40,756 nucleotides of DNA from positions 1 to 40,756 of the forward strand of contig CAMVQX010000001.1 in assembly GCA_947169755.1 (NCBI GenBank), given 5' to 3'. The translations under genes were made by a program, and so were the position numbers. The DNA comes from an uncultured bacterium. GTDB lineage: Bacteria > Cyanobacteriota > Vampirovibrionia > Gastranaerophilales > Gastranaerophilaceae. Positions 1 to 40,756 of this stretch are shown in pieces (position 1 is the first letter of the stretch; each line of letters opens with the position of its first letter). The notes beneath the pieces were generated by a model that saw nothing but the letters and a program-made list of their open reading frames with translations, did not search any database and was not told the DNA's origin.

Positions 1-1
1 T

Positions 2-1243
2 AGTACTTTTTTTGATTATTATTATACTATCGTGAGATTTCCATTTGTGGAAGTTTCTCAATTGTGGAAATCCATTGTATAGACTAAAAAAATATTTTCC
101 TATAGTAATTTTATCGTGATTTTTTATGTTAACAGAATTTTTTGGAAGATTTGTATTTATACAAGGAATTTCATTGTTGTTAAACAGTATTGGAGTGTAG
201 TCTGACGATATCATTTCTGTTTGAGGATATAAACTGTTTATGTCATAAATATTTTCAAACAAATAATCAGCAACAATGTCGTTATCTTTAAGAAAAACAA
301 CAAAATCGTTGTCATAACATGATAAACTTTTTATATAATCATTGTAATTATCCGTTTCAGAAAAATTTATGATTTTAATATCAGATATTAAGTGTTCAAT
401 GTTTTTAAAAGATGATTCTTTTTGAAAATCGTTAAACCAATTTTCAAAATATTTTTCTTTGCTTAAATCAATAACAATCAATTGCCAGTCTTTATACGAT
501 TGGTTAAAAATACTATAAAAAGTTTCTGACAGATTGTTGTTTTTATAATATGTAGTAAATACGACGTTTATCATTGGTCTTAATTTTTTAGTTTGTTTTA
601 AAAAATAATTCGTATCTTTGTTCAACCATGAGCCTTGTCCAAGATGAACAATATAATCTGTTAATTTTATATTTTTGATTTTTATGTTGTTTTTGTTTAA
701 TTCTTCAAGAAAAAATGCACCCGTGTCTTTTTCGCCAGGAATTATACTATCGGGCGTATAAAAATGTATATGATATTGTTTTACTTTTTTTAAATTTATT
801 AAACAAAAGAATGGAAAAAGTCTTTCTGTCGGCCATCCCCATTCAGCAATTCCTGTTTCTGCGATAACATCATATTCATTTTCATCAAATTCATTTAATA
901 ACTTTTGAATAGACGGATAAAACATTACGTCATTGTCGCATAGTACAATGTATTCATCATCTATCAAATTAAATGCATATTCTATTGTTCCGCTGTGAAG
1001 TACAGAGTATCTTCCGCCCAGTTTATCATATTTTGTTACGGCATGCTCATATACTTCTGTTGTATTTTTATAATTAAAATTATCAATAATTGTTACATCG
1101 TTTAACGCGGTTTCATATTTTTGCTCTGTGGAGTTATCTAAAACATAAGCATGACACATTCCATATTGTTTGCGAAATGACATTATCATACTATTAGTTA
1201 ATTCTTTATTATTAAAGTTTGCTGTTAATAATGAAAACTTCAT
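2..1243 (-). CDS. GT2-like glycosyltransferase, two GT-A domains (runs off window start)
   Basis: Hand-translated from ATG 1243: MKFSLLTANFNN...YIVLCDNDV (DxD); second domain INVVFTTYYK...SIFNQSYKDWQLIVID. Confidence 0.75.
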   Translation of the reverse strand, partial: MKFSLLTANFNNKELTNSMIMSFRKQYGMCHAYVLDNSTEQKYETALNDVTIIDNFNYKNTTEVYEHAVTKYDKLGGRYSVLHSGTIEYAFNLIDDEYIVLCDNDVMFYPSIQKLLNEFDENEYDVIAETGIAEWGWPTERLFPFFCLINLKKVKQYHIHFYTPDSIIPGEKDTGAFFLEELNKNNIKIKNIKLTDYIVHLGQGSWLNKDTNYFLKQTKKLRPMINVVFTTYYKNNNLSETFYSIFNQSYKDWQLIVIDLSKEKYFENWFNDFQKESSFKNIEHLISDIKIINFSETDNYNDYIKSLSCYDNDFVVFLKDNDIVADYLFENIYDINSLYPQTEMISSDYTPILFNNNEIPCINTNLPKNSVNIKNHDKITIGKYFFSLYNGFPQLRNFHKWKSHDSIIIIKKST

Positions 1244-1250
1244 AATTGAA

Positions 1251-2099
1251 TTATAATTTTAGCATATTTCCAAATAACAAAGATATTTCTTTTTTATCAG
1301 ATTCATTATATTTCAAATGTCCTCCTGCTGGTGTAAATGTAAGTTCTCCTAAATAAACAGTACCATTTATTTCATAAAAATCAACACGGACAAACTTAAA
1401 GTCTTGAGAAAGTTTTTTGGCATATTCTTTCATAAGTTCAAATTTTTTAGGTTTTATTGAATTTATGTCAACTGTATAGTCTGCTGGAGTACTTAATTCA
1501 GAAATATATAACGGATTTAAATCATTGTCGTAATAATTATATTTTACAGTGTGTTGATGCATATTTCTGTCAAAACAAATTTGTAAAAATTTAGGTTCAC
1601 CGTTAAAACAACATATTTTATAATCTATTATGTTTTCTCCCAACAATTTTTCAGCAAATATTTTAGGTACTATGTCTTTATAGTGATATTCTGCTGCTTT
1701 TTCAGAAAAATCGTAATTCTTCCATTCCTCTAATGTTTTTCTATAATATTCAAATTCATTTTTGTTTGTACGATTTTTGTCTTTTACAACAATCGTCATA
1801 CCGCTTCCATGATTACATTTTAATACAAATTCTGAAGGTAAAAGATCAAACACAATATCATTTGCTGAATTATATTCATAATAAATTGGAACACATATAT
1901 CTTTTCCGAGTTTTTCTTTACAGTATTCGTGCAATTTTATTTTGTCTGTACACTTTGTTTTCAAAGGCATTATATCATACGTTTTTAACCATGATATTTT
2001 TTCTTGAATTGTTTTCGGATTGTCTATATTTACATCTATACCAACATTCAACATATCATTGCACACTGATTCTTTTATTTTTTCCAATGAAAGCTTCAT
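1251..2099 (-). CDS. TupA-like ATP-grasp protein
   Basis: PKTIQEKISWLK, FVLKCNHGSG, DYKICCFNG, FVRVDFY, LGELTFTP motifs. Confidence 0.85.
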   Translation of the reverse strand: MKLSLEKIKESVCNDMLNVGIDVNIDNPKTIQEKISWLKTYDIMPLKTKCTDKIKLHEYCKEKLGKDICVPIYYEYNSANDIVFDLLPSEFVLKCNHGSGMTIVVKDKNRTNKNEFEYYRKTLEEWKNYDFSEKAAEYHYKDIVPKIFAEKLLGENIIDYKICCFNGEPKFLQICFDRNMHQHTVKYNYYDNDLNPLYISELSTPADYTVDINSIKPKKFELMKEYAKKLSQDFKFVRVDFYEINGTVYLGELTFTPAGGHLKYNESDKKEISLLFGNMLKL

Positions 2100-2104
2100 G
2101 CCAG

Positions 2105-2734
2105 TTAATCTATAAAATTATTTTTGTAAAAAGGAAGCGATCTCTGGTTTTTAGAAATCGGTTGAATATCATCGTGAAAAATTATAGGAAGTTTTGTGTA
2201 CTTGCAACAGTGTATATTAACTCCTTTTTGTTTAAGATGTTCTGCATAAAAGTTGTCGTCTTTTGAAGTTTGTATAATGCTATCAGATATTTGTTCAACT
2301 GGAAAATTTATATTCCAATACAATGTACACGGCCCTTGAGTTATAAATCTCGTAGTGAAAGTGTAACGAATTACATTTTCCTTTGTTTTTAACCATTCAT
2401 CATAAAGATTTTGTGCATAATTCAATACATACAAACAATCGTCATCTGCACTTATAACAGGTACTCCTTTGTATTTTTTAAGCGTAAATGCAAATTTTTT
2501 GAAAGATTTATAGTTCTTTTTAACCCATAAAATTTCAAAATAATCTGACAAACTTAAAAGATTTTCTGGAAGTTCTTTTTCTTTTTGAGGAAATTCGTCT
2601 TCAGACAGTGTTAAAACAATATGAAATCCCGGACAACTTTTTATAAGTGAGTAAATTGTTTTTGATGCGGTATTGATTCTTGCTTTCCAACTAGTTAAAC
2701 TTATAATTGCTTTCTCTCCTTGATATTCTTTCAT
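2105..2734 (-). CDS. GT-A fold glycosyltransferase
   Basis: IISLTSW..RI N-terminus, ISADDD motif; paralog of 5047-5760. Confidence 0.75.
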   Translation of the reverse strand: MKEYQGEKAIISLTSWKARINTASKTIYSLIKSCPGFHIVLTLSEDEFPQKEKELPENLLSLSDYFEILWVKKNYKSFKKFAFTLKKYKGVPVISADDDCLYVLNYAQNLYDEWLKTKENVIRYTFTTRFITQGPCTLYWNINFPVEQISDSIIQTSKDDNFYAEHLKQKGVNIHCCKYTKLPIIFHDDIQPISKNQRSLPFYKNNFID

Positions 2735-2763
2735 ATAAATATATTATAAAATATTTATTAAGT

Positions 2764-3552
2764 ATGAAAATTGTCGTAAGTATGACAAGCTATCCAAAAC
2801 GTATAGTAAATGTAGGAAAGTCAATATACGCATTATTAAACAAACAAACATTGCCCCCAGATGAAATATATGTATGGTTGAGTACAGAAGAATTTCCAAA
2901 TAAAGAAAATGACCTTCCAAAAGATTTGATATTGTTTTCTGAAGTATCAAATAAAATAAAAATTAAATGGGTAGAAAAAAATACATACGTTCATAAAAGA
3001 CACGAAATTTTTAAAATAATTAAAGATGCTTATGTATTTTTTATGGACGACGACGTATATTACAACGAAGATTTAATAAAGACAGTCGTTGAAAAAGCAA
3101 AACAATATCCGAATTCTATTATATGCTATAACAATTACAACCCTCACGAATATCGTGGAAAACATATATTGTATCGTAATAATACTCTTGGAAGTGGACC
3201 GTTTATCAACAAAATACGCTGGTGTGGACAAAGTATGATACCGTCAGAAATATATCCAGTGGAAATATTATCAGATGAATACAAAAAAATAAGAGACAAA
3301 ACTTCTCCAATAAGTGATGAATGCTGGTTTCAACCTTTTGTAGTTGAATATAATCTTCCAATATATTATTGCAAATTTGGTTGGGGCGTAGATATAAGTC
3401 CAACACTTGGAAAACAAAGTGGACTTGTTTCATGGTCTCATAAATTGGACTCAAACGGATTAGAAAAAAGAGATAATTGGCTAAATGCTGTATTAAATGC
3501 ATTTCCAAATATACTTAAAAAATATGAAAGATTGTTTAACTATGGAAAATAA
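2764..3552 (+). CDS. GT-A fold glycosyltransferase
   Basis: MKIVVSMTSYPKRI, FMDDDVYY; start reassigned to ATG 2764. Confidence 0.75.
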   Translation: MKIVVSMTSYPKRIVNVGKSIYALLNKQTLPPDEIYVWLSTEEFPNKENDLPKDLILFSEVSNKIKIKWVEKNTYVHKRHEIFKIIKDAYVFFMDDDVYYNEDLIKTVVEKAKQYPNSIICYNNYNPHEYRGKHILYRNNTLGSGPFINKIRWCGQSMIPSEIYPVEILSDEYKKIRDKTSPISDECWFQPFVVEYNLPIYYCKFGWGVDISPTLGKQSGLVSWSHKLDSNGLEKRDNWLNAVLNAFPNILKKYERLFNYGK

Positions 3553-4390
3553 TGAATGGTTAAAATTTTGTGAAAAGCAAATACCCGAGTTAAAACGACT
3601 ATATAAAATTCATACAGGAGATAATTTAGATTTAAATAATTGCAAAACATTAAGTGAAAAGATACAATGGCTTAAAATATATGATAGCAATAAACTAAAA
3701 ATTAAATGCAGTGATAAGTTATTAGTAAGAGATTATTGCAAAGAAAAATTACAAAAAGATTTGTTTGTTCCAATAATTGGAGTATGGAAAACATTTGATG
3801 AAATAGATTTTAATAAATTGCCAAGTGATTATGTATTAAAAACAAATCATGGATCTCATACAAATATTATAGTAAAAAATAATAAAATAAACAAAAAAGA
3901 GGCTAAAAAAAGTTTTGATAAATGGCTATCAAAAGATTGGACTTGGTGGGGCAAAGAAATGGCATATTATCCTATAGATAGAAAAATTTTTGCAGAAAAA
4001 TATGTACAAGATAAAATAAACGGAGAATTAACTGATTATAAATTTTTATGTTTTAATGGAGAACCAAAATTTGTACAAGTAATCAATGATAGAAATACAA
4101 AAAAATTTCATTTAAATTACTATGATATGAATTTTAACTTTGTAGATATATCACGAATAGATGTTCCAAGCAATAAAAATATAAAAGATAATAAACCATA
4201 TAATTTTGAATTAATGAAAGAATATGCAAAAAAACTCTCACAAGATTTTAACTTTGTAAGAGTAGATTTTTATGAAATTGATAATATTGTATATTTGAGT
4301 GAACTTACATTTTTTCCAGCATCTGGTTTTTTAAAATATAAAAACGAAAAAACAAATTTAATGCTGGGAAAAATGCTTAAATTAAATTAA
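3542..4390 (+). CDS. TupA-like ATP-grasp protein
   Basis: KTLSEKIQWLK, VLKTNHGS, DYKFLCFNG, FVRVDFY, ELTFFP; paralog of 1251-2099; start reassigned to ATG 3542. Confidence 0.85.
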   Translation: MENNEWLKFCEKQIPELKRLYKIHTGDNLDLNNCKTLSEKIQWLKIYDSNKLKIKCSDKLLVRDYCKEKLQKDLFVPIIGVWKTFDEIDFNKLPSDYVLKTNHGSHTNIIVKNNKINKKEAKKSFDKWLSKDWTWWGKEMAYYPIDRKIFAEKYVQDKINGELTDYKFLCFNGEPKFVQVINDRNTKKFHLNYYDMNFNFVDISRIDVPSNKNIKDNKPYNFELMKEYAKKLSQDFNFVRVDFYEIDNIVYLSELTFFPASGFLKYKNEKTNLMLGKMLKLN

Positions 4391-5046
4391 GTAACTTTTG
4401 TAAATTTATTAGAATACATTATTTTAGTAGAAATTCGTTTATCATCATTTTTTATAAAAATTTCTTTATATTCATTGTAAATATCTCGTGCTAATTGCTC
4501 GTTGTTTTTATGTAAATCTGTTTTGTATATTTTGGTATATTCATTTTCATATTTTTGCAAATACAAAAAATCAGATTCTTTATTTGTAACAATAATTAAA
4601 GGATATTTTTTAATATTTTGTTTTATAATGTATTCAAAATTTTCGTATTTATCTTTTTCTATGTCCCATGAACTTCCAATGACAAAAATTGGTGTGTTAT
4701 TTAATTTTAATCTTGATTTATATTTTTCTATAATATAACTTTGTATATCATAAAAATATATGTGATTGTCTTTTTTAATAATAGTTTTGCAATTTAAATC
4801 TTCTCTGTAATGATGATATAATACTTTTACATTATTGTCTATAATTAAGTAATATTCGTCATTGTTATAATCTTCGCATTTTTGCAAATAATAGTTGTTA
4901 AAATTTATATTTTTATAATTTTTTATAAGGTATCCAAAAGATATATGATCTATAATATTCCAACAAAATGGGTTAATATATTCTTGTCGTAAAACATCTA
5001 GTGTAATGTTAGAAGCAACACAAGAATCTCCTATCGCATTTATCAT
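4387..5046 (-). CDS. DUF1919/DUF1796-like polysaccharide-associated protein
   Basis: N-terminal IGDSC...NPFCW pattern; location in glycan cluster. Confidence 0.45.
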   Translation of the reverse strand: MINAIGDSCVASNITLDVLRQEYINPFCWNIIDHISFGYLIKNYKNINFNNYYLQKCEDYNNDEYYLIIDNNVKVLYHHYREDLNCKTIIKKDNHIYFYDIQSYIIEKYKSRLKLNNTPIFVIGSSWDIEKDKYENFEYIIKQNIKKYPLIIVTNKESDFLYLQKYENEYTKIYKTDLHKNNEQLARDIYNEYKEIFIKNDDKRISTKIMYSNKFTKVT

Positions 5047-5760
5047 TTATTTAAGTTTTTTAAAGTTTGTTTCCATTTCTTCAAGTAATCTGCTTTTTCT
5101 AGAAGATTGTACTTTTTTTAGATCATGCAGTGGACATTCTTCATCATGAAATTCATATACATCTCTCCACGGACCAATGACAATACATTTGTTTAATTTT
5201 AACAATATTTTTAAACATGAATAATAATCATCATCTTGATCTGTAAGAGACAATACTTTATCTGTTAATAGCAACAGCCCATATTTGCCAAAAATGTATG
5301 GCGGATATAATGTTCCAGCACCTCCATTGTGCCATATTTTAAAATTGTTTCTTTCAACAAATGTTGTTCTTTTTCCCCAAATTGAAACAAAAGTTTTTTT
5401 GTCGTTTTTGTTCCATTCAGAATACATTCTTTCTGCATAATTATACTTATAAATACAGTCATCGTCTGCACTTATAATAGGAACTGTTCTGTATTTGTCC
5501 ATTGTGAACAATATTTTCTTGAATGCTTTGTAGTTTTTTTGAACCCAAAGTATTTCAATCAAATCGTTATCAACAAATAACATCAATTCTTCAGGTAATT
5601 CTGCTTCTTTTAATGGAAATTCTTCTTCTGCTAGAACTAACACAATATGAAATCCAGGACAATTAGATAATAAAGAATATAAAGTTTTTCCAACAGTATT
5701 AATTCTTGCTTTCCAACTTGTTAAACTTATAATTGCTTTTTCGCCATTATACTGTTTCAT
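5047..5760 (-). CDS. GT-A fold glycosyltransferase
   Basis: ISADDD motif; N-terminus nearly identical to 2105-2734. Confidence 0.75.
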   Translation of the reverse strand: MKQYNGEKAIISLTSWKARINTVGKTLYSLLSNCPGFHIVLVLAEEEFPLKEAELPEELMLFVDNDLIEILWVQKNYKAFKKILFTMDKYRTVPIISADDDCIYKYNYAERMYSEWNKNDKKTFVSIWGKRTTFVERNNFKIWHNGGAGTLYPPYIFGKYGLLLLTDKVLSLTDQDDDYYSCLKILLKLNKCIVIGPWRDVYEFHDEECPLHDLKKVQSSRKSRLLEEMETNFKKLK

Positions 5761-6203
5761 TTTTTCTTATTCTTTTTCAATTTTTCAATAAATTCGTTAT
5801 ATTCTTTGTTAAATTCTTCAAGATTAAATTCTTTTTTAACAGGTTTTACTTCTGTTTTGTTTTTTCTTGGTCTATTAAATTCTTCCAACATTTTGTTTAA
5901 CTTGTTATTTTCTTTTTTTAATTTTGCATTTCCATCTTTGTATAATGTTATATCGTACAATAGTTTTTCTTTTTCTTTTTCAAGTTTGTTAGTTTCTTGC
6001 TTATAAAATGTTATGTCCTTTTTTAAATTTTCATTATCTGTTTTGAGTTTATCGTATTTTTCAATAGAAAATCCGATGTCAACTATACTTTTTTTCTGCA
6101 GTTGTGTATATTTTTCTTTAAGAGATTTGTTGATATCTGATAATTTGTTTAACTTTTCTTTAAGTTTGAAGTATTCATCTGAGTCTACTATCATTTTTGA
6201 CAT
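5757..6203 (-). CDS. coiled-coil hypothetical protein
   Basis: K/E/L-rich heptad ORF; stop overlaps the next start. Confidence 0.65.
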   Translation of the reverse strand: MSKMIVDSDEYFKLKEKLNKLSDINKSLKEKYTQLQKKSIVDIGFSIEKYDKLKTDNENLKKDITFYKQETNKLEKEKEKLLYDITLYKDGNAKLKKENNKLNKMLEEFNRPRKNKTEVKPVKKEFNLEEFNKEYNEFIEKLKKNKKK

Positions 6204-6266
6204 AACAAAAAATGCAATTTAATTATTTATTATAACTAAATTGCATCCACTATATTATTTTTTGAT

Positions 6267-6446
6267 TTATTCCACTATTCCTGGACTTTTCTTTTCAAGT
6301 TCTTTTTTGAATTTTTCTATTTCTTCTTTAGCTATTTTTCTTGCAATCGTTTCAATGCATTCTTTGAACTCAAGAGCTATTTTTGTTGAATTGTAATCAA
6401 TTCCCGAATTAATAGTAGACATTGTATAAAGAAGATTACTTTGCAT
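6267..6446 (-). CDS. small hypothetical protein (59 aa)
   Basis: Hand-translated MQSNLLYTMSTINSGID...PGIVE*; fills an operon gap. Confidence 0.55.
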   Translation of the reverse strand: MQSNLLYTMSTINSGIDYNSTKIALEFKECIETIARKIAKEEIEKFKKELEKKSPGIVE

Positions 6447-6460
6447 TATATTTGTATTGT

Positions 6461-7591
6461 TTATAAAATTATTTGAGCATTCGTTATTTCGTTTGGAATA
6501 GAATTATCTGTAGTCTGGTTGTATTGTTTTGAAGCATTTGGGCTCAGTACTCTTAACTCAACATTTCCGACAAATTCGCTCAAACGTGTTTTTCCACAAT
6601 AAGACATACAACTGCGAAGATATTGTGTAAACTCTTCTGAGAACTCCTTTATAGTTAAATTGCTCATTTTGTTGTAAACGACTTTTCCTTCAGGAGCTAT
6701 AATTGAAGATCTTCCAAGTGCTTTCTGTCCTTCAACAGAAGCCATTCCAAAATGAATTTTGTATTTTATACTTTTTGCGTCGGTAACAACCTCTCCAGAA
6801 CTGTCTTTCAATGCATTCAACATGCTTCCAAGCATTACATAATCTGCTCCAAGTGCCAATGCTTTGTTAATATTTCTGTAATTTTCAAAGCCACCATCAG
6901 CAACAATCTTTGAGTTGAATGAATAATAATTTCGTTTCTTTACACATTCATCAATCAATGTTCCCATAGGCATATAAATACCAGTGGTTGTTGCAGTAAT
7001 ACAAGCAGAACCAGTTCCAACAGACAATTTGATAAAATCGCATCCACTATTGCCAAGATTGACAAAAGCTTCAGGATTTGCAACATTGCCTGACATAATC
7101 AGCATCTTTTCTTTATAAATGTCTTTGAGTTCTCGTACTTTGTAATAAAGATCGTCCATATTTCCGTTTGCAATATCAATGCAAACTTTCAATGGAATAT
7201 TGGATATTTTTGTAGCAAGATTTTCTTTGTTCAAAACAAAATAATCAACTTCTTTCAAAGAAAAAGCAACAAACAGTCTTCTTGTTATCAAAAGTTTTAT
7301 TCTTTTTGACAACTGGACTGTTCTCGGAATTACAGGAGTAATATTTGAGCTAAGATAGTTGTCTATGCACTCATCACTTCCATCAATTACAGAAGGCATA
7401 GGAGCTGTAAATATTGGAAGAGTTTTATGATATTCGTACATGCAATCTATCATCTTAGCAGGAGTGTTAATCAAGCATTCAAAATCATTATAGTAAGGAT
7501 TACATAAAGATCTGCTTGATATTGATGAATTTCCTGCAGGAACAATTCCTAAATCGTCAAGCGTATATGCTGTTTCACGAATAATACTCAT
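6461..7591 (-). CDS. guaC: GMP reductase / IMP dehydrogenase family protein
   Basis: IDIANG, VGTGSACIT (catalytic Cys), IVADGG, ALGADYVMLGS, GMAS; no CBS domains. Confidence 0.75.
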   Translation of the reverse strand: MSIIRETAYTLDDLGIVPAGNSSISSRSLCNPYYNDFECLINTPAKMIDCMYEYHKTLPIFTAPMPSVIDGSDECIDNYLSSNITPVIPRTVQLSKRIKLLITRRLFVAFSLKEVDYFVLNKENLATKISNIPLKVCIDIANGNMDDLYYKVRELKDIYKEKMLIMSGNVANPEAFVNLGNSGCDFIKLSVGTGSACITATTTGIYMPMGTLIDECVKKRNYYSFNSKIVADGGFENYRNINKALALGADYVMLGSMLNALKDSSGEVVTDAKSIKYKIHFGMASVEGQKALGRSSIIAPEGKVVYNKMSNLTIKEFSEEFTQYLRSCMSYCGKTRLSEFVGNVELRVLSPNASKQYNQTTDNSIPNEITNAQIIL

Positions 7592-7605
7592 ATTTAAAAA
7601 TTATA

Positions 7606-8265
7606 TTACCACCAAAGACTCATAAAATGTTTTGCAAAAAGAGCAAGTCCTTCCTCAATAAGTTTGTTTTCATTGATTCTGTCTTCGTGGAAAAGTTTGA
7701 TTTTGTCTTTATACTCTTCGTTAGTTTCCATCAAGTATGAGCCATTTTCTTGCTTTGTCATATTGTGACTTTTGCACCAATCAATTCCGTATTTTTTGCT
7801 ACGTTCATCATCATATTTGTCTTCATTGACAATATGGTCGAAAGCAAAAATCATTTTGTCGAGAATTTCTGTCCAAGCTTCAAAAGTCGGAACATCATCA
7901 GTTCCCGGATATCCGATTGTGTTTTCTTTGAAAACAATCAGACGAGGCAAAATAAATCTAGCAACAGTACTGTCCAAATTCCAGCATTCAGTATCATCAA
8001 AACCACGCTCAACACGCTGTTGTTTGAACTCGGCAAGTTTTTTAATATCCTTGTCGCTGTCGGTATACATATCAATTATACTAAAATTGACATTAGGAAT
8101 ACCAAGTGGATCATTTCCTTTGCAGGATTTAGTAACCTCGTTTTTGAGGTTTGCATATCTGTTGCGAGCTTTGTTTCTTGCTTTGTTTCTCTTCATATAT
8201 TTAAGTTCTTTGAAAAATTTTTCTGTATCATCAAAGATACTATATTTATGTTTACTTCTTTTCAT
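7606..8265 (-). CDS. conserved phage hypothetical protein
   Basis: WNLD...ILPRL..FK..T.GYP...W.EILDKMIFAF...LWW pattern typical of phage ORFs. Confidence 0.7.
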   Translation of the reverse strand: MKRSKHKYSIFDDTEKFFKELKYMKRNKARNKARNRYANLKNEVTKSCKGNDPLGIPNVNFSIIDMYTDSDKDIKKLAEFKQQRVERGFDDTECWNLDSTVARFILPRLIVFKENTIGYPGTDDVPTFEAWTEILDKMIFAFDHIVNEDKYDDERSKKYGIDWCKSHNMTKQENGSYLMETNEEYKDKIKLFHEDRINENKLIEEGLALFAKHFMSLWW

Positions 8266-9152
8266 TTTTTCAATGGAAGTTTTTTCTTAAGAGTTCTTAT
8301 TTCTTCAAAATCAGTAGAGTCAGGCTCCTCTGGATATTCTTTGTAGAATTTTTCAAGATTTTCTGCAATTTCCTTTTTAGCCTCCTCTTCTTGGTCCTTT
8401 GTATATACAACATTGAAAATCTTGCTTTTCTCACACCAATACTTGCCTATTTTGCGAATCCACTCAAGATCATAGCCCTTTAATTTTGATTTGAACTCAG
8501 GATAAATGTCAACTAATGCAGTATACATAAGTTCATCAAAAAGTTCTTTACCATATTCTTCATCAGGAAAATATTGAAAGAATTTGTGAAACGGAGTAAG
8601 TGCATTGTATAAATCCTTAGACACATTGGTATGTATCATTGGATAATAACGACTACCAAGTTGTGAATACAATTGAATAGACTTGCATTCAACATCGTAA
8701 TATGAATTTATACGGTCTATTCGTGTAGCATCGCATAATGCTAAATCGTCATTGAAAAGAATTGTATATATTGGATGGTTTGCAAGATCCAACAATTCAT
8801 TGAATGTGTCGGCATCTGTAAATTCAACTCCTTCAACAGGAATACAGTCTGTAAACTCCATAAAACCGTAGCCGTTTACACGAAAATTTCTATAGTCAAA
8901 TCTTCCATTAGGAGAATATTTGACAATACGACCGTTGAAACATTGCTGTGATGCATTTTCAAGTTCTTCGTCTGAAGCTTTTGTTATCATTAGAAAATGC
9001 AATGCGCCAACATGCTTGCCTTGTCCAATATCATTTTCTCCTCCAGTGACAAAAATTGAGTCTTCTGGAATCATCATAACAGTTTCTTCAGCATCTTGTG
9101 GTCTAAGACTGTAATGACCACACTTTAAAACAATTTTCTTATTGTTTTCCAT
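8262..9152 (-). CDS. hypothetical protein
   Basis: 296-aa ORF overlapping both neighbours. Confidence 0.7.
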   Translation of the reverse strand: MENNKKIVLKCGHYSLRPQDAEETVMMIPEDSIFVTGGENDIGQGKHVGALHFLMITKASDEELENASQQCFNGRIVKYSPNGRFDYRNFRVNGYGFMEFTDCIPVEGVEFTDADTFNELLDLANHPIYTILFNDDLALCDATRIDRINSYYDVECKSIQLYSQLGSRYYPMIHTNVSKDLYNALTPFHKFFQYFPDEEYGKELFDELMYTALVDIYPEFKSKLKGYDLEWIRKIGKYWCEKSKIFNVVYTKDQEEEAKKEIAENLEKFYKEYPEEPDSTDFEEIRTLKKKLPLKK

Positions 9153-9354
9153 CTTCTATATAAATTTCGTTAATTGAATACTCAAAAACATCTCCTTCGT
9201 TTCCTTCAAAATCGGCATAAATAACATCTTTGTTATTGTCAAGTTTTGGATAACTGCAACAAAAAATACCAACAACTTTCATCGGAAATTGTGTTTTCTT
9301 GCTTGCGATTGTCATTCCAATACGAAGTTCTGTTATATCTTTAATTTCTTTCAT
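9139..9354 (-). CDS. small hypothetical protein
   Basis: MKEIKDITEL...; directly downstream of promoter motif. Confidence 0.6.
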   Translation of the reverse strand: MKEIKDITELRIGMTIASKKTQFPMKVVGIFCCSYPKLDNNKDVIYADFEGNEGDVFEYSINEIYIEDGKQ

Positions 9355-9357
9355 ATA

Positions 9358-9391
9358 CAAATATAAAACTTTTACATGTAAAAATTGTTAA
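9358..9391 (-). promoter_or_regulatory. promoter TTAACA-N20-TATATTTG
   Basis: Bacteroidota -7 element TAnnTTTG plus TTAACA exactly 20 nt upstream; 5 copies in window. Confidence 0.7.
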
Positions 9392-10639
9392 TTAAATGTT
9401 AAAGTATTTTTTGATATCGTCAACCATATCCAAGTTCTCCCAAGGATGACCGCTAAAAATTTTTCCAAATACAATTTCTTCCATTCCATCAAAACCGTTC
9501 ACTGTAGTTATATACATTGGACGTTTTAAGTTAAATTTCTTAATTATACCTGCTGGCGTAAGATCCCATAGTGTTTTGATACATTCAACAATTTTGTCTT
9601 GTGAGAATTTTGGATTTTTTGCATTTACACAAATACTTACAGGCTGTGCTATGCCAATACAGTATGCAAGTTGTAAAGTAATTTCATCTGCAATTCCTGC
9701 TGCCACAATATTTTTTGCAATATGACGAGCAGCATAAGCAGCTGAACGGTCAACCTTTGAAGGATCTTTTCCACTGAATGCACCTCCGCCGTGAGGAGCT
9801 CTTCCACCGTAAGTGTCAATTATGATTTTTCTACCAGTAAGACCAGTATCTCCAGCAGGCCCGCCGATTACAAATTTTCCAGTAGGATTTATATAAATAA
9901 TAATATCGTCAAGAGGTCTATTTTCAAGACTTGTATATTTATCTTTTGCATCATTTACAACAGGTATGATTACATGTTCTGTCAAGAAGTCTCTAACCGT
10001 ATCAATATCTACTGTGTCATCGTGTTGAACTGACAATACTATAGTGTGAATTCTTACAGGATTCCAATCTTCGTCATATTCTATCGTTACTTGAGATTTA
10101 GCATCGGGTCTAATCCATTTAGGAAATATACGGTCATCATTGTAGCCTTTTTCTTTTGATACAATGGAGTTTAACAAAATTTCTTCAACTTTGTAAATCA
10201 AACTTTTTGCTATATCAAGTGTAAGAGGAATAAAGTTGTACGTTTCGTTTGTTGCATAACCGAACATTATTCCTTGATCTCCTGCTCCTTGTTCTTTTGT
10301 ACTGGAAGAATCTACTCCCATTGCAATGTCAGGAGACTGTCTGTGTATATGTTGTTCTATACTTACAGTATTTCCACAAAAACCAAGTTCTGGAGAATTG
10401 TAACCAATAGCATTTATAAGTTTACGTACTCCTTCGTCAATTGTTTCTCTTGTTATTGCTGCTTTTGAAGTTACTTCTCCAGCAATTACAACACGATTTT
10501 CGGTTACAAGAGTTTCTACAGCAACTCTTGACTCTGAATCTTTAGCCAAATATAAATCCAAAACTAAATCAGAAATTTGGTCTGCAATTTTATCAGGATG
10601 TCCAAATGATACAAATTCAGATGTAAAAAGTCTATTCAT
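9392..10639 (-). CDS. metK: S-adenosylmethionine synthetase
   Basis: FTSE.V..GHPDK, GAGDQG, DAKSQVT, GLTGRKII.DTYGG, HGGGAFSGKDPSKVDRS. Confidence 0.97.
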   Translation of the reverse strand: MNRLFTSEFVSFGHPDKIADQISDLVLDLYLAKDSESRVAVETLVTENRVVIAGEVTSKAAITRETIDEGVRKLINAIGYNSPELGFCGNTVSIEQHIHRQSPDIAMGVDSSSTKEQGAGDQGIMFGYATNETYNFIPLTLDIAKSLIYKVEEILLNSIVSKEKGYNDDRIFPKWIRPDAKSQVTIEYDEDWNPVRIHTIVLSVQHDDTVDIDTVRDFLTEHVIIPVVNDAKDKYTSLENRPLDDIIIYINPTGKFVIGGPAGDTGLTGRKIIIDTYGGRAPHGGGAFSGKDPSKVDRSAAYAARHIAKNIVAAGIADEITLQLAYCIGIAQPVSICVNAKNPKFSQDKIVECIKTLWDLTPAGIIKKFNLKRPMYITTVNGFDGMEEIVFGKIFSGHPWENLDMVDDIKKYFNI

Positions 10640-10746
10640 TGTTCGTTTTCGTAAAATATTTTTTCAATAACTTCTTTAGGAAGATCTACATTATACTCTT
10701 CCTTTTTCTTAAATAACTTGATGAATTTGAGAATTATTTTTAGCAT
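10636..10746 (-). CDS. small hypothetical protein (36 aa)
   Basis: MLKIILKFIKLF...; ATGA overlap with the metK start. Confidence 0.5.
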   Translation of the reverse strand: MLKIILKFIKLFKKKEEYNVDLPKEVIEKIFYENEQ

Positions 10747-10755
10747 TCAAATAGA

Positions 10756-11505
10756 TTATATTCCTAAGTATTTACATAACTTATTTTGAAAAGTTTGATT
10801 GAATCCTTTAGTAGAACAAGCTATAAATTTTCTTTTATCGTTAGGATTATTCAACAGTTCGTCAAGTTTTTTTCCGCTGTCTTCTGTATTCCATACGCCA
10901 AGCCTAATGCTATCTGCTTGTTCAGAAATTTCAACATTATAATAATTGCAGTATATATTTTCAATAACGTATGAATGAGTATACATATCATACTTGTCAA
11001 AAACGTCTTTTAATTTATCAAAATTAAACAATATTGGAAAATGCGTAGTAAAATTTACTGTTCGTTTACCATCCTTTTTAAGCAAACGAGAAGTTTTTGC
11101 TAAATCATGCTGCCAAGTAAAATTTGGTTTACTTAAATCTCCAATAAAATTTGGTTGCAGATAATAGTATTTTTTTATAAAAGCTTCATCAAAATCATGC
11201 ACAGGATAATAATCATCGCAAACAAACAAAAACTCTTCATACTCGTCGCGATAAATGTCATATGCATGTTTGAATTTGTTTACCATATCAATATGTGGAT
11301 GATATTGGTTTTCAACAGGATCTGCTCTTTTTACAGGCACCCATTCAACAAAATCAAACTTATCTATTATTGGATTTCTGTCACCTATAATAGCAATTTT
11401 GAATGGAAATTTGCAAAACTTTTTCCATCCAGTAAGTGACATTTCTAATTCTCTTCCTTGTTTGCCGCTATCAAAATACGGCATACATATTAAAACTTTG
11501 TCCAT
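10756..11505 (-). CDS. putative GT-A / nucleotide-sugar transferase-like protein
   Basis: FLFVCDDYY acidic motif, NFTTHFP. Confidence 0.5.
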   Translation of the reverse strand: MDKVLICMPYFDSGKQGRELEMSLTGWKKFCKFPFKIAIIGDRNPIIDKFDFVEWVPVKRADPVENQYHPHIDMVNKFKHAYDIYRDEYEEFLFVCDDYYPVHDFDEAFIKKYYYLQPNFIGDLSKPNFTWQHDLAKTSRLLKKDGKRTVNFTTHFPILFNFDKLKDVFDKYDMYTHSYVIENIYCNYYNVEISEQADSIRLGVWNTEDSGKKLDELLNNPNDKRKFIACSTKGFNQTFQNKLCKYLGI

Positions 11506-11539
11506 AAAATTTTTATTAAGATTATAGACAAAGTTTAAT

Positions 11540-12244
11540 TCAGCCTATTGCTTTTGTTTTGATTATCATACCTTCATTGCGAATGCCTTTAACCATATTG
11601 TCGTCAAGTATATAATAGGTGCGGACGCTGCAACGAATTTTCAAAAAGTCTTCATATGATGTATGATATATTGTATATTCTTCATAATTAGCTTTAGCCC
11701 ATGCTCTTTTGCAAAATTCAGGAAAATCTTTTTTGATTTGAACATCGTTGAGCTTGTATGCGTGGTAAATATTTTGTCCTTTGCATTTGCAAAGCGCAAT
11801 ACTATAACCTACTTGCTTCTTTCTATCAAGAAGTCTTTGAGAACGTTCAGTTAATTTGCAGGCCGCCGATTTTTCCTCTTGGACAAATTTTTGAATATTG
11901 TATCCGTCGGCATTGATGCGTTCGGCTTCCTTTTTGAAAAACCAGCCGTGAAAATCATAACGACCGTATTTGAAGGTCTGCGGACGAGTTTGATACTCGT
12001 ACAAATGTATCATTTCATGGAGAAGAGTTTCCTCGAGATAATGTTCTGACTGGTCGTAGTAAATAGACATTTTCAATACATAGTCGTATGTTTTCCATCT
12101 ACGACGATCGATACTGCAAAGTGCTTGCCCAAACAAATGTTCCGATCTGCTAGTTTTGAATGTTGGAGTTTCTATTTCTCCATTCCAATATTTTTTGTTA
12201 AACTCTTGGAATTTTTTCTGCATCCATTCAACAGTAACAATCAT
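11540..12244 (-). CDS. SprT-like zinc metalloprotease
   Basis: TLLHEMIH (HExxH) followed by HG.FF. Confidence 0.85.
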   Translation of the reverse strand: MIVTVEWMQKKFQEFNKKYWNGEIETPTFKTSRSEHLFGQALCSIDRRRWKTYDYVLKMSIYYDQSEHYLEETLLHEMIHLYEYQTRPQTFKYGRYDFHGWFFKKEAERINADGYNIQKFVQEEKSAACKLTERSQRLLDRKKQVGYSIALCKCKGQNIYHAYKLNDVQIKKDFPEFCKRAWAKANYEEYTIYHTSYEDFLKIRCSVRTYYILDDNMVKGIRNEGMIIKTKAIG

Positions 12245-12262
12245 ATTGTGAGTTTTTGTAAG

Positions 12263-12508
12263 TTAAATACCAAAACATTTACCGTGGCATCCGTCAGTAA
12301 AACAAACAGAACAAATACAGAATCCTTTGTGCTCTTTTCTGAAGTTCTCTGCAATATTGCGAGCTTCAAAGCGGTAATTAACAACTGGAAGTTCAAAGAG
12401 CTCCTCTACATCATCTTTGCAGCTTGTGCAAATCATATAACAGCTTTTCCTGAACTCTTCAAACTGCTTCTTGATGATAGCTTTGCGATTTTCCTTTGTG
12501 TTCTTCAT
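12263..12508 (-). CDS. hypothetical protein
   Basis: MKNTKENRK...; downstream of promoter motif. Confidence 0.55.
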   Translation of the reverse strand: MKNTKENRKAIIKKQFEEFRKSCYMICTSCKDDVEELFELPVVNYRFEARNIAENFRKEHKGFCICSVCFTDGCHGKCFGI

Positions 12509-12532
12509 TGTTGTTTCCTTTTGTTTACAATA

Positions 12533-12566
12533 CAAATATACAAAAAAATCTCAATTTAAATGTTAA
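12533..12566 (-). promoter_or_regulatory. promoter TTAACA-N20-TATATTTG
   Basis: Same motif and spacing; overlaps an inverted repeat at ~12545-12578. Confidence 0.7.
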
Positions 12567-12602
12567 AATTGAGATTTTGATATGTTAAAATTTGTTAAAC
12601 TT

Positions 12603-13352
12603 TTAAATCATTGTAGAAGGATCTAAATCTACAAATTTGTGTTCTTGCTGTTTTTCCTCAACTTTTTGGTTTACAGGTTCAGCTTTTGGTTCAATCTTCG
12701 GTTTTATTGGTTCTGCTTTTGGTTGAATTTTAACTTCTTGTTTTGGTTTTTGTTCAACTTTAACTTGCGGCTTTACTGAAGTTGGAATTCCTTCTTTTTT
12801 AATAATAGGCTTTTCTTCGGTTTTGGATTCGTCAGCAGGATTTCCGGTTTTTATTTCTTCAAGTGGTTCATTTGTTTTTTCAGGAATTGTAGATTTGTTT
12901 TCTGCGAGGCTTTCTGTTTTGTCGTTATAATCTACAAAACATTTAATAAATCCTAACGCCACAATTGGGAGAATTGCTCCAGAGACAATAGCAACGATAC
13001 GTTTTTGAGCAATTTCTTCAAGTTCATCTAAACCGAACAAGTTAATCCATTCTATAAATCCGTCTGTTAGATTTGTATATGAATGAAATACATTACCCAT
13101 CATTTGGAATAACGTAAGTAATGTAAACAATCCGAACGAAAGTGTTCTATTGCTTTTCATAAATACACCTGCGCACAATGAGCACATTGCACCAAGTTCA
13201 AATGCTATAGCCAAACAGATAGACATTGATTGACTATGAGACAAACTGAAAAAATCTATAGAACATATTGCTGATATTGTTGCAACAAGCATATACAACA
13301 ATAGAAACAATACTCCAATAGAGTATTTCAATATTTTTTCTGATCTGTTCAT
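12603..13352 (-). CDS. membrane protein (about 4 TM) with Pro/Lys/Glu-rich tail
   Basis: Four hydrophobic segments, then a low-complexity C-terminus. Confidence 0.7.
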   Translation of the reverse strand: MNRSEKILKYSIGVLFLLLYMLVATISAICSIDFFSLSHSQSMSICLAIAFELGAMCSLCAGVFMKSNRTLSFGLFTLLTLFQMMGNVFHSYTNLTDGFIEWINLFGLDELEEIAQKRIVAIVSGAILPIVALGFIKCFVDYNDKTESLAENKSTIPEKTNEPLEEIKTGNPADESKTEEKPIIKKEGIPTSVKPQVKVEQKPKQEVKIQPKAEPIKPKIEPKAEPVNQKVEEKQQEHKFVDLDPSTMI

Positions 13353-13951
13353 ACAATTACTTTATAATAACCTTCTGCATCAATACAAGAAGTGTCTTTA
13401 ACTAATTTTATATTCAATCTTTCTTCTTCTGGTATATCTACCAATTGAAGTTCTGAAAGATTTATAGTATTTACAGCTTTATAATATTTTTTGATTATAT
13501 TTATTTTTTTGTAATAACCATCTTGATATTCATCTTTATCACTGTAAATCTCTGTATAAGGTAAGCCTGCAGCAAGTTCTTTCAATGGATGCTTTTCTCC
13601 ATTGATAATTGCGAAATTTTCTTCTTTTTTGTTTGCAATGCAATAATAACCTTCTCCAGACATTTCCAAAGGATTTCTTATGGTTTTAACATTTTCTCCT
13701 TCTGGTATATCTTTTTCTGCTATTTCGTTTTTGAGAACATCATTGAGCAAAACACGTTTGAATGCTTTATAATATTTGTAAACAGGAGCTTTCAATTCAA
13801 CCAATTTGTTTTCTACTTTATAATTGGTCATAATTTCATCAAGATGCTCTTTCTGTTGTTCAAAATATTTTATAATTTGCAAATTTCTTTTTGCAATTTT
13901 GACATACAGTCTTAATTTGATTGATTGAAATAAAAGTTTAAAAATATTCAT
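13349..13951 (-). CDS. hypothetical protein
   Basis: 200-aa ORF with ATGA overlaps on both sides. Confidence 0.65.
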   Translation of the reverse strand: MNIFKLLFQSIKLRLYVKIAKRNLQIIKYFEQQKEHLDEIMTNYKVENKLVELKAPVYKYYKAFKRVLLNDVLKNEIAEKDIPEGENVKTIRNPLEMSGEGYYCIANKKEENFAIINGEKHPLKELAAGLPYTEIYSDKDEYQDGYYKKINIIKKYYKAVNTINLSELQLVDIPEEERLNIKLVKDTSCIDAEGYYKVIV

Positions 13952-14262
13952 TTGTTAGACTCAAGTTTTTCAAGTTCTGCATCAATTGCTATTTCTCTTT
14001 GCAAATCAAACTTCTTTCTGTCTGTTGACTGTATCATTCTTTTTTCTGCTTTCAAGCCTTCAATTTTGAGAGCTTTTTCAAATTCTTTCTGTGTAATTTG
14101 ATTTTGTCTCATTGTATCAATTACAAGTTCGGTCTGTTTGACTTCTTTTGTAAGTCTTTTTACATTGCTGTTTGTAGAACAAGTTCTAAACATAAACAAT
14201 ATAAGACAAATGCAGCAAATTACTACAATGTTTTTGTTAATCCAATCCCATATTTTTTTCAT
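13948..14262 (-). CDS. single-TM coiled-coil protein
   Basis: N-terminal hydrophobic helix followed by coiled coil. Confidence 0.65.
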   Translation of the reverse strand: MKKIWDWINKNIVVICCICLILFMFRTCSTNSNVKRLTKEVKQTELVIDTMRQNQITQKEFEKALKIEGLKAEKRMIQSTDRKKFDLQREIAIDAELEKLESNK

Positions 14263-14265
14263 AGC

Positions 14266-14565
14266 TTAGTGTTGTTTTTTCTTTTCTCCACCAAAATCTT
14301 GTTTTGGTTTTTCTTTTACGATTTCACCGTGAGGTGCTCTAAACATAACATTTGTTGACCACGGATCTTCATCGCATGTACAATGTTCAGCATCTTGTCC
14401 GCAACGAGGACATTTGTCTGCGTGACTGTGTACATATTTTTCTTCTTTTTCTTCAGTATCTTTTTCTATCTGATCCACTTGAGGCGATTTTTTGATAGCA
14501 GCGCCTGCGGGTTCATGCTTCTTTTTCTTTTCCTCTGTAAATTGTTTGTAAGATTTTACAGCCAT
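14266..14565 (-). CDS. small Cys-motif protein with CTS-like N-terminus
   Basis: MAVKSYKQFTEE; CPRC...CTC. Confidence 0.6.
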   Translation of the reverse strand: MAVKSYKQFTEEKKKKHEPAGAAIKKSPQVDQIEKDTEEKEEKYVHSHADKCPRCGQDAEHCTCDEDPWSTNVMFRAPHGEIVKEKPKQDFGGEKKKQH

Positions 14566-14598
14566 TTTTATATTTTAATTTGTTTTATTTATTTACAA

Positions 14599-14626
14599 CA
14601 AAAAAGGTCTCTTTTTGAAGAGACCT
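14599..14626 (-). terminator. intrinsic terminator
   Basis: AGGTCTCTT/AAGAGACCT hairpin followed by a T-run on the minus strand. Confidence 0.6.
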
Positions 14627-14647
14627 ACCTTTTTTAGCAATACAACA

Positions 14648-14716
14648 TTACTTCTTAGCTTTGTCGTATGCAACCTTCAGTGCTACACCAGCAACACATC
14701 CTAAAATAAACCACAT
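14648..14716 (-). CDS. 22-aa membrane micropeptide
   Basis: MWFILGCVAGVALKVAYDKAKK*; overlaps the upstream stop and precedes the terminator. Confidence 0.5.
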   Translation of the reverse strand: MWFILGCVAGVALKVAYDKAKK

Positions 14717-15111
14717 AATTGTAAAATTTTAATTAATGAATATATTATACCTGCAACAAGTGCAAGAAATCCAAGTACTTTGTACCACTTAAATGTATCA
14801 TAATCAGGGCAGACAACAAGCAAATAGTTTTCTTTGTCAATTTGTGTAAATTCTGGAGCAACAGCATCTGCAAATCCAAGCCTCAAAAATAAGCTATCAA
14901 ATTGTCTAAGAGCATTCAATACGTACGCTTGCTGTATTTTTTCATGGGAATTTACAACTTCTTCTGGAAGATGTATAACAGTATATAATCTGCCAACCCA
15001 GTCAATTCTAAAACCAGCCTCTTCAACATTAAGACGAGTTTCGGGTTCTTTCAATATTTTGTTTATTGCTCGCCAAGTTTTAATTTGACGAATTAAATTT
15101 CTTAAATACAT
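14701..15111 (-). CDS. hypothetical protein with C-terminal TM helix
   Basis: RIDWVGRLYTVI; hydrophobic C-terminus; ends in TAG. Confidence 0.7.
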   Translation of the reverse strand: MYLRNLIRQIKTWRAINKILKEPETRLNVEEAGFRIDWVGRLYTVIHLPEEVVNSHEKIQQAYVLNALRQFDSLFLRLGFADAVAPEFTQIDKENYLLVVCPDYDTFKWYKVLGFLALVAGIIYSLIKILQLCGLF

Positions 15112-15812
15112 TCTATGTTAAAATTTTTGAAAAGCGGATCGTTGATAAGATTTTTTCTTACTCGTTCTTTTCCGTGATGAATTCTGTTTTTGACTGTGCA
15201 GAGACTGATCCCGGGTTCCACTTTTTTCATTTTTTCAAGAATATCATTGTACTTTGCATTTTCGTATATCCTTGGATAGAGATAATCTTTATAAATTTTT
15301 GGAAGTTTGAGAATTTCCGACTTGATACGTTTCATTTGTTCAGCAAGAATATCCTCTTCTTCAAACAAATCGTCTTCTGTTTTGATTTCTTCAATATCAT
15401 AATCGTCTGCGATATCAAACCCCACAGTTTCATGAAGATGTTCAATAGACGAAAGCCTTGCATTTCTTTTTAACGTAACCAGTGCTTCGTTCTTTGCAAT
15501 GGTATATGCCCAGGTTGTTATTTGGAATTGTTCATCATACTCATCAATACGAGTATAAATCTTTGTCATTGTATTTGTAACAACATCATCAGTCAAGTCT
15601 TCGTCTTTCAAAATACCAAAAACAAATGCACGAAGACCATTGTACATTTTATGATAAAGTTTGTTGTATGCTTTTTCTGATTTTGTTGTTTTAAATTCTA
15701 ATGCTAATTCTTTGTAAGTTTGATTTCTTTCTTTCATATATTCAGCCTCTCTATCAAATATATTACTTATTTTAGGTTTGTTTGTTAATATACTGTTAAT
15801 TTTTATAATCAA
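15102..15812 (-). CDS. sigma-70 (ECF-like) RNA polymerase sigma factor
   Basis: Region 2 DDVV...TKIY...YD..FQITTWAYTIAKN; region 4 LPKIY...TVKNRIHHGK. Confidence 0.85.
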   Translation of the reverse strand: MIIKINSILTNKPKISNIFDREAEYMKERNQTYKELALEFKTTKSEKAYNKLYHKMYNGLRAFVFGILKDEDLTDDVVTNTMTKIYTRIDEYDEQFQITTWAYTIAKNEALVTLKRNARLSSIEHLHETVGFDIADDYDIEEIKTEDDLFEEEDILAEQMKRIKSEILKLPKIYKDYLYPRIYENAKYNDILEKMKKVEPGISLCTVKNRIHHGKERVRKNLINDPLFKNFNIECI

Positions 15813-16356
15813 TTATAGTTTTGATATCGGAAAATTTAACCGGTTTGTATTCCCAGAAATCAGTGCAGACATTTACAACATTGCAGCCTTTAGTCAACGC
15901 GGTATCATTGTTGTAAGTTTCATGACCGTGAAAATGAATTGTTCCAGTGTCTTTTCCTGGCCAAGTTTTGAGAGGATAATGACACAAAACAACGTCAAAC
16001 TGCTTTAACAAAAGAATTGACTCTTGCGATATAAAAACATTTTTCTGTTCGAGTAAAGCATCATCGCAGTTTCCTTTGAAAAATACAATTATTCCGTTAA
16101 GTTTTTTAAGAACATTTTCGCATGTAATAGGATCCCAAGCAAAATTTCCTAAATGAAACACGATATCGTTTTTGCCGACTACAGAATTCCACTTCTTAAT
16201 CAGTTTGTTGTTCATTTCATTTATATCGTTAAAAGGTCTTTTTGCTATTTCCAAAATATTTACTCGGCCAAACCAAGTATCTGAGGTAACAAAAAAGTCG
16301 TTGTATTGTTGAAGAGCATCATTGATGTCTTCAGGTAACAAAATCCCACTTCTCAT
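15796..16356 (-). CDS. calcineurin-like metallophosphoesterase (degenerate motifs)
   Basis: TSDTWFG, HLGNF, GNCD, CHYP, HFHGH. Confidence 0.8.
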   Translation of the reverse strand: MRSGILLPEDINDALQQYNDFFVTSDTWFGRVNILEIAKRPFNDINEMNNKLIKKWNSVVGKNDIVFHLGNFAWDPITCENVLKKLNGIIVFFKGNCDDALLEQKNVFISQESILLLKQFDVVLCHYPLKTWPGKDTGTIHFHGHETYNNDTALTKGCNVVNVCTDFWEYKPVKFSDIKTIIDYKN

Positions 16357-16362
16357 TTCAGC

Positions 16363-16782
16363 CTATTTTTTATTAAGTTTAATTTTAATTTTGTCCATGT
16401 AACTCTTAACTGTTTCAACAGTTTCTTTTAATTCAACTGCTTGCTCATTGAGTTTTTCGTAATTTTCAGCTAATACTTGCTGTTCTTTAGTTATATCAAA
16501 ATTTTGTGATTTGTTTTGACAAACGAGAGAAATAATTAACTCAAAATCTTCGTCGCGTTTTGAAGCATCATCATAATCAATACTTGTCTGCATTCCTCCA
16601 TAACCTTCGGGAGTAAAAAATACAATTTGTGGAGTAATTTCTGTTTCTGCTACTGCTTTAAAAGTTCCAGATACATTTTTTGATTTTACATTGTACCGTT
16701 CTTCGTCATGTTTTTCAATTCTTGTAAATCTGCTTAGATTCAACAGTCCTTGATAATGTTTTAGACGATACATCATAGGCAT
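16363..16782 (-). CDS. hypothetical protein
   Basis: 139-aa ORF ending in TAG, in frame with the next gene. Confidence 0.6.
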   Translation of the reverse strand: MPMMYRLKHYQGLLNLSRFTRIEKHDEERYNVKSKNVSGTFKAVAETEITPQIVFFTPEGYGGMQTSIDYDDASKRDEDFELIISLVCQNKSQNFDITKEQQVLAENYEKLNEQAVELKETVETVKSYMDKIKIKLNKK

Positions 16783-16797
16783 TCAAAAATTATTTGT

Positions 16798-17295
16798 TTA
16801 TTTATTTTTGAAAGCTTCAATATATTTTTCGTATTTGTTATTTCCGTGCAACTCTTTCGTGTCGTCAAAGAAAAATGCAACTTCTTCTCTGAACATTTTT
16901 TCGTTAAAATATTCAATAGCAGTAATATCGTGTGATTTTATGTAAGAATAAAGTTCTCGTCTTATTAGAGAATTTAAATCAGAAAGTTCAAATTTGTTAA
17001 ATCCGCTACATAAATAGAACCAAATATTTTGATTGCTTTTTGCATATTTTGAACCGTCATAATTTTGCGAACGGTCTTTCGCATCTTTGACAAACAACAT
17101 AAAAAACTGCATGCGATTGTCTCGACATGAGTCTGTAATATAACGAAGATAGTCAGATTTTAATCCGACATAAATTCCGTTATAAATGCAGTGTTTATAT
17201 TCTTCGGGAAGTTTAGATTTAACGGCATCTATCATTTTATAGATGCCGTAGCCTGATTTTTCTTTTTTAGGAGTCTCGTCCATTTTCATAGACAT
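16798..17295 (-). CDS. hypothetical protein
   Basis: 165-aa ORF in operon. Confidence 0.6.
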   Translation of the reverse strand: MSMKMDETPKKEKSGYGIYKMIDAVKSKLPEEYKHCIYNGIYVGLKSDYLRYITDSCRDNRMQFFMLFVKDAKDRSQNYDGSKYAKSNQNIWFYLCSGFNKFELSDLNSLIRRELYSYIKSHDITAIEYFNEKMFREEVAFFFDDTKELHGNNKYEKYIEAFKNK

Positions 17296-18634
17296 ATTTT
17301 AGAACAGGAAAACGAAGACTCAACAAATCATTGTTTTTGTTCTTTGTTTCCTCAAAGTACTGTATAGTCACTGTTTTTCCAATGATAAGAGAAGGATCTT
17401 TGAACCAAGCAATACGTTGTTCTTTTGACAGTCCAGAACCAACTCCAACTCTTGATCCTTTGTGGTTAATTACAATTGCTGTGACAACATCATACTCCTT
17501 GTTGCCTCCATCGTTGTAAACAACTTTTCCTGTTTCTACACCTTCAACAATGTATTCCCCGTCTCTGAATTTTTTGACTTTAAGTAGATCTTTTGTTCTG
17601 TCATTTTGATAAGGAGCATCTTTACGAAGCATAAAACCTTCCCAGCCTCCATCTTTGACATATTGTGACCATCTGTCAAAATCTTCTTGAGACATAATTC
17701 GTTCCTGCTTTACGTGTTTTACAGTTTTGAATTCTGCAATATGAGGTTGACTGAAAATGTGTGTAAGATAATTGTCGCGAACAGAGAAAAAAGAGGAAGT
17801 TTTTTCCATATTGAATTCCTCTAACGTAAGAATATCAAAAATATTATAGCAAGGAGTAGGAATGGTATAATCTTTACGAGAAATTGCACTGACGGCCCAA
17901 TCAAAATGTTCGTCTCCTTTTTCGTCAAGAATACAAAGCTCGCCATCAAATACAATGCTGTTTGCTTCCATATATTTTGACAACCCACCACTATAAAGTG
18001 TACTGAAAATATGGTCAAGCATTGCTTCAATAGCAGGTTTTACATTGCCGAGAGTTTTGAATTCTTTGCCTTGACGACTTACAAATTTAATATCGTATTT
18101 GTCATCTCCTGCATTATTTTTCTTTGTTGCAATAGTTATACAACGGCAGCCATCGAGTTTACGAGAAGCAAAGAAAGTACCGTCTATGGGGTTAATTCCT
18201 TTGACTTTATCAAGATTGAAAGCAAGAGAAACAAGAAATTTGTCAAGCTCTTCTGACTCCACGCCAGTAGCATTCAAAAAATTCTCTCTTGAAATGCCAA
18301 TTGTAAGTTTCTTTGCGAGAACTGCTTTCAAAATCTCTTGAGATTTTGGCTCAAATTGATTTATTGTATGCTCAACCAAAGCAACAGCAGCATTTCCCGT
18401 TTTATAACGGTTAGACAAAATAAACAAACATTCAGAAAAGTCTTTGTAGTTTTCATCAATAGTCTTTTCGCCGCTTTTGGTAACATTATACTTTTTGACG
18501 AAATACTTTTTATCTGAATATGTGTCTTCAAAGATTTGTTGTACAACAGGATTCATATTGTTTACAAGAATTTCCTTTTTCTTGTTCGTTCCTGCAGTGT
18601 TTTTAATTAAATCAAAAAGTTCAGGAGTTGTCAT
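17267..18634 (-). CDS. lig: ATP-dependent DNA ligase
   Basis: Motif I KLDG, VFDGE, IFD, EGFM, LLKVKKF, OB-fold VGSG, SLRFP. Confidence 0.95.
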   Translation of the reverse strand: MTTPELFDLIKNTAGTNKKKEILVNNMNPVVQQIFEDTYSDKKYFVKKYNVTKSGEKTIDENYKDFSECLFILSNRYKTGNAAVALVEHTINQFEPKSQEILKAVLAKKLTIGISRENFLNATGVESEELDKFLVSLAFNLDKVKGINPIDGTFFASRKLDGCRCITIATKKNNAGDDKYDIKFVSRQGKEFKTLGNVKPAIEAMLDHIFSTLYSGGLSKYMEANSIVFDGELCILDEKGDEHFDWAVSAISRKDYTIPTPCYNIFDILTLEEFNMEKTSSFFSVRDNYLTHIFSQPHIAEFKTVKHVKQERIMSQEDFDRWSQYVKDGGWEGFMLRKDAPYQNDRTKDLLKVKKFRDGEYIVEGVETGKVVYNDGGNKEYDVVTAIVINHKGSRVGVGSGLSKEQRIAWFKDPSLIIGKTVTIQYFEETKNKNNDLLSLRFPVLKYVYENGRDS

Positions 18635-18636
18635 TT

Positions 18637-18990
18637 TTAAGCATTAAGTTCGTTTATTGCATCACTAACTCGACCATCGAATTTGCTATCAATGTCAAAC
18701 AAAACACGACCAAAAGGAATGTTGAAAGTTTCAAAATCCTCAATATTTACACTTGTTTTTGTTGGTTCGCTAAGAATTGTGCCTGCGGAAAAATCAATAT
18801 TTGTAACTCCGTAAACGGCAAATTTTCCGGTACCAGTATCAACACCACTTCTTTCGTACCAACCTTCAATTGCGTAAAATACACCAGGACCAGCAACATT
18901 TTTAATTTTAACAATGACTTTCGGATCTTGTTCGTTTTCCGAATTAAAAGCTTCAAAAAGCTTGTTGATAATTTCTTCTGTGAAAATCAT
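18637..18990 (-). CDS. hypothetical protein
   Basis: 117-aa ORF in operon. Confidence 0.6.
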   Translation of the reverse strand: MIFTEEIINKLFEAFNSENEQDPKVIVKIKNVAGPGVFYAIEGWYERSGVDTGTGKFAVYGVTNIDFSAGTILSEPTKTSVNIEDFETFNIPFGRVLFDIDSKFDGRVSDAINELNA

Positions 18991-18998
18991 AATTTTTG

Positions 18999-19325
18999 TT
19001 ATTTTAAGAGTTTTACTTTTTCTTTCAAGAAATAATGACCAGTCGCCATAATTCCAGCATCGTCATTCCAATATTTCAAATGAACATCTGCATCTTTTTC
19101 TTTTGCATATGCACAAGTTGGTACAATATAGTCTCCAGGATCTGCGATATAATAAACAAGATACAAATAATCAGAACTTTCGTTTATTTTTCCGTAAATG
19201 TTTATGCCTGTCGCGTGAATATTTTCTTCATTTAATAACTTTACTTTATCATTAACATCAATAGCGAATGGAACTTCCTCTCGTCCTTCGTTTTTCGTTA
19301 CAAGTATTCCTTTAATACAGTCCAT
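18999..19325 (-). CDS. hypothetical protein
   Basis: 108-aa ORF downstream of promoter motif. Confidence 0.6.
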   Translation of the reverse strand: MDCIKGILVTKNEGREEVPFAIDVNDKVKLLNEENIHATGINIYGKINESSDYLYLVYYIADPGDYIVPTCAYAKEKDADVHLKYWNDDAGIMATGHYFLKEKVKLLK

Positions 19326-19346
19326 TTTTGATTTTTATTTACAATA

Positions 19347-19380
19347 CAAATATACAAACAAATTTTTAAATCTTTGTTAA
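19347..19380 (-). promoter_or_regulatory. promoter TTAACA-N20-TATATTTG
   Basis: Same motif and spacing. Confidence 0.7.
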
Positions 19381-19393
19381 TCGTCTGTTAAAT

Positions 19394-19999
19394 TTACAAA
19401 ACACAACCATCTGTTGATAAAATTTCATCAACAGAACGAGGTTCATAATTCATATAAGGTATCATACAACCAACATTGTACATACGACAAACATCAGTTT
19501 TGTTTCCTCCTTCTTCAGGATTTTTAGAATACAAATTTTGAATAAGCATTTTGTCATGCTCCATCATATTCCAATCAAACGAGTTGTGAACATGTCCATA
19601 AAAATGAAGCCAACCGTGAAACGAATTTTTGAAGCACGGCATGGGATAATGACTCAGTACAATGGAATGCTTTTTGTCTAAATACAGTTCCATATAATCT
19701 ACAACTTCACAAAATACATTCTTGAAAAGCTTTTCGTTTGATTTTCTGAAATACATTTTGTCGTGATTCCCTAAAATCAAATGTTTGTTTCCGTGAAGTT
19801 TACGATAATATTCAGAAATTGTTTCAGAATTTGCAAATCCTATGTCTCCAAGTATATAAACATCATCAGATCCTGTTATTTTTGCATTCCATTTTTGCAT
19901 AATAACAGAATCGTGCTCTTCAATCGTTGTAAATGGGCGATTGTCGTATGCTAATATATTTGTATGACCGATATGTAAGTCACTTATAAAATATTTCAT
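19394..19999 (-). CDS. calcineurin-like metallophosphoesterase
   Basis: SDLH.GH, LGD, GNHD, SHYP, GHVH. Confidence 0.9.
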   Translation of the reverse strand: MKYFISDLHIGHTNILAYDNRPFTTIEEHDSVIMQKWNAKITGSDDVYILGDIGFANSETISEYYRKLHGNKHLILGNHDKMYFRKSNEKLFKNVFCEVVDYMELYLDKKHSIVLSHYPMPCFKNSFHGWLHFYGHVHNSFDWNMMEHDKMLIQNLYSKNPEEGGNKTDVCRMYNVGCMIPYMNYEPRSVDEILSTDGCVL

Positions 20000-20016
20000 A
20001 TATTTTTATTTTTATA

Positions 20017-20050
20017 CAAATATACAAACAAAATTAGCAAAAAATGTTAA
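20017..20050 (-). promoter_or_regulatory. promoter TTAACA-N20-TATATTTG
   Basis: Same motif and spacing. Confidence 0.7.
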
Positions 20051-20237
20051 AGAAATGTGTAATAATCATAGAACGAACAAGATAATAAACATCGCTGTCT
20101 TCTGTTGTTTTCTCTAAATCCTCTTTCATTGCTAAAGTGCGTTCATTTGAAAGAGAAATGGTCCATTCCAAGATGTCTCCAACAAGGATATCATCTTTCG
20201 ATTTTCTTTCTACAAAATAAATTGTTTCAAACTGCAT
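20034..20237 (-). CDS. small hypothetical protein
   Basis: 67-aa ORF. Confidence 0.5.
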   Translation of the reverse strand: MQFETIYFVERKSKDDILVGDILEWTISLSNERTLAMKEDLEKTTEDSDVYYLVRSMIITHFFNIFC

Positions 20238-20276
20238 ATATTAAAGTAATGTTAATGACAATACTGTATATTATAT

Positions 20277-20630
20277 TTAATCAATTTCGTGTATGTCTGA
20301 AAATCCTTGTGAAACTAACGAAGTTTCAAACTCTGCTAAGTTGTAGCCTAACGCTTTTGCTATTTTGTATTCAAGATTTGCTCCGCTTGAACTTTCCCAT
20401 CCTGGAATAAACACAACAGTATCGCAATTCATAAGTTCAGCAATACAAAATTTCATATTTTCCTGCCAAGTATATTGTTCTCCTCCTAAAAGAATAGGAT
20501 TTACAACTTCTGCGTTAAAATATTTTTTTGCAAATTCAACAGCATCTGCAAAGTTTTTTGTATATTCTTTTATATCTAGACCTGTTACTTTTCCGGCTAT
20601 ATAAACTCTTTTAGGAACAAAATTTGTCAT
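20277..20630 (-). CDS. DUF4406 (nucleoside deoxyribosyltransferase-like) protein
   Basis: VYIAGKVTG, VVNP, L..CD, PGWE.S.GA.LE..IA. Confidence 0.85.
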   Translation of the reverse strand: MTNFVPKRVYIAGKVTGLDIKEYTKNFADAVEFAKKYFNAEVVNPILLGGEQYTWQENMKFCIAELMNCDTVVFIPGWESSSGANLEYKIAKALGYNLAEFETSLVSQGFSDIHEID

Positions 20631-20670
20631 AACATTAAAATTTAATACAAATTATTATATTTTGAAAATA

Positions 20671-20694
20671 AAAAAGGTTTACCGAAGTAAACCT
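20671..20694 (-). terminator. intrinsic terminator
   Basis: AGGTTTAC-TTCG-GTAAACCT hairpin plus T-run. Confidence 0.75.
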
Positions 20695-20723
20695 ACAAAA
20701 ATATCTTTTAACTTATGGTATTA

Positions 20724-21278
20724 TTAAAAGTTTGTTTTGTTGTATAAAAGTTTCCATTCATTGCCGCCGTCCATTGCAAGTTCTTGAAGATATGCGTTAA
20801 AACAATTAACAACAGTATCAGAATTTCCACTTGTATGAGGCATTAGTTTTCCGAACCAAGCATCAACAGTTGATTTGTCTATTCTTAACTCGCCATCTGT
20901 AAAATCGAATATTAAATATTCTTTTCCTAATCTACCGTCTTCAAGTCTAATTTTATTAAAGAAAGAAGGCTTTTTATTATCTGCTGAAATATAAATTTCG
21001 GCATGATACGTTTTTTCGCCTTCAGGTATAGCATGATTTGTATCATTACTAGCACAGCCCAATGACATATAAACATGATTTCCTTTATATTGTTTATAAA
21101 AATATGTCATATAATGATCGTACTCCTGTTTTACAATTCCATTGTCAATAAGAAACTTTTTAATATCATCAAGTGTACCAAAAGTAGGAATGGTATAATT
21201 TTTTGACTCGTTTAGCATTTCTGCAAATTCGCCTTGCCAAATATTTTCATTTACAAATTCTTCAAAGTTCTGTATCAT
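20724..21278 (-). CDS. hypothetical protein with CTS-like N-terminus
   Basis: MIQNFEEFVNE. Confidence 0.65.
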   Translation of the reverse strand: MIQNFEEFVNENIWQGEFAEMLNESKNYTIPTFGTLDDIKKFLIDNGIVKQEYDHYMTYFYKQYKGNHVYMSLGCASNDTNHAIPEGEKTYHAEIYISADNKKPSFFNKIRLEDGRLGKEYLIFDFTDGELRIDKSTVDAWFGKLMPHTSGNSDTVVNCFNAYLQELAMDGGNEWKLLYNKTNF

Positions 21279-21294
21279 TGTTCTTATTTATTTT

Positions 21295-21588
21295 TTATTT
21301 GTTTTTAAGCCATTTGTTATCCCACTGCCATACAGAAGTACAACCTGTTGAATCTTCTAATGCAACCAAAATTGTATTTCTTGGAAGATCTCCGCCATCT
21401 ACTTCTGGAGTCATTGCTCCGCTTGAGTCATACTTTGACAAAAGGCTTCTTACTGCACTTGTATCTGTAATTCTACAAAAATCTATAACAGTATATTGTT
21501 CTCCGTCTACACCTTTAACTTCGTCTCCTTCTTGCGGTATACTATTGAGTTTAGATTCGTTTATAAATTCATTGAATTTTTTAATCAT
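21295..21588 (-). CDS. hypothetical protein with CTS-like N-terminus
   Basis: MIKKFNEFINE (start reassigned to 21588). Confidence 0.65.
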   Translation of the reverse strand: MIKKFNEFINESKLNSIPQEGDEVKGVDGEQYTVIDFCRITDTSAVRSLLSKYDSSGAMTPEVDGGDLPRNTILVALEDSTGCTSVWQWDNKWLKNK

Positions 21589-21601
21589 TTCCACAATTAT
21601 T

Positions 21602-22282
21602 TTATTCCATTGTTGAATATCTCTTGTCTGGATTTTCAATCCAATATTTTGCTCTGCACTCTCTTACATTGTAATAGTTTACTTTGTAAGTCCAAGAGTA
21701 AAATCTTCTTACAAGATGACGATCTGCTTCAATGTCAATATCGTCCATAATCACTGTAGGTCCTTTTCCATCTTTTGTTCTGCAAATCCAAGTTTTTTCA
21801 GAGTCAACTTTGTAACCGTCAATTTCTAAATCAAGCGGCTCAATATTTGAATCTGTAGAGATTTCTCTTACGTTGTGAGCTTTTTTGAATTCTGCAGCTT
21901 CTTTTCTACGTTGAGCTTCAGAAGGCAAAATAAGAGGAATTTCTTTTCCACCGTTGTATTCTTTTGCCAAATCTTGTTGCTCTGTAAAGAACACTTGAAT
22001 AAGAACGGCCATATTAGTTTCTTTACTATCAGGATCTGGACAAGGATCTTTTACAATATCAAAAAGTCTTCTTTGAAACTCTGCTGAATTGATAAGTTTT
22101 GGACCAAAATGATATGGATTTTTGTCATAATATGCTTTAATAGAATTCCAGGACCTTTCAGCCTTTGCTTTGGTTGAAAAGTCCTTAGAATTTGTTTTTT
22201 GCGCAGCATCAATAAGCATTGTTATGCCTAATCCATTGCTTGATATAGCTTCATTTATAAATTCATCAAATGAAAATAGCAT
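21602..22282 (-). CDS. hypothetical protein with CTS-like N-terminus
   Basis: MLFSFDEFINE. Confidence 0.65.
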   Translation of the reverse strand: MLFSFDEFINEAISSNGLGITMLIDAAQKTNSKDFSTKAKAERSWNSIKAYYDKNPYHFGPKLINSAEFQRRLFDIVKDPCPDPDSKETNMAVLIQVFFTEQQDLAKEYNGGKEIPLILPSEAQRRKEAAEFKKAHNVREISTDSNIEPLDLEIDGYKVDSEKTWICRTKDGKGPTVIMDDIDIEADRHLVRRFYSWTYKVNYYNVRECRAKYWIENPDKRYSTME

Positions 22283-22303
22283 TAATATAAATATTTTGTT
22301 TAT

Positions 22304-23710
22304 TTATTCTTTAGCAGGAAAACATTTTCCTATGCCAACATAAAACCACTTTTTCCACAACTCTTGTCCAACTAAAGCATTTCTTCCATCAATAAAGACA
22401 GGATATTCATAATTGTGTTTATGATCTGAATTGATATATTCTTCTCTAATATATTCCCAATCTAATTGTTGGTATTCTTGCCAATCTGTAACCAAAACGA
22501 TAGCATCTACATTAGTGCAACATGCACATACATTGTCGTAATATTCAACAAGTCTTTCATCAGCAAAAATTACTTTGCAATTAAGCAATGCAACAGGATC
22601 ATGAACATTTACATTGGCTCCATGTAAAATTAAGCTGTTTATTAAATTTATTGCAGGAGCTTCTCTCATATCATCGGTGTTTGCTTTAAAAGCACAACCC
22701 AATACTGCTATAGTTTTTCCTCTCAGTGAAAATTTGTCTCTGCTTAAACCACTTACAGCATACATTGCTTCGTTAAGCTTTTCAAACAAAGTATTTTTTT
22801 GACATTCGTTTGTTTCCTCTGCTGCTTTTATTACTTTCATATCAACTCCGTGTTCTTCTCCTGTTTTAATAAGAGCTTTAACGTCTTTAGGAAAACAACT
22901 TCCGCCATATCCGCAACCTGCTTTTAAGAAATACGGGCCAATACGTCTATCAAGTCCCATACCTTTTGCAACCATTTCAACATCAGCTCCAGTACGCTCA
23001 CACAAATTTGCAATGTCATTTATAAATGAAATTCTTGTTGCAAGCATTGCGTTTGAAGCATATTTAATCATCTCAGCAGACCAAATGTCACAGTGAACAA
23101 TTTTGTCAAGTTTTCTTTCTTCTGAAAAGCCATAAACTTCATCATACAGTTTGTCCATGACTTTTCTAGCTTGCTCATTGTTTGTACCGATGACAATTCT
23201 GTCTGGATGAATGACATCTTCAACAGCACAGCCTTCTTTCAAAAATTCTGGATTGCTGCAAAGGCCAAAGTCTCTTACCATTCCAAATCTTTTTCTATGT
23301 TCGTTCATAATAACTTCACGAACTTTGTCGGCTGTACCTACTGGAACAGTAGATTTTGTAACAAATACTTTATAATCGTTTTGACATTCTCCAAATGTTT
23401 TTGCAACTGCAAGAACATAACGTAAATCAGCAGATCCGTCTTCTCCTGGAGGTGTTCCAACAGCAGAAAACACAACTTCAGATTCTTCGATAGCTTTCTT
23501 TATATCTGTTGTAAATTTAATTTTGTTGTTTCTTACAACAGTTCTTAGCATATCTTCAAGTCCTGGCTCATATATAATACATTCGCCAGAATTTAATCTG
23601 TTTATTTTATTTTCATTATTATCAACGCAAATTACGTCCACACCGCTGTTTGCAAAACATACACCAGTAACAAGTCCAACGTAACCAGTACCAATAATAG
23701 CAACTTTCAT
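22304..23710 (-). CDS. ugd: UDP-glucose 6-dehydrogenase
   Basis: GTGYVG, AVGTP, KSTVPVGT, SNPEFLKEG, GYGGSCFPKD, AFKANTDDMRE, DGRN. Confidence 0.95.
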   Translation of the reverse strand: MKVAIIGTGYVGLVTGVCFANSGVDVICVDNNENKINRLNSGECIIYEPGLEDMLRTVVRNNKIKFTTDIKKAIEESEVVFSAVGTPPGEDGSADLRYVLAVAKTFGECQNDYKVFVTKSTVPVGTADKVREVIMNEHRKRFGMVRDFGLCSNPEFLKEGCAVEDVIHPDRIVIGTNNEQARKVMDKLYDEVYGFSEERKLDKIVHCDIWSAEMIKYASNAMLATRISFINDIANLCERTGADVEMVAKGMGLDRRIGPYFLKAGCGYGGSCFPKDVKALIKTGEEHGVDMKVIKAAEETNECQKNTLFEKLNEAMYAVSGLSRDKFSLRGKTIAVLGCAFKANTDDMREAPAINLINSLILHGANVNVHDPVALLNCKVIFADERLVEYYDNVCACCTNVDAIVLVTDWQEYQQLDWEYIREEYINSDHKHNYEYPVFIDGRNALVGQELWKKWFYVGIGKCFPAKE

Positions 23711-23795
23711 ACTTTAACTTAATTTATTTTATTTTATTATATTTATGTCAGTGCTAAAGTTTACTTTTTGAATAAATAAACAAATAAGTAAAACT

Positions 23796-24587
23796 ATGTG
23801 TAAGCTTGAATTTAATGAATTGCTTTCATTGATTTTTGGCAAAAAGATAGAAGAAACAACAGGTGAAGTTGTAGAAAACACTATAACAGAAACAGAATGC
23901 CCAACTCCGTCTGAAAAGCCATTAGAAATTATTGAAATTGAAATGAAAAATGTAGTAATTTGTCTTGACAATGGACACGGTGACAATACTCCAGGAAAGT
24001 GTTCGCCTTGGTCAGCTTGCAAAGTTCCACCTGAACTTCCTTTTAGAGAGTATGCATATACAAGAGAACTTGTAAAAATGTTAACTCCTGTTTTAGAAGA
24101 AGAAGGATACGAAGTATATCAAGTAGTTCCTGAAGAATACGATGTAACCCTTGCTGAAAGATGCAGCCGTATAAACAAAAAGGTAAAACAAGCAGCTGCT
24201 GAAGGAAAACATTCACTTATGATAAGCATTCATAACAATGCAGCAGGAAATGGAAGAGAATGGAAAAAAGCATACGGTTGGTCAGTTTGGACAACAAGAG
24301 GACAGAACAATTCTGACAAGTTGGCTCAATGCTTGTATGATGCTGCAGTAGAAGTATTGACTCCACTTGGACAAAAGACTCGCAAAGACAGAAGCGATGG
24401 AGATGATGACTATGAAGCAGGTTTCTATATAACAAAAGGATCTAACTGCCCTGCAGTTCTTGTAGAGAATATGTTTCAAGACTGTATAGATGAAGTAAAA
24501 TGGATGCTTACAGATGAAGGAAAACAAGCACTTGTTGAAATCCACAGAAGAGGAATAAACAAGTTCGTAGAAATGATGAATTGGTAA
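23796..24587 (+). CDS. N-acetylmuramoyl-L-alanine amidase (Amidase_3)
   Basis: LDNGHG, RE, ISIHNNA, PAVLVEN.F. Confidence 0.9.
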   Translation: MCKLEFNELLSLIFGKKIEETTGEVVENTITETECPTPSEKPLEIIEIEMKNVVICLDNGHGDNTPGKCSPWSACKVPPELPFREYAYTRELVKMLTPVLEEEGYEVYQVVPEEYDVTLAERCSRINKKVKQAAAEGKHSLMISIHNNAAGNGREWKKAYGWSVWTTRGQNNSDKLAQCLYDAAVEVLTPLGQKTRKDRSDGDDDYEAGFYITKGSNCPAVLVENMFQDCIDEVKWMLTDEGKQALVEIHRRGINKFVEMMNW

Positions 24588-24611
24588 AAATAAATAATAA
24601 AAATATTATAT

Positions 24612-24869
24612 ATGTCTTTTGTAAAATATAGTTGGAGTATAAGTTTGTCTAATTTAGAACATGAAACATTTAAAACTGTTGAAGATTCGCAAGATTCAGA
24701 CAATTCTTCAAAACCAACATTTCAATCTCCTGATGAAGCATACAAAGACGGTCTTAAAGCATTAAAAAAGTATTATGACAAAATTTATATGCTTGAAGTA
24801 TATGACAACACAGGAAATTATAGTAACTATATGGCAGTAAACAACAAAGGAAAAATAACAGAATACTAA
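24612..24869 (+). CDS. hypothetical protein
   Basis: 85-aa ORF. Confidence 0.55.
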   Translation: MSFVKYSWSISLSNLEHETFKTVEDSQDSDNSSKPTFQSPDEAYKDGLKALKKYYDKIYMLEVYDNTGNYSNYMAVNNKGKITEY

Positions 24870-24870
24870 A

Positions 24871-25326
24871 ATGATAGACAGTAAAATCAAAAATTTTAAT
24901 GAGTTTGAAAAGGTAAATGAAGCTTTTCAACAGAGAGACAGAACTTCATATGAATGTTATATGATAACTTTTGATGCTTTCGCAGACGACTACAACGAAG
25001 GAGAAGATTCAAAACCATATACAACAGACACAGTTAGAGACAGCATACAAGATTATACTCTTGACGGTCTTCTAAAGAAAGTTGCTTCAGACTATAGTCA
25101 TTGGATCATCGAACCAATCAACAAAGAAAATTCATATTATGATGCTCCTTTTATTCGTTGCAGTTTTGGTCCTGTAAATAGAAATTGGGAACCTCTGTCA
25201 AAATCTGAAGAAGCTGCTTGGAAGGAAGGATCATTTACTGCTTATGAAACTTATGTAAATTTGTATATCCGCAAAATAGAAGATGTTCCCAGTGCAGAAG
25301 CATTTAAATTCGTAGGCAAACCTTGA
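24871..25326 (+). CDS. hypothetical protein with CTS-like N-terminus
   Basis: KIKNFNEFEKVNE. Confidence 0.65.
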   Translation: MIDSKIKNFNEFEKVNEAFQQRDRTSYECYMITFDAFADDYNEGEDSKPYTTDTVRDSIQDYTLDGLLKKVASDYSHWIIEPINKENSYYDAPFIRCSFGPVNRNWEPLSKSEEAAWKEGSFTAYETYVNLYIRKIEDVPSAEAFKFVGKP

Positions 25327-25346
25327 TAAAAATATACAAAACAAAC

Positions 25347-25370
25347 AGCCGAGCAATTTGCTCGGCTTTA
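25347..25370. terminator. hairpin terminator between convergent genes
   Basis: AGCCGAGCAA/TTGCTCGGCT inverted repeat followed by T's. Confidence 0.7.
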
Positions 25371-25371
25371 T

Positions 25372-26124
25372 TTATGCAGATTTGTATGTAAACTCTTTAA
25401 TGATGAACGGAGTACCGTTTTCTTTATATTTGAAATAGTCATTTTGTGTAAAATTGTCTCCAACTGCAAAATCAATACAGATATACATTTCTTTTCCAAG
25501 ATTTTCCAATATATTGTATCCGTGTTGTGTATCTTTTTCAGTTATTTTCATAACTCTATGACCGTTGTAATATACTTCAACGAGGTCATTTCTCCAAATC
25601 AAGTCGCAAGTGTTCCATTTGTCAAGTTTTTGCAACCAAGAATATGTTGCTCTATCAGAGCCAAAACTTCCATAACCTTTTCCATAAGCAGTTTCACCAT
25701 CTTTTGCATAGAATACTCCAGGATGTATATTGTTGAACAATGGAAATCTTTTGTAATTTGGTTTGTTTTTGCAGAAATATCCATTTCCGCTCCATCCTTC
25801 AACAATGTCTATTTCAGGCGGCCAAGAGTTTACTCCAGACAGCCAAATTGCTGGCCAAAGATGAATTCCTTTTGGAAGTTTATATTCAAAATGAAAGTCT
25901 CCACAAAGAAAAGAATTGCAAGTAGAAATACATCCGCAGCCAAAATCTTTTGAATGACCAATCTCTTCAAAATATACAGATATATTGTTTATTCCCATCA
26001 AAAGACTTCCTTTGTCAGAAACTGTTGTTTCCATTTCATCAGCATACCATACATGATTCTTGTCAGGATGAGCAACTCCCCAAGGTTGTCCATTCATCCA
26101 TTCATAACCTTTCCAATTTAACAT
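25372..26124 (-). CDS. glycoside hydrolase family 16
   Basis: WPAIW and EIDIVE catalytic motif. Confidence 0.85.
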   Translation of the reverse strand: MLNWKGYEWMNGQPWGVAHPDKNHVWYADEMETTVSDKGSLLMGINNISVYFEEIGHSKDFGCGCISTCNSFLCGDFHFEYKLPKGIHLWPAIWLSGVNSWPPEIDIVEGWSGNGYFCKNKPNYKRFPLFNNIHPGVFYAKDGETAYGKGYGSFGSDRATYSWLQKLDKWNTCDLIWRNDLVEVYYNGHRVMKITEKDTQHGYNILENLGKEMYICIDFAVGDNFTQNDYFKYKENGTPFIIKEFTYKSA

Positions 26125-26144
26125 TGTTGCTTTATTTTATATAA

Positions 26145-26170
26145 CAAAAAAGCCGAGTATATACTCGACT
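26145..26170 (-). terminator. intrinsic terminator at the 3' end of the RNA island
   Basis: AGTCGAGTATATACTCGGCT followed by T-run. Confidence 0.6.
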
Positions 26171-26185
26171 CAAATTTTGAAATTT

Positions 26186-26249
26186 CGCGGAATCTATGTA
26201 CCCAAGTCCTTTACTGTTTATTGTAAATTCTTAAATAGGAAGATTGGCG
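26186..26249 (-). ncRNA. terminal-stem RNA motif, covarying variant
   Basis: GC-C-AATCT-TCCTAT...T-AGATT-CCGC; stem sequence differs but pairing and TCCTAT are kept. Confidence 0.5.
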
Positions 26250-26376
26250 GGGGTAGATATATGTAGGCTAGCTATTGAATTTTCACGTTACTTTTTTAAA
26301 CGCAATTCGTGCAATTACGGACCATATATCGTTACCGTTCACTATGCAAAATTTCTATTGTGGAAATATTCTTTTG

Positions 26377-26450
26377 TGCCCGCACCTAGATTCGAACTAG
26401 GGACCTCTTGTGTGTAAAACAAGTACTCTAAACCACTGAGTTATACGGGC
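26377..26450 (-). tRNA. tRNA-Val(TAC)
   Basis: Cloverleaf, loop TT TAC AC. Confidence 0.93.
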
Positions 26451-26474
26451 AAATTTATAATTATAAAATGAAGT

Positions 26475-26918
26475 TTATTTGTGTTTAATATTTTTAGATC
26501 TGAAATTATCAGTTTGTGAATGACAGTTCGGACACAACAATTGCAAATTATCAAGTAAATGATTGCAACTATTTCCATCAATGTGATGAAGTTCTAAATT
26601 TAATGGTTTTCCATTCCATTCACTTATACCGCAACATTCACATTTGTTTTCTTTTATTCCCTCTTTAATCAATCTATTTTTCAATTTGAAAGATTGATAT
26701 TCAGGATGTTTTCCATTTAATATGTCTTGCAAATTATAAGCACTTGGACAAGGTTCACCTTTAACATCCTTTCCACCTTGATTAGGTTTATAACATCCAA
26801 ATTTTATAGCGTATTTTTTGAAAGTGTTAAAATGTAATCCTAAAATTTGAGAAGCTTGAGCCATACTTGAAGCAGTATTACAAACTTCTATAAACTTCTG
26901 TTCATCAATATTTACCAT
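26475..26918 (-). CDS. HNH endonuclease (free-standing, homing-type)
   Basis: CECCG...LELHHIDGN..NH...NLQLLCPNCH; start reassigned to MVNIDE. Confidence 0.9.
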   Translation of the reverse strand: MVNIDEQKFIEVCNTASSMAQASQILGLHFNTFKKYAIKFGCYKPNQGGKDVKGEPCPSAYNLQDILNGKHPEYQSFKLKNRLIKEGIKENKCECCGISEWNGKPLNLELHHIDGNSCNHLLDNLQLLCPNCHSQTDNFRSKNIKHK

Positions 26919-26931
26919 AAAATATTTATTG

Positions 26932-27015
26932 TAGCCCGGGTGGGACTCGAACCCACACGCCCTTGCGGGCATCAGATCTTAAGTCTGACGTGTCTACCAA
27001 TTCCACCACCAGGCC
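26932..27015 (-). tRNA. tRNA-Leu(TAA)
   Basis: Long variable arm, loop CT TAA GA. Confidence 0.93.
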
Positions 27016-27051
27016 ATCTGACAATATTTATATAATATTGTCATATTTTGT

Positions 27052-27552
27052 TTAAAATATTTCTTTTACAAATTCAACTTTATGCTTGCAAAGAGTTTCT
27101 CCATTTCTCAATCTTGTCAATCTGCTACAAAATTCTCTTTCAGTCAAAACTGTTTCAGAAATTTTTGATTTTCCAATGCTATGTACAAGTGTTGCATTTC
27201 CTGAAGCTTCAAGTGCTTTTCTAAAACTTTCGTTTTTGTAAAGTTCATCGTAAGCTTCATCAAGCAAATCTTGATACTCTTGAGAATCTCTTTTTATGGG
27301 ATGACCTTGAAAATACAAGGTTTGGTCTCTATACCAATTTTTAGGTTTTCCTTTTTTCTTTGCAGCAAAACCGACAAGTTTGAAAACTTCGGCTTGCATT
27401 TCAGGAGACTTAAACTTAAGTCCTTGCAAAAAACCTTCCATTGAATTGCATTGAAAACCTCTAAAAACAAAAGGATGAGGTGAAAAATTTGACAATGCTT
27501 TTCCTGGATAGTTTTTATTGTTTCCTCCAACTTCCATAATTTCTTCTTCCAT
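27052..27552 (-). CDS. NADAR-family (T4 gp30.3-like) protein
   Basis: ALSNF.PHPF...SMEGFLQGLKF...F..AL...LVHS.GK....TVLT..EF. Confidence 0.75.
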   Translation of the reverse strand: MEEEIMEVGGNNKNYPGKALSNFSPHPFVFRGFQCNSMEGFLQGLKFKSPEMQAEVFKLVGFAAKKKGKPKNWYRDQTLYFQGHPIKRDSQEYQDLLDEAYDELYKNESFRKALEASGNATLVHSIGKSKISETVLTEREFCSRLTRLRNGETLCKHKVEFVKEIF

Positions 27553-27553
27553 A

Positions 27554-27748
27554 TTACTTTGTCAATTCTGCAATTTCTTCCAAAAATTGAGCTTCAACTT
27601 GTTTTCTAACTTTCTCTTCAAGTTTCATTTTCTCAATTTTGTCGTCAATGGAACCGCATTTACGATCCATTGTTTTTTCACTAATAAAATCGGTTTTTCC
27701 GGTACGTTTTCTTTTGCCAAGATTTTTGGTCTTAAATGTATCGCTCAT
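27554..27748 (-). CDS. small hypothetical protein
   Basis: MSDTFKTK... 64 aa. Confidence 0.55.
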   Translation of the reverse strand: MSDTFKTKNLGKRKRTGKTDFISEKTMDRKCGSIDDKIEKMKLEEKVRKQVEAQFLEEIAELTK

Positions 27749-27749
27749 A

Positions 27750-27932
27750 TCAATTATTATATAAACTATCAATTTCTTTGTTTACTTCTTCTTCCAATTT
27801 TTTCATATCTGGATCAGGAATAGACGCCGGTTCACAATGAATAGGTTTGGGTTCCATACACAAAAGAGTATGTCCTTCAACATCCCATCTGTTGCACGGT
27901 TTTGGACCGTGAATACACTCAAAACAACTCAT
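27750..27932 (-). CDS. small Cys-rich hypothetical protein
   Basis: MSCFECIH... 60 aa. Confidence 0.5.
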   Translation of the reverse strand: MSCFECIHGPKPCNRWDVEGHTLLCMEPKPIHCEPASIPDPDMKKLEEEVNKEIDSLYNN

Positions 27933-27963
27933 ATATCTAATTTTTAATTTAATTTAAAATAAA

Positions 27964-28020
27964 CGCGGAAAGTATAGAATTGTAAATAGGCAATTTTTTT
28001 GAATAGGAACTTTCTTTGTG
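27964..28020 (-). ncRNA. terminal-stem RNA motif copy
   Basis: GAAAGT-TCCTAT...T-ACTTTC-CGC. Confidence 0.65.
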
Positions 28021-28173
28021 TATTAGCGAATGAACAGATGATCAAATCTATTCATCCCAGATTGTTGCGTCGACTAGCAATCTACCACTCTTATATTTTT
28101 TGATTACCGACCAATAGGATGCAGAAAAGGTGCTTGATGTCTAGTCACAACAGGCTTCAAAAACTGCAGGTCG

Positions 28174-28247
28174 GGTGGTAAGCCGGATTCGAACCGGCGT
28201 CTCATGTTCCACAGACATGTGTTTTAACCAATTAAACTATAACCACC
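28174..28247 (-). tRNA. tRNA-His(GTG)
   Basis: G-1, C73, loop CT GTG GA. Confidence 0.9.
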
Positions 28248-28257
28248 ATATATAAAA

Positions 28258-29205
28258 TTATTTAAACTTTCTTCCTTTTAACCAGCCAATAGACAAATAA
28301 TATTCCAAATCTTCTTTTTTAATCTTTTTGTTTTCTTTATCGTTGTATATCCAGCATGTGTTATATTGAGAATTTTTTTCTCCTTTTTGATATTGTAATT
28401 TTTTATGAGCTTCGTGTATTTTAATGTTTTTAATTTCTTTTTCTTTATACGTTTTTCCTATTTTATAACCGTTATCTAAATATATTTGCAAGTCTTTTTC
28501 ATATATCCTTATACATTCATTCTCATTGCAAACCCATCTACTTTTTCGTTCAATATTTTTTAAGCTTTCACGAATATGTAATTTATGTTCATCTGTAAAT
28601 ACATGTTTTGATTTAAATACTGGTTTTAATTCTCCGCTTTTTATTCTTTCATCATTTTTGTCCACCCAATACTTTTTATTATTTTTGTCTGAACATAATC
28701 TTTTATTTTTATAAATAGAAAACAATTCTCCACTTTTTATTCTTTTGTCATCAGTATCAACAAAAAATCTGTTTCCGTTTATGTCCTGCATCAAACATTT
28801 ATTTGTCGTAACAGGAAAATATTCTCCATTTAAATATTTAGGATCGTTATCTGCACAACGAAAATAATTTCCATTTTTATCTTTAACAGAAACAGTATTC
28901 TTTGTTCCTTCGTAACTATATTTACCACCAGTCGCAATATTATAACAATTTACATCATGAACAAGTTCTTCTGTTACTATTTCTGATTCGTATTCAAATG
29001 CTTCTTTAGAAGTTAAAAAATATTTTAATATTTCTTTTGTAAAATTTTCAATTCCATATTTTTTATAAGCATAATGTAATTTAGTTCCAGAACCCATATA
29101 ACCATCTTCTAAATTATTGGTATTATGCACGCCATAATAAAAATGATTATTTATATTATTTGTTATTTTATAAAAATAATGATATTTATAAGTTTTGTTC
29201 GACAT
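28258..29205 (-). CDS. GIY-YIG (Seg-like) homing endonuclease
   Basis: YFYKITN...FYYGVH...DGYMGSG...YGIENF.KEIL; internal D.R..SGEL repeats; W.KGR tail. Confidence 0.85.
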   Translation of the reverse strand: MSNKTYKYHYFYKITNNINNHFYYGVHNTNNLEDGYMGSGTKLHYAYKKYGIENFTKEILKYFLTSKEAFEYESEIVTEELVHDVNCYNIATGGKYSYEGTKNTVSVKDKNGNYFRCADNDPKYLNGEYFPVTTNKCLMQDINGNRFFVDTDDKRIKSGELFSIYKNKRLCSDKNNKKYWVDKNDERIKSGELKPVFKSKHVFTDEHKLHIRESLKNIERKSRWVCNENECIRIYEKDLQIYLDNGYKIGKTYKEKEIKNIKIHEAHKKLQYQKGEKNSQYNTCWIYNDKENKKIKKEDLEYYLSIGWLKGRKFK

Positions 29206-29307
29206 ACTAAATAATTAATTATTTATTTATATATTCGAACTTTGTATAAATAACAAATATATAAAAACTATTATTGCAATTTTTGAAATATTTTTTGCAA
29301 ATTATTG

Positions 29308-29380
29308 TGCGTCCGGCAGGACTCGAACCCGCGTTAAACCGATTTAGAGGCGGCTGCCTAATCCACTCAGCCACAGACGC
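29308..29380 (-). tRNA. amber suppressor tRNA (anticodon CTA)
   Basis: GCGTCTG/CGGACGC acceptor, loop CT CTA AA, T-loop TTCGAGT. Confidence 0.85.
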
Positions 29381-29468
29381 AATTTGATGCTGTTGGTTAA
29401 GGTCAGCATCAAACCTTTGTGAATTTCATCTCACAAGTTGCAAATTTTTGAATAATTTTCCATCATTC

Positions 29469-30500
29469 TCAATTGCAACTGCGGTTATTTGATTTGCCAA
29501 GTCGGGTTCTCTTTTTTATTTTACCGTTTTTATCTTTTTCTAAAAATCGTCCTTTTTCCCAACCATTATTGTTATAATATTGAAGTTCTGCTTTGTTTAT
29601 AAGTTTATTTTCAAAATTTTTATGAATCCAAATTTTTCCGTAATTAGGATTTTTTTCACCGGAAATATCAGGCATGTGTTCTGATATTTTTTTCTTAGTT
29701 TCATCACTTAAAGTATGGCCACAACGATTTGGCTTTAATTCTCCTGAAATATACCTTGGATCATTTTTATAAACAGAATAAAATTTTCCATGTTTATCTT
29801 TTACTGTAATTCTTCCTTTTGTTGGATGAATATATTTTTCAGAATCATAATCTTCTTTTTTTATTCTTTTATATTTTCCGTCTTCTGTTTTTACGTTTAC
29901 AAAGCCTTTTTGTATTGGAACTAATTGTCCTGACAATACTCTTTCGTCGTAAATGGATACATTATATACACAGCCTGTATTGTCAACATACATACTTCTT
30001 TCTTTTTGAAATGAAACTAATTCTCCAGATAAATATCTTTCATCGTTTACAGGAACTCTATATGTTTTTCCTGATAAATCTTTAGTTAAAACAAAACCTT
30101 TTTGTATTGGAACTAATTCTCCAGATAAATATCTTTCATCTGTCATGTCAACCATAAAGGTATTATTGTCATTATCTTTAACAGAAATCTTGCCGTAGCA
30201 TGCACTTCCTCCAGCACCGCCAGTACAAATATTATAACACTCGTTTATATTAATTAAATCTTCTGTAACAACTTCTGCTTCATACTTGTATGCTTCGGCT
30301 GCTGTATTAAAATATTTAAGTATTTCTTTTACAAAATTTTCAATTCCGTATTTTTTATAAGCATAATGCAATCTTTTTCCAGATCCCATATAACCGTCGT
30401 TTATATCATCTGTGCTGTGTACTCCATAATAAAAATGGCCATTAATTGTATTTGTTATTTTATAAAAATAATGATACTTTGATATTTTATATTTATTCAT
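29469..30500 (-). CDS. GIY-YIG (Seg-like) homing endonuclease
   Basis: Same N-terminal domain as 28258-29205, ~25-aa DERYLSGELV repeats, NUMOD3-like LSDETKKKIS. Confidence 0.85.
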   Translation of the reverse strand: MNKYKISKYHYFYKITNTINGHFYYGVHSTDDINDGYMGSGKRLHYAYKKYGIENFVKEILKYFNTAAEAYKYEAEVVTEDLININECYNICTGGAGGSACYGKISVKDNDNNTFMVDMTDERYLSGELVPIQKGFVLTKDLSGKTYRVPVNDERYLSGELVSFQKERSMYVDNTGCVYNVSIYDERVLSGQLVPIQKGFVNVKTEDGKYKRIKKEDYDSEKYIHPTKGRITVKDKHGKFYSVYKNDPRYISGELKPNRCGHTLSDETKKKISEHMPDISGEKNPNYGKIWIHKNFENKLINKAELQYYNNNGWEKGRFLEKDKNGKIKKRTRLGKSNNRSCN

Positions 30501-30501
30501 A

Positions 30502-30550
30502 AAAATTGTGTACAAGTATTTTATTATATATTTAACTTGTACACAATTTT
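30502..30550 (-). promoter_or_regulatory. 16-bp inverted repeat over the translation start region, AATATATAA in its loop
   Basis: AAAATTGTGTACAAGT (30502-30517) / ACTTGTACACAATTTT (30535-30550) next to ATG 30500. Confidence 0.65.
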
Positions 30551-30556
30551 ATTCAT

Positions 30557-30865
30557 TTATTTTACTAAATTTAATTCACTAAACAAGTTTTTATGATTTA
30601 AAATAGCCAAAGAAGTAATTTTATTTAAATCAGACTCGATAAAATAAGAATAATCAATATTTAACTTGTCTAATTTATGCATCCAATATTCAACATCTGC
30701 ATACAAATATATTAAATATTCATTATTCCATTGATTTGGAAAATCTTTAATAAAATTCGCAATACAATGTCCTCCTTGAACGCACCCATAAACAGGATCT
30801 AGGGATTTGTCAATTAGAACGTATAATCTTCTTTCGTTCTACAAACCATCAGTCTTCTTTTCCAT
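30557..30865 (-). CDS. PTH2-like (peptidyl-tRNA hydrolase II fold) protein with in-frame TAG at codon 9
   Basis: MEKKTDGL*NERRLYVLIDKSLDPVYGCVQGGHCIANF...WNNEYLIYL...FIESDLNKITSLAI; no other start between the TAG and the conserved core. Confidence 0.65.
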
Positions 30866-31286
30866 ACTTTGCCTCCCACTCATTGATTTGATTGATTACT
30901 GCGCGAGCAGTATCTTCAATTTGGTGCCACCAATTTGTGTTGTACTCTTCGGAAAGAATCCAACATTTTTCTCCGCAACAGCGAATTACTGCATTTTTGT
31001 ACGTCTCTTCGTCAAATAAAACTTTAACAGGATTTCCTTTCCAGTCTTTTCTGACAACTGAGTCAACAAAAACGGGAAGCTCAATGCGATGTTTGCAAAT
31101 ATAATAAGCAATATATTTTATACAAAGCGGATAAGACGTATGTCTCAACTGTTCTGCAGCGTCATAACTGCTCATTTTGCGTTCACCGACTAATTTAACG
31201 GTTTTTCTTTGATTTTTGAGAAATCTCTGTTTCTCTGCATCTTGTTTGATTTCTTGTTTAATTTTTGATATAATGTTTTTTTCCAT
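30849..31286 (-). CDS. hypothetical protein, coupled to the PTH2-like gene
   Basis: 145-aa ORF overlapping the PTH2-like start. Confidence 0.7.
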   Translation of the reverse strand: MEKNIISKIKQEIKQDAEKQRFLKNQRKTVKLVGERKMSSYDAAEQLRHTSYPLCIKYIAYYICKHRIELPVFVDSVVRKDWKGNPVKVLFDEETYKNAVIRCCGEKCWILSEEYNTNWWHQIEDTARAVINQINEWEAKYGKED

Positions 31287-31346
31287 AATTCTTAATTTTA
31301 TTTTTGTTTTTAATTTTTGTTAATAACTCCGATAAAATAAGAACTA

Positions 31347-31415
31347 TTAAGGAGGAACTTTTATATCAGCAATCTACAAGAATCCAGATGCAATCTACAT
31401 AAAATCTGTACCCAT
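31347..31415 (-). CDS. putative leader peptide with two in-frame TAG, ending Pro-Pro-stop
   Basis: MGTDFM*IASGFL*IADIKVPP-TAA, 60 nt upstream of the operon start. Confidence 0.5.
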
Positions 31416-31450
31416 AGTTTACTGTTATTTTAATTATTTATTTGAATTTG

Positions 31451-31524
31451 TACTCCCTCCGCGACTCGAACGCGGGACCTACGACTTAGAAGGACGTTGC
31501 TCTATCCAACTGAGCTAAGGGAGC
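31451..31524 (-). tRNA. tRNA-Arg(TCT)
   Basis: Cloverleaf, loop CT TCT AA. Confidence 0.92.
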
Positions 31525-31535
31525 ATATTAAAAAT

Positions 31536-31672
31536 TTGCGGAAAGTAAATACTCAATTGCTCTACCAGACTGAGCTACCTCCTCAATATTGTTTTTTTTT
31601 TTGAATTGCGAGGAGGGCAGGATTCGAACCTGCGACACATTGACCCTCAAATTATAGGAACCTTCTTTGCAA
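31536..31672 (-). ncRNA. circularly permuted tRNA-like RNA (Leu-GAG loop) inside the terminal-stem motif
   Basis: 3' half (31650-31609) precedes 5' half (31584-31553); GAGGAGG/CCTCCTC acceptor, ATTGA/TCAAT anticodon stem. Confidence 0.85.
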
Positions 31673-31676
31673 ATCG

Positions 31677-31750
31677 TGCCGGTGGGTGGATTCGAACCAC
31701 CGTCTCCTCCTTATGAGAGAGGCGCAAGTAACCACCTCCGCTACACCGAC
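31677..31750 (-). tRNA. tRNA-Met/Ile2(CAT)
   Basis: Cloverleaf, loop CT CAT AA. Confidence 0.85.
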
Positions 31751-31931
31751 AAAAAGCAGGTTTGCCAATAGGTTGTCTCTACCTGCAAATACGACCACAG
31801 CATTTCGTATCTTTTCAGGATATTGCTGCCTCCTCCTTGAATGTTACCACCAAGGTTTATCACCTTAATCCTACTGACTTGGTTACAGAATTACAGAAAA
31901 CAAGAAACGTTTGCCGTTCCAAGCGGGATAG

Positions 31932-32020
31932 CGGAGAGTAGAGGATTCGAACCTCTGGCCCGCATTAACGCGAGCAACTGCTTAGCAGGCAGCCCCGTTA
32001 GACCACTCCGGCAACTCTCC
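31932..32020 (-). tRNA. tRNA-Ser(GCT)
   Basis: Long variable arm, G73, loop CT GCT AA. Confidence 0.93.
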
Positions 32021-32094
32021 GAATTGCAAAAAAACCCATAAATTCTTGTTTATAGGACTTTTGATTTCCTTCCCTATTGAGGGATGAACTTTGA

Positions 32095-32152
32095 CCTTCT
32101 CAACGGGATTCGAACCCGCCATCTCTCTACCGTTTGTTTTGTTATTGAGAAG
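32095..32152 (-). ncRNA. armless tRNA-like element (acceptor and T arm only)
   Basis: CTTCTCA/TGAGAAG plus GCGGG-TTCGAAT-CCCGT; 26-nt unpaired linker. Confidence 0.5.
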
Positions 32153-32247
32153 ATTCGATAGCAAACAGGTATTTAGTGAAATTGAATTACTCGAGTTTTT
32201 GACATCAATTTTATTATTAAATATTGTCTGTTTGTTGACTATCATTG

Positions 32248-32331
32248 TAGCCCGGGTGGGACTTGAACCCACACTCCCTTGCGGGAACTTGATTTTGAGT
32301 CAAGCGCGTCTACCAATTCCGCCACCGGGCC
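32248..32331 (-). tRNA. tRNA-Leu(CAA)
   Basis: Long variable arm, loop CT CAA AA. Confidence 0.93.
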
Positions 32332-32342
32332 ATTAAATTTTG

Positions 32343-32415
32343 CGGGAGCAGTAGGGATCGAACCTACGACCATCACCTTAACAGGGTGCCGCTCTACCGG
32401 CTGAGCTATACTCCC
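32343..32415 (-). tRNA. tRNA-Asn(GTT)
   Basis: Loop CT GTT AA, G73. Confidence 0.92.
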
Positions 32416-32572
32416 AAATTATCAAATAATTATAAAGGCTGTATCATTTTGCAAATACAATTTAATGGCGAAGGACTTCTGCTTTATTTCATACAGTTGT
32501 TTGTTTGTCGCAACCTCACTTTCCTCACCAACCTTTATTGCCGATTGCACCTGAACATTTATTATTTGATTG

Positions 32573-32645
32573 AGCCAGAGGAGGGACTCGAACCCACGAC
32601 CGTCGGGTTACAAAACCGAAGCTCTACCAACTGAGCTACTCTGGC
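32573..32645 (-). tRNA. tRNA-Thr(TGT)
   Basis: Loop TT TGT AA. Confidence 0.9.
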
Positions 32646-32651
32646 AAAATT

Positions 32652-32713
32652 ACGGCGAAAAGTAAGGAAATTGTAATAGGCAATTTTTTTGAAATAGGAA
32701 CTTTTTCTGCCGT
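32652..32713 (-). ncRNA. terminal-stem RNA motif copy
   Basis: ACGGC-AGAAAAAGT-TCCTAT...T-ACTTTTC-GCCGT. Confidence 0.65.
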
Positions 32714-32716
32714 TAG

Positions 32717-32793
32717 TTGGGGCGGAGGGGCTTGAACCCACGTGCAACCAACTACCCTTTCGACTGTTTATAAGACAGAGGGGATACGCCCCA
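32717..32793 (-). tRNA. non-canonical (rewired) tRNA-like gene, anticodon TAT
   Basis: TGGGGCG/CGCCCCA acceptor; CTGT-CTTATAA-ACAG arm directly after TA-TCCCC; D-loop-like TAGTTGG lies 3' of the anticodon arm. Confidence 0.65.
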
Positions 32794-32816
32794 ATGTTTC
32801 ATAACTTTTGTTTTTG

Positions 32817-32908
32817 CGGAGGCAGAGGGACTCGAACCCTCACCCCGGTTTAACCCGAGTACTAACGGTTTTCAAGACCGTCCCCTTGCCAATTAGGGTT
32901 ATGCCTCC
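32817..32908 (-). tRNA. tRNA-Ser(TGA)
   Basis: Long variable arm, G73, loop CT TGA AA. Confidence 0.92.
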
Positions 32909-33690
32909 ATTTTTCTGTTATCAACTCGTCCCATACTCCATCCATCACTTAAATACTTCTCAATTTCTTCTTTTTTAACTTTTTTTGTTATATTATTTTT
33001 ATACATCCATTTTGTTCCAAATTGAGAATTTTTTTCTCCTTTTTGATGTTCTTTTTCAGCAAAAATCTTTTTTAGATTATTTTTACTTTCATCAGACCAT
33101 TTTGTTCCAGTATACAGTGGAATCAATTCACCTGATAAATACCTTGGATCGTTTACATCAACAGTATAAACTTTTCCGTTTTTGTCTTTCGTATGAAGCA
33201 TACCTTTCATATTTGAAACAAGTTCACCTGTTTTATATCTGTCGTCTGTGACTTCAACAGAATAAATTTTTCCATTTTTATCTTTTGTTGTAACTTTTCC
33301 TTTTGTTACACCTACAAATTCATGATTTAAATATCTGGGGTCATTCACAGAACAACAAAAAATATTGTTATTATTATCTTTTACTACACAAACTTCTTGT
33401 AAAAAAGTTTCTTTTCCACCTTTTTTAATATTATAACAATCTTTGTCTTCAATACATATTTCATTTACAACTTCAGCTTCATAATCAAATGCTTCTTTTG
33501 TAGTATCAAAGAACTTTAATATTTCTTTTGTAAAATTTTCTATACCATATTTTTTATAAGCTCTTTGTAGTCTTGTTCCAGATCCCATATAACCATCATT
33601 TAAATTAGAAGTATTATGAACTCCATAATAAAAATGACCGTTAATCTTGTTTGTTATTTTATAAAAATAATGATACTTTTTATTTGACAT
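32899..33690 (-). CDS. GIY-YIG (Seg-like) homing endonuclease
   Basis: Same family as 28258 and 29469; stop codon lies inside tRNA-Ser. Confidence 0.85.
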   Translation of the reverse strand: MSNKKYHYFYKITNKINGHFYYGVHNTSNLNDGYMGSGTRLQRAYKKYGIENFTKEILKFFDTTKEAFDYEAEVVNEICIEDKDCYNIKKGGKETFLQEVCVVKDNNNNIFCCSVNDPRYLNHEFVGVTKGKVTTKDKNGKIYSVEVTDDRYKTGELVSNMKGMLHTKDKNGKVYTVDVNDPRYLSGELIPLYTGTKWSDESKNNLKKIFAEKEHQKGEKNSQFGTKWMYKNNITKKVKKEEIEKYLSDGWSMGRVDNRKMEA

Positions 33691-33750
33691 ATATAACTGT
33701 TATTTAAATTATATATTCAAACAAAAAATAAAAAATGTTTGAATTAAAAT

Positions 33751-33810
33751 AATAGCGGAAAGTAAAAAACTGTAATCCAAATACTTTAAATAGGAACTTT
33801 CTATGCTATT
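33751..33810 (-). ncRNA. terminal-stem RNA motif copy
   Basis: AATAGC-ATA-GAAAGT-TCCTAT...T-ACTTTC-C-GCTATT. Confidence 0.65.
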
Positions 33811-33812
33811 CG

Positions 33813-33886
33813 TGGACCGCCTCGGACTCGAACCGAGAAAATGACGCCGTGCAAGGGCATTCCTGTACCATTGAAGGCAGCGGCCC
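33813..33886 (-). tRNA. tRNA-Ala(TGC)
   Basis: G3:U70, A73, loop CT TGC AC. Confidence 0.88.
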
Positions 33887-34361
33887 GTACTGTATATTAT
33901 TTATATTATAAAATAATAAATTGTTTCAAAAAAATATTGCAAAAACAGCAGAAAAGTTGTTCAGTGTAAAGCCCTAAACCTTATAACAACTTGCGGCAGA
34001 CTGACTGCTTGGAGCTTTTTGACCAGGATTCCTTATCGCAAAGGACCATCTCTGTTCTTTGTCGCTGCCGTTTACTGCAACATTTAATGAGTTTTTACTT
34101 GTCTATTCGTTTCAAACACAAACAAAAAAATAGATGAACTCATCAAAAAATCAAATTTTGTTTGCATTCCAACGTCAATACAATTTAATCTACTCTCCAT
34201 TGTACCGTCATTGTAAACTTGCCTTGTAACAAATTAACTTTGCTTGAGCGTTAAGTAGAATTATCAGGCTGAAAATACCTGACCCTATCCCAAGTCGGGT
34301 GATTTGAGACCCGTTTGAAAGGCGAACTTGCGCCAAAGTGTAATTCGCAAGTTGCTTTTTG

Positions 34362-34435
34362 TCGGTACGGGTGGACTTGAACCACCGACCTACGCCTTAT
34401 CAGAGCGTTGCTCTAACCAACTGAGCTACGTACCG
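34362..34435 (-). tRNA. tRNA-Ile(GAT)
   Basis: Loop CT GAT AA. Confidence 0.93.
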
Positions 34436-34553
34436 AAATTTTGGTTTTTTCCTTTTGTCCTTCTTGCAAGGTTGTTTAACGCGCGCTCCTCAAGATTGGT
34501 TACCGTACAAGGTTGGAAATTACCTTCTAAATCAATCCCTACGGCTTTTCACG

Positions 34554-34639
34554 TGCTCCTGGATGGACTCGAACCATCGTCTCAATGCCTTGTAGTATAC
34601 TTTAGGTCTTACTCTACTCTACCCCTGAGTTACAGAAAC
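34554..34639 (-). ncRNA. tRNA-like RNA with aberrant anticodon region
   Basis: Intact acceptor, D and T arms; no canonical 5-bp/7-nt anticodon arm. Confidence 0.55.
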
Positions 34640-34646
34640 GTATATG

Positions 34647-34807
34647 TGGTGCTTCATCCTGGACTCGAACCAGGGTTGCCAATATAAACATATTGACAAA
34701 GGTATCTCCGGCGCCGTCCTGCTTGTGTTTTCCAATACCCCTTGTGGCTTTCGATTTACGGCGTGTATCTTGGACCTGCGTGTTCTTCCTAACTGAACTA
34801 ATGAAGC
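34647..34807 (-). ncRNA. tRNA-like RNA with ~105-nt structured region replacing the anticodon/variable arms; encoded CCA
   Basis: GCTTCAT/ATGAAGC-ACCA, GTTC/GAAC D stem, CCTGG-TTCGAGT-CCAGG. Confidence 0.7.
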
Positions 34808-34908
34808 AAATTAAACGAATTTTCCAGAAGATGCCCTAGTAGCGGGAGTCAAACCCGTCTCTGGAATTGCGACCGATTGCCTACATCAGACACCTGTAAA
34901 TCCGTTTG

Positions 34909-34983
34909 TGGTCCCTGCTGGGCTTGAACCAGCGACCCTCGGTTTATGAGACCGACGCTCTAAACCAGCTGAGCTAAGGGACC
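34909..34983 (-). tRNA. tRNA-Ile2/Met(CAT)
   Basis: GGTCCCT/AGGGACC, loop CT CAT AA; acceptor resembles Ile2. Confidence 0.88.
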
Positions 34984-35648
34984 AAATATTTGTAAATATC
35001 AAATTTACTATTTCTTATATCATTTATTTCTTTTGCTTTTATTATGATTAAATTATTAACATTTTTCCATTTTGCAAAATCTCTTTCTCTAACTAAACCT
35101 TTAACTTCTATATAAGCATTATATTCTGAAAGATAAAAATCAGGAAAATATAAATGAATATCGTTATTCCACAAATACTTTATACCTACGGTTGGACGAC
35201 TCCATTTTATGTTGTTGCTATCAAGATATTTTGCAACCTCAAGTTCCCATTTTCCATCAAGTTTTATTCCGTTGTATGTATAATTTTTAACTCTTCCATT
35301 TACATTGCAAGATGAATACGACTCTGGATGAGTTTGTATTGCTTTTCTTATACCTTTTGAAATATTATCTTTATGTTCTTGTGAAAGTTTTTTTCCTTTC
35401 CAAATATTGGAAAGTTTTTCTAACGTTTTTTCTTCTATTTGTGGTTTTGGTAATCCCAATCTTTTAGCTTTAGTATATTGATTTTCTCCTTTTATTCCTT
35501 CATTTTTTCTTTTTTCATTATATGCAATAAATCCACTCTTTGTAATTTGTCTGTTTGGATTTTGTTTACATAATCTTTCGTGATTTCTTAAAGAATTTGC
35601 ATTTTTGCATTCTTTACCACAATATTTACATTTTAATATCTCTTGCAC
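34974..35648 (-). CDS. zinc-finger/NUMOD3 + PD-(D/E)XK endonuclease
   Basis: CKYCGKEC...HERLC; LSQEHKDNIS; YFPDFYL...YIEVKG; stop codon inside the tRNA. Confidence 0.85.
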   Translation of the reverse strand: MQEILKCKYCGKECKNANSLRNHERLCKQNPNRQITKSGFIAYNEKRKNEGIKGENQYTKAKRLGLPKPQIEEKTLEKLSNIWKGKKLSQEHKDNISKGIRKAIQTHPESYSSCNVNGRVKNYTYNGIKLDGKWELEVAKYLDSNNIKWSRPTVGIKYLWNNDIHLYFPDFYLSEYNAYIEVKGLVRERDFAKWKNVNNLIIIKAKEINDIRNSKFDIYKYLVP

Positions 35649-35782
35649 TGACCTCTTTATTTTATATATTTAGGTTTTTTGCAAAATTGCGACTAAATAG
35701 AAATTTCTTTCACATTAGTCAAAATTCAGGTTTCCATCCACTTACCAAAGGATGGAACTTAGCTTTTCGGGACCTAAATTTG

Positions 35783-35855
35783 TAGCCCGTCCGGGACTCG
35801 AACCCGGGACTCCACCGTGAAAGGGTGGCGACTTGAACCACTTGTCGAACGGGCC
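35783..35855 (-). tRNA. tRNA-Glu(TTC)
   Basis: Loop CT TTC AC. Confidence 0.92.
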
Positions 35856-35866
35856 ATTTTTTGAAA

Positions 35867-36103
35867 AAAATACTTGTGTGCTATTACGCTAAAGACCACT
35901 TTCATTGCAAACCTAAAGTTACATATCGCGTTGACCTGCTCTCGTCGACTCTCACAGGATTACTCAACAATATGTTAGTGTCACGTTTTACGTTTACTCA
36001 ACTTTGTGTACCAACACATTTTCTACCAATTTGTATAAAGGTGGTACTGTTGAATGTCACTCTTTAAAGGATGGCTGCTTCCAAGCCTACCTGCAAGTAT
36101 TTT
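35867..36103 (-). ncRNA. 23S rRNA H42-44 (L11/GTPase-associated centre) mimic with internal insert
   Basis: CTTGCAGGTAGGCTTGGAAGCAGCCATCCTTTAAAGAGTG-[~170 nt]-CGTAATAGCACACAAG, closed by AAAATACTTG/CAAGTATTTT. Confidence 0.8.
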
Positions 36104-36110
36104 GATTGTA

Positions 36111-36170
36111 ACGGCGGAAAGTAAAACCTTATTTTGCAGATAATTCTTTGATAGGAACTTTCGTTGCCGT
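36111..36170 (-). ncRNA. terminal-stem RNA motif copy
   Basis: ACGGC-AAC-GAAAGT-TCCTAT...T-ACTTTC-C-GCCGT; apical loop CTGCAAA. Confidence 0.65.
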
Positions 36171-36172
36171 AG

Positions 36173-36246
36173 TCACGCAGGCGGGATTCGAACCCGCGAT
36201 CACCAGACTGAAAATCTGGGGTCCTGGACCACTAGACGACTGCGCG
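36173..36246 (-). tRNA. tRNA-Glu(TTC), second copy
   Basis: Loop TT TTC AG. Confidence 0.9.
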
Positions 36247-36551
36247 ATATAAAAGGTTGTTTATCATCAAGCAAGGAATTTCCCGCCGTTACCTAATAGT
36301 AACTCCATTATCGCCGTACAACCTTATAAACGGACAATATAAAAACAACATTCTACCTTTCCAGACAAAACCTTTCGGAATATGCCATAGTGCTCCGGTT
36401 ATTGCGTTTGCTTTGTTACGTACCTCCACAAAATTTTCCCTCGGCGACCGACCCGTTTGTACAGATGCAAGCTTTATTGCCGGCAAGCATTGCAAAAGCA
36501 TCGTTGCTCTCGGTAGGTGTTCCGCTTTCGTGGCAACGCGAACGTTGTTTG

Positions 36552-36636
36552 TACACCGGGTGGGACTTGAACCCACACGACCTAAACGGTCATCAGGCCC
36601 TCAACCTGACGCGTCTACCAATTCCGCCACCGGTGC
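36552..36636 (-). tRNA. tRNA-Leu(GAG)
   Basis: Long variable arm, loop TT GAG GG. Confidence 0.93.
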
Positions 36637-36640
36637 ATAT

Positions 36641-36777
36641 AAATTGCGAAAAGTAAGCTTCCAGCTGCTCTGCCAACTGAGCTACCTTCCCAAATATTGT
36701 TTTATTGGTGGGAAGAGAAGGACTCGAACCTCCGACCCGCCGGTTTACAACAGCGTAAGGAACTTTCTTTGCAATTT
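36641..36777 (-). ncRNA. circularly permuted tRNA-like RNA (Tyr-GTA loop) inside the terminal-stem motif
   Basis: 3' half ending ACCA (36750-36706) precedes 5' half (36691-36661); GGGAAGG/TCTTCCC, GCTGG/CCGGC. Confidence 0.88.
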
Positions 36778-36778
36778 G

Positions 36779-36850
36779 TTGCCAGAGCGGGAGTCGAACC
36801 CACAACCTTAGGATTCAAAGTCCTTCGCGCTACCATTGCGCCATCTGGCA
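36779..36850 (-). tRNA. tRNA-Gln(TTG)
   Basis: U1-A72, loop CT TTG AA. Confidence 0.9.
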
Positions 36851-36953
36851 ATTTATTATTACTGTTTCTATAAACAAGATTTATATGTCTACATTATGTT
36901 TATCGTAATAAACAAGGTATTTTCAACAAAACTTGAATTAGTGTTGTAATAAT

Positions 36954-37029
36954 TGGTAGCGGGAGTGGGACTCGAACACCACGACCTCAAGGTTATGAGC
37001 CTTGCGAGCTACCACTGCTCCATCCCGCA
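36954..37029 (-). tRNA. tRNA-fMet-like (CAT)
   Basis: 1:72 mismatch, loop CT CAT AA, encoded CCA, 1-nt bulge in T stem. Confidence 0.85.
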
Positions 37030-37180
37030 ATATATCGGTTTGTTAATTTCATTATAAAGACCATTGAGTACCCCTTGGGAGTGATTCTTGGTCAAATTGT
37101 ATAACCCGTCCACAGCTTCGCGCCGTGGTATACAATTTAATCCGTTGATTGAAATCGGGTTATTCAGCCAACCAATTCTG

Positions 37181-37253
37181 TGACCCCGGTGGGACTTGAA
37201 CCCACGACCCCAGCATTAAAAGTGCCGTGCTCTACCAGCTGAGCTACGAGGTC
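37181..37253 (-). tRNA. tRNA-Lys(TTT)
   Basis: Loop CT TTT AA. Confidence 0.93.
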
Positions 37254-37255
37254 AT

Positions 37256-37284
37256 TTTGCAAGTTTTTAATAGGAACTTGCAAA
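37256..37284 (-). ncRNA. minimal terminal-stem motif copy
   Basis: TTTGCAAGT-TCCTATTAAAA-ACTTGCAAA. Confidence 0.45.
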
Positions 37285-37353
37285 CCTAAATTATCTTATT
37301 TGAATATTTCCACAATATGTCAAAGATCTGTTGTTTTTGTTTTTTCAACAATA

Positions 37354-37387
37354 CAAATATACAACTTATTTTTAATTTAATTGTTAA
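37354..37387 (-). promoter_or_regulatory. promoter TTAACA-N20-TATATTTG, inside the tRNA array
   Basis: Same motif and spacing. Confidence 0.7.
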
Positions 37388-37415
37388 ATGTTTGTTAAAA
37401 AAATAAAATTTTTAG

Positions 37416-37503
37416 TAGCGGATACAGGATTCGAACCTGTGGTACCTTTTTGAGGTACTAGGGCTTATGAGACCCTCGAGATAGGCCACTTCTCTAATCC
37501 GCA
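37416..37503 (-). tRNA. tRNA-Met(CAT), initiator-like, with long variable arm
   Basis: 1:72 mismatch, loop CT CAT AA, extra arm GTACCT/AGGTAC. Confidence 0.8.
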
Positions 37504-38348
37504 ATATATTTCTTAAATTTTTCAAATTCAACTTCTACAAATTTTTTTGAAAATTTTCCCATATCTTTTATAATATAAGGAGTATATCCACAATTTTTAA
37601 TTTTTTCAATTTTTATATTATCTCTATTTTGAATTTGTTTGAGCGACGTATTTTTAAATATTTGTTTGTAATGCCACGGACCGTTCCACAAAATAGCAAT
37701 TTTGTAATCTGGTAAAATAATGTCTGCATCCCAACCATCAAAAATTGTTTCATTATGAAGTACTAATTTGTATTCTTTTTCACAAAAATAACAAAACAAC
37801 TTTTCATTTTTTGAACGTTTAGATTCTTTTTGACTTTTAGCAGAATTTCTTCCACCAACAGATAATTTTTCTATAGATTCATTGCTTAAAAACAATTTTC
37901 TATTATTTCTATAAAAATCTATACATTCTTTACTACAAAAACTAGCTGTGTTTTCTCCTTTGATATAAAAATACGTTTTTCCGCAATGCTGACAAATATA
38001 ACTTTTTTCAGGTTTTTTTAATGACTTAGAAATTTTATTTTTTGTTTCTTCTGTCAATATTCTTTTATTTGCGCATTTGCGTGAACAATATTTTTTATAT
38101 TTTCCTTTTTTATATTGGTTTTCTGTTATACTTACAGCATATTGATTTCCACAATTTGGACAAATTAGTTTATATTCAACGATTTCTTGTTTTTTGCTTT
38201 CGTTTATCTTATTACAAGTATTTCTACCATTGTTTTTCAATATCTGTAAATTGTGTTCTCGATTTGGATTATTTTTACATAATCTCGTATGAGAAGCAAG
38301 TTTTTGTTTGCTTTCAAATTCTTGTCCACAATATTTGCAAATATACAT
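37494..38348 (-). CDS. zinc-finger + Vsr/DUF559-like endonuclease
   Basis: CKYC...HTRLC, CPNC, YCS..C, DADI...IAILWNGPWHY...RD..K; stop codon inside the tRNA. Confidence 0.8.
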   Translation of the reverse strand: MYICKYCGQEFESKQKLASHTRLCKNNPNREHNLQILKNNGRNTCNKINESKKQEIVEYKLICPNCGNQYAVSITENQYKKGKYKKYCSRKCANKRILTEETKNKISKSLKKPEKSYICQHCGKTYFYIKGENTASFCSKECIDFYRNNRKLFLSNESIEKLSVGGRNSAKSQKESKRSKNEKLFCYFCEKEYKLVLHNETIFDGWDADIILPDYKIAILWNGPWHYKQIFKNTSLKQIQNRDNIKIEKIKNCGYTPYIIKDMGKFSKKFVEVEFEKFKKYIAD

Positions 38349-38415
38349 ATATGTTTTTATTTATATATTTATGTTGCTGTACAAAAATTGAACTAAATTA
38401 AATTAGGTTAACTTG

Positions 38416-38488
38416 TCGCCCCACTGGGACTCGAACCCAGATTTCCACCTTGAGAGAGTGATGTCCTAACCAGTTAGACGATAGGGCG
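38416..38488 (-). tRNA. tRNA-Glu(CTC)
   Basis: Loop CT CTC AA. Confidence 0.9.
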
Positions 38489-38495
38489 AATTTTG

Positions 38496-38561
38496 TTGTT
38501 ACCTCACGACTCGAACGGAACCTCCGCTTGCGGCAGCGTGCTACCATTACACCAAATAACT
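38496..38561 (-). pseudogene. degenerate tRNA-like sequence
   Basis: D arm GTGT-AATGGTA-GCAC and TTCGAGT present; anticodon arm truncated, stems mismatched. Confidence 0.5.
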
Positions 38562-38698
38562 AAATTACTCCAACCTTCAATGAAATGATCAGTCTCAGAA
38601 CATCGGCCCAGCTGAATCTATTACTACACTTTGCTATCCGATGATTTTGTTATTGCAGCGTGGATCCAATACCGCAATAAGTGGGGTTGTTTCATCTG

Positions 38699-38769
38699 AG
38701 CGAGTAACGGGAATCGAACCCGCATCTCGACCTTGGAGGGGTCATATCCTACCATTGAACGATACTCGC
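38699..38769 (-). tRNA. tRNA-Gly(TCC), C at position 33
   Basis: GCGAGTA/TACTCGC, U73, loop CC TCC AA. Confidence 0.85.
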
Positions 38770-38824
38770 ATTATTTTCAAATTACAGATATTGTATAATC
38801 AATATCAAATTTGTTTAATATCTG

Positions 38825-38897
38825 TGCTCCCAGTGGGACTCGAACCCACGACTTCCTGCTTAAGAGGCAGGAGCTCTACCAGCTGAGCTACAAGAGC
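38825..38897 (-). tRNA. tRNA-Lys(CTT)
   Basis: Loop CT CTT AA. Confidence 0.93.
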
Positions 38898-38985
38898 AAA
38901 ATTTGGTTTTCCTGCAATTATTGCGACCTCCCAGTAAAATCCGGGGCTCTATACCTGAGCTAAAGAAAACCATTTATCAACTTTG

Positions 38986-39057
38986 CCGTATGTGCGGTGC
39001 TCGAACCCGCCTACCAGGGATTTGGTCCCCTCGCTCACCTTCTTGCGTTACATACTC
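38986..39057 (-). pseudogene. degenerate tRNA-like sequence, possibly Trp(CCA)
   Basis: AGGGG-ACCAAA-TCCCT arm, GCGGG-TTCGAGC-ACCGC T arm, irregular acceptor. Confidence 0.4.
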
Positions 39058-39145
39058 ATATACGGTTAATTACTCCGTATGTGTACCCTCTCTTTCTTTT
39101 TCAACAACGCGTCCATTGCATACTTCATACTCAAGTCAGGCCTAG

Positions 39146-39217
39146 TTGCCCTTACTGGAATCGAACCAATATCTTCTGATCCAGAGTCAGACGTACTAGC
39201 CATTGTACTAAAGGGCA
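39146..39217 (-). tRNA. tRNA-Gln(CTG)
   Basis: U1-A72, loop CT CTG GA. Confidence 0.92.
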
Positions 39218-39227
39218 AGTTATATTG

Positions 39228-39304
39228 CCGATACGGAGGGATTCGAACCCTCTATTTTACTGGAGTGACAGTCCAGTTACAAACCCGAGTTGGCACACGC
39301 ACCG
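39228..39304 (-). tRNA. tRNA-Asp(GTC), atypical D arm
   Basis: G73, loop CT GTC AC. Confidence 0.8.
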
Positions 39305-39318
39305 ATTTTTATTGTATG

Positions 39319-39400
39319 TTCCCCCGGTGGGACTCGAACCCACAATGGCAAAGCCACCTGATCCTAAGTCAGGCCCCTATACCAATTCGGGTACGGGGGA
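39319..39400 (-). tRNA. tRNA-Leu(TAG)
   Basis: Long variable arm, loop CT TAG GA. Confidence 0.9.
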
Positions 39401-39403
39401 ATA

Positions 39404-40240
39404 TCAATTTACTTTATATAATTTTTGTATTTTTTCATTATACCTATAAAAAGAACAGTTTAGTAATGATATTATTTCATTTTGTCTTTTTATATCTTTT
39501 TCTTTTAAAATATTATTGTTTACATCTTTGTAATGTTTAGGTTCATCATATTCAAAAACAATATTTAAATCTTTATCATATCCATCAAGAAAATATCCAT
39601 TGATAATAATTTCTCCGCCATTTTCTGCATGCTGTAAATTCCAATTATACATTTTATTTAATTCATTCATATAATTGCATGCTGTTTTTGAATAACATGC
39701 ACCTCCTTTGTTATGAACGTATTTTGCTGCGCTTATTCTTATTTTTTGTTTTGTTTCGTCTGGCAAACATTTTCCTTTCCAAGTCGGAACAATTTCTCCG
39801 TTATAAATTTTTTCTAAAAATGTATTTGTTGATTTTGCATGAATTTCTTTTACTTGTTCGTCTGTTAATTTTTCCCAACACATTGAACCTTTATGATGAT
39901 GTGAAGTTTCTTTACCTAAAGTTTTGCAATGTTCTTCGCAATGACCAAAATGTCCATTCAACGATTGAGAATTATTGAACTCTTTACCGCATTCGCAACG
40001 ATATAGATTTTCTGAAATTTTGTATTTGCATATTTTTACAGTCTTTATATATTGATTACAAAATCTTGTATGTGAATTTAAAGAATTTCTTGAATGAAAT
40101 TTTTTACCACATTCACATTTATATATTAATTCTTCTTCAGAATATTGCTTTTTTAATATTCCATTGCATCCTTTTTCATGAGTTGCTTTTGCACCAGCAT
40201 TTGTAAATTTTCTGCCACATTTTTTACAAACATACAACAT
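39404..40240 (-). CDS. multi-zinc-finger + Vsr-like endonuclease
   Basis: Three CxC/CxxC..H..C fingers; LPDETKQKIR; FLDGYD...VFEYDEPKH...D.KRQ..I. Confidence 0.8.
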   Translation of the reverse strand: MLYVCKKCGRKFTNAGAKATHEKGCNGILKKQYSEEELIYKCECGKKFHSRNSLNSHTRFCNQYIKTVKICKYKISENLYRCECGKEFNNSQSLNGHFGHCEEHCKTLGKETSHHHKGSMCWEKLTDEQVKEIHAKSTNTFLEKIYNGEIVPTWKGKCLPDETKQKIRISAAKYVHNKGGACYSKTACNYMNELNKMYNWNLQHAENGGEIIINGYFLDGYDKDLNIVFEYDEPKHYKDVNNNILKEKDIKRQNEIISLLNCSFYRYNEKIQKLYKVN

Positions 40241-40305
40241 ATTATATTTTATTTATATTATATATTTGTGCCTTTATGCTAAATTTGGTAGAATTTACAA
40301 GATTG

Positions 40306-40377
40306 AGCCTTATACTGGATTCGAACCAGTGACCTACTGATTACGAAACAGTCGTTCTACTACTGAACTAACAAGGC
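40306..40377 (-). tRNA. tRNA-Thr(CGT)
   Basis: Loop TT CGT AA. Confidence 0.88.
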
Positions 40378-40382
40378 AATTG

Positions 40383-40454
40383 TCTCCCCGCGAGGATTCG
40401 AACCCCGATCTTATGGTCCGTAGCCATACGTTCTATCCATTGAACTACGGGGAG
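40383..40454 (-). tRNA. tRNA-Arg(ACG)
   Basis: Loop CT ACG GA. Confidence 0.92.
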
Positions 40455-40541
40455 TGGTAAGTTACCTTATCGCTGGAACTTTAAAGGATGCGCCGGACTT
40501 ATAGGTTAGCTACTCCTACCGGAACTTTATAAAGTTGTTTG

Positions 40542-40628
40542 CGGACACGACGGGATTCGAACCCGCAATGGCTTGCGCTCCCTTCTGCGTGACAGGCAGA
40601 TATGCTAAACCAATTACACCACGCGTCC
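40542..40628 (-). tRNA. tRNA-Asp(GTC) with expanded variable region
   Basis: G73, loop CT GTC AC, 17-nt variable region. Confidence 0.85.
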
Positions 40629-40721
40629 AATTTAGTTCTGCTTTCCAGAACTGTGACCCTTGAGCTTCGTTTATACTGACCGAGTTAACGGCGTGGGCTT
40701 GAAAGGATGAATTTTCACGGG

Positions 40722-40756
40722 CGGGAGCAGTAGGGATCGAACCTACGACCATCACC
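40722..40756 (-). tRNA. 3' half of a tRNA identical to tRNA-Asn at 32343 (cut by window end)
   Basis: 40721-40756 is identical to 32342-32377. Confidence 0.75.

Follow-up and report, generated by a model that had tools for sequence, protein, structure and literature searches.

The window, meaning the whole 40,756-nucleotide stretch of DNA analysed here, is an entire contig (CAMVQX010000001.1) of a 1.58 Mb assembly (GCA_947169755.1). It carries 30 tRNA genes and phage-type genes and is related to large phage contigs and to the Lak phages of Prevotella, so that a phage contig binned with a bacterium is its most likely identity. The module under study, together with one ORF that interrupts its span, consists of the following features:

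31347..31415, minus strand: leader ORF, the proposed sensor, reading MGTDFM-TAG-IASGFL-TAG-IADIKVPP-TAA (from sequence and conservation)
31395..31397, minus strand: gate TAG 1, leader codon 7
31374..31376, minus strand: gate TAG 2, leader codon 14
31347..31355, minus strand: Pro-Pro-TAA, the predicted stall site (from sequence)
31282..31353, minus strand: predicted hairpin, starting at the Pro-Pro-stop and reaching the ATG of ORF1 (fold z -2.8)
30849..31286, minus strand: ORF1, a basic helical protein of 145 aa belonging to no named family or fold
30557..30865, minus strand: Pth2-fold gene, overlapping the end of ORF1 (alternative in-frame ATG at 30883)
30839..30841, minus strand: gate TAG 3, ahead of strand 1 in the Pth2-fold domain
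29469..30500, minus strand: homing-endonuclease-like ORF (NUMOD3 match), outside the module, separating the tRNA from the Pth2-fold gene
29307..29380, minus strand: suppressor tRNA with anticodon CTA, G1:C72, A73 and a 31:39 mismatch (pairing by eye)

The two-amber leader at 31415-31347, described in the first-pass annotation as having the same context after each amber, reads as stated there, with ATTGC directly after both TAGs. An Rfam search of the leader matched no family. No intrinsic terminator was called between the leader and ORF1, so transcription attenuation is not favoured. The effector step, overlooked in the earlier reading, is predicted to be a hairpin that buries the ATG of ORF1. 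The leader ends in KVPP-stop in the window and in xPP-stop, RGP, RSP, RASP or RPP in relatives; a RAPP, RGPP or RAGP C-terminal end was absent from the window leader and from the listed relatives. Contigs from RNA libraries of relatives spanned leader to ORF1 in three cases (X14, X16 and X18), a continuity from which transcription cannot be inferred. Directly upstream of a tRNA-Arg and the leader, at 31529-31654 on the minus strand, lies a YrlA-type Y RNA-like Rfam match (43 bits, E 2.4e-7), which falls under the gathering score of 69.

The downstream gene had been proposed to be PTH2-like, and a predicted Pth2 fold was supported by AlphaFold and Foldseek. The AlphaFold (AF2) model, run on 39 sequences of the family, reached a pLDDT of 95; its top Foldseek matches were 3erj, 2zv3, 1q7s and 1xty (probability 1.00 and TM 0.70-0.77 against 3erj, 1q7s and 1xty), and phage proteins named peptidyl-tRNA hydrolase were matched as well. 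By sequence, 0/39 members matched the PF01981 profile at E 0.1, hhalign of the family against five PF01981 members was not significant, and a PDB sequence search with the family returned nothing. Relative to the five PF01981 members, the family retains Q-x-x-H and has an invariant Tyr in place of the Lys four residues ahead of the Gln, and E-P-D-L replaces the D-x-G-x-T loop in a register set partly by eye. The Lys and Thr of Pth2 have a catalytic role. A catalytic Asp in the Pth2 loop is described in the available part of 10.1101/2024.11.20.624519. With both the Pth2 Lys and the D-x-G-x-T loop replaced, it is uncertain whether the modelled protein is an active peptidyl-tRNA hydrolase.

The start 8 codons before the TAG, earlier called the only one, is indeed present (ATG 30865), but a second in-frame ATG lies at 30883. 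Both ATGs are upstream of the TAG at 30841-30839, and under code 11 no ORF of at least 50 aa was listed downstream of it. This N-terminal TAG is retained in the closest relatives (L091, L092, L094 and L095) and is therefore not an assembly error. Gln at the TAG position in database homologs was rejected as evidence, given that the DNA of the closest loci has TAG and that some database translations follow an alternative code (in P0172, the final residue is a W placed at TGA).

The CTA tRNA, placed 1.2 kb downstream by the first-pass annotation, was found at 29380-29307, at a distance of 1.18 kb. The intervening endonuclease-like ORF is skipped in the relatives' contigs X17 and X18, and in L091, L092, L094 and L095 about 285 nt separate the tRNA from the Pth2 motif. 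Homing-endonuclease-like ORFs (GIY-YIG, HNH, zinc finger) sit between the tRNA genes of the window at 30500-29469, 29205-28258, 33690-32899, 38348-37494, 40240-39404 and 26972-26475. We compared 88 distinct suppressor genes with 877 ordinary tRNAs. G1 was present in 87/88 suppressor tRNAs (A73 was judged by eye), C33 in 38/88 compared to 31/877 ordinary tRNAs, and a 31:39 mismatch in 27/88 compared to 50/877. Since C33 and the mismatch are enriched, the suppressor tRNA looks like a weak decoder and, seemingly, a deliberately weak competitor. ARAGORN labels the CTA tRNAs of the module Pyl; the occurrence of the same tRNA body with TCA and TTA anticodons argues against a pyrrolysine system. In the TGA-recoded phages L003-L006, a 96 nt selenocysteine-type tRNA with a TCA anticodon was called upstream of the Pth2 motif, at a distance of about 650 nt, and is distinct from the tRNA family of the module.

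The window itself appears to use the standard code. Coding density was 0.70 under the standard code, 0.73 with TAG read through and 0.72 with TGA read through (computed on these 41 kb only), and the relatives G001, G002 and G003 show no sign of TAG recoding. TAG terminates ordinary ORFs elsewhere in the window (those ending at 16363, 14701 and 37494), which speaks against TAG being simply a genome-wide sense codon, the outcome named earlier as fatal to a regulatory reading. A read-through fusion at the TAG at 16363 was considered and dropped, as 0/6 homolog matches spanned it.

To assess conservation, we collected 170 loci including the window, which reduced to 145 distinct loci and 71 clusters at 85% identity, and scored the leader in the 63 clusters having 700 nt upstream. 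The pattern comprised an ATG, up to 12 codons, a stop, up to 22 codons and then PP, RGP, RSP, RASP, KGP, RGTP or RGSP. It was present in 55/63 clusters, compared to 81/1200 random and 87/1260 shuffled windows (about 7%); this count is partly circular, because the motif list was drawn up after the first loci had been inspected, and the distant clade described below is the fairer test. One match (L066) looks spurious. Among the eight misses, L061, L072 and L088 have variant leaders by eye, L073 is without ORF1, and L079, L084, L085 and L087 have neither a leader nor an adjacent suppressor tRNA. Each fully fetched record held one such leader (8/8), and a GTDB scan returned one locus only. Comparison across clusters indicates that the frame, the stops and the Pro-Pro-stop, whose conservation the first-pass annotation had left to be checked, are all conserved. 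The Pro codons after the gate vary synonymously and the Ser of RSP is encoded by both AGY and TCN, suggesting that the residues are kept at the peptide level. When 58 leaders were folded, a stem began at the codon after the motif with a median z of -3.3 (below -2 in 45/58 loci and not below in 13/58), and in 50/58 its outermost pair was no more than 6 nt away from an ORF1 ATG; the stems are AU-rich and their sequences do not align across loci.

The gate codon matched the nearest suppressor anticodon in all 48 clusters that had both (TAG/CTA in 43, TGA/TCA in 3 and TAA/TTA in 2). The matching clusters are kin and not independent; on the tree, the TGA-gated group has one or two origins and Lak one. 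L137 was scored from its proximal ATG, and a farther TCA tRNA is also present in L003 and L004. No tRNA was called for six TAG leaders: three loci are short, two have a CTA tRNA by eye and L001 has none; near the TAG leaders of L001, L101 and L118 a suppressor tRNA was not found. Both gates, in the leader and in the Pth2-fold gene, match the adjoining suppressor tRNA, in line with the earlier reading. A stop ahead of the Pth2-fold domain was present in 14/145 near loci, TAG every time, and stop position within the gene varies; in the other near loci the gene would rely on coupling to ORF1. In L011, L068, L093 and L113, ORF1 and the Pth2-fold domain form one frame divided by TAG. In part of the TGA-gated group (L002, L031, L098, L102, L104 and L106), ACG replaces the overlapping ATG of the Pth2-fold gene, which suggests a non-canonical coupled start.

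We then compared the gate codon with the genetic code of 25 genomes. Of these, 8 were fetched whole or nearly so and the others were sampled, with 8 kb only for the Lak records. In-frame TAG did not exceed 1.9 per 1000 codons in the 20 TAG-gated genomes (G025 being ambiguous), and three of them (G007, G013 and G019) are TGA-recoded. Conversely, the three TGA-gated and two TAA-gated Lak genomes are TAG-recoded, with 3.1-13.6 in-frame TAG per 1000. Another five genomes, likewise sampled, use the standard code; among them is the TAA-gated fragment G176, in which TAA is the main stop (19/21). In none of the 30 sampled genomes, one of them ambiguous, was the gate codon clearly the recoded codon; G008 carries separate CTA tRNAs elsewhere in its genome. 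These in-frame stop counts imply that the gate uses a codon still serving as a stop, and the module avoids the recoded codon. The first-pass annotation had linked the module to a genetic-code switch. Although some carriers are indeed recoded phages, 5/5 TAG-recoded genomes with a leader gate with TGA or TAA, and the TAG-gated set is TAG-poor, so that link is very improbable and did not survive the comparison. Just as improbable is the absence of any regulation, in which the stops are tolerated under a constitutive suppressor at an early stage of recoding: the available text of Borges et al. (10.1101/2021.08.26.457843) does propose that the suppressor is gained before recoding, but the stops here occur in no gene other than the leader and the Pth2-fold gene, are retained over deep divergence and switch together with the anticodon.

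A distant clade of 30 loci was reached later via ORF1, and 19 were examined after removal of duplicates and two known loci. The usual order there is Pth2-fold gene, leader, ORF1. The leader was present in 16/19 and a called suppressor tRNA in 16/19, and 17/18 Pth2-fold genes had a stop directly before the domain, mostly at codon 3. L325 is a separate TAA/TTA case, with TAA in both leader and Pth2-fold gene and a TTA tRNA; all three components have changed together. An ATG-x-TAG start was found in the huge phages LR756500, 501 and 504 and in the cultured Tenacibaculum phage pT24, in which a CTA tRNA was absent within 2.5 kb and the CDS annotation takes a later start codon, an example of gene callers overlooking or truncating the genes of the module. 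The corresponding sequence is GTG-TAG-GTG in Myrna and ScoobyDoobyDoo, both of which have a downstream CTA tRNA, and their second GTG could bypass the stop. The homolog in Stenotrophomonas phage RAS14 corresponds to the C-terminal domain, with no gate or tRNA nearby. In L301, L302, L304, L305, L309 and L316, the leader-ORF1 spacers are 120-145 nt long and carry nested repeated hairpins inside the main stem.

Leader-peptide translational attenuation is known from ermC, secM-secA and mifM-yidC2, and the footprint of a stalled ribosome is established. Given the directly observed anatomy, conservation, codon-anticodon covariation and avoidance of the recoded codon, we consider it probable that the module is a read-through-triggered translational switch of the attenuation type, for which we infer charging, read-through and stalling and predict the hairpin. 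By default, ribosomes would terminate at the first TAG, the hairpin would conceal the ATG of ORF1, and ORF1 and the coupled Pth2-fold gene would be off. Once the suppressor tRNA outcompetes the release factor, ribosomes would read through both leader TAGs and stall at Pro-Pro-TAA; with Pro in the P site, the stalled ribosome would cover the 5' arm of the hairpin and free the ATG of ORF1. The third TAG would gate the Pth2-fold protein itself, and three serial read-through events would sharpen the response. ORF1 and the Pth2-fold protein are likely made only when the amber stop is overridden, and the input would be how much charged suppressor tRNA there is relative to release-factor activity, at a codon that remains a genuine stop. 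Serial stops would also set a threshold for a developmental timer, in which the tRNA accumulates in the course of infection and ORF1 and the Pth2-fold gene come on late in a role unrelated to termination stress. The tRNA lies either upstream or downstream, as suits an input rather than an output, and a timing model for recoded phages is presented in the available text of Borges et al. (10.1101/2021.08.26.457843), but a timer leaves the constant output of a tRNA-acting fold and the weak tRNA features unexplained, and we regard it as improbable.

Stalling at Pro-Pro-stop in E. coli is reported in the accessible part of 10.1101/751305. Precedent for stalling covers Pro-Pro-stop and RAPP/RGPP ends, and not RGP-D, RSP or KGP ends. 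The module shares with ermC, secM-secA, mifM-yidC2 and the RAPP-like arrest peptides (PMC12992588, as far as available) a short upstream ORF with a Pro-rich arrest end and a hairpin that covers the downstream start until a stalled ribosome opens it; here the hairpin is predicted and the stalling putative. It differs from ermC, SecM and MifM in its proposed input, which is stop read-through by a co-encoded tRNA and not a drug or translocation force, and from RAPP/RGPP peptides in its PP-stop, RGP and RSP ends. The regulatory principle is known, whereas the input and the parts are not.

ORF1 has homologs in 407 clusters at E 0.001 and no Pfam or PHROG family or Atlas match. Its structure model is confident, but Foldseek gave a best E above 1, and VIA reached Z up to 7.1 only on generic helical hairpins, yielding no assignable fold. 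In L015, L020, L117, L121, L132 and others, no stop follows RGP/RGTP and the reading frame of the leader continues into that of ORF1; a leader-ORF1 fusion could therefore be a further product of read-through. As for the purpose of the switch, the most likely one, at roughly even chances, is that it deploys peptidyl-tRNA rescue when termination falters. We suggest only tentatively that it is a dedicated sensor of termination failure, built from a weak tRNA, a stop-gated arrest leader and a new two-protein machine for peptide release or tRNA rescue, which would counter a host defence acting on translation termination; the tRNA would be calibrated against host release factors, and the machine would pair ORF1 with a Pth2-fold enzyme whose active site is new. 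The altered active site could mean a new substrate, and ORF1 is basic with conserved Q20, K24, R27, K28 and R36, features expected if the suppressor tRNA were an anti-host tool reading host stops and the two proteins its antidote, deacylating or sequestering that tRNA in negative feedback. The available text of PMC12386605 proposes host-directed suppression, with TAG rare and backed by a second stop, and among possible gate-codon targets only the ORF1/Pth2 junction emerged from a search that was noisy, returned mostly self matches and does not prove absence. Yet Lak and L325 gate with TAA, the phage's own main stop, at which strong suppression would harm the phage, and the suppressor anticodon arms look weakened; we hold this anti-host role to be unlikely.

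In the available text of PMC8346664, a TAA suppressor tRNA is reported in 51/51 Lak genomes with no target given, and in that of PMC12386605 the CTA tRNAs of Zeta crAss-like phages are called 'non-functioning', again with no target reported. A TTA tRNA directly precedes the TAA-gated leader in Lak-B6, A1 and C1. The module is a candidate target for the Lak tRNAs and may be one for those of the Zeta crAss-like phages. Like the suppressors of Borges et al. (10.1101/2021.08.26.457843, available text), its tRNA is phage-borne, reads a stop and gates stop-bearing genes; unlike them, its codon is not recoded and its identified targets lie only in its own module, and the words 'leader' and 'peptidyl' were not found in the text available from that source. 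A suppressor tRNA by itself is thus not evidence of recoding, and the joint change of gate and anticodon would explain why many phages keep suppressor tRNAs for unrecoded codons. Compared with Pth2 (PF01981) and the jumbo-phage PTH2 (PMC7824862, available part), the predicted fold and Q-x-x-H are common, and the lack of a Pfam match, the Lys-to-Tyr change, the shortened Asp loop and the stop-gated expression differ. In a synthetic feedforward loop (PMC7969014), too, expression of an amber-bearing gene is put under AND control by a suppressor tRNA; the loop is engineered, and no arrest peptide is apparent in its available text. A description of the module was not found in the openly accessible main texts searched; neighbours of these tRNAs may be tabulated in bioRxiv supplements. 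The proposed switch, if real, would be a natural case of gene control by stop-codon read-through. It draws attention to two translation proteins that are uncharacterised and, possibly, to a host defence directed at termination. The window additionally carries phage-borne MetK, IMPDH/GMP reductase, UDP-glucose dehydrogenase and gp30.3-like genes (10639-9392, 7591-6461, 23710-22304 and 27552-27052, respectively).
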